A stretch of DNA of 64,000 bases from Podarcis cretensis. Its lineage: Eukaryota. Position numbers and translations under genes: made by a program. The notes under the pieces were generated by a model. It had not been told where the DNA came from. It made no database searches and worked only from the letters and a program-made list of their open reading frames with translations. How positions within the stretch are numbered: position 1 is the first letter of the stretch; each line of letters starts with the position of its first letter. Shown piece after piece: positions 1 through 64,000 of the stretch. The DNA lies in NCBI GenBank assembly GCA_951804945.1, contig OX638159.1, positions 48,608,001 to 48,672,000 of the forward strand, read 5' to 3'.

Positions 1-973
1 AAGTCCGTATTTTCTTCTATTGTCAAACTTTATGGTTGTTGTTTGTTAAAACTGTGTATGTAAGTCACCAGAAACATTTTGTATTAGGAGACAAATAAAT
101 CAAACAAAAAGTAATCATAATATACTAGCTAACTCCTAGTAGGAGCTACAGGTGTTGCCTGGGTGCCAGGATTATGCAAAGCTTCCATGATAGTTCTGAA
201 TGGCAAGCTATCAGTTCCCCTGTGCCTCAATGCCATACTGTCTCCTGCAGCTAATGTTTCTTTTAGGCCACCCCACTGACATATGCCCTAGAAACAAGGA
301 GCCTCAGACAGCAAGGAATTCTTGCCTTCATTCCCTATTTAGTTGGACTGTTCAGTCTATAAACTAAACCCAGTCCACTAGTTTCTGATTACAAATCGCA
401 GCTGCTTTGGTGGGATGGGCTTCTGCATCAATAAAATACACTTTGATAGATCATGGGAGAACTGGATTCCCCACCCCAACCCCCCGCTTTCCCAGCTTCA
501 TGTGTCTCCCTTCCTTCTCCACAATTTAACTACCCTCTGGTTACCTCAACACTGCAGTCTCCTGGCAAATATTGCTTGGAGCCAGTAGCAGTTGGTGAGG
601 TGGCACAAACAGGACAATGCAGCTCACCTGCCTTCTAAACACTGGTGTCACTCCCAGTTCCTGAGAGGGGTGAGGTGCAGGCAGCTGAGGCAGTGGCAGA
701 GCCAATCCAATACTCCTGCCACCATGCCACACTGTACTAAGATCCCAAAGCTTCACTGCTCCCCCTCTCAGTTACTGGCAGTGACAAGGCAGGTAAGCAA
801 CACCACTCTACTTGTGCTACCCTGCTGACTTCTACTGCTTGGAGCTATGCATGCTCTACAACCACTCCCTAGATAACAACACATACTGTAGCATCACAGA
901 CCCTCTTTTCCTTCACCACATCTGGGTAAACCTTTTGGTATCACAATTTCTTCTAACAAACCAATGTTTAAAG

Positions 974-1102
974 CAGGACTGGCTAACCTGTGGCCGTTTC
1001 ATATGTTGCTAAGTTACAGCTTCCATAATCCCTGAAGGCTGGCCATGCTGGCTGAAGTTAGCTGGGAATGGAACATCCACAGACCACAGGTTAGCCACCC
1101 TG
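974..1102. mobile_element. degenerate hAT-type palindromic MITE
   Basis: Inverted termini CAGGACTGGCTAACCTGTGG / CCACAGGTTAGCCACCCTG; imperfect 8-bp TSD GTTTAAAG/ACTTAAAG. Confidence 0.65.
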
Positions 1103-1632
1103 ACTTAAAGAAACCAACGCTCCTGAGTCCAGACTTAACAAGGAACTGCTGGTTATTTCAAGCAGAATAAAAGCTTTCCTTAGCCTTCTTCCGTACAGCT
1201 CATGAAGGCTCATACATGTAGCAGGAAACCAGGGATTTTCAACAGCCAAGCAAAATGTCTCACTCTTTACAGTAACCTGCCCCTTTGATTTTCATGAGCA
1301 TCTCTTCTAATATGAACAGCATTGTTTCCTGACTAGCTCAAAGAGTGAAATATTTATGAGATTAGATTGATTTACACAATTTATGTTCATACTTGCAAAA
1401 ATCATGTTCATGTTGCAAAATTAGCTTTCCATACTGGAACTGGCAGAACAACTGAATCCTCTGGTTAGACCCAAATAATTGAATACGGTTCATTTATTGA
1501 ATATTAAAATATACATGTATGTATATAGGCAACCCCCAATTTGTTTGGGGGTTACACTCCTGGCCCCCCATGTGTTTCAGCAGAGCACATGTAAGTCCAC
1601 CCTGCCCCATTATGCCTCTTTATACCCCACCC

Positions 1633-1759
1633 AATGGCTTAGCCGGAGAGCAGGGTGGCAGCTGCCCCTCAAAATCAATCAAAATCAATACAAATCTGAG
1701 GTTCTGCCTCCCCCCTAACAAAAGCCTGCCCCCTGACAAAAATCCTGGCTATGCCCATG
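1633..1759. mobile_element. hAT-type MITE (family shared with 58043-58533)
   Basis: 8-bp TSD CCCCACCC (1625-1632 and 1760-1767); terminus GCTATGCCCATG; internal sequence is the reverse complement of the host element at 58043. Confidence 0.7.
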
Positions 1760-3314
1760 CCCCACCCCATTCTGTCCTTTTCTGGGTTCAATAGAACTCA
1801 TACATCAGAGGTTGGATGTCAACTGAATGCATGCAAAATGGACCCCCATCTGCACTTTGTTTCTAAATATATAGTTTAATCATATATATAAACAGTTGCA
1901 GTGTTTACTAACAAGTATTCATTTACTAAAACTAAGCACACATCATGATGCTATAAAATATACCTATTTTTACCACCACTAAGCAGTGGTCATGCTTTCC
2001 TCCCTTGAAAAAACATGCAAACGAAAAGCCTACAATCGTTTTAATAAAGATTTTCCTCTTGCCATTTAACTATTATTGATGATAAACTTAAACAGATAAG
2101 AGGCCTACGTGAAACTGAAACCCAACACTTAAAAAACGACACATCGCATGTCGAAGCAAGCCGTAATTAATAGATTACTCTGAATGAGCAGGACTTTGTC
2201 CCTATGCTAGTAGTACGAACAAGCCATGCAGTTTAGCTCAGCATGACATTCGAACCAGAGTTATGGTTTGCTTCTCCCTCTAACTTTTTGTTCTGGCCAA
2301 AATTTTCTATAGGCCAGTGTTTTACCAGTGGATCAGATGGTGTCAGGTCATTTTAAAATAAAAACTTTTTTTTTTAAGAAGTGCACTTTACATGTTCAAA
2401 GATGGATGCATGAATCCAGAAGCAGTTCAAATACTTGGAAACATATTTCAAGTATTTAAACACTTTAAATGGCAAAATAAAGAGCTTGCAAATATATCCA
2501 GCCTGCAAACATATCTCAGGAATTTTGTAACATCTGTCCAATAGATATAGTATCAGCAGCAGCAAAGATAAGGAACATGAAAACATTTACAATCTCATAG
2601 CTTTTTTAATCAAATTGATTTATTCAAAATAGAATATTTTCTTCATATTTTACAAAGCTAATGACCAATCTATGAAATAAAAATGAAAAATTCTGATCAG
2701 ATATGAAAACATGTCAGGAAATACCATCCATGGCTGCATTGGAACATCCAGTTAAAATATGTATGGGAACTAAAAGTATTATAAACAACAAAGAAAAAAT
2801 GACTAATATAAACACATTTTACTCACTAAAGAGTACTGAAAAAAATTAAGCATTTGTACAACAACAACAACAACAAAACACAAGCTGTTTTAGCCTGCAA
2901 TGTGAAAACCTCACAGTGTCATCAGCAATGAAATCTCAGACACACAGAATACACCTATGTAGCCTGGAAACTAAGGACAAACAAGCAGCTGGTCTCATAC
3001 TGATGGCACTTCATTCTCCCCAAAAGTTTAAGACAATAAGATTTGCCACCAAGTTAATCAGCAAAATACATTCAGAAATTTATTTCTATTTCTGTTTTAA
3101 CGTCAACCAGGCTTCCTCACTCAAGCACTTTCCAAAGTGAGTTAAGACGTTATGAGGTTACCCTAATTTGAGATTTTACACACACCACATTATGATTATT
3201 GTACCTTTTATAGATAAACAGATGCAGATTTTACATTTCCCAAAGAGACAAAATGCTAACAACTGTACCTTACAGTATTACTAGTTTCTAAACACTTTAG
3301 AGCTAAAAGTCTTA

Positions 3315-3520
3315 TTTTATAAATACCTTTATATCCCACCTTCCTTCCAAAGACCTCAAGCTAGCACACATGATTCTCCTGTTCCTCATTTTATCCTCAC
3401 ACTACCCTGTGAGGTAAGTTAGGTTGAGAGGCAAGGCTAAACCAACATCACCCAGTGATATTCAAGCAGAGTAAGAATGTTAACCCTGGTCTCTCAGGTC
3501 CTAGGCCTGGCTCTCTAGGC
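3315..3520 (-). mobile_element. old Squam3/CORE-like tRNA SINE
   Basis: Degenerate similarity to the copies at 35703 and 48040 (CCCTGTGAGGTA...GGTTGAGAG...CACCCAGTGA). Confidence 0.55.
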
Positions 3521-6500
3521 AGGCTGTTATCTAAGCCCCCCATCATTTCACATACATTTAAATCAAACCTATCCCAAAGGGAGAAAAGAACCAATGTACT
3601 ATGTTAGCACAAAGCTGCTAACACTTCCCACCCTTATTCAACTCAAGAGGCCTGCTACTTAAAGTTGCATTTTTAAAGACTTACAGTATAACAATATGCA
3701 ACTATGTGTCCCACTTACTTCAATAAGACTTATTTCCAAGTAAAAATGGATAGGATACCAGCCTAAAACTGCAATCTGATGAATTAAACTTGGAATACAA
3801 AACTGAAATCAAATTTAATTCCAATGAAGCGTGCTTTTGGAGCAGAATAAGGCTTTGGCCTAGATAAAGACATGACACAGAACCAAAAATCTCAGGGGAA
3901 AGCCTTCATTTAGGGACAGACAAGATACAAGAGTTGCCAATGAATTTGCCTTTGTGTGTTTGTTCATTTTTCAGTAAAAAGTAGGTAGTAGTGGGGATCT
4001 GAATGGGACGGTGGTGTGAGAGAAAGAGGATTGAACTTTTTACCCATGCTGTGGTCACTATCAGAATCCCCCCCCCCCGGCTTGCTATCTACAATAGGTG
4101 CAAAGTTATGGTGTGGGGGAGCAATTCCAGCTGGTACCATGGCAGGGACAGATGTTTAAAATTCCCCTTTCTTGTGTCATGAGGCTGATCCAGATTCCCT
4201 ACCTCATCAGGCTATTTGTAAAAGAAAAGCCATGCAAGAACAAGCTAGATGACCAATGTAACAAATTCAAAACAGGGAAGAATGTGGTGATACCTTAAGA
4301 ACTAAAAAGGGAGCATACAGATATTGATGGTGCAGTGGGAAATTCTCACAAGTCTATATGCAAACCTAGTGAATTTAGGGAATAAACAAGGACACATAAT
4401 ATAAATAATTAGAGTGATTGTACAGAGGCATGTGGTATCCTAAAACTCACTGCTAGAACTTAAGTCTAGAGCAGGCGTAGAGAATCCATTGCCAGATGTT
4501 GTTGAGTTGCATCTAACACTGCCATTCAACCCACACAACAGTTTGTGCTATGGAACTTCTCTCTCCTGCTTGTGCCTCAAAATCTGCTCCAGGGAGGTGC
4601 GGAGCTCTCCAGATCAGATTTTGGGCAGGTGCAGATAAAGGATTGGAAGGGAAAGAGGAAATCTCATTATATAAGTAGAACTCTGCTTGCGAAGGGTTAG
4701 ATACAACTCATCATGCCTGACCATTGGTCATGCCGGCTGGGGCTGATGGGAAATGGAGTCCCACTACATCTAGAGAGTCTCTTGCCATTGTCTCTCCCAC
4801 CCATTCATACTAGACAGATACATCCTGTTCAGAAGGGTAAGGTATATAATGAAAGCCATTCAAAAATATGTACTCATTGCTTAGGAAAGAAGCAGCAGAG
4901 TATCAGAACCCCCAAAATGTCATATGGTGGGGGGAAGGCTACTGTTTTAATAAACATATAACTCAAGTTCCCTTGGGTACATGAAACTAGTTTTATAGAT
5001 GTACTGGATCATGGTCACGCCACTGAACAAAATCTGCAGCAGGCTACAATCCTATGCATATCTATTCATAAGAAAGCCCCCCCCCCATGCATTAAGTCTA
5101 ACGCTTAGGCAGCAACTCTAACAAACTCAGTTGGGAGTAAATCCCACTGTGAATTCAATGGGACTTAATTCTGAATAAACATGCTTATTATTGCACTGTA
5201 ATTATTTATTTTACTTTTCCTCTAGACAACATCTTAGATGCTTGAAAGCTTGCATTTGCTTATCAACAGAATAAATTAATCTCTCTCAGATTCACTATGA
5301 TTAACTGGGCAACTCAATTCACTATTTACCCATAATTTGATAGACTTAACATGCAAACTTTAAATTAAGCCCTAACCACATACATGCAATCATAAGGAGA
5401 CACAAATAAGACTGAGTTTTTCATCTTTGATTCCTCCTGTAACATTCTCCTTTAAGTTCCAGCCTGGCTCAGCTGCCTGTTTCTTAAGTGGGCAGGGCAT
5501 TCTTACAACTTTGAAATGCAGCAGCTGTTCACTAGGCTCTTTTGAATTGAAATATTACTCTGCCCCCTTGTGGAAGAGGAAACAAGGCTGCTCACATAAA
5601 CAAAAGAAAAAGGTCTATGGAAGCTACATTGCAATGACCTGTGAATTTCTGGCAGATGCATAATGTGGTATTTCATGTTAGAAAGAGAATGCAAGAAAAG
5701 AGCTAAAATACACCATACAACAAACAAGATAACACCTTTTCTGTTAAAGGAACAGGCATGTAAACAAAGCTGCTATCTTAGACACACTTACAAGAGACTA
5801 AGCTTTATTGAACACAATGGGACTTACTACAGAGCTAACATGCATAGGATTGCAGTGAAACCTTTTCCTAGCATTCTTCAGCATAAAAAGTCCTATGAAC
5901 ACACCATCACAAAACACAAATGATTTCAAAAGGGCACTATTCATTCAAATGAGTATTAATTCTGTGCATCTTGCACTAAGAAAAAACTCAGCAACTGTTC
6001 TTCTCCGTGTAATAACTTTGCTTTATCTTTTTATACTCTCCAACTTGTGTTACCTCATTATTTTAATATTCCTTCTGCTCCTACAATCTGAAAGAGTTTT
6101 ATAATGTCTTCTTCATACCCTGAAATTCATATTCAATGAACTTTACACACAAGATGTAACTATCTCAGCCTAAGGCTTTAACCCTATGCAGAAATACCTG
6201 GGAGCAAGTCCAATGGAATTCTTTGAGTAAACATGCCTGGGGCAGGATACAGATGCACATCTTTAAAAAGGTGTTTTAAAAACCTAAGTCTCTTGAGGCT
6301 GTGTTAGTCTTGCATATCAATGCAAAATGTAGTAAAAGCTAAGTGGCCAGAAGTAGGTTATACTGAAATGGGTGTCTTTTACAAACAACTTGTCAAGGTA
6401 TCATCATATTTAAAACTGCCACAAGTCCTCTGGCATCTATCCAGGACTAAATTTAGAACACCAGGGCCTTAGACTAGTATAATTTTCTATTTTTGGTAAC

Positions 6501-6624
6501 TTTTATACATTTAGTTTTCAAGTGTTTAAACTTCCTCACAAGTCTATAAAATTAGTTAGACTGGTCAGCCCTTAAAAGCACAAGAGGCAGAATTAAATTG
6601 GCCGAAGTAAACATTTACACTGCA

Positions 6625-6659
6625 GATAGATAGATAGATAGATAGATAGACAGATAGAC

Positions 6660-6692
<33 letters not shown>
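6625..6692. repeat. (GATA)n(GACA)n compound microsatellite
   Basis: Directly visible. Confidence 0.95.
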
Positions 6693-6694
<2 letters not shown>

Positions 6695-7226
6695 GTAGCA
6701 GTATTCAGAATTCTAAATATGATACAGTGAGCTTTGGAATTAAACCTTAGCAACAATAACTTCTTACAAATCTTTAGTACAAGACTGCAGTCCAGAACTT
6801 TATACCACCACATTTACTGAAATGCCAGTTCTTAATTCAGTCAATCAGAACGCCAACCAACTTTTGCCGACTGTGTACTTTACTGTTTATATTTTTATTG
6901 ATTTTTTGCAAATCTATTACATTTTTCAATATACCATAATCAACAACATGAAAAGCATTTTTTCAAAAAAAAAACCTAGGTAAGACACCAACTGACTGCT
7001 AAACCTCAGGAATACCTTCCACACATTTGTGCACAGGAACAGTGTTTCTGTCAAAGTGGCAGCCAAGGTACATACAATGTGGATACAACTCAGTGTTGTA
7101 TATAAGGTTTCTAATTAATAAAAAGTTGTCAGGCAAGCCACTGCACACACGTAGTATTCAAGTATATGCAGCAGAGAAAATACAGAGGAAGAAGATTGAC
7201 ATACCAATCTCATTAATGGCATAACA

Positions 7227-8248
7227 CAGGCATGGCCAAACTTGGCCCTCCAGATGTTTTGGGACTACAACTCCAATCATCCCTAACTAACAGGACCAGT
7301 GGTCAGGGATGATGGGAATTGTGAGTGTCTGGAGGCGGTTGGAGGATGGATGGCGGCTAACAGATTGAGGTTGAATCCTGACAAGACAGAAGTGCTGTTT
7401 TTGGGGGACAGGAGGCGGGCAGGTGTGGAGAATTCCCTGGTCCTGAATGGGGTAACTGTGCCCCTGAAGGACCAGGTGCGCAGCCTGGGAGTCATTTTGG
7501 ACTCACAGCTGTCCATGGAGGCACAGATCAAATCTGTGTCCAGGGCAGCTGTTTACCAGCTCCATCTGGTACGTAGGCTGAGACCCTATCTGCCTGTGGA
7601 CTGTCTCGCCAGAGTGGTGCATGCTCTGGTTATCTCCCGCTTGGACTACTGCAATGCACTCTACGTGGGGCTACCTTTGAAGGTGACTCGGAAACTACAA
7701 CTAATCCAGAATGCGGCAGCTAGACTGGTGACTGGGAGCGGCCGCCGAGACCATATAACACCGGTCTTGAAAGACCTACATTGGCTCCCAGTACGTTTCC
7801 GAGCACAATTCAAAGTGTTGGTGCTGACCTTTAAAGCCCTAAACGGCCTCGGTCCAGTATACCTGAAGGAGCGTCTCCACCCCCATCATTCTGCCCGGAC
7901 GCTGAGGTCTAGCGCCGAGGGCCTTCTGGCGGTTCCCTCACTGCGAGAAGTAAAGCTACAGGGAACCAGGCAGAGGGCCTTCTCGGTAGTGGCGCCCGCC
8001 CTGTGGAACGCCCTTCCAGCAGATGTCAAAGCGATTAACAACTACCTGACATTCAGAAGACATCTTAAGGCAGCCCTGTTCAGGGAAGTTTTTAACGTGT
8101 GATATTTTATTGTATTTTTGCTTTCTATGGAAGCCGCCCAGAGTGGCTGGGGAGGCCCAGCCAGATGGGCGGGGTATAAATAATAAATTATTATTATTAT
8201 TATTATTGTAGTCCCAAAACAGCGGAGGGCCAAGTTTGGCCATGCCTG
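7227..8248. mobile_element. hAT (Charlie/Buster-type) MITE split by an L2 insertion
   Basis: Perfect 25-bp TIR CAGGCATGGCCAAACTTGGCCCTCC; exact 8-bp TSD GCATAACA (7219-7226, 8249-8256) with central TA. Confidence 0.92.
7323..8207 (+). mobile_element. 5'-truncated young L2-clade LINE (ORF2 C-terminal region, 3' UTR, (TTA)n tail)
   Basis: Uninterrupted frame to 8102 with L2-type motifs WMAANRLRLNPDKTE, SRLDYCNALY, QNAAARL, HITPVLKDLHWLP, AFSVVAPALWNALP; CpGs intact. Confidence 0.93.
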
Positions 8249-8290
8249 GCATAACAGCTTTGATGTCTAGAGGTATTTACTCTCTGAATA

Positions 8291-8506
8291 CAGTGGTACC
8301 TCGGGTTACATCACCTTCGGGTAATGTTCGAGTTACGAACGTGGAAAACATGGAAGTGTATACTTACGGGTTTCGCCCCGTGCGCATGCACAGAAGCGCT
8401 CTATTGCATCACACACATGCGCAGAAACGGTGCCTCTTGATACAGACTTTTTGGGGTAAGTACAGACCCCCGGGACAAATTAGGTTCGTATCCAGAGGGT
8501 CCACTG
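8291..8506. mobile_element. Tigger/pogo-type (Tc1-mariner) MITE
   Basis: TA|CAGTGGTACCTCGG ... GAGGGTCCACTG|TA termini with TA duplication. Confidence 0.85.
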
Positions 8507-9142
8507 TATTGAGATTGTGCTTTTGACTATGATGGATAGTAGCCATCTAATCCTTTCTAAACAATATACACCAGTTGTAATCACAACATCACAGGAAATA
8601 AGTTTCACAGGCTGAATCTGTATTATAACCTTTGTTTATACCACTGCTTCTCTAACTTTTCTCTACAGGCCACACTTTCAGAATAAAAATTTGCTTGTGG
8701 CACACTGACTGTTTTATTGATAAGAAATACATTGGAAAACAAAAAGAAACAACTACTGGCAGTGGTTGATTTATTACATAGAACAAAACTACTTACTAAT
8801 ATGATGGTTGGACATCCAGAAAGTATAAAACAATGTGGTTACACAAGAACATGAATCATTCCCAAAGTATAGTTATAAATGCACCTTCTCCAACACTGTT
8901 TGAATAGTGATTCTAGATCACATCTAGGATTGTCCTCAGTATCATTTGATGCTCTCATGTTGAAAAGATGTTTATCCATATTTTGCAAATTAAAAATATA
9001 TTTTGAAACTATACTATACTACATTAAAATGTTTATATGTTTCTTTGTCCTTGAAACTTCCTACCACACTTGCCATCCTCGCCTTGCCATCCTTGCCAGT
9101 GTGGCACACCAAACCCTTTGAAAACCACTGGTTTATACAATA

Positions 9143-9378
9143 CAGTGGTACCTCGGGTTAAGTACTTAATTCGTTCCGGAGGTCCGTTCTTAACCTGAAA
9201 CTGTTCTTAACTTGAAGCACCACTTTAGCTAATGGGGCCTCCTGCTGCCACCGCACCACCAGAGCACAATTTCTGTTCTCATCCTGAAGCAAAGTTCTTA
9301 ACCCAAGGTACTATTTCTGGGTTAGCGGAGTTTGTAACCTGAAGCATCTGTAAGCGTATGTAACCTGAGATACCACTG
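9143..9378. mobile_element. Tigger/pogo-type MITE
   Basis: TIR CAGTGGTACCTCGGGTTA; closely similar to 18253-18460 and 31635-31852. Confidence 0.88.
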
Positions 9379-9985
9379 GGGCTCTTTCTTTCTCTTTCTT
9401 TCTTTCTCTCCCCCACCCCTCTCTCATACACACACACAGAGAGGGGGGGTCACATATTTAGCTCCCTTAAAATAAGTTTATTTCTGCTTTAAACTCCACT
9501 TTATAAGTTACAACAACCAGAAAGCCATAGAACCTCTTTACTTTCTGCCAACCTTCTCAAGAGTTGAAGCAAGTTTCCTACAAGCATGCATCTAATGAGC
9601 AAATTCTTAGTACACCGTAGGGCAGGCAGGCAGGCAGTTTCATGCTACAGTACTATTAAAATCCTCCACCTTCTGGACACTTTGAAATGTATTATTTTTT
9701 ATTCAGTCATGCCACTCTTGTAGGAAGGTTTTTTTTTTTTTTCAAAAGCCAAGAAAACAGGAAATCACTGCCAGATTTAGGAGTATTTAAATCATTATCT
9801 GCTACCTAATATTTAACCCAAATGAGAAACTCTTATGTACTTTCAAATTTCCACGTTCTGCAACAATCACAGAATTGTCACTAAAACATGCAGTACTACT
9901 TCTAGCATTAAACCAATTAATTTACTGGGGGGGGGGGACACAAGATTTCATCATAAGCTTGTCATAAGCTTGGGTATACACTTTT

Positions 9986-10340
9986 CACTGTGGTCTAAAC
10001 CACTGAGCCTAGGGGTTGCTGATCGGAAGGTCGGCGGTTCGAATTCTCGCGATGGGGTGAGCTCCAATTGCTCAGTCCCAGCTCCTGCCAACCTAGCAGT
10101 TTGAAAGCACGTCAAAGTGCAAGTAGGTAAATAGGTACCACTCCAACGGGAAGGTAAACGGCGTTTCCATGCGCTGCTCTGGTTTTGCCAGAAGCAGCTT
10201 AGTCATGCTGGCCACATGACCCGGAAAAACTGTCTGCGGACAAACGTCGGCTCCCTCGGCCAGTAAAGCAAGATGAGCGCCACAACCCCAGAGTTGTTTG
10301 TGACTGGACTTAACTGTCAAGGGTCCTTTACCTTTACCTT
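9986..10340 (+). mobile_element. Sauria SINE (Squam1), slightly 5'-truncated
   Basis: tRNA-like head with B box GGTTCGAAT, family core CCTGCCAACCTAGCAGTT, (ACCTTT)n tail. Confidence 0.92.
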
Positions 10341-10712
10341 ACATTTATACCCCCATCTCTGCAAAATACAGGCTTTACTAATAATATGGGGAAGAGTAAA
10401 GTATCTATGAAAATATTGAGGAGTAAGGGAAATGAAATGATGATTGAGTAAGAAAGCAGCTGTACCTCCTATGAATATGAAGGCACAGCATGAAAGGTAT
10501 CAGGTTTGCAGAAGTCCCTCAAAGAAGCTCCAATAATAAGATTCCACAACAGCAATGAATGAATGGTCATAGGGAAGGGGAAGCAACAGAAGCCAAGTCT
10601 TAGTGCACGAACACCAGTTTTAAGTACATGGTACAACATATACTCTGCATCTCAATTCAGGGAATCTTGCAGGGTTGGGACTATCTCTAGTTGACACAAT
10701 TAGTACAGCTAA

Positions 10713-10774
10713 AATTTATAACCTGCCCATCTGGCTGGGCTTCCTGAGCCACTCTGGGTGGCTCCCAACAGAAA

Positions 10775-10810
<36 letters not shown>

Positions 10811-10860
10811 ATTGATAAAACATCAGACAATAGGCTGTTATAGAGCAAAAAAATTAAAAA
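10713..10860 (-). mobile_element. L2 3' end fragment with internal (AAAT)n
   Basis: Reverse complement of the 3' UTR at 8130-8190 (GCCCATCTGGCTGGG...CCACTCTGGG). Confidence 0.7.
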
Positions 10861-13008
10861 TTCACTTATCACCCAACACCATGAAGAATAATTTGAAAGC
10901 TTTGCACTGGATAGGGCCAAAATACCTGCATACTGCAGGTAGAAGTTGCATGGAAGTTTGCAAGTAACCTGTTCACAGAGCCCTGATGAGGCATGCAGGT
11001 CCCACAGAGGTCAATGGGCCTACTTATGAGTAATTTGCAAATGAGCATTTTTAAATAAAATACCTAATTAACTTGTTTTAATATTCTCCTGAAGAATTGC
11101 TACTGCACAGGCTAAAGGATCCCATATTGATAATTTATAACTAATTTCACATGCACTGAATGGTATTGTAGACATCCTTCTTCAACTACAAGCACAACTT
11201 CTCAGCCAAGATTATATTCAAAAGGGAATTGAATGAATGTGAGAAGTTGCTTTTTCAGTTTGGTTCTGTTGGCATTGATGTCTGTGTAGCAAAGGTGTTT
11301 GGAAAGATACGTTTGATGAACATTTTGTGTGTGAGTAATCCCACTGACCACTGGATTGCATTCCACATGATTGTAACTTCTACCTACAATATGCACCTGG
11401 TAGCCAGAAGTAAAAAAAAGGGGGGAGGGCTGCCTGAAGATCATTCTACCTGCTAAGCTCATCCATCATTCTATTTGATGCAGGTGAACAGTCACAGGAA
11501 AGAATGAGCCCACTTCTCCAATACTTGGTACTAGACTGGACCACTGGCCAACTAATTGCCAACAATTAACATATACTGTCCCATTAATAGCACATTCTAG
11601 AAACAAGTACTATCATTCTTGAAGCATTATTTGTAGTACCAGCCCAGAAATATACATTTATAATGTTTTCAAGAACTGCGCCATATCTGTACTGCACTCA
11701 ATCACACACACAACTAAACTGATTGGTTATTAAAATACTTCAAAATTATAGTTTAAAATAGTATTCAAATTATAACACTGATGGGAGAAATTGTCATTTA
11801 TAACTTGATTTTAAAGGGAGTCAGTACATCTAACTTGCAATTTTCTAAGATAAAAATATTTCCTCTGTAAAACAAAAGTATTGTTTTTATTATTTTTATT
11901 CCTAAGTATTCAAGCCATTCAGATTCTACTCTTAGATCAATCAATGTTCCCAAGAGTGGCCTTGCATTTGAAATCTGAAAGCAAACTATGTATTTTACTA
12001 GTAGAATAAAATGAAGTATACAAATAAATAAAATATTCATGCAAGGCCCTATTTCTAGATTCCCCAACTTTACAGCTTTCACTTGTGGAAAGCTCTCCCC
12101 AGGAAGGTTTTACCTTGTGTCTACAGATGTATTTTTAGCATCAGCCAAAACTACCCACACTTAATTTTTAACCATTCTGTGATGGTTTCATCATTGCTAA
12201 CTATTTTCCCTTCCTGCTTTACTGCTGGGTTGCGTTAGAAAAGATTTATCTTTTTAGAATGATTAGTTATGCTAAGCTGCTATGAAAATATATATATTGA
12301 AGGATGGGGTATAAAGTCTTTAAATAAATAAATTACTTTCCTCCAAGAGGCAGGAATTCTCTCTGCACAGCATTTTATTTATCTATTTCATAAAATCTAC
12401 ACAGTTTGATAGTAAAAACAAAACAACCACCACCACCACCTCAAAGCAGTTTACAAAAATACAAAACAATAACATCCCTGGACGATTTACAACAATAGTT
12501 TAAAACATACAAAAATTTAAAATACTTAAACAGGTCAGAATGCACATCAACTTTCTAAGAATTTTTTCTCCTCCATCAGTAGCAAAACCAGAATTATGTG
12601 ACATATTAAAGAATTATATAGGAGAAATTGTGTAAATCTGTTCAATTTCCTTTGTACAGGATAAAAAGTATTTTGAAAATGGAGTATACACAACCCAGGG
12701 CTGAATGTTTCCATTTTTATGAATAAACCAAACCTCTCTTAATTTCTACCTGCCGCTTAAGAGTTAAATTTGCTAATCTCCAATACAGAGAAAGTAGTCT
12801 CTATTGCTTCCAAGCAACTTCACCAAAAAGAGGGAGACTGGTTTCAGACGAAGTCCAAGGAGTACCACAAGACTCTCTTGTTCCTGTTAACAGCATGTAC
12901 CCTCAGAACAGATTAACTAGCAAAACACTGAAGGGACCCTGGTCTCCCGCTGTTCACATTCCAAAGAGCTTTTTAAGGAAGATCATGAAAATGTGTGTCA
13001 CCCCTGCC

Positions 13009-13161
13009 CAGTGGCGTAGCGTGGGGGGTGCAGGGGGGCCCGGCCGCACCGGGCGCAACATCTGGGGGTTAGGGTTAGGGTTAGGGGGCGCAAATCCACG
13101 GGTTAGGGGGTGCAAATTACTTGCCTTGCCCCGGGTGCTGACAACCCACGCTACGCCACTG
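13009..13161. mobile_element. very young hAT-type MITE containing TTAGGG repeats
   Basis: Perfect 17-bp TIR CAGTGGCGTAGCGTGGG; exact 8-bp TSD CCCCTGCC (13001-13008, 13162-13169); CpG-rich. Confidence 0.93.
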
Positions 13162-15717
13162 CCCCTGCCCACTGGACTAAGACACATCAGTCATCTTAAC
13201 TAACAGAAAACAGAGTTTGTGCCCCTGCAGAGGCTCATTTCAGAAAGCAGGCTGCTTTTTATGATTATCAGCACAAGCTGTGGATGTTGCCCTATTGTGG
13301 ATATTTCTAGCAATGAAATAAGCTTATAAGGGAAGTAGCAAAAGCAGATATTTCAAAGCTGGATAGTTTGAAATCATTCAGAAAGGTAAATGGAAATACT
13401 ACCAAATATTTTCAAAAAGGTATATTAGTAACTGCTGCAGCTGGTGTTGTTCTCTGCTGTCATATATTCCCATCCTTAAACCTTTCCTGCTATTGACAAT
13501 ATCTTAATTGAAGTATTGAGACTTTTCAGAGTCTACATGTTGCTGGGATTCCTACTCCCTTTTTCCCTAGCCATACCCACTGAAACAACATCTAGAGGGC
13601 CACAGATTCCCCATCACTGCTATATAGGATACTGGTCAAAGAATGTCACTTTCTAGTACAGTATTGAAAAAGCTTTGTCATCTTTAATGTCGTTTATCTC
13701 AAAATAGCCTTGTGAAAAAGCCTAGACGAGGAGACTATGATTTGGCTAAGGTTGTCACTCAGGCACTTCCCCCATCCAAAACATCAATTTCACTCCATCT
13801 CTCTCTGATTTATACTGAAATAGATTGTACTTCTATTTTTAATGGAATAAAAGTAATAATGAAAGGTAATATTTCAAGAGTATTTTTTAGCTCTTGTGGG
13901 ACATCAGAAGTACATGCATTCTAAGGAGATCCTGGGATGCAGGAACAGGCCCAGCAACGGAAGTAGCAACTTTATAGCAACTGAACTCTGAGAAAGGGCC
14001 CCCAAGGTTACAACTGCAGAAGCCTGAAACAGTTCCCAGCCAGGAGAGGAGCTTACAGGTGGGGGTGAAAGAAGTAAGATGTGGCTTTGAGATGTACCTA
14101 AAAGGGTCAGGAGGAGAAAGAGGCAGATAAGGAAGGAATCTGCTGAGCTCCTCAAAACTATAGGAAGCATGAAGAAATAGCATGTGAAACTCTTTCCCTT
14201 TCTTTTGAGGTTTTGTGTAACCAGCTGGATTGGTTGTAAGGGTTTCCCCACTGGAGCTGTATGTATGTTGTGCACTAACCCCATACAAATAGCCCCACAG
14301 AGGTTGCAGAATTAAGAAACCATTCATCACTTCTACACAGTCTAACAAGGAGTAAGTTTTTCACCCAGTTTAAGGAACAAAATCATATACTACTATACAA
14401 TTTCCACTGTCTGCACAATCTCCAAAAGGCTGCCCTAGTTTCTTATAAAAGTAAGAAAATTCAAAAACCAGCTATATAATTTCCATTTCTAGTCATGTTA
14501 TTAGCAAGCAGTAAGTACTAAATCAAAGGCAGTTTCAGATTGCAGAAGATAATGGATACCAAGTACTGTACATACACTATATAACATAAAATGACATGGT
14601 TTTTTTTAAAGGAATGGGTTTTTAATAGTACTGTACTATTTTTGTTTTTATTATTTGTATTTTAATAATTTTATTGTATCAATTCTATTAGAGTTTAATT
14701 ACTTTTTAATGCCTATATTTTATGTGGTTTTTAGCTTTTTGTATTTTATTTGTGTTTTAATTTGTTCGAGCTGTCTTGATTCCTAGTCTGGGGAAAAGGT
14801 GGGGCATAAATAAATAAAATAACAACAACAATAATAACAATGATGCAGGACAGACAAGGCTCTTTCACAAGAACAATTCACAGCTTTTTAAACAGAGAAC
14901 TGCTAATTAAAATGTTTGTTAATTTAGTTTTTTAACAGTACCATGAATGTATATTGTGCTTTATATAGTAAGCTTGGTAACTTTAACTGGCCCCAGGAAC
15001 AATAAACTTTTGTACTGACACTGCTTTAGCACTTAAGACTGCACTGAAAAAAACAAAAACAAAAAAACCAGAACCAAATTCTTCCTTCATTTACATTAGA
15101 TATAACCTTCAACCTTGGGTGGTTTTTCCACTCTAAACATGTTTCGTGGAAATGTACTAGAAAATGAGAATTCACTTTTATTCAGCAGATCTCAATTCAG
15201 TGCCCTTGCTATTCTGAAGTAAAAGTCTTCAGCTGCTGGTAAAGTAAGCTTCTATGCAATATCTTGCTGGATCATACAACTAGGCAACTTTGAGACTTTC
15301 AAAAATACAGGAGAAAGTGACAGGAAACCAGTGACACAAAGTGTTACACATGTAGCCCTTCCCCCTGATGACTCAGCTACTAGTTTTATTTACAACTAGC
15401 AAAGTGCCTGTCATTGTGGTGTCTGTGTATGGGTGTGCCCGGACTCCAGCATCTAGGGAGTGGAGATAGATGTCCTCCCACAACTATGCCTCAGATAGTC
15501 TTTCTTGAACACACTAAAGTGACACCGCATATTGGGAACTGGAATAGAGTTGTTTGCCTTCCTGTAGTGCAATATCAGAACATACCTACATTAGAATACC
15601 ACTACTAATCCTCTCACTACAATAAAATCAACATTTGATGACAGAATAATTGCATGCCAAATTGTTTTTAAAAAATAAAGTGGAAAAACTCAGAGCAGCA
15701 ACACACACAGCGCAACC

Positions 15718-15783
15718 TTTGTTGTTGTTTAGTAGTTTAGTCGTGTCCGACTTCGTTACCCCATGGACCAGAGCACGCCAGGC
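15718..15783 (-). mobile_element. Bov-B (RTE) LINE 3'-terminal fragment
   Basis: Reverse complement of GCCTGGCGTGCTCTGGTCCATGGGG...GTCGGACACGACTAAAC followed by (AAC)n. Confidence 0.82.
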
Positions 15784-16409
15784 AACTTTACTACATCCTA
15801 TATTCAACATATGCCACTATTTTAGAAGTCATGAAGTGAAAAATGGTCTAAGCTCAATAAAAATAATTTCACTAAGAGACAACCATTCACAAAAGGCACA
15901 AATGCACCAATGAGTTTATATTTTCCCAGGTATTAACAACTTTTTCTACCTTTTTGAAAACTTAGGTGAATTTTAAGTATACTATAAGACACCTCAAGAA
16001 CTTTGATTCGTAGGTCTATAAATACTCCCAAATAAAATCAAATTAAAACAGAAATGTGTTTGGCTAATGAGACAATATGGGTAACAGCCATTCTTTTTAT
16101 TTTCAAAGATGTGGAATCAGTCATTTTATGCTTGTTCCCAACATGCCTTTTGCAACCAGATACCTGCAGAGCACCTAAATAGCTTCACCTTATTTGTATG
16201 TGTACTACCTCCTTCCAATTCCATTTTAAGACTATGACTTGATAGAGACTCCATGGCTTCAACATCAGCCAATAAGTGTTTGTTTTTGTTTTGTTTTTTG
16301 CTCCCCACATTCCTGCCCCCATTTACCATCCAGTTTGCTAAAGAGTTCTGAAGAACTTGAAAATCTGCACACTACTTTGTGATATTTAGGTTGGCCTAAT
16401 AAAAGGGAA

Positions 16410-16490
16410 GACAGGAGGGCCTGGCGTGCTCTGGTCCATGGGGTCATGAAGAGTTGGACACGACTAAACAACTAAACAACAACAACAAAC
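16410..16490 (+). mobile_element. Bov-B (RTE) LINE 3'-terminal fragment
   Basis: GGCCTGGCGTGCTCTGGTCCATGGGGTC...GGACACGACTAAAC(AAC)n; TSD AAAAGGGAA at 16401-16409 and 16491-16499. Confidence 0.87.
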
Positions 16491-18252
16491 AAAAGGGAAT
16501 GCCATGTCAGTTTTAAATTCTTATATTATCCTAACGTTTTAGTGATCAACACAGAAAGAAAGAAAAATTGTTAAAGGGATTCCACCAGTCCAAAGTTCTG
16601 GTAGAGGCAGAGTACCACATATATCAATTATATTCAGCAGACACTTGCCCAGCTTTTGCATGGAATGTATGAGCAAAAAAAATCCTACAATCTTATTTGG
16701 TAAACTGCTAACCTTTTCTGAGCTTAACATAACCAGCTCCTTCATTGTTTTCCCATATAACTGCCTATTATGCAGCTCTTCTCAAAGGCAGTGACATCAA
16801 AAACTAGACACAGTACTCCAAATGTGTCCTTATATTTATATTCATGCCTTCGTATGTCATCTTAAACCCAACATGAATCCAGCACCCAAAGTTTCAAAAG
16901 TTTCAGGTAATAAATATTTTTAATAACTGGGGAAATGGAAACAGCTGCAGTAGATATTTCCCAAAAGCATGTAACATCATAAATGTGTGTGTGTACGCAC
17001 GCACGCACGTGCTGCACAAATAAAGGGAAAAGCTCACCATGCAAGAATTCAGCTTCTGAATAAAAAGCCAGTGCTCACTTACCTTTATGGAAAAGAAACA
17101 AGTTTATTAATGTTATCCATCTTTACTTAAAGCTAGTTAAATAACATTTTAAAAGAACAGAATGGCAAATACATTCCCTGACAGTGTGGCTTCAAAATAC
17201 TCAAGCAAGAATAATTAGTTGTTGAAAAGATTCCAAATTGTGCTGAGGGGGAATTATTCCAGAAGGAATAGTAAGAAAATATAGCTGCTGAGAGAAATCT
17301 AAGAGATGGCTAAGCACCAAAACTTTAAAAAGACAGGCTGTGGCATACAATGAATTATTTGGTGTTTTATTATATATGTATTTATTTGTTAATGTATCTG
17401 GGCAATACAGATCCAAGTGTTATACACTTTCTCTTACATATTTAAACCTCAAGTAATATATGATTTCAGATGACTTGATGTATGATGCATGAATTACTGA
17501 AAGATCAAAACTGGCCCTGAGCCACCAAACTACCATCATTCAGGTGCACCGGAAAGCACAGAAGAATATTTGTGTGGCTTTTACTACAGCTAGGCACTCT
17601 AAAATTCTCCATTTGCGCAAAATGGATACCCATTTCCAGCTGGTTAAGCTGCAGAACAAAGGAGATTCAAATGGATTAAAGTGACCAGGTGACAATAGCC
17701 TACACGGTTATTGTCATGCTCTGCCTACAAGAATTTTGCTATTCATATCTGTTCTAGATGGTTTTAGACAAATTAACATAAGCATAGTTCCAATGAGTTT
17801 ATAAATATTTACATTTTGTTTAAAGTATATTTAGGCTGTAATCCTATACAGCACTAATATTTGAGTAATCCTCATTCAATACAACGGGATTTAGTAGAGT
17901 TATAAAGGATTGTACTGTTGTTTGGGATTAAGATGTATTCCAAGTAACTTCCAGAATTGTTAAACCATTGAGAAAAATGCCGCCCAATTCTTCACTCCCC
18001 ATCCAAAAAAAACCCTGACATTGTCAGGGGATACTGTATTAACTCTTAATGTAAACAGTAATAGAGAAAGCTAAGTGTTGTCATGCAGTAGCTAAAGAAA
18101 ATTATGCTTTTAGAGGAAAAGGCTCGGAAAATAAAAATCCTTTAAACATAATTAAGCAACAGCCATAAGTTTGAGTATTTACTAAAAATGTTACAATTAC
18201 CACTGAACTCTTCCCTGGTATACCACCACAACACACTGAAAGACTACGATTA

Positions 18253-18460
18253 CAGTGGTACCTCGGGTTAAGAACGTAATTCATTTTGGAGGTCCGTTCT
18301 TAACCTGAAACTGTTCTTAACCTGAGGTACCACTTTAGCTAATGGGGCCTCTCGCTGCTGCCACGCCGTCACCGCTGCACAATTTGTTCTCATCCTGAAG
18401 CAAAGTTCTTAACCTGAGGTACTACTTCCGGGTTAGCGTCTGTAACCTGAGGTACCACTG
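18253..18460. mobile_element. Tigger/pogo-type MITE
   Basis: TA|CAGTGGTACCTC ... GAGGTACCACTG|TA. Confidence 0.9.
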
Positions 18461-18519
18461 TACTTATGAATAAGCATCACTGAACTCAGTGGAACTTGCT
18501 TCAGAATAAGTATACATGG

Positions 18520-19160
18520 ATAATAATAATAATAATAATTTTTATTTATACCCTGCCCTCCCCAGCCAAGGCTGGGCTCAGAGCGACTTACAAGCAATAA
18601 TAAAAACAAGTTGAATGATTACAACTTAAAAACAAAATTAAAATACATTAAAATATTGAAACATTAAAATATTAAAATGTAGCCTTATCGCAGAAGGAGA
18701 AGGAAAAGAAAAAAGAAAGAGAGGGAGGGAATCAAATTCCTCCAAGCCAAAGGTCAGGCGGAACAACTCTGTCTTACAGGCCCTGCGGAAAGAAATCAGA
18801 TCCCGCAGGGCCCTGGTCTCATGAGACAGAGCGTTCCACCAGGCCGGAGCCAGAGTTGAAAAGGCCCTGGCTCTGGTTGAAGCTAATCTAACTTCCTTGG
18901 GGCCCGGGACCACTAGGGTGTTGCTATTTATGGACCTTGAGGCTCTCCGTGGGGCATACCAGGAGAGGCGGTCCCATAAGTACGAGGGTCCTAGGCCGTG
19001 AAGGGCTTTAAAGTCAAAAGCAGCACCTTAAATCTGACCCTGTACTCCACCAGGAGCCAGTGCAGCTTGAAAAGCACTGGGTGAATATGCTCCCATGGCA
19101 GAGACCCCGTGAGGAGCCTCGCTGCAGCATTCTGCACACGCTGGAGTTTCTGGGACAGCT
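18520..19160 (-). mobile_element. 5'-truncated L2 LINE of a second subfamily
   Basis: Track ORF 18638..18913 has RAFSTLAPAWWNAL...FRRACKTELF, homologous to the C-terminus of the 7323 element; (TTA)n tail at ~18520-18538. Confidence 0.88.
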
Positions 19161-19317
19161 TCTGGGATGAGGCTGCAAATATCGTAATAACTGTAGAAAA
19201 ATCTAGCTATCCTGAACCCTTATTATTTATACTTCCCTCCATCCCAGTAAATATATCATTGGGGAGAAATACTAGAATCACTGAAAAGAAATAGCTATGT
19301 GTCTAATTTCAATCAGT

Positions 19318-19738
19318 GGCCAGTTCACACATCACATTTAACCATAGTTTAAAGCTAATGGCTTAAAGTGAACAGCATTCTCATGCATGCTACTTGAAAG
19401 TTTCTACAGTGCTCCTTCTCCACTTCTGAAGCACTGGAAAAAACAAGACTCAATCCAGCTTTTCACATCATCTGAACCCAGACTCATAGTTTGCTCCCCC
19501 CCCCAAAAAAAAAAAATCCGTAAGCAGTAACCAAGGGTTGTTTTGGGTTTACTGCTCAAACCATGAGCCTGGTTTTGAGCAATGCAACAACAAAGGTTCT
19601 GTATTATTTTGTCTGAAAATCAGCAGAAGCAGGAATTAGGGGGAGGGGGATATTTCAAAGAAGCTTTTGAGCAGCATGCATAATCATGAAATCATAGCTT
19701 GTTTTTAAACTATGGTTTAACATGGTGTGTTATGGATC
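19318..19738. mobile_element. old DNA-transposon-like element with degenerate inverted termini
   Basis: CACATCACATTTAACCATAGTTTAAA near 19330 mirrors TTTAAACTATGGTTTAACATGGTGTG near 19705; no clear TSD. Confidence 0.45.
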
Positions 19739-20645
19739 AGCATCTGAAAGATTAGATACTAAATTTTCATGCTGAGCTTCATGGGATTTTAGAAAAAATA
19801 AAGTTTGCATGAATTAAAGATATTCCTAACTCATTCACATGTTAATTTATACTATTCTTTAATTATGTATGAACATTTATAAACATTCATCAGCTTCTTT
19901 CTTTAACTTAATGAAAAAGGTGAAAGATTTTGAGGCAAGATAAGAGAGGGGCTGTATTATAGAACACCTTGCCAGCAGGTGACACAACCAATGTTCCACA
20001 TGCTCATAGATTGCACCCCTGGGTCAAATACCCGAAGATGCTTTGCATTCTGTAACATTAGAAAGTACTTTTCCAGGATCAAGAGTTTGTTGATTGCTGG
20101 TAAACTCTGTCAAATGCAGGAGAAACACTGTTTATCACCAAAATTACTACATTTGAATTTTGATCTAAGAGTTTTTCCACAGCTCAGTATTATTTTCAGA
20201 CACTGCTTTACAAAAAGATTAACTTCATTCATGTTCTTCTCTATTTAGCCCTTCATGGCTCTGGAAAAAGATGGGGACAGCCTGCCTATTGATGCGAGGT
20301 GAGAATATTCTTGAGAATGAGAATATTCTCGAGAATACTCTCTGCTAGAAAATTCTCCGGTGAATATTCTCCACAAACTGTAAATTCTAATGTAAGACCC
20401 AGTTTTACAACCCACATTTAAAAAATCTAGTAAATAGTAAGTCAAGCTGTGATATTTCCAGTGTAAGTAATGAGCAATTTTTTATTATTATTCAGTTGCA
20501 TTACTGGGCATTGTGTCATTCACCATTGGCAGTTCTGAAATGTGAGCTACAGAAAACTTTTTTTTTTAGTTTTAAAAATGCTATTCATTTAATTTGATGA
20601 ACATTTGAATTCGTATGTATTTCAACTAGTCTTTTCTCTATTTTA

Positions 20646-21015
20646 AAAAGGTAAAGGTAAAGGACCCCTGACAGTTAAATCCAGTCGCGAACGACTCTGG
20701 GGTTGCGGCGCTCATCTTGCTTTACTGGCTAAGGGAGCTGACGTTTGTCCGCAGACAGTTTTTCCGGGTCACGTGGCCAGCGTGACTAAGCCGCTTCTGG
20801 CGAAACCAGAGCAGCGCATGGAAACGCTGTTTACCTTCCCGCTGGAGCGGTACCTATTTAACTACTTGCACTTTGACATGCTTTCACATTGCTAGGTTGG
20901 CAGAAGCTGGGACTGAGCAATGGGAGCTCACCCCGTTGCAGGGATTCAAACCACCGACCTTCCAATCAGCAGGCCCTAGGCTCAGTGATTTAGACCACAG
21001 CGCCACCCGCGTCCC
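20646..21015 (-). mobile_element. full-length Sauria SINE nested in the hAT element
   Basis: AAAGGTAAAGGT tail at left, head CGCCACCCGCGTCCC at right. Confidence 0.93.
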
Positions 21016-21655
21016 AATTTTCTATTTTGGTGTGACCTTATTCTTAGCAATTCTATACCCTTGGCCATACAATGTGACTTTTTTTTCTACAGAAAGTAGC
21101 TTTAATGCTTTATACACTTCAAGTACCTAGGCTTATACAATTATGTGTAACAGCATGTGAGGTGGCCTTGATTTAAACAGTTGGCTTTTCTATATTTTTA
21201 TTTACTGCCAGTAACTGGTTTTTGCAGTGCCATTCAATGGTACAAGGTGCCATTCACCAGAGACTGACATACTGAAATATATTATCATATAATGATAATA
21301 TATTTAATGTTAATGGCTTCTTTTTTATATGTCATTACTGGTTATTTGTGTTTTATTTTCTGGAAATAATAGCATTTATTTTAAACTTTATATTGATTTT
21401 ATTAATGTTGGACTAAAAATACTGTACCATGTAGATGCAGACCTGAGTTTTTTTTAATATTCCTTTTACTTTAAAAGCTGCTTTTCATACATACACAACA
21501 TAATTAGAATTCAAAGTTGATGGTAAATATACAGTTAGTGGCAGGCTTACAGATTAACATGAGTCATTCATGTTGAATTTTAAATTTCAAGTTTGGTGCA
21601 AAAAATCAAAGAATATGAATTTACTGCATTGCCCCATTGAATAAAAGTATCTGTA

Positions 21656-21901
21656 CAGTGGTACCTCTGGTTGTCAATGGGATCCGTTCTGGAGCCCCGT
21701 TCGCAACATGAAAGGAACACAACCCGCGTCTGTATGTGTCGCGATTCCCCGCTTCTGCGCATGTGCGTGATGTCATTTTGCACGTCTGCACATGCGCGAG
21801 CAGCGAAACCCGGAAGTAACCCTTTCCGGTACTTCCGGGTCACCGCAGGATGCAACCTGAAAACTCGCAACCTGAAGCAAACGTAACAAGAGGTATGACT
21901 G
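21656..21901. mobile_element. Tigger/pogo-type MITE nested in the hAT element
   Basis: TA|CAGTGGTACCTC ... GAGGTATGACTG|TA; CpG-rich. Confidence 0.85.
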
Positions 21902-22539
21902 TACAGTTTTTGGTTGCCATCTGAACAAGTTTACCCACGAATAAACATGTATGTTAACTAATTATATCAATTTCAATGCATTAAAATTATATCATTTTCA
22001 ATGCATTCAGATGAATATTCTCCTATTTTAAATGAAAATTCTCATTAATCCAGAATATTCTAGAGAATATTCTCCAAAAGATTATTCTTGAGAATTTAAC
22101 ATCACTCAGCCTGCCTTCTGGATTTTCCCAGGCCTTCAATTTCTACAGAGACCACAGCCAGATGTCTACTCACTATTCCATACAGAATACACCACTGATA
22201 TTAATGTCTAATATAGGAAAAGAAAATCTAACTCAGTAATAACAATATTCTTCAGAAATTTCCCAAGCAACTGATGTCTTGCAAAACATTAACAACAGGG
22301 CTGCAGTGGGAAACTGGGTTCGGCTGGAGGCAACTCAAGACTTCAAAGGAAGAATCAGGAGTGTGCTTCAAATGCACTTGGCATCTGGCACTGAATTTAA
22401 ATTCAGCATTGATTGCAAGTCCTACTTTCCATAGGGATCAGCTCTATTCCAGTGCTCTGACCAGGAACTCCTAAATGAAGATCATTTATCTGGGCCACAC
22501 TCAATGTTGTAGGACAACATGAGGTGAGCTAGAGGGACA

Positions 22540-23073
22540 TCGGGGCTTATTTGCGCTGCTTATCTGGGGGGGGGGGGGGCTTGAAAGCTCCTCCCCCCAG
22601 CTGAGTGAGCCCTGGTGCCTCTCCAGCTCACATGCAAGGCATCAAGGCTCACTTAGCTGAGGGGGAGCAGTTTAATGGAGAGCCCACAAACACCTCTGGC
22701 TCTCACAAACCGGAGGCAGTTGGTGGCTTCTTTAAACTGCTCCACTGAGGAGTGCATGGCTGCCCATGCCTTAGCAGAGCAGTTTAAAGAAGCTGAGGAA
22801 GGAACAAGCTGTAGCGGCCCTCTGATGCAACTTTGTCCTCCCTCTGCAGTATGAGGAACAGAGTGTGATGGCGGCTTCATCTGGCAGTATGTCGTGCATG
22901 CAACCACTGCTGCTCCTGAGTCCCTCTGCTACCAGCAGCCCAATACTGAAAGGAATGCTGGTAGCAGAGGGACTCAGGAACGGCATCAGTTTCACCCACG
23001 ATATACCACCAGGTAAAGACACCATCGCACTCATACTGGTCCTGGGCGATTTATCGATACATCGCCCAGGCCT
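22540..23073. mobile_element. GC-rich probable DNA-transposon remnant with internal inverted repeats
   Basis: GC/CpG-elevated island ending in CTGGGCGATTTATCGATACATCGCCCAGGCCT (resembles a hAT terminus); left boundary unclear. Confidence 0.4.
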
Positions 23074-25880
23074 GATACATATATCCATAAACAAACAAAC
23101 AAACAAAAATCTATGGTCACAAACAATTATAATCCAACCTGGTTAGAATCATGGCTACTGAAATGATGAACCTTGCAAACTTAAGTTTACATTTCCAGCT
23201 GTCACCACCTACTCCTTCTGCAGTTATATTAAATCAGAGGCAAGACATTATTAACTTTACCCTAAAAGCAAAAAGCTACTCAAAGTCAGTAAAATGCTAC
23301 GTAAAGAAGCAGCAAGAGAAGGCTTAGACATTCTACGACTATAGTTTTGGAATTTGTTTCCATGTGAACACACTCATTAGCCAAGATCCTTATTCAAGAT
23401 CACACATCTACAGAGATGGGATGGTTGTTCACAGGGACAGGGTTTTCTCTGCAGTGGCATACCAACCACGGAACTCCCTGCCCTTAAATATTTGCTATCC
23501 GCTGTACTGCCTTCTAGATGCCAGGTTAGAACTGGCCTGCACTTCTCAGTCTTTAACCGTAAATAATATTGATTTGTTCTATTAATTTTAATTGCTGCTT
23601 ATTTCTGCCACTTATCTAGTTTAGACTATTTCTGATTTGTTATACAGCAATGTATTTACATCTTAAATCTTTAAACAACTGGAGGGCAGCAGTTTGGGAA
23701 AGACTGGTCTAACTAACTTATCATATTTACTCAGAAGCAAGCCCCATGTTATTCAATGGAGTATGCACAGAACTGCAGCTTTGGTTACATATATTTCTCA
23801 CACTTAAGTTTCTTTCTGCACATATACCCAGTTTCAGAACTCTGCTGATATTACTTGCTGTGACAATGCACTTGGCATACTCTTTCACTGGCCCCATTTT
23901 TTATTTACAACCACAGCATAGCAAGAAAAATCATTCAACCCCTCAGTATACTTAATTTTTTTTTTGGGGGGGGGGGGAGTGGGAATGCATGCAGTGTTAA
24001 CTTTTCCATCTCAACCCATTATTTGCTTCCTACCAATAATGTCTCAGGAGCTTTGCCCCATCATCAATTACTATATTTTGCTAATCTGCTTTCAGCAAGA
24101 CTCTCAAACTTGAAAACTGTATCTGTACATTTTGTACATAAAAGACTGAGTTTGAAGAGACAGAAACCAGGCATGCAGTTAATAGCTAAAACACTGCTAT
24201 ACTCAGCTTTCACAGGGAGAGAAGCCTGCCTATATTTTCAGAGGTAGCCATCAACTTAAGACATCACCGGTAACTAGGTGAATCAGGATTGTAAATTTGC
24301 AGAAGACTGCAAGCACTTCTAAGAAAAATCAAGAGGGCTCAAACTTTTAGTATATTCAGCATTACTAATGCATTAGTACACCTACACACTTTCTGTACAA
24401 TGATGTTTATGTAAATAAACAGGGAGTTTTGCTATCTGTATTCCATTCATCTCACAGGAATCAAATTGGCAACATAGCTCATTAGTAAGTCCTGCAATTT
24501 TACACTTTCAAGTAATTAAGATACAATATACAGAATTAGATGCTAAACATTGAAGGTGTTCCAAATCATGGTTAAGAAGCACAGTGCATTTTTCACTTCT
24601 AATCCTCACTCACTTCAGGAGTTACTATGACTTAATAAGGTAAAAAACAGGTTTTCACTGGCCTAGTCCTAGTTTAAGGCATGGACTGTCCTTAATGACC
24701 CTCTAGCGTCACTTCTCTCATTACAGGCATGGCAACAGATTACATCTCTTTTAGTTCAATTTTCAAATGTTGATAATCTATAGCCATAATATTTGCAAAT
24801 TAATTATGGCTATCATGAATATCCATTAATGCATAATACCAATGAGAGTCTGTGTGATCAGATGTAAAGTTTGACATGGAGATTCAAACCCACTGTGGGC
24901 TTACCAACTATTTAATTATTTGAAACATTTTTATCCTGCTCTTCAGCCAAAAAGACTCATAGCGGAGCATACAAATATCAGTGATAAGACTAGAAACCTG
25001 AAGGAAAGGATTGTCTAAAAACATTACAGAAACAAAATGGGATTGAGTGGAAGAAAATAATAAAAATAATCTCAGACATTATTCCTTAGAGAGTTCTTAT
25101 AATATCCAACTGAAAAAGATATATTTCAAGAAGTGGAGCTAAACGCTGCTGGTTTCAGCACAGCAGATGCAAAGGGCCTACAGTCCCATCTCTCTCCCAC
25201 GCCAATAGACTGCAGGAGTAGCCAACAGGGGACCCTCCAACTGTTGGACTACAACTGCCATCAAGCTTTCCTAGCATGACCAATGGTAAGAGTTGATTGG
25301 AGTTGTAGTCAAGCAACATCTCAATAGCACTATGCTGGCTACCTCTGGCTAAATGTAATGGCTGCTGTGGACATATACTGCAAAGAAAAATGTGAGGAGG
25401 CAGCAGGGATGAGCACCCAAGCTCTATCCACTCATGCTTACCATCATCCTCCAGTTGCAGTGGGCAACTATATGAAGCTTCCTATATGAGCTTCCTGTAT
25501 TCATGAATGCTACCTGCGCATTTTGAAACCCTGAGCCTCACCCAAATGATGATCTGAATGCAGGACTTTATCTCGTCATAAAAATCACAAAAGGTGTTTT
25601 GGTTCAGTATAGATAGCCATTACATGGAAATTTCAGTGGAAGGATAGTTTTCCTTTCCTACTCAATAGAACTTTCCCACATTTGCTATATAGCTATTAAA
25701 AATATTCACGTTTGGCACTGGCAACCAACCCTGAGCACTATATAGCACAAAAGAGGAAGGCCTCAAAGGGTTAGGAAATAAGAAAGATTTCCTCTCCTTT
25801 CTGTTTTGCTGAATTTCTCAGAGGCCTGAACAGGATGAACTCCTTTTCTAGGCTGGCTAGGGACTGAGAATATGCTGCAA

Positions 25881-25901
25881 TGTGTGTGTGTGTGTGTGTG
25901 T
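25881..25901. repeat. (TG)n microsatellite
   Basis: Directly visible. Confidence 0.9.
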
Positions 25902-26596
25902 ACATATATATGTCCCAATATTTTGTTTCATAGGATGGATACAGACAACCAAGTCCCATAACCTCAATGTGTGAAAGCATGAGTCATAACCCTCCCTTGC
26001 CCAAGCCTACCACTTAGAGCAAGTGGGTACTAATTCAAATTGCCAATCCCCTTTTTGCCTGGCAAGGGTTCTCTCAATATTCCTGTGTCCCACATACCGT
26101 ACCTATTTGCCTTATAGGGCTCCCAGCAGCAAGCTTCTATAACCTTAAACAATCTCCTAACTACTTGTATTCTGCTGCCACCATACAGATACAAATATCT
26201 CTGGCTGACTTTGTCACAGCCTTAATAGCTTGGCCAAATTTGAGAAGTGGTTTGAATGAAGAAATCCTTATTATAGCAAAAGCTGTATGGTTTGTTTTCC
26301 ATAACAGTGTTTGCATACTTTATATTTCATAACCTCACTGTTAAGACCATGTTCATGGAAGACAATCTTACTCGACTACGGGTTATCGCCAAAGAAGATT
26401 TCCTAACACATGCTTATAACTCTATCCCTACTGCAAATCCTAATCCTATCCTATTCTGCCTACTCTACCCACTACCCCTCAGCATTTACACTAGTCACCC
26501 TTCTCTTTCTCCCTCCAAATCCAGCTGTCTTGAATATCCAAACAAGCACACAACACACTCCAGAAATCCATCCCTTTCTCATTCTCTTCCACCTTA

Positions 26597-26957
26597 GTAA
26601 AGGTAAAGGTACCCCTGCCCGTACGGGCCAGTCTTGACAGACTCTGGGGTTGTGCGCCCATCTCACTTAAGAGGCCAGGGGCCAGCGCTGTCCGAAGACA
26701 CTTCCGGGTCACGTGGCCAGCGTGACATCGCTGCTCTGGCAAGCCAGAGCCGCACACGGAAACGCCGTTTACCTTCCCGCTGGTAAGCGGTCCCTATTTA
26801 TCTACTTGCACCCGTAGGTGCTTTCGAACTGCTAGGTTGGCAGGCGCTGGGACCGAGCAGCGGGAGCGCACCCCACCGCAGGGATTCGAACCACCAACCT
26901 TTCGATCGGCAAGCCCTAGGCGCTGAGGCTTTAACCCACAGCGCCACCTGCGTCCCC
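26597..26957 (-). mobile_element. full-length young Sauria SINE (distinct subfamily)
   Basis: Exact 13-bp TSD CTCTTCCACCTTA (26584-26596, 26958-26970); nearly identical to 61811-62191. Confidence 0.95.
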
Positions 26958-28392
26958 CTCTTCCACCTTACCTTATATAAATATCTCCCAGCACAGAATT
27001 GTACTGCCTATCTCATAATATACAAACCTGTACAAGTTGGTTACAATGACAAACACCACAGTATGTCCACTACTTAAATGTGTTTTAAGTGTAGTTAACT
27101 TCAGCAAAGCAGATAACCATGATAGAGGCTCTGTCTTACTAGTGTGGATGCTATAGCCTGACCACTATAGTTACTGGCTATTCCCCCTCCAACCACCATG
27201 CATTACTGCTGTGCTACATCCTGGTTCTTTGTTTAGGGAATTAAATGGTATATGACATTCTGTTTACTCAGACTGATAACAGAATTGTTTCAAAGAGGTC
27301 AATAAATCATTTTCCTATTTCTTTAAAGTTGTTGTCTCTGTTAGGAAAAAGTTCAAGCTTTTTTAGAGAAAAAAGAAATGTACACTGCCTCCTACAAAGT
27401 AATCTGCTGCTTTGCTGTTAACCTACTGAAGCCACTGACTTGTTATATTAAATTTATCTATGCATGTTTTGTGGTTATTTTTCCAACTGAAAATTATATG
27501 ATATGCACATGTGTACATGCAGAGTATTTATATAGCATGTGAAAATTATTAAAGCGAATGAACCCATATTTTTATTCATTAGATTGGAACATTAAAAAAT
27601 GGAAAGTAATTGCATTGCACAGACACAGTTTCTTCAGTTTCCCTACCAGTGTTATGCTGTGTGCAGTGTTAGAAAAACAGATTTATAAGATAGGCACCAA
27701 ATGATTCCCTAAAGCAGGGTTACAGTCGCCAAAACAGAATGCCTGGTTTCCATTTATGGGCTAGATGGCTTGAAAGCTGTATTTTTCAATACAACTTTTT
27801 AATTCCTAGAATTCATTGTGCAGATAAAAAATAACAGATAGAATTCTACAGGATGTGTTACTAGTGTGGGAAACCAGCCAAAATGCAAGGACCCCCAGGC
27901 TTGCACCTCCAGATGGTAGAGAAGTCAGACGCCTGGTGCCCTGACATCTTCACTTGGTTGCAAGTGGCTAACAACCAGGAGCAAAATGCGCCTGGCGCCT
28001 GGTGAACTTCAAACACTGACTGAGTGTAAATATTAGAATATTAACTGCAAGAATGTTAGATGCTCCAGAACAGCTCAATGGTACAGCTTCATAATTTCCT
28101 GTTATTAAAATCACAGTCTGACTGTGCACCACAAGTGACCAGAATCCTTTGCATGTTTATGTATAAGTACAGTGCACAAAAAAAAGGGGGGGGAGTACAC
28201 TGTGCCTGCCACATACACAATTTACTCACGCAATTACAACCTTGGGAGCATGGTTGAAAGATAAATAAATAAATGGACAAAACGTTTTGACTATGGCAGA
28301 CCAACACGGCTACCTATCTGTAAATAAATGGAGAGCAGGGAGAAGTCACCACAGGAAGAACTTTTTGAGCCCTTCTGTCCTCAGGGACACAC

Positions 28393-28780
28393 TTATTATT
28401 ATTTTAGTATTTATATGCTGCCCATCTGACTGGGTTGCCCCAGCTACTCTGGGCAGCTTTCAACGAAGTACAGTCATACCTTGGAAGTCAAACAGAATCC
28501 ATTCCGGAAGTCTGTTCGACTTCCAAAACGTTCGAAAACCAAACCGCAGCTTCTTATTGGCTGCAGGAAGCTCCTGCAGCCAATCAGAAGCCGCAGAAGC
28601 CCCGGGAGACGTTCGGCTTCCAAAAATAGTTCGCAAACTGGAACAGTCACTTCCAGGTTTGTGACGTTCGGGAGCCAAAATATTCAGGAACTAAGCTGTT
28701 TGAAAAGCAAGGTACGACTGTATTAAAACACACAAAAATACTCAAAACATTAAAAACCTCTCTGAGCAGGGCTGCCTCTA
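28393..28780 (-). mobile_element. L2 3' fragment interrupted by a MITE
   Basis: GCCCATCTGACTGGGTTGCCCCAGCTACTCTGGGCAGCTT resumes after 28722 and ends at GCAGGGCTGCCT. Confidence 0.72.
28471..28720. mobile_element. Tigger/pogo-type MITE
   Basis: TA|CAGTCATACCTTG ... CAAGGTACGACTG|TA; internal palindrome ATTGGCTGCAGGAAGCTCCTGCAGCCAAT. Confidence 0.87.
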
Positions 28781-31634
28781 GCAGAGGCAGATCTTATTCC
28801 TTGTCCCACAAAAAAGGGGGTGGACCCTCCCTGCTCTCACCTGGGAGCTTCCCTTTCTTCTCCCAGCCTCCCACCCTGGGAGATCTTCCCTTCCCTGCCT
28901 CTCACACAGGATGCTACTGAAGGAAACCTTCTTGCCTCTGTTAGGTTTCCAGGACTCTGCTCATTATACATGCTGGTATGCTTTTGGCTGTGGTGGAATA
29001 TTTCCTGATTTGTGATATACATTAGAGCTTAGCTTCTATTACTGATTTTTTAACACAGCCCAAGCATTTCAGAGAGACTGTCCCTCCACTTTTCCTTTGA
29101 ACTTCCTTTTTTTTAATCAATCCTGTCATTTTGGGGAAGTTTCCTCAAGTCGAAAATGCCTGTTTGATTTTCTTGACAACCTGTCCAACATGTATGTTGG
29201 CAAAATTCAACAAGTATGTTGAATTTAATAGCACTATGGTTACTGTTACAATAGGTTCAACACTTACATCTTGCACCAGGTCCTCCTAGGCATCACTTAA
29301 GACTTACGTCCAGAATCACCACTGGTTGGTTGCCCCAACTAATGGCTCAAGCGCAGTCATTCAGGGCATCTAGAAATGTTACCTGTCATGAATAGAACAT
29401 GCATGTACAAGTCTATGCAGGTCACCCATTACTACCACACTTCTTTGATTTCATTCTCCATCTCAAGTCTACCCTGGACATTTTGAAAAGATAGACAATA
29501 GTATATTTCCAGTCCTAACTACTCCACCCAATCACTTCTCAGCAATTATGTGAAGTCCACCCGTTTTGGGATTTCTAGCTTGTTATACTTTATATTAGGC
29601 CTACTATATTTATTATGCCAATGACTCCAGCTCACCCATCTTGGCTCACAAGCTTCTAGCATTTGGCCTACCTCTACACACTGTCTCTTTCCAAATATCT
29701 TAGGCAGATATGTTTTACCCTACAGCGCTTTGGCTTCTCTGAATTGCTCTCATGTGCCCCTGCAGTCTCAGTGCATAGAACTATGTCTTCCTCTTTTGAA
29801 TGATCAGACCAAATCATTCCCCAGAAGTAAGATTGAAAATGTTTATGATCTGGATGCTTCGCAGCTCCTGTCAGCTTCCCCTACACACTCACAAAACGTA
29901 CTTCTGATGCTCCCACTCCCATCCCTACAAAAGCCTGGGGAAACCAGAGCCAAGACCAGGCCTGAAAAAGTAGGCTTGGTCCTATTTTTATGGTTTATGA
30001 GGCAATGTGCAATGTATGATTTGCCCCTTCTTCTGTGTGGAAGACTGTATATCTACTGTACACATATTATGCTTTCCCTGTTAAAAGTGATATCTTGTAT
30101 ATAACTAGAGGATTCTACCCTCCTTTGTATCTCATTACCTTAGAGAAAAAATGGCTGTGTACAATAAAATAGAGAAAGTCCATACTGCAGCTTCTGATTA
30201 AAAGTGAACTCTGAATCTGAAAATCATGAAGACTAAACTCTTAAATCTCTTAATATGTGTTCATGTAATTCCTTTAATATATTTCTACACAAAGCAAAAA
30301 TCCTTCATATGCATGCCACCCTCTAACTTCAACATATACACAGGAGCATGTGCCCTTGATATCCTGTAATAAAGACCTGTAATGTGTGTTTTGCAAGCTG
30401 GGACTGGTGTAAGATTTACACCTGTCCTTGCAGAAGCATCTGTTTAATTGCAGAAGAATTCACCTCAACATTTACTGAAGGAGGCGTCTACCAAGTTGCA
30501 GCCAGCAAAATTTTTAAAAGTAATGGATGTCAAGTAGATTTTCAATATACCATTTAGGGAAATGTAGAGTTAACACTTTCTCACCCAGTAATAGTGAATA
30601 TCTATCTTCTCTGTAAGATATATGCCTTTTTATAAACTAAAGGCAGACATTTAACCCTAATCAGGGTTCTTATATAGAGCAACTAGGGACCATGTAAAGC
30701 TCAGAAAATAATTAGCCTGAAAACATTCACCTTATTGTAATCTAAGTAAATACAAATTCAACATTTTTTCATCTACTTTCTCATATTAGAATGCAAAGAA
30801 TTGCACCTTTGATTTAAGATATTTTTAGTAAGAAAATTGTTTCCAGACGTCACAGTTGTTCAGAAACTCAAACATGTTATTAGTAACAAAAGCCTGTAGT
30901 ACAACCCACTATAGGCAGTGGACCTTGCTGGCCTTTGTTAATTCTCAGAAAGTTGTTCCCATAACTGAAATAAGAGTACCCATCAACTTCATGGGACTGC
31001 CAAGAACATTTCAAAACTCTGTAAAAATGTCAAAAATGTCAATATAAATAAGAATTCTATTTCTCTCAAATTGTATGACCCCTAACAAGATTTGAGATTG
31101 AAAAAAACCATGCATGAAACCATGCAGTAAGTATCTTGTTGCATCTACCATGTTCATTAATGCACATGCAATCTGATGTTCCATACAGCTAAAGTTTTAA
31201 TCTAACTATACCAGTTTCTGAAGAGAATTCCCAATTCTTATAGTGCACATTTCCTACTTTAATTACAGCTAAAGGCACAGAAGAGGCTGGTAACAAACAA
31301 AAACTACTGTATCAAAAGAGGACAAAATAAACTCGAGCAAGTAAGGTTATGAAGCAGTTCTTGGATACCTTAGAAAGAAGTGCAACAAAAAGACATACCA
31401 GTTTAACTATACTGTAGTATATACCACCACATAAGCCTGTCTACTTACTCACTTAACAGGTATTGCAGGAGGGTATTTATTTATACGTATGCTCACTTTG
31501 TGCAGAAAATTCTATTTATAAAGAGGTTCCTAGTAAATTAAAAATTCACTTCAAAAGCTTCACAGGGATCATAACAGATATTTTAGAGCAGGGGTAGCTA
31601 AACTTTCTGGCTCTAGGGTCATAATCACCCTCAG

Positions 31635-31852
31635 CCTCGGGTTAAGTACTTAATTCCTTCTGGAGGTTCGTTCTTAACCTGAAACTGTTCTTAACCTGAA
31701 GCACCACTTTAACTAGTGGGGCCTCCTGCTGCTGCCGCGCCGCCAGAGCACAATTTATGTTCTCATCCTGAAGCAAAGTTCTTAACCCGATGTACTATTT
31801 CTGGGTTAGCGGAGTCTGTAACCTGAAGCATATGTAACCCGAGGTACCACTG
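31635..31852. mobile_element. Tigger/pogo-type MITE with the left terminus clipped
   Basis: Same family as 9143 and 18253; right end GAGGTACCACTG|TA. Confidence 0.85.
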
Positions 31853-33649
31853 TACACGTTTGCAGCTGCATGCTAGTCCTGCACAGTCTCCCCTCCTCAG
31901 ATACATGCGGATCAGCTGGATGGGTTAATGCCCCTCCCTACTTTTCAAGTGATCAGTCTGATGACCAGGAAGGGGATGATTTGCCCCCTCAGAATGCTGA
32001 GCTGTCTGGAGAGTTTTTGCAATCCATTGCTGCCTCTACTTTAATTTTTTTTATCTGCTGATAAAATCAGTGCAGTTGGAGGTGGTGGGGGGAGTGTGCT
32101 AAGGAGTTGACTCTTTAGCAACCCATTTTTAAACACCACATCATGATTCCTCTAATGTGTTCTTGTATTGACATTTATCCTTGTGAAAATATTTAGTTAT
32201 AATGGGAGGTGCAAAGAAAAGTTAAGATGGTTAACAGCATATAATAACATAAAGTGATATGTCTTGGCCATTGATTACGGTAAGTAAATTTAGAACCACA
32301 TAGCTTCTTCTGTACCTATGCAAGCAGAAACATTTTTTCTGATTGAAAAATTTTAATAGTTTTTTAAGTACCTTGAGAGGCAATAGCTAACCTGCCTCCA
32401 ACACAAGAGTTCAAAAACTTACGCATACCTGAAAAACTGTCTCACCACATTTTGCCTCTGTGCTAGATCTAGGTCACTATAGTGTTCTTTGCATGAAACA
32501 TACCAAGTCTGAAGCAATTCCATAGAGTTTACTTTGCAGTAAATAATTTTACTATTCATATCCCAGCGACTTCATAAGAATCCTGCTCAGACAAAAATCT
32601 GTCTAGTCCAGCATCCTATTTCCCATGGTGGCCAACCGCAATACTGCTGAGAAGCCCACATGCAAAACATGAAGGAAATAAACCTCTCTTGCAATTGTTT
32701 CAGAAGTCCAACAGGTTAGACTGTAATCTGTCCCCACAACTTTGACAGGTGGGATTATTTTTACATCAGATGATTGACAGGCAGGTTCTGCTAGAACTCT
32801 AGTGGAATGATAGCCCATCATCTTGGAAGGATACCTGCCAGCACATTCTTCTCATCTGTGTGCATGCACATATATGTATGGTAAGAAAGGACACTATATT
32901 GTCCCTACAAAAAGTTATTAATTTTAATGTAAGTAGCCTTAACTACTGGGATAGCTTGGTATCATTTTATTAGTGCTTTGACATGCAGCCTTGCATAGGT
33001 GTTAGTAAGATAGAATAACAATTCCTTTAAATTTTCCCCTCTCCTTGAAAAGCAGTCATGGTCTGGTTGGAGAGGAAAGGCTTGATCTGGAAGAGGTAGG
33101 CAGGAAAAAGACCTGTTGCCTGGCAGAGTCAGGACAAGGACTTATCTGGAACAGAACCAGAAAGCATCACTTGGCCATGCAAGCACTCTTGTTCTGTGCC
33201 TTTCTAGCTAGGGTATGCTGGTTTAAAAAAAGGGGGGGTTCAGACATAATACGAAACCAATGTTAAAACAAGCCATAGGTTAGGGTGCAACAACGGAATG
33301 TGCAGGTGCACTTTTTAAATAACAATACAAAGTTGAAAATGAATGAACCTCAACTAAAATATGTTCACTTTTCACATGGGCTAGTCCTTCCCCCATCCAC
33401 CTCACTAATATTCTTAAGAGGGTCTCTTCTCCAGTCTTCAGAGAGAAGCTGGAAGTAGGGAAGCTGTTTTAAGTGCGGAAGCACTCTGCAGTTTTAATCT
33501 GAAATCTTAGGAGCAGTACTGTGCCCAGAGGTCAGAAACTGCTCGCACTAATGAAATTCCCTGTCGCAAAATGTGCCTAGAACAATGGGAGTTTCGAATA
33601 CTGAGAACATCCTCTTTAGCGTATGTAACCTGAAGCATATGTACCCCTT

Positions 33650-33992
33650 CTTTGTGTGCCTCCTCCACAAAATGTTCTGAGGGTGGCCACACAAGAATAG
33701 GCCTTTTCTGCAGTGGCTCCCTGTTTGTGGAATGCTCTCTCCAGGGAGATTCAGCTGGTGTCTTCATTATATACCTTTAGCTACCAGGGGAAAAACATTC
33801 CTTTTCAACCAGGCCTTTGGCTGATTGACATCTGATGACCTTTCAAATGTGTTGTGGAAGGGAGGATTCTTGATTTGTTGTTGCTCTTATTTTTACTATG
33901 CATTTTGTGGTTTTAATATTGTAACTTTATGTTGTGAAGCACCCTGAAATCTATGGATGAGGGCTGGCATACAAATTTAATAAATAATAAAA
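33650..33992 (+). mobile_element. old L2 3' fragment
   Basis: AGGCCTTTTCTGCAGTGGCTCCCTGTTTGTGGAATGCTCT (RAFS-A-P-LWNAL motif) and an AATAAAT-rich tail. Confidence 0.7.
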
Positions 33993-35702
33993 TATATATA
34001 TTAATGCACACAAGCAACTGAAAACAAAAGACACTATTCACATACATAAGCAATTATGGGCACACAAAGTATTCCAGTTTTTCCATCCAATCAGCTGGAG
34101 CTTTACTTGAGAGGCACCCCTTACTATCAAGGACAGCTTTTTGAATGATCCAAGGACTGCAGTGGAAATTGGAGGGAGTGGTTCAAAAGGCCCACTGGAT
34201 GTGTTTTTGTTTTAAAATGAAGTTATTCAGCATTGCACAAAAGCTGCATTGTAAGCATAAGAGTAGATAACATTAATCTGCATGAAATGCTTTTGAGCTA
34301 GTTTAAAGTACTACAACACATTACTTATTATTTAAAGCTAATGTCTAGTCTTGGTAGTGTGCAAAAACTGATACTGAACTGGAACTAAACCAGAACATTA
34401 GAAAATATGGGTCAAACCAAAGAGTAGTGAAACCTATTTTTTCCCAAGGTTCAACTCCTGGGTGAAAGCTGATCATTTGAATCTCCCCCACTGTGGGGTG
34501 TTTTCAGACACTGCTCACATTTCAAACACTACTACATGGCAGCATTTTCAGAGGCTCCGCACAGTGAATAGCTGAATAGTGGTTTTGACTGAAGCATGTG
34601 TCAGTAATGAGAAGCATGAACTAATCCAATACCTGCTGCTACCAAGTACTGTTTCTCCTTCACTCCACACGTTCAGTATAGTTGCATCAGACTGCAGAAG
34701 GAGTTGTATTTCAATTTGCTATTCGTTGTAGATGGCCATGGGAAGGGCTTCAGCATTTCCCTCTTTTTAAGAATTGTACAGTATTAAGATTCTATTGTTC
34801 TGCTCAATCCCAATCTCCCTCCCCACCCACTAACATTGCCAAGTTGAAAATTCACTGAATATTGTTGGGCTTTTACCTTCTGGACATAGTCAACACAATA
34901 CTGCTGCCTCAAGACTCTGCTGTGTGCCCAAGGTGTTATGCTAAAGAGGTAGGTTGTCACAAGTTAACCATGCCATCAGTCAAGCCCAGAAGGCATTTAA
35001 AAAGCCAGGGAAGGCCACTATTGTCAACATTTCTGCCATACTGGTATAGAAAAGACAGACACATGCTGTGTTTCCTACAGACAAACAGTATGGTGCTATC
35101 ATGGATCTTAGCTTATGGGTGTTCTGGTTCAGAACCAGATGGAAGAGAGAGCAAAAAGGAAAACACAGCAGGGGGCGTGGACAAGTTGCTGCCATTTTAA
35201 GTTGAAAGTATGGCTCTTCCTACTTTTCACCTCCTCTAAAGAGCTGTGAACCCTTGAGAAAAGGGTAAAAAAAAGTGCACACAGCCTCAAAGGAGAGTAT
35301 TTAATTTAGGGCTGCATGCAGAGCCAGCAGTAGTGCTTGGCCAACTGCACATACAGTTCAGATGCTCCTCAAGGGACAACTACTACCCACTCCAGGAGGC
35401 CAGGCTTGCAAACTGTTGGTCTACAACTCAAATTCCGAAACATCCCATGCCCCAAAAAGTATTTATACCATCTGCACAGTTTTCCACTAGCCTGCTGAAG
35501 CTGCATAAGGAGAAGTCCTGAGTGGCATACTACCCTCCTATGATAGAGCAGTGACTGCCTCCTCCATAGCCTAGCCCTAGCTCTTTTTTTCATTTCTTGG
35601 CTCCAATGCTAGATGACAGTGATATCAACAGTCATTCAAAAGTAAGGCTGAATAAGAATGTATAAAAACCCAAAATTTAAAGCACTGTTATAGAATTGTT
35701 AT

Positions 35703-35954
35703 GAAGAAGAAGAGGAGTTTGGATTTGATATCCCGCTTTATCACTACCCAAAGGAGTCTCAAAGCAGCTAACATTCTCCTTTCCCTTCCTCCCCCACAAC
35801 AAACACTCTGTGAGGTGATTGGGGCTGAGAGACATCAGAGAAGTGTGACTGGCCCAAGGTCGCCCAGCAGCTGCATGTGGAGGAGTTGAGACGCGAACCC
35901 AGTTCCCCAGATTACGAGTCTACTGCTCTTAACCACTACACCACACTGGCTCTC
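35703..35954 (-). mobile_element. Squam3-like tRNA-derived SINE
   Basis: Minus-strand head GAGAGCCAGTGTGGTGTAGTGGTTAAGAG (A box), B box GGTTCGCGTC, (CTT)n tail. Family name from recollection. Confidence 0.85.
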
Positions 35955-38900
35955 ATTAATTACTAAAGCTAATAATTAGAAGCTATTTAAAAATAAATAA
36001 ACTATAACCTGCCTTGCAAGCTGTTTTTGACCAAAAGGCAACTCATCAATATTTTTTATAAATAAGTAAAATAAATTCCAGAAGGTGATCAGGCAGGGGA
36101 GCTCTGTAAGCCAGAAGTTAGTTTCTTCATTTTGCTTTCAGGCAGTGACAGACAGGTTAGTAAAACTTTTGCTGAGTACTGCACTAGCAACTTGTGTCAT
36201 TTCCAAGCCTGGTGAAATGCCTAATTTTTCAATAGCTACATCTGGGAAAACAAAATAGTAAGTCTGGAAAATCTAAAACCAAGAATGATATGAAGAAAAC
36301 TACCACACTCAACTTATTTGAAAAATTATTATTATTCCCAAACTTCAGCAATATTTAGCAGTCAATGCAAATTTAAGCCCCAAGCTTTCAGCAGGGCTAA
36401 AAAGTTCCTAAGCTCATGCAAACTTGCAGCAGAATGGAATTATGCTAACTGGATGCTTTTGAAGGCAAAAGAGGGTGAGATTATTTTTGCTAATTCCCCC
36501 TGCAGTCATCTGTACCTTCAAAACATCTGTTCTGGAAGGTCAGGAGACTCCCTGGGAAAATGAAGTGATGGTGGCTGGTGGGGTGGGTGGGTGGGTGGGT
36601 GGGAAATGGGCAAAGATCACCTCCCCTCTTCCTCTAACAGAAGACTTTCAGATAATGGAAGAGCAATTCTGCATCCAACCCATGCAATTTCCCCAGCCCT
36701 GTCCACAGTCATATATACAAATGCCTTACAATGGAAAACTCCAATTCTGACTTGAAAACATGGAAGCAAGTCACACCAGTTCCAATGGAACCTATTTCTA
36801 AGCAGATCTGTTCAGAACCAATGCTTAAGAAAGCATTTCGAAGAATCACTAACTTGCATACTTAAGTCCAGTAAAGATTTCTATACTGCAAAGTACAGTA
36901 TAACACTAAATTACTAATCTCTAAAAATGCCAATGTAGGTTAATGAAATAATTTTATTCACAGTAAATTATTCACCCTACTCAGCATTAACTAGTTTCAT
37001 CATATGTATAAAGTATACAAGATGTGAATGGGCACATCTTATTGCCCATTTAGGATTAGAAGTGCATTGTCCTGGGCACCAGATACAATAAAGGGGCATT
37101 GTCCTTGACCTAGATTGAGTGCATATATGGCATTGATTCCACACTTAATCCATGCAGTTAGAATGTATGTCATTTCAACAAAGTAAATGGGGAGCAAAAG
37201 TGTGTGGGCATATGGTAGTGCCAGAATGTGTAGCTCCAATGTTAGAATAAAGGTTTAAACTAATTTGTTAACTTTTTTCTTAAATTAAAACTATTAAAAA
37301 TAGAACACATGTAATACTCTGCTAAAATGCAGTTACCTGTGACACAATTTAAAGTTTTACACACCATTTAAAATGCATCCCTATATGTGCAGTTTTCAAA
37401 AAACACATTCACCATTCCCAAATGCTTAGAGAAATTGGGGGGGGGGGAGAGAGAGCAGTGTCTTTTTGATAAAATGTAAGGCTTACACAAGTAAAATCCT
37501 GTTCACAAGCCAGTATATGAATCATCTCCTTTTCATTAATTTTAACAGAACTGAATCAGTTTCAATTTAAGATTATATATTTGCAAAATTAGATATGTTT
37601 TATACTTTGTTAAAACAAAGTACAGTAAGTGTTTTAGCACTTATTTTATTTTATGAACTTTTCATTAAAAAACTATTCAAGAACTAAAAAAATGGAAAGT
37701 GTACATCATATATAAATTTTTAGGAAGCAAGAAACAAAGATTTGCTTATTAGCTAAGGCATCCTAATCACACATATTTAACCAAGAAATTCAATGAAGAA
37801 ATAATTGTTCAGTATTTCTAGAGACTATTTTAAGTTTTCTGTCCACTGCTTGGTATTTTTTAAAAAAGCTGGAGACTTTGTAATCTCATATAAATAAAAA
37901 TAAAAATATGGTCAAATAATAATACAAATCATAGAATACATGTAGAAAAAGTCTGCTGAATTTTCCATATTCCATATATTACATGATCACCTTCAAAACA
38001 CACAAAATCTTTGAATAAAGTAAAAGACAGCAGTAGGAGAATGTGTGGCTATAGGAAATTAGTTCATAATTAAATCTTGAACTAAAATAAATAACTTGCT
38101 GGAATTATACAAAATGTGATCAGAAACATCTCGCAATTTAAGCAAAATCATATTGTGTGTAACTTAAGTGACAAAAGAATTATCAGATCTAGTGTCGCTT
38201 TCTGATGATGAAAAACAATCAAGTACAACTATTTTCCATACAGTCCTTTCTTTCCTGTAAACTAGACCTATGCCTCTACATACACCACAGCTTAGGGAAA
38301 ACAAAGATTCAGTTACACACACGGGCACAATTAGAAACGACATGTCTCGCTCAGCAATTCATAAAGTTCAGAAATAAAAGCTGCTTTTTCAAACTGAAAA
38401 TGGTTCCTCTCCCGTGCATATAGGCCTGAGGCCCTGTTGCAAACAGTGTCTAACAGGCCCAGGCAGCACAAAGACAGGAATGGCAGATTAGTGGGAGGGA
38501 GGGAGGCCAGGTTTGGGGCTCAGCAGGATCTTCAAGCTTTTTAAAATTCAAACTGCTGCCTGACCAATACAAATCACGGACACATTGCTGACTACTACAC
38601 AGATTCACAGCATTAAAAACACGCCTTCTGTGTGACAGCTATATTAACGTCACTATATTAACATGTATGAGGAGCCATAAATTCACAATAGTACTCTATG
38701 AACAACAACAAAAGTTACTTTACTTATGAGAAGCACTAAATAACAGCTAACTTCCAATACAAATACAACACTTACAACATCATGAAAGCTAGCACTATGA
38801 AATGTTGCTATGCTCTAACCATCATTGAAAGACATCATTTGGCAACTAGCAATATAAAAATAGCTATCACAACCAGATGAAATGTAGTTCTTCATAGCTA

Positions 38901-40361
38901 TGCGGAACAATTTCATTCTATTAAAACAACATTTATAAATCTATAATTTCCAAAATATTCTATATGTATCTTTTAAAATGCTACATATGCTACCGTTTAA
39001 TGTTAGGAGGCTTAACAAACTTTCAGATAAGTGACAGAGGCATCACCCAATTACACAAACAGCCTGGACGCAATCAATACCTATGGATTTGAAATTGATC
39101 TACTTTCGTTTTTAAAATATTAAAACTTCAGTCTAATTCTGCACAATTTTGACCCATTTCTCAGCCCAATCCTAAACATGTTTACTCAGAAGTATGCTGC
39201 ATCGACTTCAGTAGCACTTCCTTCAACATGTATGTTTTAGGACCGCAGGCTTAACTACAATTGATGAGGAGATTCCAAATTTAAGGTTTTTGGCCTTTAC
39301 AGTGGCAATCAACCACATAGATGTTTAGGCATCCGTGGTTGCAAAGTATCAACGTTTTAGTTCCCATGGAGCAACAACAGCTAACTATTTATCTTTTTAT
39401 GGAAAGCGAGATGGAAAAAAGGGAAATAAAGGTGGCACACGCTGCAGCCAGTGTACGTTGAGAGTTGGGCAGGTGTTTGCGTTCTGTCAGTCATCCAGAA
39501 AGGGCTACCTTTATTTTATCAACGCAGTAGTAGTAGCAGTAGTAGTAGTGAACGCATTCGAAAGGCCTTGCACAGAGCCAGCGACAATTAATCACCTCTC
39601 CAGCCAAACAAATTTGCCGTGTACACTCCAACTATCTGAACCGTCGGGATTGAGCAACGAAGGTTCGAAGGAAACATAGTTGCTGCCAACCATACACAGG
39701 GAGCGCGTGGGAGCGCCCGTCTCTCTCTCTCTCCGCCACCCCGCGCGATTTGGCTGGGACCTTTTCTTTCCCCTCCTTCCTCCCTCAGCTCAGCCCGCCG
39801 GTGTGAAGTTGTAAATATGGCACAGGTTCGGTGCCCCGGCCTCTGCTCCAACTGTATTGTTTCCTCCTCCCCGCTCTTGCTCTCGGGCGCCGAGGCCTGT
39901 CACACAGGAGCCACCTCGCCTCTCTAATCCCCGAGCTGGAGTGAACGCGCTGGCCGCTGGGCCTGCGCCCTCCTCCGGGCTTGGGCTCCTCCAGCAGCTC
40001 GGCAGAAACCATTCTCTCCTCCGCCAAACCCCGGGAGGAGGCGGAGGCGGGGAGAAACGTGAAAACACCCCCCACCCCTCGGCTGCCACTCATTATTTCT
40101 CTTCCCCTCACCCCCGCCGCCCCACTCCTCTCCTTTTTCCCACACCGGCCGAAAAGGCTAATTCCCCTGACTGGGCCGCCTCGCCTAAGAGGAGGCCCAG
40201 CTCGCGGCTTCCCTTTCGCGGAGGAGGAGGAAGAGGAGAAACCTGAAAGGGGGGGAAGAGGGGGGCTTTTACCTGAGCAAAACACCGTCTGAAGCCAACC
40301 GAAAGCCAAGCGGTGGCGGGGGGGGGAAGGAGGAAGGAGAAAAATCCGCCCCCCTCCCTCC

Positions 40362-40484
40362 TCAGAGGATCCGCCGCTGGGCCGCCGCGGAGCGAGAGGA
40401 GGAGGGGAGATAATATAACAACAATAATCCGGGCCGGGAGGGGGGCTGGCTCCTCTTCCGTCTCCTCCTCAGTGCAGCGAACAT
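40362..40484 (-). CDS. upstream ORF in NIPBL 5' UTR, 40 aa MFAALRRRRKRSQPPSRPGLLLLYYLPSSSRSAAAQRRIL
   Basis: ATG at 40484-40482, TGA ending 40362 (C-terminal part of track ORF 40362..40670). The first 20 codons lie in the best-conserved block of exon 1. Translation is not demonstrated. Confidence 0.5.
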   Translation of the reverse strand: MFAALRRRRKRSQPPSRPGLLLLYYLPSSSRSAAAQRRIL

Positions 40485-40562
40485 GTAGAGCCGGGGACGG
40501 GCGGGAGCGGCCGAAGCGAATCCCTTAAGTCGCCGCCGCCGTCGTCGTCTTTGCCGTCCTCC

Positions 40563-40651
40563 CCGCCGCCGCCGCCGCCGCCGTCCTCTTCTTCTTCTTC
40601 TTCTTCTTCCTCCTCCTCCTCCTCTTCTTCTTCTTCTTCCTTCCCCTCCTT
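40563..40651. repeat. compound (CCG)7 plus (TCT)n(TCC)n(TCT)n trinucleotide repeat in the 5' UTR
   Basis: CCG x7 at 40563-40583, then an uninterrupted 68-nt pyrimidine tract at 40584-40651. Confidence 0.95.
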
Positions 40652-40677
40652 GCCGTCGTCCTCCCACCAAGCCCGAT

Positions 40678-40692
40678 TCACGCCGCCAACAT
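40678..40692 (-). other. minimal uORF (MLAA-stop) in NIPBL 5' UTR
   Basis: Minus strand TGG ATG TTG GCG GCG TGA; weak Kozak context. Confidence 0.3.
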
Positions 40693-40743
40693 CCACACGG
40701 GCCGGGGCCGAGCCGGATTCGATAAACACCTCACGCACCGAAC

Positions 40744-40763
40744 GACCGACCGACCGACCGACC
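40744..40763. repeat. (GACC)5 microsatellite
   Basis: Directly visible. Confidence 0.9.
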
Positions 40764-41099
40764 AACCCCGGGAAGGGAGGGAGGAGAGGAGCGAGCGAGC
40801 GGGAGGGAGGGAGGAGGGAGGAGGGGGAATCTCCTCTGCCGCGGCTTGTTCCTTCTCTTCCGCCGCCGTCACCACCGCCGCCGCCTCTCCGCCTCCTCTG
40901 TGTACGCGGGCGGGTGGGGCGGGGCAGGGAGGGGACTGCTTAGGCCACGGTGAGTCGGTACCGGGGAGGGAGGAGATGGGGAGGGAGGAGAGAGAGAAGA
41001 GAGAGAGGGGAAAAGGAGCCTGCGTGAATGTGAGCGTCGGTCTCGCTCCCTCTCAGAACAAAATGCCGACCGGAAGTGCAGCTGTAGGAATGACTCCCT

Positions 41100-41946
41100 C
41101 CACCGGCGCCAAACACCAACAACCTCCCCTTTTTCTCTCTCCCTCTCCTTCTTCTGTTGCTGCTTCTGTTTCGCTTGCTCACTGCTTTCCTGCCTGCCTA
41201 AGCCGAGAGATCCATCCATGCACTCGCTGGGGAGCCTTTTCAGTCTGATGGCAGCTCCGAGTTGCGTATATGGGTGCTTTGCTGTTCTCTTTTTATCCGT
41301 TTTTCTTTCTTTCTTTCTTTCCCCCACTCCTCTCTTTTGCTGTATGTATATACGGAAGGCTGGAGTTTGCAAATAAAGGCCTGATGTTACGAGGAGAAGA
41401 TCTACGAACTGTCAAGATGAGGCACACGACTGAAATACTTCAGCAAAATAAATTGTCCATTTTTTTCTATCTTTTAAAAATGATAAAAGCCACATGAAGA
41501 GGATTGAAAATACGAAGAACTCCCAAGGAAGAGGATGAGTGGAAATTTAGAAAAGGGGGGTGGGGGAATACCTGCTGCATTCTTTCATATCCAGATGGAA
41601 TATTGGAAGCTTGTTTCTGCTTACGCCTGGTTTTCTTTTATTAAATTTCTCGTTCGTGCTTGCATGTGTGCTTTTATAAGGTGTTGATCCTGATCGCCAT
41701 ATCGTCGGATTTGAAGTTCTCACTGCTGAAAATTCTGGTTTCCAGATGGGCATGCTTTTCCAAAACCGTGTTTTCTGAAATAGCGTTGAGGGGGGAATCC
41801 GTGATATTGAAATGAAGGCTCCTTCGCTGGAAAATTGAGATGGTTGTTGACAGATTTCTTGCAAATAGTGTAATAATGGGTTGAGAAGGCAGCCTTGGAA
41901 GAAGGGGACATTGACGGACTTGAAAGCCTATCTATTTTCTCTTCAG
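41100..41946 (+). ncRNA. candidate divergent transcript (positional equivalent of NIPBL-DT)
   Basis: CpG-containing sequence continues beyond the TSS on the opposite strand. Candidate donor TTCAG|GTAAAT at 41946/41947; AATAAA at 41372 and 41447. Inferred from the human arrangement only. Confidence 0.3.
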
Positions 41947-43767
41947 GTAAATTGTTTTAGTTTGTGAGATTATGGAATAGGAACGAAATGGAATTCATAT
42001 AAATTGGCTTAAATGCCTGCTTTTTTCCAGTGCTTTGGAGCTCTCAAACTCCCCAAATATAATCAAGGTGCCAATTTTTAAATACAGTATTTCTACTTGA
42101 GTCAGTTTTCCATAATGCTCAGAGCTCAACCTCATGTAGTTGTTTGAATGTAGTAATCCAGGGCCACCCTCTGCCAGAAATTAGGCACTATGGCCCTGTT
42201 TCAAAAGAGCACATACAAACAAGATGTTCTTGTGTGTAGATGGGTATAGTTTTAAGGGTATAGTTTTAAGATTATGCATATTGTGCTATAGGAATATGAT
42301 TTTAGCTACTTGTAACATTCTGGGTTGTAAGTCTTTGAATATAAGGAAATAAATATACATATACTCCAGATTTAAAGACCTAGAATCCTGCTACAGTTAG
42401 TCATGACTAATGCCATACACACTTACCTGGGAATGATTCCCACTGAACACAGTAGGACTTCCTGACTAAATATGTGTAGGATCATATTGGACATGAAAAT
42501 TCAGTTTCATTTGTTTCAAAGAGATTTAGTAAAGACAAAATTAGACATATTTGCCAGGTAGTGACCCAAACGTGTTAGGTATCATTTATCCTGAAAAATA
42601 ATTGCACAGTTTGTAGAGAAGAGACTAACTTTTTAAATTGTATGTGTTTTCAAGTATTATTACAGGTAGCAGGTCCTAGATACCAAAGCAGTAGTATACC
42701 CACAAGCAGATTGTTTCGGTGCAGAAACTTAGGGGTAACGTATTTCTCCATTAACTAAAAGTGTCATTAAATTCTTCGTTTACTATATGTTTGGGAATTA
42801 TGGTATGGTGAATTTTTTTGATAAAAAATCCAGAATACCTGTCTTGTATAAAATATATAGGTTAAAATGTTATGAATTTAATTTCTTCACATAAGATGTA
42901 TTCTGAGAAAAATGTTGGTAAAAAGTATTTGCGGGCAATTTAAAGTATGTTGCAAAAAAAGCATAAGAATTAATCTCATATTTCATCTGTAAATTATTTA
43001 CAAGCTAAATACTTGTTTGGTCATAAACCGTATGTAGTTGTGCTCTTAAATTTAAATTTAGGGTGTTACTTAAATAAACCTAAGTAAATTCATGGACCTA
43101 ACTTAGTCATATTCATTAATTTCAGTGGGTCTACTCTGAGTAGTACCACCCTCTACAGGTTTTCATTCAGTCAGGTCTATACATTAAAACATAGTTTGAA
43201 GACTATAACAAAACAAGTTTAGTTAAATGTGGTTTTCTCAAATATTGAAATATTAATATATTTTAATAAGGCAGATCCAAAAAATATCTGCTCAGATACA
43301 CTTTGCCTTGTGCAGTCAGGATTTCCTTTTTAAAATGTAGACTGTTCATACTAAGTATAAATGTAAAGAGCCAAATTGTGCCCTCCTGTGGAAAAAGCAC
43401 AAAAAGCCCAGAAAACTTTTGAGTTATTTCTAGGCAACCTTAGCAGGAAATTCCCTTATTTGCAGAACTGTATTCTGAAAATGAATCCAGAAACAGACAC
43501 TAACATATCCATGCTGCCCTGTAATTAATACAGAAATCAGCACCGCTCTGAAAGTTTAGATGCAGGGTGAACAACATAAATACTGTACTGAGCATCATAT
43601 ATAATATCATGAGTTGCAGAGCTACAGCCTATTTACAAAGTTGTTTCTGAATGTATTAAGCATATTATTACCTGGTGACCAAAGCTCCTAGACCTGTTAT
43701 ACCTTTTGCATAATTTAATATAAGAATTTCAATTTAAAAAAAAATTCTATTGAAATTGATACTTCTA

Positions 43768-44410
43768 AAGGTAAAGGACCACTGGACGGTTAAGTCCAGT
43801 CAAATTTGACTATGGGGTGCGACGCTCATCTCGCTTCAGGCCAAGGTAGCTGGCATTTGTCCACAGACAGCATTAAGGGTCATGTGGCCAGCATGACTAT
43901 ACCACTTCTGGCACAGCAGGACACTGTGACGAGTGCCAGAGTGCACAGAAATGCTGCTTACCATCCCGCTGCAGCGGTTCCTACTTATCTACTCACGTTG
44001 GCATGCTTTGAACTGCTAAGGTTGGCGGGAGCTGGGACAGAGCAGCAAGAGCAAACTCCGTCACTCGGATTCAAACCACCAAGTGGGTGGTGCTGCGGTC
44101 TAAACCAGGGGTCAGCAAGGTTTATCTTGCCTGGGCCGGATCGGTCCGGCAGAGATCCCTCCCTGGGCTGGATCATGCGCCCGTGCAATTTTCGGCATCT
44201 GTGTCTGCGCAGACACAATTTTGAATTTCTGCGCATGCGCAGGTTTAATTTCTGGCACCGCAGAAGCGGGTCCCTGTGCCACACTGCGCCAGTTTATCAC
44301 AGCACGTGAGCGGGCAGCTCTGTTTGTGGGCCGCTTGAACGACCTCTGCGGGCTGCTTCCAGCCCATGGGCCTTAGGTTGCCGACCCCTGATCTAAACTA
44401 CTGAGCCTTT
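43768..44410 (-). mobile_element. Sauria SINE with inverted 5' head, interrupted by a hAT MITE
   Basis: Body and tail on minus strand 43768-44082; head on plus strand 44083-44105 and 44399-44410; flanking direct repeat TG(A/T)TACTTCTA. Confidence 0.85.
44106..44390. mobile_element. hAT (Charlie/Buster-type) MITE
   Basis: TIR CAGGGGTCAGCAA / TTGCCGACCCCTG; 8-bp TSD GTCTAAAC/ATCTAAAC. Confidence 0.9.
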
Positions 44411-45444
44411 TGTTACTTCTAGATGTCAGAAACATTACACCAGTCGTATCAGTAGTACAAAATGAGTAATACCCTCACTAAGAGAGTGTTGAGTTGGAAT
44501 ACCAAAATCTGGGTTCAAATTCTTACTTGACTCTGAAATTCACAGTGTAGCCTTGGGCAAGTTAACCAAGCCTAGCTTGCAAGAAGCCCAAATAATAGTC
44601 CTTTACTTTAAAGGTAAAGACTCAGGCAACAGCATTCATGAACACAATACATTTTTTTAGTCTTTAAGGTGTCACATGATCCTTTTTGTATTTGCTTTTA
44701 TACACTAACACACCTAACCCACTGGAATTTGCAATTTCACAGGATAAAGTGCTATTCTAACCTTGGGATACAAATGGAGCAATTTAAGTGCAACAAAGAG
44801 TTTTCTGGCGCCATAAAGACTAACAAGTTAAAATACATTTAACTTTTATTTAGATGGTAAATAGCTAATCCATATACTACTCTAATGCTTTTCAACTACT
44901 ACAGTGACAACTTGACTGGTACAAACCTACATGTCCAATATTTTATAATAAGGTTTTCACTCATTGCATACCTGCTTTGCTTGCCTTACATGTACAAATG
45001 TATCAACAAATAGCTTTTTAGACTGGAATATAATCTGGAATTGAAGATGATTAATTTGCATTTGTATAGCGTTTTGCAAGTTTAGGAAATACTTGGGTTA
45101 ATGGAATAATTTAAAGTAATAAGAATTGAGTGTTATCTAAGATAGTTTCATAGTTACTTTGTGTAAATATGTCAAAATATTCATGCAGCGGAGCAGAAAA
45201 ATATTCTTTTTTTTTCTTTTTTTTTGCATTTTGAACACATTCTTCTATTTGTCATGGTGTAATGTTTTTAGAATACAATAACCCTCTTTGGACATTTAAT
45301 TTCCCCACACAATTAATATCCCATGAGAAGGAGTAGGACTCTATCATGTCCTTGGGTCTGGGCCTACTTTACCACCCTCCATGCCCGGGGGGGGGGGGTG
45401 ACACCTTCTCCTGAATTCATGCAACTGGAAAAGGACAATTGAAA

Positions 45445-45630
45445 TTATCAAGCGGCTGGAGCAATTCCCCTGTGTTGAAAACATCATTTTGGGCTTTTTT
45501 CATTTGAAAAGGAAGGGTTATTAGGAGACATTATATTATGCATACTGTGGAGAAAGTGAAATTTTTCTCACTTTCTCATAATACTTGGGGCCATCCTATG
45601 AAGCTGAATGTTGGAAGTTTCAGACAGAAA
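45445..45630 (+). mobile_element. old CR1 LINE fragment
   Basis: Degenerate similarity to the CR1 ORF2 C-terminus (FFSLSHNT-GHPMKL). Confidence 0.55.
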
Positions 45631-48039
45631 AACATTTGTATTTTCTTACCTTTTCTTGCTTCCTCCTTACCTTGTCATAAATTTGTGATTCTTTATTCTT
45701 CCACAAAAATGCTGCACTGCAAATCCATGTTTTAGGTAATAATACCTAAAATAGAATGTTTAAAAGTTTTAATATGTGATAACAGTGCTTATAACCGACT
45801 CTCAATTTCCCTTGAACAATGAAAAACCAGTCACCAATTGCTAATAATGGTGAGATTTTAGTCATTCTCAGAGTAGATGTACTGAAATAAATCGAGTCCA
45901 GTAACTTGTCCATTTATTTCAGTGAGTCTATTCTGCATCTAGTACCTATAAATTTTTTATCTGAGAAAAATTCTAGATTGCATAATATCATAAAAAAATA
46001 AGCAGCATTCAAATATACGATAAAACAACATACAAACATTAAAATCCTGAATTGATTTAAGTCTGAAATTCTATATACACTTGCATGATGGTAAGCTCCA
46101 TTGAATTTAATGGTTCTTAATGGGTCTTACTTCTGAGTAGACATCCATAGCACTACATTATTAAAATTTTCAGCCATTCTGGAAGCACATAAACAAAAGG
46201 CCCATCATTAGGTAAACCCATATGATCCAGCCAAACATCTCAGAGTACCTTTAAAAAAAAATCAAAAATATTTAAATCCTATAGAACTTAGCAAGGATTA
46301 AGAGAACAACTGCCCCATAGGACTTCAGAGAACTAATTTCACGTGATTAATCATTTTTTTAAAAAAACGAAACCCACAACTATGTGTTTTACTCATTTTA
46401 TATTAGGTGTGTTTAGAAATTACTCTCTCCTCACCTGCTCATTGCCTTCATTTACTCAGAAGGTAATCCTTATCTCTCATATGGGCTGAATATCTAATGC
46501 TTGCTCATTAAATACACTTCAAAACCACCTTTTAATTACAAATACGCAAAGCAGTGAACAACATTTAAGCAAATGTCCCTCTTGATAGTTCCCTTTTTTA
46601 TCTCATTATCACGAAGAAAATCTGGAAATTACCCTTGCTTGAATTGTAGGGGGGGGGGGGCGGCGGGAATAGTGATATTGATGTCAAATGGCGCTCCCAA
46701 CAGACCTTACAATATGCTATATCCTCAAAATAATTAAGAGGGACTCATAAAGTCTCCTAAGATATAACTATGAAGCCCTGTAAGATTTCCAGAGTGGCCC
46801 TTTGACTTGAAGAAATCCTTCGCCTTTCTATTCCCCTCAGACTACGGACTGGGCCACTGAACTCCTTTTAGGAAAGAGTCCATATTTGCCCTCAAATATT
46901 TACCTCAGGTTTGACCATTTTATTTCATAGATGTATACTTTAACATTTTTACAATGGTATTATGGATTCATTTATAACATTTTTTAAAAAAGAAATATGC
47001 AAATTAATGGGTAACAATAAGCCATCTTCCTTTTTTATCTGGGTAATGGTACGGTCCAGTGAAGTTTCTCTCAGGAGTATGAAGAAAAATGATTCTGTTT
47101 CTTCTGTTGTGCCAAAGCATACAGAACCCAAGAATCAGACAGCTAGATCACACTTAATATGAGATTTTAAAGAAATTATTGGCTTTTAAAGATTCTCATA
47201 GTCTTTTAAACATTAATTTGTGTATTCAGAAACATATGTCACTCCATGATGTGATTTTTTAAAAAACAGAACTGCTATTTAAAAAAAATAAACCCAAAAA
47301 ACCATAACAACATAAAGAATGTGATTTGTAATTTAAACACATACACATCCTTTTTCATGTAATATATGCAGTTCTAGACATTAATGTTCATTAATGCTTT
47401 ATGCACTCTAGTGTTTTGAAAAACATTTTTCATGCTTTTTGTCTAATATCACCACTAGGACACATTTTCCTTAGGCAGACAGTACTTTATATCTCCCATT
47501 AACTAAGTTTCAGTTCTTTAAAAAGTAAATTAAGAAAATAAGATGAAAAGTCTGGTACCCAGTAATTCATATCAGACGTGCAACCTGATCCCATGCTTGT
47601 TTACTCAAAAGTAAGTACCACTAAGAAATGGAGTCTACTCTCAAGTCAGGCTCAACTCATTAGCCACACTTGGCTAACAGTCAGTCCCACTGAACATGAT
47701 GGGACTTTTTATCTGAGAAAGACAGAGGATTGAGCTGTTAGGCTATATTCCATGAATCGTGTACCTGTAACTTCAAATCACTGAAGGGGAAACTGCAGAT
47801 ATTTATGTAAAAGTGACTCCAGTTTAATTATAATAAACAAAAGATGAGAGGTGTTTGGTAATGCCTTTTACTTTAGCAGAACACATGGCATATGAACAGC
47901 CATAGCTAATGGGGTGGGGAAACTCAAATCTTTTGACATCCCTTTGGATGTTACAAATAACTACAAATATGTAAGGGGGGGTGTTAACATGTATTACAGA
48001 TGGAACAATTCGTTTTCATCTAACTTTCTTCAGAGTTTT

Positions 48040-48283
48040 TTTATTTATTTATCCCCCATTTTATTAATTAGATTTTCACATCCCACTTTTCCTGGTAGGA
48101 GCTCAAGACAGTGTTGACTCCCCCCCACACACTTTATCCTCATAATAACCCTGTGAGGTAGGTTAGGCTGAGAAATAGTAGCTGGCCAAGGACACCTAGT
48201 GAGCTTCATGGCTGAGGGGGGATTTGATTGGGGGTCTCCTGAGCCCTAGTCTGACACTCTAACCACTATACTATCCTGACTCT
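48040..48283 (-). mobile_element. Squam3/CORE-like tRNA SINE
   Basis: AACCCTGTGAGGTAGGTTAGGCTGAGA...GGCCAAGGACACC...CTCTAACCACTA, homologous to the 35703 copy. Confidence 0.7.
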
Positions 48284-48890
48284 TTTAGAATAGTCTTTTA
48301 AAAATCAAATGCTGAATCTTAAAAAAAAAATACTGAAGTTTTTTTGGCCAGCAACAGCATCTACAAGCCCAGCATTGGTGTTCAGCATACGGGGGCAATT
48401 GCTACCAGCCACACACTCCAGCAGGGGATAGCTGAGCTGATGCTTTGCCTAGATGTCTGTCACCATCCCCAGCCATCACTTGGCAGCGACTCCACCAGGT
48501 GTGCTTACCTGCCAGGGTATCACTGTAATGGCCTGGGAGCTAAAGGGATACTTAGCTCAGGTGGGTGCCTGGCAGCTGCCACATTTAATCTCTAACAGTG
48601 CTGTGGAAGATAAAATGTGTCAGCTACAAGCTGCTAATCAGTGGTCACTTGTCTCCTAGCTCTTTACATCACTGCCAACAGGTAAGCCTACCTGACTGTT
48701 TACTTGTTTGGGAGAGGGGAAGTCTGGCAGTACCACCAATAGAAACTCATCCAGTGTTCCTAAAACCTGGAGCAGGGCCTAAATACCTTTCATCAAAGGT
48801 TACTAGTATGGCTTAATTATACTTTGCATTTACACTCTTTCCAATGTCCAAATGTTTGACAAACCCCTCCAACAAGGTCTCATCATGCAA

Positions 48891-48978
48891 GCTGCAATCT
48901 GAACCATGTCTACTCAGAAGTAAGTCCAATTGAATTCAGTAGGGCTTATTCATGGGTAAGTGGACTTTGAATTGCAGT
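48891..48978. repeat. representative of an abundant ~90-bp imperfect palindromic dispersed repeat (MITE-like)
   Basis: Approximate consensus GCTGCAATCCTA...TACTCAGAAGTAAGTCCCA-TGAA-TCAATGGGACTTACT...TAGGATTGCAGC. Other copies near 3680, 5110, 5780, 6175, 17835, 18460, 23720, 39165, 42410, 46060, 47580, 57850, 59755 and 61250. Confidence 0.7.
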
Positions 48979-49354
48979 CTAAATTGCCAACAGTCCATAT
49001 ATAGGTGATACAATCTAATGAAAACGTTATATGTGGCTGCAATCTCACTTCTAACTGAAGCAATGACCACAGTGATGGATGGGGAGCATGAAGGATAGAG
49101 AAAGTAGAGTTTTGTGAAAGGGGGTTGAAATGGAAGAGGGAGCACATCATTTGTTGTTTTGTGAAGTATCTAACCTGCCATTACAATATGAAAAATAATC
49201 AGTGCTAGTAGCAGTTGTATGGAATGTTAAATCCTTAACTGTCCTGATAAAGGAGATCCACAGCTGCAAATGAGCAGTGAGAGCAAGTGACAGACAAACT
49301 GGCTTAAAAAAGAAAACCCCACATATGCTTTTATACCATTCTATAATGTTTCAT

Positions 49355-49706
49355 GGGGACGCAGGTGGCACTGCGGGTTAAACCACAGAGCCTAGGGCTT
49401 GCCGATCAGAAGGTCAGCGGTTCAAATCCCCGTGACATGGTGAGCTCCCGTTGCTCGGTCCCTGCTCCTTCCGACCTAGCAGTTCAAAAGCACATCAAAG
49501 TGCGAGTAGATAAATAGGTACCGCTCTAGCGGGAAGGTAAATGACGTTTCCGTGTGCTGCTCTGGTTCGCCAGAAGCGGCTTAGTCATGCTGGCCACATG
49601 ACCCGGAAGCTGTATGCCGGCTCCCTTGGCCAATAAAGTGAGATGAGTGCCGTAACCCCAGAGTTGGTCACGACTGGACCTAATGGTCAGGGGTCCCTTT
49701 ACCTTT
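49355..49706 (+). mobile_element. full-length Sauria SINE
   Basis: Exact 13-bp TSD TATAATGTTTCAT (49342-49354, 49707-49719); GGGGACGC head and ACCTTT tail. Confidence 0.95.
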
Positions 49707-50418
49707 TATAATGTTTCATAGGTTTTCTGCTTTGGCTGAATCACCACTGCTTGGCAACAAAATCTGGGGTTTTTTTGAGGGGGGGTTGGTACTGATTGTT
49801 TTTCTTCAACCATCTGATTTACCATGTGATATGTGCTTAATATGAAAACTGACAAGTACAGCTTTTTGAAAGCTGAGGCAGTGGGTTTGACAGACAGTGC
49901 CAGTGAGCAGCTTCAGAGCATAACAGCTCCCAGCTATAACGTTAAACAGATAAAGATGCTATCAGCACTCATGATTCTGTTCTACCTGAAGATACATAAC
50001 ATATTGAATTGCAAAAAAGTTTTGCTCACCTGAAGGATCCCAGAGCGCATTGCGTACCATTGTGATGGTGCCTCCTGCAGGATCCCCTATTTCCTGTGCT
50101 ACTCAGGGAAAGGGGTATTGGAAAGGGAGTATTAGAAGTGGTGGGCCACCCTACGTCCTGTTCTGTCTGAGGGGAAAGTGTTCCTAGCAAACACAGTGTA
50201 CCCCTATGCTCAGTCCACTCTTCCACTTTAAACAAGTCATTGCTACCAGATAAAAGGGGAGAGTGTATATACCAGGCTACCCCTTATGAATCAGCTTAAA
50301 CTCTCCCCTGGGGTCTCCCTGAAGCCTCTCAAGGTAACACAAGATATGGTTTCCAGGCATGAGAGTGCTTACAGCAAGCTGAGACTACATAGGTTTATGA
50401 AAGAAGATAAAAGTTTAT

Positions 50419-50562
50419 TAGAATCATAGAGTTGGAAGGAAACCTGAGGATCATTTAGTCCTACATCTGCAATGCAGGAATATGCAACTGTCCCATATGA
50501 GGATTGAACCTGCAACTTTGGCGTTGTCACCACCACGCTCTAACCAACTGAGCTATCTAGGC
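50419..50562 (-). mobile_element. tRNA-head / CR1-tail SINE (Squam2-like)
   Basis: Minus strand GATAGCTCAGTTGGTTAGAGCGTGGT...GCAGGTTCAATCC head; tail TTCCAACTCTATGATTCTA identical to the CR1 end at ~62833-62851. Confidence 0.85.
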
Positions 50563-51296
50563 TGATGATGGAAAATAGTTTTAAGATGGAAAATGGTTTT
50601 AAAAGTTGCAGAAGTTATAGAAAAGCAATATATTCCCATTTAGATCAAAATAACAAACTAAAGTAGAATAAAACATCTTCCATGGGTGAATTGTTTCATA
50701 CCCTATTCTTAAAACAACTCTCTAAGTAGGTCAGTTATCCCCATATTGCAGATGCAGGGCAGAGGCTGAGAGGTTGTGGTTTGCCTAATGTAGCCTAGAG
50801 AGTTTAAGGCCAAGGTGAAATTTGAAGCAGGGGACCTAAGTTCATTGTTCATATTCTTAGCTGCAATGGTTCACCAGCTCAATGCTATATTTATACCTTT
50901 CTTCTGATTAGGGAAATCCCCATTCTGTGATGGGAAACATTGATTGCAAATATATCAGCACTTCTGCTAGCTTTGTAGTGACATTCACCTTCTAGAGAGA
51001 AGATTTGCATTCATCAAATAATCTTGATAACTATACAAGAACCAACTTGGATGAAGTGGATAAATGTTGGGCAAGAGTGGGTGAGACCCGCATTCAAGTC
51101 CCTGCTTAGTCACATAGCCACCGCATAGCCTGGGGTAAGTCATGACCTCTTTCCCTAACCTACCATACATGCCAACTGGGGGGAGGAGGAGGCAGAAATG
51201 TCAAATAAATAAAGCAAAACCAATGGTGTAGAAAGACAAGCCGTGGTATTTTCAGAGTACTGCAACCTTTGCAAGTTGTCATAGGACAGGACTAGT

Positions 51297-51559
51297 CCTC
51301 ACTGCGAGACATGAGGTTACAGGGAACCAGGCAGAGGGTCTTATTGGTAGTGGCGCCCACCCTGTGGAATGCCCATCAGATGTCAAGGAAATAAACAACT
51401 ACCAGACTTTTGGAAGACATCTGAAAGCAGCCCTGTTTAGGGAAGTTTTTAATGTTGACCTTTTAGTGTGTTTTTAACATCCTGTTGGAAGCCGCCCAGA
51501 GTGGCTGAGGAAACCCAGCCAGATGGGTGGGTATAAATAATAAAATTATTATTATTATT
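51297..51559 (+). mobile_element. L2 3' fragment (same family as 7323)
   Basis: Aligns by eye to 7936-8207; (TTA)n tail. Confidence 0.9.
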
Positions 51560-51887
51560 CCTGTTCCACACCAAAAAAATGATTTGAAAATGTTCCAAGG
51601 AACTTCAGATAGCTGCCATAGACATCAATGGAGAAATCAATGACTTTGATGTAGTACCTGCCCTAAAAAAAACATAAAAATGGAGGAAGAAACCCAAGTC
51701 AATGAGGACTGAGAATGCTCACTAGACACTAAATACAGACTTTGGGGTCAGTTGGGGGGGGGACAGAAAACTGGAAGGAAGAATGGATTGGAGTAGCTGA
51801 AACCATGAACAGAAGATGTCCATACTGCATAATTTTGTTGCTGGGTCCTGCTTGCAGAAGCCCTATATGTGGCAAAGCATTCTAGAA

Positions 51888-52024
51888 CAGGGGTAGCCAA
51901 TATTTTGTCTACCAGATGTTGTTGGACTACAACTCTTTTCATCCCTGACCCATTGGCTATGCTGGCTGGGGCTGATAGGAGTTGTAATAGAACAATATCT
52001 GGAGAGCATTCCATTGCTATCCTG
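51888..52024. mobile_element. hAT MITE of the ACTACAACTCCC family (a second copy follows at ~52135-52252)
   Basis: CAGGGGTAGCCAA ... TTGCTATCCTG termini; TSD TTCTAGAA/TTCTAGAG; same core as the 7227 element. Confidence 0.75.
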
Positions 52025-55000
52025 TTCTAGAGTGCCAGTGAAGCCACAAAGGTTTAGGTAATTGCTCATCCTCAAAATGGACTCTTGAGCACTATAATGT
52101 GTCCAGTGTTTTCTCAATATAAGACATTGTAGGATATGGGTGGGGAATTTACAGCTCAACAGATATTGCTGGACTACAACTCCCATCATCCCTGAACATG
52201 CTGGCTGGAGCTGATGGGAACTGAAGTCAGTGACAGGTCCCCCTTCCCTGGTCATAGAGGAAGTTCAGTAGTGGTGAATAAGATGTCTTTCTGACATTGC
52301 TGATTTTCACACTAAGAACCTCCTGAGAAGATCCCGAGGAATCCCAGGGTTCTTAGGAATAGTTTGAAAACCACCAATTTAAGACACTGGAGAATACAAT
52401 TACTGTATCAGTGATTTTTTCACTATTCACTCAGATTGTTTATGCTCTTCCTTCCATAGCATGTGATCAAAGAGTGTGTCATCAAAAGCATATAATCTGA
52501 ATGTGTATGTTGCTGAATATCATACATACAGAAAGTCATGGATTCCCAGTGTATTAATTATAAATGCTAGGAAGCTATACCTATTTGTCACTAGATCCAC
52601 TGAATTATAGCAAAACTCATTAACTCAATGTCTAATGAAATCAGTATGGGTCCTCCTTGCAGCCATATTCCAACATAGTATCTGATAATCTGTGAGGTTG
52701 GCAACATACTTCTGAATAAAAGTTTTAATACTGAGAGAGGCAAAAAAGTGACAAGAATTTGAGCTTTTATACAATTTAAATATTATTCTGTACTTCTCAT
52801 TAATTCCAATGAGGTTTAAATAATGGTTCAATGGTACATTTAAGTACTGGTCTGGCAGTACATCTTTATAATTACATATTGTGATTAATAGCTGTTTCTA
52901 TTATACAACATACTATTTTAAGGAATAGCCATGTCTGTTGAAAGTAGATAAAATGTTGACAAAAGTACTTTAAATAGTAATAGCCCTTTAGTGATTTCCT
53001 TCAGCAGTAATTTTTATTTATTCAGAAAGTGCAGTGTATAAATAAGGCATATAAGAAACTGAGGACTATTTTAAAAGCCTTGTAGAAGTGCTCACGTTAC
53101 AGCAACAATTATTATTCCCCCAGAAACACTAGTTTATGGCATATGGAAAATTGTTTCTTCTTCGACAAATAAGTTTTTATTAATTTTCCAATATTCCCCC
53201 CAATGATAGCCAAATTATAACAATATCAATTAATTTGGAAAATTGTTTCTTAATCAGGTATCTAGGTGTTTTATAGTTAACAAGACAAACAGGTATCTAG
53301 GTATCATTACTGTCTGGGAGGTACAGGTAGCAGTTGTGGCAAGGAGTGCATTCTACCTTCTCAGGCTTGTATATCAGCCATAGCTGTCAACATTTTGCTT
53401 TTTTAAAGGGAAATTCCCTCATTCATAATAGGATTCCTCGCAAGAAAAGGGAAAAGTTGACAGCTAAGACAGCTGCGGCCCTATCTGGAGCAGCATGGCT
53501 TAGCTTTGGTTGCTTCAGTGCTGGGGGTTGGGGGTGGTGGCAGTCTCTCAAAGATGATTCAGAAACTTAATGCAAAACACAGCCACCTGGGTGTCAGGGC
53601 TTGAGTCACCAGGAAGCAGGAAATCAGGTTGGAGCGCTGCTCCAGGACTGCCTCCATCCGGGGGGGGGGGGGGTCTCCATGCCTCGTTCTTGCCCATGGT
53701 GGGGCTTCACTTCCAGCTGTTCACCAGCACCCGGGCTCTCGTCATTAACTTTTAATTCTTAAATAGTTTGCACCCTGCATCCGCGTGATCCTGCTGGCAA
53801 TCTAAGATCTGTGTCTGAAGTCCTATTTCTGTGCCAGCCAGTGAAATTGGTTAGGAATGCAAATGGTCTTCTCATTCAGGCACTGCCCAGATGTAGATGC
53901 CTTAGCTTTAATAAGCCTGTCTTCAGAACCTGTCCTAAATAATGTGTGTTCTAGAACCATGTGAAAGCATTCTGACAGCCTGTTCTAATGCTGATTCATT
54001 ACCTTGCACTATGCAACCAGAAGCTGAAAATTACCCAAGCATATAACATTGCCAAAATCATAGTTCAAATAATTTAACTTACATGTGTAGCTGTAACTGT
54101 ATGAGAAATGTAATCCTTCCTTTAATGAAATATTAATTTTGCTAGCATATTCACACATTTTATGCTGGCCTCGGGAGAAAGGATAATCAATGTTATAAGT
54201 ATTACATTTTCTTTTGTAAAATTTGAAAAGACAAACAACAACACACACTAAAAAACAATGACAGTGTCACTGCAAATATTTCACTTTAATGATATTGACT
54301 AGGACAAGCCTTTAAAAATGTTATTTATTGATTTTTTGCAGATAACATAGTTATATGAATACAGCCTCAGTTCAGCACTCATGGAGGGTTGACAAATGCA
54401 ACAGATACATCATGTGAGGCTGGAGCCTTGTTCAGTTGTTAGTAGAGGTGATGTGCACATTTCAAGCAGGAGTGATCACCAAAAGCTGCTACAAGCTGGA
54501 TTGGTGCAAGGACAGCCCTGCTCACAGCCTGTTTCAAGCAGGGTTGTGCTTGCTTTAGTCCAGCAAGCCACTATCCCTCTGCCAACAACTTAGCCAACGA
54601 CTTAGATATGAGACAGCAGAAGATGTCACTGGAGAATGCTCATGAACTCCTACTTCCTTTATTTTTCCACAGTGAGCTTGGATGAGCAGCATTAGATTCC
54701 TCAGATTCATTTCTCATTATAGGGCAAGCCTTGTCATCACACATGGACATGAATACACTGCAGACGTGTTTTGCCATGCTGATGGTGAATGTTGCTGCCC
54801 CTACCCAATTTTAATTAAGCAGCAACATAAAAAGTTTACCCACATTTTAATTTGTAAGGAAAAGACGAATGTTTTCAACTTCAGTGTTCTATCCTATCTT
54901 GCTTTTAGGTTATATATGTTTGCAAACATACATATTTGATGATAGAAACGCCTTCAAAAATACATAAATTGGGTACCCCTGGTCTAGATTTGTTTTCTTT

Positions 55001-55982
55001 TATTAACTTTCCAGGTAGCTTTATTCTCTTCAGTTTAGGAACTTCATACCTGCAGCAAAAGCTAAAAGCCCAGTATATAAAGAGGAAAAGAATGGTGTAA
55101 TCTGTGTCCAAAGCTAGCATTGTTTGTACATGAAATCAATTCTCAAGAGAGACATTGATAGATCAGTATGTCACAGCTTTGTGTAAACAAAGTCATGTGA
55201 ATTTGAATGCTTAATAGAGACCAGAAGAGAATAGTATATCTGATAAGATGAACAAAGCAAAGTTCTATTTGGCTGTGCAAATAATGCATGACATTTGTAG
55301 AGCTAATAGTCTCAAGAGTCAGCAAGTAGAAAAGGACGTTGAATTAAAAGTGTACATAAGGGCACTGAATTAAGCTAGAATCCACACGATAACTTGTCTG
55401 ACATACAATGTAGAGCATACATTCTATATTAACAGTCTGCACTAATTTATAAATGGGTTATTTGGTTATTGGGGTGCTGAGAAACTATTGTTGTTACAGT
55501 TCTATTATCACCTCCTGCAGACTTTGATTTCTTCATTCTATTGCTCTTGGTAGCATAGTAGATCATTATTACTATCCCCCCACCCTGAAACCTTATGGCA
55601 TCAATTAGATTCTAAAAACTCATTGATGGACAACATCATTCCAGAAGAAACAAGAACCATTTCTTGCCTTGTTGTTATATTGAACATTTGTTTTAATCTC
55701 ACACTTCTTCATACCTCACCTCCATTTTTTAAAATGTATTTTTTATTAAAGATTTCTTGGTTTACAAAAGTATGTGCAATGTCTCTTTTTTTCCAAGTTA
55801 CATTTTCTACAGATCAGATTCATTTGTTGAGACATTAGTGTTACATTAGGAAGAAAAAGGGGGGAAGAGGTGGAGGGGCCATGGTGGGTTGGGTGGCGAT
55901 GTTTCTATTTTACTTTATGTGTGGGGTTTTGTGTCAGCGTCGCTTGTGCAGGCATAAGGTGCTCTACAGCAGGGGGTTAGAT

Positions 55983-56449
55983 CATGGGTTGGCAAGCTAA
56001 GGCCCGGGAGCCGGAGCCGGAGCCGGCCCAATTGCCTTGTGGATCTGGCCCACGGACAGTCCAGGAATCGCCGCGTGGATCAGTGTGGGGATTCTGATCA
56101 TTGAGGCTGCTCCATTACCCCCCTTCCCTCATACACACCATGGCAGCGGCATCTCCTCCCTCCCTCCTGGCTTCTCCCCGCCCTGCCTAGAGGAGGAAGG
56201 AGGCTGGGCTTTGTTGAACCGCGGTTGGCTGAGTGCCATTTTTAGCAGCCCCTCTCCGGAGACAGCCCTTTCACACCACTCATCGTGCAGCCGCCAGCCC
56301 CTGCCACTCGCAAGGCACAGGTAAACAGCCACCGGGGCTCGTCCAGTGCTGTGGAGAAGGGAGGGGCGAGTCAGGGGGATTTCCCCCCAAAATTTATTCT
56401 GGCCCCCCACAAGCTCTGAGGGACAGTGGAAAAAGTTTGCTGATCTCTG
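55983..56449. mobile_element. hAT (Charlie/Buster-type) non-autonomous element
   Basis: Termini CATGGGTTGGCAA / TTGCTGATCTCTG; exact 8-bp TSD GGTTAGAT (55975-55982, 56450-56457). Confidence 0.85.
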
Positions 56450-57011
56450 GGTTAGATAAATAGATTGCCAGCAATATACATCATTCTTCATGTATTACAC
56501 GTGTGTGCTCACATGATGCAATAGTGGTAGCCACAAGAGAGATAGAGATTATTTACAAATCACAATTGGATACAGTTCAATATCTGGACAATATAATAGG
56601 GGATCTGACAAACTTCATAATTATTATTTCAAAATCTGATTAACTTTATCAGTTATTAATCTATATCTGAATCCCTTTACCCGGAGCCAGCTAGAGCTCT
56701 ATATACATGGAAGCTGGCTTCCATGTGCCTTTTCCCATCTGGATAGGAAACTGCATGCACAAATGTGTCCTGTGTGCATGATTCCCCTGCCACAATTCAA
56801 AAATTGGGGTTGCATAGTAGGAGAAGCAACCTTCTGTAAAAGGCTCCCTGCCTGTAGCCCTTGCCACTCCACCTTTAGCCTGCTGAAAAGTTGTCAAATT
56901 TCTACTCCTGTGATACAGGAGGTATTATTTGGTTTTTGCTTTTATTTTAATTTTATATACTGTGATCTTTTTATGTGAACTGCCCTGAAACCTCAGGGTT
57001 TAGGGCAGTAT

Positions 57012-57013
<2 letters not shown>

Positions 57014-57053
<40 letters not shown>
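57014..57053. repeat. (TAA)n microsatellite, probably an L2 tail
   Basis: Follows GGGCAGTATATT, resembling the L2 3' terminus. Confidence 0.85.
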
Positions 57054-57055
<2 letters not shown>

Positions 57056-58042
57056 ACATTATCTTACTCAACAGCTTTCTGATCATTAGCACAAGAGAGA
57101 GATTTTGAAATGAAGAAACATTGGTTCCCAAGGATTTCCATTTTAGCTGGACCATAGGACCTGGCTGCCCAAGATCATGTTTGGTGAATATTAACACTTG
57201 CTAATATGTTGCATGGGACTGAGTACCCCGACAAAAATATATATCTCAGTGTGAAAACATGGGAGTTTTGCAGCTGGGTCTCTGGTTTTGCACCTGCAGT
57301 TAATTGTGCCCATATTCTTGTGCCTACAACCCATTTTTGGTCTGAGCATCTGTTCCTTTTGTGTTTATTTGCACTTCAGTGATGCAGGCTTAATTTCTCC
57401 CATTTTTATTTCATAACATGCTAATGCTTGGTTTGTTTTTCGCTTAATGCTTTCTCTGTGGGCATTACAGAATTGTGTTAAGGATGTAATTTACTGTTTT
57501 GTATGTACTGGATGCTTCCTGCACATTGCCACAGCTGAGTAGATACAGTTAGGGTGACATATCAACTGTGGAAATAACATGGATCAAAAGTAGCAACTAT
57601 GGAAATAACATGTTCTTTTCACACATGCTCCATCAGCTGTAGCTTTTGACTTCCACTGGCAAAGTACAAATGCCTTCATATCATACATTCCTCTATAATT
57701 TAGAAAATTAAATGTTGGCATATTTTATATGAGCTGTCCATTGTTTTCAAGTGGCACAAAGCCTTACCACATTATCCATAGGGATCCTCTCCTAGGAAAA
57801 CATATTCAGAACCTGATGCCCAATACATTTCTAGAGCTACTTACTTGCGTATAACCATGCTAAACTCAACTGGATTTGCTTCTATGAGTAAACATATATA
57901 GGATCAGAACTCAAGGTTGCAGTCCTAAGCACATTTAGACAATAAGGCTGGATTCCTGTGCACAGTTACCTAGGGATACTCTTCTTAAGAACGCTGTGGT
58001 TTACCATCACCATTGCAACCTGCCACTAATCATAGAGCGCAG

Positions 58043-58533
58043 CATGGGCATAGCCAGGATTTTTTCTTAGGGGGCAGGTTTTTTTTGGGGGGGCAGAACC
58101 TCAGATTTGTATTGATTTATATTGATTCAGGGGATGCAGGTGGCGTTGTGGTCTAAACCACAGAGCCTAGGACTTGCCGATCAGAAGGTCGGTGGTTCGA
58201 ATCCCCGCAACAGGGTGAGCTCCCATTGCTCGGTCCCTGCTCCTGCCAACCTAGCAGTTCGAAAGCATGTCAAAGTGCAAGTAGATAAATAGGTACTGCT
58301 CCGGTGGGAAGGTAAACGGCATTTCCGTGCGCTGCTCTGGTTTGCCAGAAGCGGCTTAGTCATGCTGGCCACAAGACCCGAAAGCTGTACGCCGGCTCCC
58401 TCGGCCAATAAAGCAAGATGAGCGCCGCAACCCCAGAGTCGGCCATGACTGGACCTAATGGTCAGGGGTCCCTTTACCTTTATATTGATTCAGAGGCAGC
58501 TGCCCCCCTGGCCCCCCCTTAGCTACTCCCATG
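58043..58533. mobile_element. hAT-type MITE split by a Sauria SINE
   Basis: Termini CATGGGCATAGC / GCTACTCCCATG; homologous to 1633-1759. Confidence 0.75.
58131..58480 (+). mobile_element. full-length Sauria SINE
   Basis: TSD TATATTGATTCAG on both sides; canonical head and tail. Confidence 0.95.
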
Positions 58534-58715
58534 GACACAGGGTGTTTTACCCTGTTCCTATTAATATTTGCCCTCTTCACAGTTTTTCTAAAGGGCTCAT
58601 TCTGCTGCTGCTTTTCCCACCATCACCAGAAGAGAGAGCTTTGCTACCAGACATTTTACGTTAAGCCTGAAGTCTTTCTCATTCTTTTCCTAGTAACAAA
58701 CTTTTAAAACAAACT

Positions 58716-58853
58716 TTTAGAAGACATCTGAAGGCAGCCCTGTTTAGGGAAGCTTTTAATGTTCAATAGGTTATTGTATTTTAGTGTTTTGTTGGAAGCC
58801 GCCCAGAGTGGGCAGGGTATAAATAAATTATTATTATTATTATTATTATTATT
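58716..58853 (+). mobile_element. L2 3' fragment
   Basis: AGAAGACATCTGAAGGCAGCCCTGTTTAGGGAAG ... (TTA)n. Confidence 0.85.
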
Positions 58854-59559
58854 ACACCAGGTGCTAAGGACTTGCTTCTGCAGTTGCTACTACTGCTCAG
58901 GCCAGAGTGAGCTTCACTTTGCCCTTGCTGGTAATAAGCATTCTTAATTGTCTAGCTATGTTATTTTATTAGTCATTTATTACTAAATTGTTCTGAATTG
59001 TCTTTTATATAGTAACAGGCATGTGTTTGTGTATGAGAGACCTTGACTATAATTGGGATCGCATTCACACTGTAAATTTGGGGCACTTTTATACTACTTG
59101 AACAATCATGGCTCACCCCCCCCCCCCAAGACTCTTATACCATATGAACGAAAGTGGCTTCCCCTAAAGAATCCTGGGAACCGTAGTTTAAGGGCACTGA
59201 GAGTTGTTAGGAGACCCCTCGCATAACCAGAAATCCCAGCACACTTAATATACCAAAAAGCTGAATACAAATAATCTGGCTATGACTACTATGATTTTAA
59301 TGCAAACAGGAATAGCATTGGGTGGCATTGCGTTCTCCAATGTTTATCTTATCAATAAAAAAAAATTCACTGTGGCACAAGCACAGTTTTATTCTGAAAG
59401 CTTGCCCCAGAGAAAAAGAGTTTGAGAACCACTGCATTAGCCCAGAAAGTTTCATTTTAAAAAAGAGAGAGAGAGAGAGAAAATAAAACTCTCAGTTCAG
59501 TTCAGTTCAAACAATGGGTGGATGGGAAAACTGCCATATTCCAATTACAAAGCAGTCTA

Positions 59560-59657
59560 GGTAAAGGTAAAAGAGCTTGCGAGCGGATGGCACTGTGGTC
59601 TAAACCACTGAGCCTCTTAGGCTTGCTGATCAGAAGGTCGTCAGTACACAGTTCATT
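59560..59657. mobile_element. rearranged Sauria SINE remnant between 60-bp direct repeats
   Basis: Minus-strand tail GGTAAAGGTAAA followed by a plus-strand head (~59581-59640); repeats at 59500-59559 and 59658-59717. Confidence 0.8.
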
Positions 59658-59805
59658 GTTCAGTTCAAACAATGGGTGGATGGGGAAACTGCCATATTCC
59701 AATTACAAAGCAGTCTAACTTCCAGCTGCTCATAACTATATTTTGATTGTATGACTGCAATCCTATGGATGCTTATTTGAAAGTAATCTCCAGTGAACTC
59801 CATAG

Positions 59806-60144
59806 TAAAAGGTAAAGGGACCCCTGACCATTAGGTCCAGTCGCGGGCGACCCTGGGGTTGCGGCACTCATCTCGCTTTATTGGCCAAGGGAGCCGGCGT
59901 ACAGCTTCCAGGTCATGTGGCCAGCATGACTAAGCAGCTTCTGGCGAACCAGAGCAGTGCACAGAAATGCCGTTTATCTTTCTGCCAGAGCAGTACCTAT
60001 TTATCTACTTGTCCTTCATGCTTTCGAATTGCTAGGTTGGCAGGAGCAGGGTTTTAGCAACAGGAGCTCACCCCGTCGCAGGGATTCGAACTGCCGACCT
60101 TCTGATCTGCAAGCCCTAGGCTTTGTTGTTTAACCCACAGCACC
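59806..60144 (-). mobile_element. Sauria SINE
   Basis: Canonical tail, core and most of the head. Confidence 0.92.
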
Positions 60145-61327
60145 TTCTGAGTAAATATGTGTAGGTTCAACTTGTTAAACACATGCCTAATAAAGGCTCT
60201 TATTCAGCCAGCTGAAATGTAGCCTTTTGCAAAAGCAAACAATCTTAGAGACATTTTACCATTTACGCCTGCTGGTGTGAAGTAGAAAACTCCTTACATA
60301 AAAGGAGATAAGTGCTTCTACTGATTCTCTTCAGCAGTCACTCTTCTTATTTTGGGTATTCTGTCCCTGCTTGACAGTTGAAGTAAGCAGTTTGAAATGT
60401 TAGAACCAAATAACTACAAAGGGGTTACACAGCAAAAGAGACGATCACACTCCAGCTTGCTCTAATTGATAAGCATAGGTAAGAAAACTAAACAATCACG
60501 CATTCCTTGTCTTGCCACACCTTTTGAATTTGAGCTACTAGTCACAGACCACTTCAAAGCTTCATCCATTCATTTCCTCCTCACAACAGGGGAAGCCCAT
60601 CACCATAATTATTTTTGGCTAATCCTGGCCTTTAGAATGCCTTTCTTCTTTCCCAGTGGCCACTCAGTTTACTTTCATTTCTAGCCATTCAGAAACCCAG
60701 TATATTCCCATAGCTATTTGGAAGCAATCAACACATCCCAATGGCCATCCACTGTCATTCATTTCAATATGCCCCTTTTACACATGAACGACAAACATAG
60801 CTGTCCCCATCACATTTGATGGCCCTGAGGCAGAACAGATAAAACTGCTCAGACACCTGCGTGTTTGGCTTTGAATGGCCTCGCCCTCAGGCTACTGGCT
60901 TTCTTTCCAAAGACTCAAATAGCAGGGCAGAGCAGGGGGTGTTAACAGCTTGGGATGGGTGGGGGTCAAATGTATTAAGGGCTGTGACAATGGAGAGGGA
61001 GAAGTCAGCAGGCCAGGTGCCTGCTTGCCTCTGCAAGATAAAAGAGGATTAGGGAGCCATCTGCACCTGTCAGGTGTGCTTCTCCTGGCAGGTTTCCCTT
61101 AACAACAAAAGTCCCTCACCAGGAGAAGAGTGGCTGCTTCAGATGACAGGTGTGTTCTAGCTATCTAACTTTTAGAACAGGTTAAAGGAGTGCCTAGGTT
61201 GAAATTATATAACTGAAGGGGAGAAGTAGATGTCTCTCTATTGTCTTAGGCTACATTACTAACTCTCTTTATCTGGGAGTAAGCCCCATGGAATTCGACA
61301 GGATTTATATTTGAGTATACATGGAAA

Positions 61328-61686
61328 GGGGACGTGGGTAGTGCTGTGGGTTAAACCACAGAGCTTAGGGCTTGCTGATCAGAAGGTTGGTGGTTCGAAT
61401 CCCCGTGAAGGGGTGAACTCCCATTACTCGGTCCCAGCTCCTGCCAACCTAGCAGTTCAAAAGCACGTCAAAGTGCAAGTAGATAAATAGGTACCGCTCC
61501 AGCGGGAAGGTAAACAGCATTTCCATGTGCAGCTCTGGTTCGCCAGAAGCGGCTTAGTCATGCTGGCCACATAACCCAGAAGCTGTACACCGTCTCCCTC
61601 GGCCAATAAAGTGAGATGAGCACCGCAACCCCAGAGTCGTCCGCGACTGGACCTAATGGTCAGGGGTCCCTTTACCTTTACCTTTT
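61328..61686 (+). mobile_element. full-length Sauria SINE
   Basis: TSD TATACATGG (61316-61324, 61687-61695); (ACCTTT)n tail. Confidence 0.94.
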
Positions 61687-61810
61687 TATACATGGTTAGG
61701 ATTACACAATGCCTATCTTTGCCTTATGCAGAAGTACCTTGCACTGGATAGCCCAGCACAGGAACAAAGAAATAGCTTGCTTGCTATATCTGAGGTTCCC
61801 ATGTCTGCAT

Positions 61811-62191
61811 TAAAGGTAAAAGGTAAAGGTACCCCTGCCCGTACGGGCCAGTCTTGACAGACTCTGGGGTTGTGCGCCCATCTCACTTAAGAGGCCAGGG
61901 GCCAGCGCTGTCCGGAGACACTTCCGGGTCACGTGGCCAGCGTGACATCGCTGCTCTGGCCAGAGCCAGAGCCAGAGCCAGAGCCGCACACGGAAACGCT
62001 GTTTACCTTCCCGCTGGTAAGCGGTCCCTATTTTTCTACTTGCACCCGGAGGTGCTTTCGAACTGCTAGGTTGGCAGGCGCTGGGACCGAGCAGCGGGAG
62101 CGCACCCCGCCGCAGGGATTCGAACCGCCGACTTTTCGATCGGCAAGCCCTAGGCGCTGAGGCTTTAACCCACAGCGCCACCTGCGTCCCC
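61811..62191 (-). mobile_element. full-length young Sauria SINE (same subfamily as 26597) with internal (GCCAGA)4
   Basis: Near-identity to 26597-26957; CpGs intact. Confidence 0.95.
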
Positions 62192-62511
62192 AATGACTAT
62201 TAGACAATGGGGCAAGAGTTGGTTGAGAAATTGACAAACCCCCTGTTTCTTAACAGGGGTCACCGTAGCAATATTAGCTAACTATAAATATAACAATGCA
62301 GAAGATATAAGGAAAGCTATATGCTGACATCTTTAATTAATGTGTGTGCATTGAGGAAGGGTCATAGCTCCCTAGCAGAATACATACTTTCCATGAAATT
62401 CCCATGCAATCTCTGGCATCTCCAACCAAGGGATAGCACAGGAGACCCAGTAGCAGGTGATGGGAAAGACCTTGTGAAACCACCATTTGTCAAAGTAGAC
62501 AATACTGGACT

Positions 62512-62851
62512 AGAAAGGGGTGATATGATAGCCATGTTCAAATATATAAAAGGATGTCACATAGAGGAGGGAGAAAGGTTGTTTTCTGCTGCTCCAGAAA
62601 AGCGGACACGGAGCAATGGATCCAAACTACAAGAAAAAAGATTCCACCTAAACATTAGGAAGAACTTCCTGACAGCAAGAGCTGTTCGACAGTGGAATTT
62701 GCTGCCAAGGAGTGTGGTGGAGTCTCCTTCTTTGGAGGTCTTTAAGCAGAGGCTTGACAACCATATGTCAGGAGTGCTCTGATGGTGTTTCCTGCTTGGC
62801 AGGGGGTTGGACTCGATGGCCCTTGTGGTCTCTTCCAACTCTATGATTCTA
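62512..62851 (+). mobile_element. CR1 LINE 3' fragment (ORF2 C-terminus and 3' UTR)
   Basis: RGDMIAMFKYIKG...RTRSNG-KL...RKNFLT-RAVRQWNLLP...SLEVFKQRLD is the CR1 ORF2 tail; ends CTCTATGATTCTA. Confidence 0.93.
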
Positions 62852-64000
62852 AGAAAGATATTTGGATCTAGAGTAAGGGAGCTTCCTGAATGTGCTATTA
62901 TTGAGATGCATCTGCTCTGAGATTCTGGTCACTTCCAGATAACCTAGCATTCATTCTGATTTGTCTGCGGGGAGGTTAGACAATATTGTATCAAGCAAGT
63001 GTAACCCCACACTTTCCAGTGCCTTTTTTCCTGTCGCTTTTCTTATAGCAAAAAGTATGTTTTGTCTGGGTGGGAGAGTATACACTGTAGCACATGTGTA
63101 TGTATACACATTAACAAATAAAAATGTAAATGTATCCTGCAACATTTCTCTGATGGGGCAAAACATGAGCAGTGTCTCACCTAGGAGAAACCCCAGAAAA
63201 TGGGGACTGACTCTGATAAAAAGGGAGGTGGAATATATGGAAATTAGTTGATAAGTCCAATTTTGTTGAGGCAGAAAGTAACAAAGAAATATTCCCAAAA
63301 TTCTAAATGGTGAATAACAAAATCAAACATGTAGCCGTCAAAATCCAAAATTAAAATGCAACCAAGGTTGGATGAGGGAAGAATCACCAAATTTCTTACT
63401 GCCTCTGTTCCTGTGCCTTGAACAGCAAAAGGGCACTCAGATTTGGCAGGAAATTTTCTCCCATCACTTATCTCCATGCCAGAGGGGGCATTTCAACTGC
63501 TTCATTTCTGTTTATTGAGCTGAAAGCAGGGGGGGAAGGTCTTTAAATAAGTTAACAACTTAGGTACAGGTGGGAGTGGGGAAGGAGTCTACAGGGCAGA
63601 TCCAAAATGGGGTGGGGTGGGGGTAGAAGCTCATTTCTAAATGAGCTTCTACAAAAGTGGAAATGACCCAATCAGGCTGAAAGAAATATATCTGAATCAA
63701 TTTAAAGAAAAGAACACATTTTTGGGTGCATATAATCAGATTTTACTTTCCTAGGAGCACAGGTATAGAAGCTTTCTTTGCAGAGGCTTCAGATAGCCCC
63801 ACAACTCTCAGTAAACATATACTGCAAGTACCTGGTTGTCTCCTCAGGATGCAAAACCGGTGATTAGTCATCAGAAGGAATTGTTAAAGCCTTGCAGTTT
63901 TGTCACAACCTGGGGTGCCTTGATTGCCATCCTTTTAAATTGTTCCTGTTATTCTGCTGCTTTTTAACTCTATATGGAAAAGTCTCTAGCAAGGTGATAT

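What the first reader, a model, noticed from the sequence alone, without database searches (positions are those of the whole stretch)
40362..40484. Apparently amniote-conserved uORF with a basic NLS-like peptide in the NIPBL 5' UTR
Seen: exon 1 contains ATG TTC GCT GCA CTG AGG AGG AGA CGG AAG AGG AGC CAG CCC CCC TCC CGG CCC GGA TTA..., encoding MFAALRRRRKRSQPPSRPGL plus 20 more residues. Recalled, not looked up: the human UTR block reads as MFPALRRRKRSRSHPPSRPGL-stop, with the same ATG position and differences that are substitutions or 3- and 6-nt frame-preserving indels, while flanking UTR is unalignable. Established: NIPBL is strongly dosage-sensitive (Cornelia de Lange syndrome), and Arg/Lys- and Pro-rich nascent peptides can slow ribosomes. 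Inference: this may be a peptide-dependent translational rheostat on the cohesin loader, or a nuclear micropeptide. It is the strongest candidate for an undescribed regulatory system in this window.
Basis: partly seen in the sequence, partly recalled or inferred. Interest (0 to 1): 0.8.

Follow-up and report, generated by a model that had tools for sequence, protein, structure and literature searches.

The report
Conserved upstream ORF block, NIPBL leader
A short upstream reading frame in the probable first exon of a lizard's NIPBL gene is real and matches one already listed in the human gene, but the pattern of conservation points to a conserved DNA/RNA element rather than a working peptide.

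Summary
The ORF is there. It lies on the minus strand, ATG at 40484 and TGA at 40364-40362, 40 codons, inside a CpG island, 89 nt before a predicted CAG|GTAAAA donor.

ORF length alone means nothing: 65% of shuffles give an ATG ORF this long. Homology does mean something. A pattern built only from human bases implied by a published NIPBL variant table hits the window once, exactly on this ORF (chance about 1e-7). So this is the orthologue of the catalogued human 66-bp, weak-Kozak uORF at c.-200_-135.

Two ORF calls from other species, probably reptiles (P0001, P0002), share 33 invariant residues: RLY before the Met, plus codons 1-30.

The evidence leans against a functional peptide:
- Conservation starts upstream of the AUG and ends 10-15 codons before the stop.
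- The C-terminus varies (40, 42 and 45 aa here; 21 aa in human).
- All four codons comparable with human are identical, rare TTA included. The one visible difference (His/Gln) is non-synonymous.
- The start context is weak in all species.
- gnomAD carries frameshifts and an AUG loss in the human uORF.
- A second, ORF-less block at 41042-41113 is conserved just as perfectly.

Best reading: a nucleotide-level cis element holding a poorly used uAUG. The scan had not noted this locus before.

The parts
40362..40484 (-). The uORF: ATG 40484-40482, 40 sense codons, TGA 40364-40362; weak start context (T at -3, T at +4)
40395..40493 (-). Invariant block (RLY + codons 1-30, 33 residues) shared by the window and the two other species' ORF calls P0001 and P0002. 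It begins 9 nt upstream of the AUG (12 nt against P0001) and ends 10 codons before this species' stop
   Evidence: alignment A1
40424..40484 (-). Part orthologous to the human NIPBL 66-bp uORF (c.-200_-135): ATG, AGG at positions 16-18, CAGCCCCCC, and TTA 21 nt later. Lizard TTG (40424-40422) stands where human has the TAG stop
   Evidence: PMC12267970 Table S4; single hit, about 1e-7 expected
40365..40394 (-). Variable C-terminal part (R/C substitution; GCN and CGG triplet-repeat indels giving 40, 42 and 45 aa); absent from the human uORF
40270..40275 (-). Predicted exon-1 splice donor CAG|GTAAAA (last exon base 40273), 89 nt after the uORF stop. Predicted from sequence only, with no read support
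40273..41041 (-). Probable non-coding first exon of NIPBL. The 3' end is predicted and the 5' end (TSS) is undetermined. It holds only two ATGs (40692 and 40484) and several triplet microsatellites
   Evidence: human exon 1 is all 5'UTR and intron 1 is 76 kb
40678..40692 (-). 15-bp mini-uORF ATG TTG GCG GCG TGA with G at -3. It has the same length, Kozak class and order as the human 15-bp uORF whose frameshift causes CdLS. Homology not shown
   Evidence: for human
41042..41113 (-). Second perfectly conserved block against P0002 (24 of 24 residues in an arbitrary frame, so the DNA is near-identical too). It holds CACTTCCGGT (an ETS-type core) and no ATG. Candidate core-promoter or TSS-proximal element
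39500..41200 (.). CpG-island-like GC-rich region (GC 0.58-0.68 against 0.25-0.42 around it)

Best explanation
This is the lizard orthologue of the 66-bp, weak-Kozak uORF already listed in human NIPBL exon 1 (c.-200_-135). It sits inside a roughly 100-nt block that is strongly conserved. The constraint acts mainly on the nucleotide sequence, not on the encoded peptide. I read the block as a transcribed cis-regulatory element of the NIPBL CpG-island promoter and leader. It is either a DNA site cluster downstream of the TSS (an ETS-like CGGAAG core plus an AT-rich GGATTA / ATTGTT / AGATAA patch) or an RNA protein-binding site. My split is about 35% DNA and 25% RNA.

The uAUG is part of that block. 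Its weak context (T at -3, T at +4) means most scanning ribosomes pass it. At most it causes mild, sequence-independent dampening, with reinitiation or leaky scanning to the main AUG in exon 2.

Shown: the ORF, its homology with human, its invariance in three species, the mismatch between block and ORF boundaries, and the weak context. Inferred: that the exon is transcribed as drawn in this lizard, that the element acts on DNA or RNA, and that translation is low.
For: 1. Orthology with human NIPBL. A pattern from the bases implied by PMC12267970 Table S4 hits the window once, at 40424-40484 minus. There were 0 hits in 20000 shuffles, and the analytic expectation is about 1e-7.

2. Codon comparison with human. 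The four codons that can be compared and encode the same residue are identical: AGG, CCC, CCC and the rare TTA. That has p about 0.002 if synonymous choice were free. The only visible difference, CAC (His) against CAG (Gln), is non-synonymous.

3. Block boundaries. The invariant block starts 9-12 nt upstream of the AUG (RLY or PRLY identical in frame) and stops at codon 30, 10-15 codons before the stop.

4. Variable stop and C-terminus. The uORF is 40, 42 and 45 aa in the three species and 21 aa in human, where the TAG stands at the lizard's TTG. The in-frame indels lie in GCN and CGG triplet repeats, so they are in phase by nature.

5. ORF-less control. A block at 41042-41113 with no ATG is just as perfectly conserved when read in an arbitrary frame. 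A perfect 'peptide' match is therefore not diagnostic of coding here.

6. Weak context everywhere. Tyr before Met and Phe after it force T at -3 and T at +4 in all three species. Human is rated weak as well.

7. Human population data. gnomAD holds five frameshift variants, one uAUG loss and one stop loss in the human 66-bp uORF. The authors judge it unlikely to be strongly translated.

8. No family or structure signal. There is no Pfam family, no Rfam family above threshold and no unusual RNA stability (z = -1.05).
Against: The AUG is retained in human and in three other species. The net length difference between the AUG and the CA.CCCCCC motif is exactly 3 nt, so the frame is preserved. That fits selection on a reading frame.

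The synonymous-site test rests on only four codons, and the human bases were inferred from variant rows.

No DNA of P0001 or P0002 could be fetched, so synonymous change among those species is unknown. No TF-binding, RNA-binding, CAGE, RNA-seq or Ribo-seq data were available. The TSS and the donor in this lizard are predictions. Nucleotide-level and peptide-level constraint are not mutually exclusive.
Confidence: 0.58

Rival explanations
1. Conserved-peptide regulatory uORF. The uORF is translated, and its basic and proline-rich nascent peptide (RRRRKRSQPPSRPG) slows or stalls the ribosome. That blocks scanning and tunes NIPBL output.
For: The AUG and frame are retained between human and lizard. 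Thirty invariant codons are shared by three species whose flanks diverge or cannot be aligned. The NIPBL leader is demonstrably sensitive to uORFs: uAUG-creating and uORF-extending variants cause CdLS. From general knowledge, polybasic and Pro-Pro stretches can slow elongation.
Against: In known stalling CPuORFs the C-terminal region next to the stop matters (PMC7530721). Here that region is the least conserved, and the stop position differs between human and lizard. Codons comparable with human are identical at synonymous sites, and the one change seen is non-synonymous. Conservation extends upstream of the AUG. The context is weak in all species. Frameshifts within the human uORF occur in gnomAD controls although NIPBL is haploinsufficient. 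No footprint data were available.
Confidence: 0.13
2. Generic uORF. Selection keeps an AUG and a stop here as a sequence-independent brake or reinitiation spacer in a multi-uORF leader. The peptide and the exact nucleotides are irrelevant.
For: The AUG is kept in four species. The human leader has five predicted uORFs, one with a strong context in exon 2. The lizard exon also has a 15-bp mini-uORF upstream in the same order as in human.
Against: This does not explain why about 100 nt are invariant while length and stop position vary. The weak context predicts a small effect. An AUG-loss allele and frameshift alleles exist in gnomAD.
Confidence: 0.2
3. Stand-alone nuclear micropeptide: the 21-45 aa product is stable and enters the nucleus through its RRRRKR motif.
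For: RRRRKR fits the classical K-K/R-X-K/R pattern.
Against: There is no Pfam family. No relatives were found other than the two orthologous ORF calls among 1.84 billion representatives. The peptide's length halves between lineages. The start context is weak. The peptide is printed in no searchable paper. NIPBL does not appear in the held parts of two sORF catalogues, though some of those files were cut when stored.
Confidence: 0.03
4. Chance ORF in GC-rich DNA with no constraint at all.
For: 65% of shuffled exons give an ATG ORF of at least 40 codons. All six frames are open around it.
Against: The match to the human uORF has a chance expectation of about 1e-7. Thirty-three residues are invariant in three species while P0001's flank cannot be aligned.
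Confidence: 0.02

Closest known systems
Human NIPBL exon-1 uORF of 66 bp (c.-200_-135, weak Kozak), one of five predicted uORFs in the NIPBL 5'UTR (PMC12267970, Fig. 3a and Table S4)
   Same: Same gene position (non-coding exon 1), same AUG, and the same anchor bases at the same spacing: AGG at positions 16-18, CA.CCCCCC, and TTA 21 nt later. The start context is weak in both.
   Different: Human stops after 21 codons (TAG) where the lizard reads TTG and runs on to 40 codons. There is one net in-frame 3-nt difference and a His/Gln difference. In human it is only a predicted uORF, and the authors consider it poorly translated.
Disease-causing uORF changes in the NIPBL leader (c.-467C>T, c.-457_-456delinsAT, c.-94C>T, c.-321_-320delinsA, c.-315del)
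   Same: Same leader. They show that NIPBL output is sensitive to upstream translation.
   Different: Those variants create new uAUGs (two of the three in strong or moderate context) or lengthen another, moderate-context 15-bp uORF. None lies in the uORF studied here, and variants disrupting this one are found in gnomAD controls.
Conserved-peptide uORFs with sequence-dependent ribosome stalling (e.g. AZIN1, PTP4A1; ESUCA catalogue, PMC7530721)
   Same: An AUG uORF whose N-terminal residues are retained across distant vertebrates, in a dosage-sensitive regulator.
   Different: The C-terminus and stop are not conserved. Synonymous sites appear as constrained as non-synonymous ones. The context is poor. 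No frameshift-sensitivity data exist. Whether NIPBL is in the ESUCA list could not be checked, because no supplement is held.
Promoter-proximal conserved non-coding blocks in CpG-island first exons
   Same: A sharply bounded invariant block in an otherwise fast-evolving, microsatellite-rich leader. Its boundaries ignore the ORF. A sister block 550 nt upstream carries an ETS-type CACTTCCGGT.
   Different: No binding or accessibility data were obtained. The block holds a conserved AUG, which such elements need not have.

Membership tests
Orthologue of the human NIPBL 66-bp uORF | Same anchor bases and spacing as the human uORF (ATG; AGG at positions 16-18; CA.CCCCCC; TTA 21 nt later) | tested here: met
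   Bases taken from Table S4 of PMC12267970. The pattern hits only 40424-40484 minus, with about 1e-7 expected by chance.
Orthologue of the human NIPBL 66-bp uORF | Lies in the non-coding first exon of NIPBL, upstream of a long intron 1 | tested here: inconclusive
   There is a CpG island, a predicted donor at 40273 and no NIPBL coding start in the window. This fits the 76-kb human intron 1. No RNA reads could be laid and no NIPBL coding exon is in the window.
uORF (upstream ORF of a mature mRNA) | AUG and in-frame stop inside the transcribed 5' leader | tested here: inconclusive
   The ORF is present. In human it lies inside the MANE 5'UTR. In this lizard the TSS is unknown. Twelve small 'RNA?' contig runs hold 66-79% of the words of 40250-40950, but their kind is a guess.
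Conserved-peptide uORF (CPuORF), sequence-dependent regulator | Amino-acid conservation beyond nucleotide conservation (synonymous change exceeds non-synonymous change) | tested here: not met
   Only a small sample was possible. The four codons comparable with human are identical and the single visible change is non-synonymous. DNA of P0001 and P0002 was not obtainable.
Conserved-peptide uORF (CPuORF), sequence-dependent regulator | Conserved C-terminal region and stop position, where stalling peptides act | tested here: not met
   The C-terminus varies (40, 42 and 45 aa) and the human stop comes at codon 22. The criterion is taken from PMC7530721.
Conserved-peptide uORF (CPuORF), sequence-dependent regulator | A frameshift of the uORF relieves repression of the main ORF | not testable with these tools
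   This needs reporter assays. The indirect hint is against it: frameshift alleles occur in gnomAD.
Translated uORF | Ribosome footprints or initiation peaks at the uAUG | not testable with these tools
   No Ribo-seq data were reachable. NIPBL was not found in the held parts of the supplements of PMC10032668 and PMC4568590. Five of the seven PMC10032668 files were cut when stored, so this is no evidence of absence.
Classical monopartite NLS | K-K/R-X-K/R basic cluster | tested here: met
   RRRRKR at residues 6-11. A pattern match only; it says nothing about function.

The most novel reading that the evidence does not exclude
The first ~20 codons encode a peptide kept for over 300 million years in the leader of the cohesin loader. 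Its basic and proline-rich nascent chain acts inside the ribosome to set NIPBL dosage, and the nucleotide-level constraint seen here is a second, overlapping layer.
Probability: 0.12. Interest if true: 0.6.

Novelty: new member of a known kind. Interest (0 to 1): 0.3.

Why it matters
NIPBL dosage is critical. Loss of one copy causes Cornelia de Lange syndrome, and new or lengthened uORFs in this same leader are proven disease mechanisms (PMC12267970, PMC12464522).

Part of exon 1 is invariant between lizards, and at every base that could be checked it matches human. This marks about 100 nt of the 5'UTR as functionally constrained. That could help in interpreting non-coding patient variants around c.-200 to c.-135.

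The practical message is a caution. In this block a variant may matter because it changes a DNA or RNA element, not because it changes a 'uORF peptide'. Annotating it only as uAUG-lost or uFrameshift may then miss the point. For the scan, it shows that an ORF-shaped conserved block in a GC-rich leader is not by itself evidence of a micropeptide.

Tried and rejected
1. NIPBL coding start in the window: no MNGDMP / HVPITTL / GIASLTD motif in six frames. Exon 2 is presumably outside, since human intron 1 is 76 kb.

No DNA could be fetched for the uORF or for P0001 and P0002, so there is no dN/dS among these species.

One retry beside those places, as the tool's message advised, was stopped by the cap. 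So there is no depth, TSS, splice-joint or variant data.

4. Protein searches. The 40-aa query found nothing. The 102-aa ORF with region 63-102 found P0001 only. P0002 with region 181-225 found only P0001 and P0002. The HMMER search of 1.84 billion representatives found the same two. None of these can see a 20-residue block at about 75% identity, or ORFs that were never called. The absence of bird, turtle or mammal hits therefore means nothing.

5. The listing of cluster members on P0001 gave no organism or accession.

6. Pfam, Rfam and RNA folding (z = -1.05) gave nothing.

7. Literature. Coursimault 2022 is not held. The ESUCA supplement is not held. NIPBL was not found in the held parts of the Sandmann 2023 and Mackowiak 2015 supplements. 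The peptide strings appear in no searchable paper.

8. Earlier scan notes have nothing on NIPBL, cohesin, SLC1A3, NUP155, CPLANE1 or GDNF.

9. DNA-pattern scans of the metagenome and prokaryote-genome collections were not run. Only host contamination could match, and it would most likely be human, which I may not keep or compare.

10. No human contig was fetched or compared. The human comparison rests only on published variant tables. The window has no N runs.

Full report
**What is in the sequence**

The window holds an ATG ORF on the minus strand. The ATG is at 40484-40482, followed by 40 sense codons (MFAALRRRRKRSQPPSRPGLLLLYYLPSSSRSAAAQRRIL) and a TGA at 40364-40362.

The ORF lies in a GC-rich, CpG-island-like stretch at about 39500-41200. 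GC there is 0.58-0.68, against 0.25-0.42 around it. The stretch is rich in triplet microsatellites.

On the sense strand only two ATGs occur between 41200 and 40273: this one, and a 15-bp mini-ORF at 40692-40678. The start context is ctctacATGt, with no purine at -3 and no G at +4. A good donor, CAG|GTAAAA, follows 89 nt after the stop, with 40273 as the last exon base. The window has no N runs.

**Is it more than chance?**

As an ORF, no. 65% of dinucleotide shuffles of the exon give an ATG ORF of 40 codons or more, and all six frames are open for about 100 codons here.

As a homologue, yes. The window holds no NIPBL coding exon. That is expected, because human intron 1 is 76 kb, so gene identity had to be tested another way.

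Table S4 of PMC12267970 lists gnomAD variants in the human NIPBL 5'UTR with VCF and HGVS descriptions. Using c.-N = 36877258 - N in exon 1, these rows fix several bases of the human '66-bp uORF, weak Kozak':
- ATG at c.-200..-198 (c.-199T>A is annotated uAUG_lost).
- AGG at uORF positions 16-18, followed by a non-G (c.-183dup, REF A at 36877073).
- CACCCCCCC at positions 40-48, followed by a non-C (c.-160del, and c.-153dup/del).
- TTA TAG at positions 61-66 (c.-139_-136dup, and c.-135G>C annotated uSTOP_lost).

A pattern made only of these bases, with a loose gap, hits the 64-kb window once: at 40424-40484 on the minus strand. There were no hits in 20000 shuffles of the island, and the analytic expectation is about 1e-7.

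So the lizard ORF is the orthologue of that human NIPBL uORF. The distance from the ATG to the CA.CCCCCC motif is 3 nt shorter in the lizard, which keeps the frame. The distance from that motif to TTA is identical.

An unchecked scan note places SHLD3/TRAPPC13 8.9 Mb away on the same piece. From my own memory, NIPBL and those genes share a chromosome in sauropsids. This is a weak hint only.

**Relatives found with tools**

The word searches and the full HMMER search of 1.84 billion representatives found exactly two relatives. Both are anonymous ORF calls on Logan contigs: P0001 (141 aa) and P0002 (225 aa).

Their upstream parts show that they come from other species:
- P0002 aligns to the window's promoter and leader only with frameshifts and many changes.
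- The first 84 residues of P0001 match the window in no frame.

Nevertheless, alignment A1 shows 33 invariant residues in a row: RLY, then Met1 to Ser30. After that come an R/C change and indels in GCN and CGG triplet repeats. The resulting uORFs are 40, 42 and 45 codons long.

The taxa are unknown; scan notes call this genome a lizard. No bird, turtle, crocodilian or mammalian sequence could be obtained. These searches cannot detect a 20-residue block or ORFs that were never called, so this absence carries no weight.

**Peptide or nucleotides?**

Several independent observations point away from the peptide.

1. The conserved block does not coincide with the ORF. It begins 9-12 nt upstream of the AUG. 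It ends 10-15 codons before the stop in these species, yet runs past the human stop.

2. The stop is not conserved. Human TAG corresponds to lizard TTG, so the product is 21 aa in human and 40-45 aa here. In known peptide-dependent stalling uORFs the C-terminal region next to the stop matters (PMC7530721). Here it is the least conserved part.

3. Where human codons are known and encode the same residue, they are identical: AGG, CCC, CCC, and TTA. TTA is the rarest Leu codon and stands out in a GC-rich island. With free synonymous choice this has p of about 0.002. The flanks cannot be aligned, so neutral sites are saturated. The one difference visible, CAC (His) against CAG (Gln), is non-synonymous.

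4. A second block, 41042-41113, has no ATG and reads as 24 of 24 identical residues in an arbitrary frame against P0002. It holds an ETS-type CACTTCCGGT. Perfect 'peptide' identity therefore arises here from DNA conservation alone.

5. The weak start context is itself conserved. Tyr before Met and Phe after it force T at -3 and T at +4 in all three species. The human context is rated weak.

6. In human, gnomAD holds five frameshift variants, one AUG loss and one stop loss in this uORF. By contrast, CdLS-causing leader variants create uAUGs (two of the three in strong or moderate context) or lengthen a different, moderate-context 15-bp uORF. [quoted passage not shown]

In favour of a reading frame there remain the retained AUG and a single in-frame net indel. 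That indel lies in an AGG/AGA/AAG purine run, where triplet slippage is natural.

Pfam, Rfam and RNA folding gave nothing.

**Mechanism I commit to (58%)**

The block is a nucleotide-level cis element of the NIPBL promoter and leader. The uAUG is embedded in it and is used rarely, so it acts at most as a mild, sequence-independent brake.

I cannot separate a DNA role from an RNA role. A DNA role would be a site cluster downstream of the TSS: CGGAAG, GGATTA, ATTGTT, and AGATAA on the other strand. An RNA role would be a purine-rich or AT-rich protein-binding site. I put the split at about 35% DNA and 25% RNA.

The rivals are a peptide-dependent regulatory uORF (13%), a generic uORF kept only for its AUG and stop (20%), a nuclear micropeptide (3%) and a chance ORF (2%, already refuted).

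A retry beside those places was blocked by the cap. I have no transcript evidence in this lizard, so the TSS and donor are predictions.
- Twelve small runs of one organism, from three studies, hold 66-79% of the words of 40250-40950. That would fit either expression or open chromatin, and their kind is only guessed.
- I fetched no human contig. The human comparison uses published tables only.
- Coursimault 2022 and the ESUCA supplementary list could not be read. I therefore cannot exclude that this uORF's conservation has already been tabulated.

**Verdict**

The feature is real, conserved and correctly located. It is the orthologue of a catalogued human uORF. The proposed peptide rheostat or NLS micropeptide is not supported, and the available evidence leans against it. 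Interest is moderate to low (0.3). I class it as a new member of a known kind.

Noticed in passing
window 41042-41113 (minus): A second sharply conserved block: 24 of 24 residues identical to P0002 in an arbitrary frame. It holds CACTTCCGGT (an ETS-type core) and has no ATG on the sense strand. Candidate core-promoter or TSS-proximal element of the same gene.
   Followed up: partly
window 40678-40692 (minus): A 15-bp mini-uORF (ATG TTG GCG GCG TGA, G at -3). It has the same length, Kozak class and order as the human 15-bp NIPBL uORF whose frameshift (c.-315del, c.-321_-320delinsA) causes CdLS. The peptide differs (MLAA against MPP.), and homology is not shown.
   Followed up: partly
window 40540-40830 (minus-strand leader): The leader between the two ATGs is built largely of triplet and short repeats: (GAA/GAG)n at 40587-40650, (GGC)n, (GGTC)n near 40745-40765, and GGAGGGA repeats at 40776-40825. 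They are much shorter or absent in P0002 and P0001, so the leader's length evolves fast around the fixed blocks.
   Followed up: partly
The tool says the filter also trips by chance and is no evidence of anything. I did not examine them further and sent them to no search tool.
   Followed up: no
window 7299-8102 (+) and 62321-62782 (+): Long ORFs that look to me like retrotransposon (LINE) reverse-transcriptase tails. Pfam gave no family above threshold, so the label is unverified.
   Followed up: partly
window 43757-44421: A second GC-rich patch (GC about 0.53). An earlier scan note calls it a Sauria SINE invaded by a hAT MITE. Not examined here.
   Followed up: no
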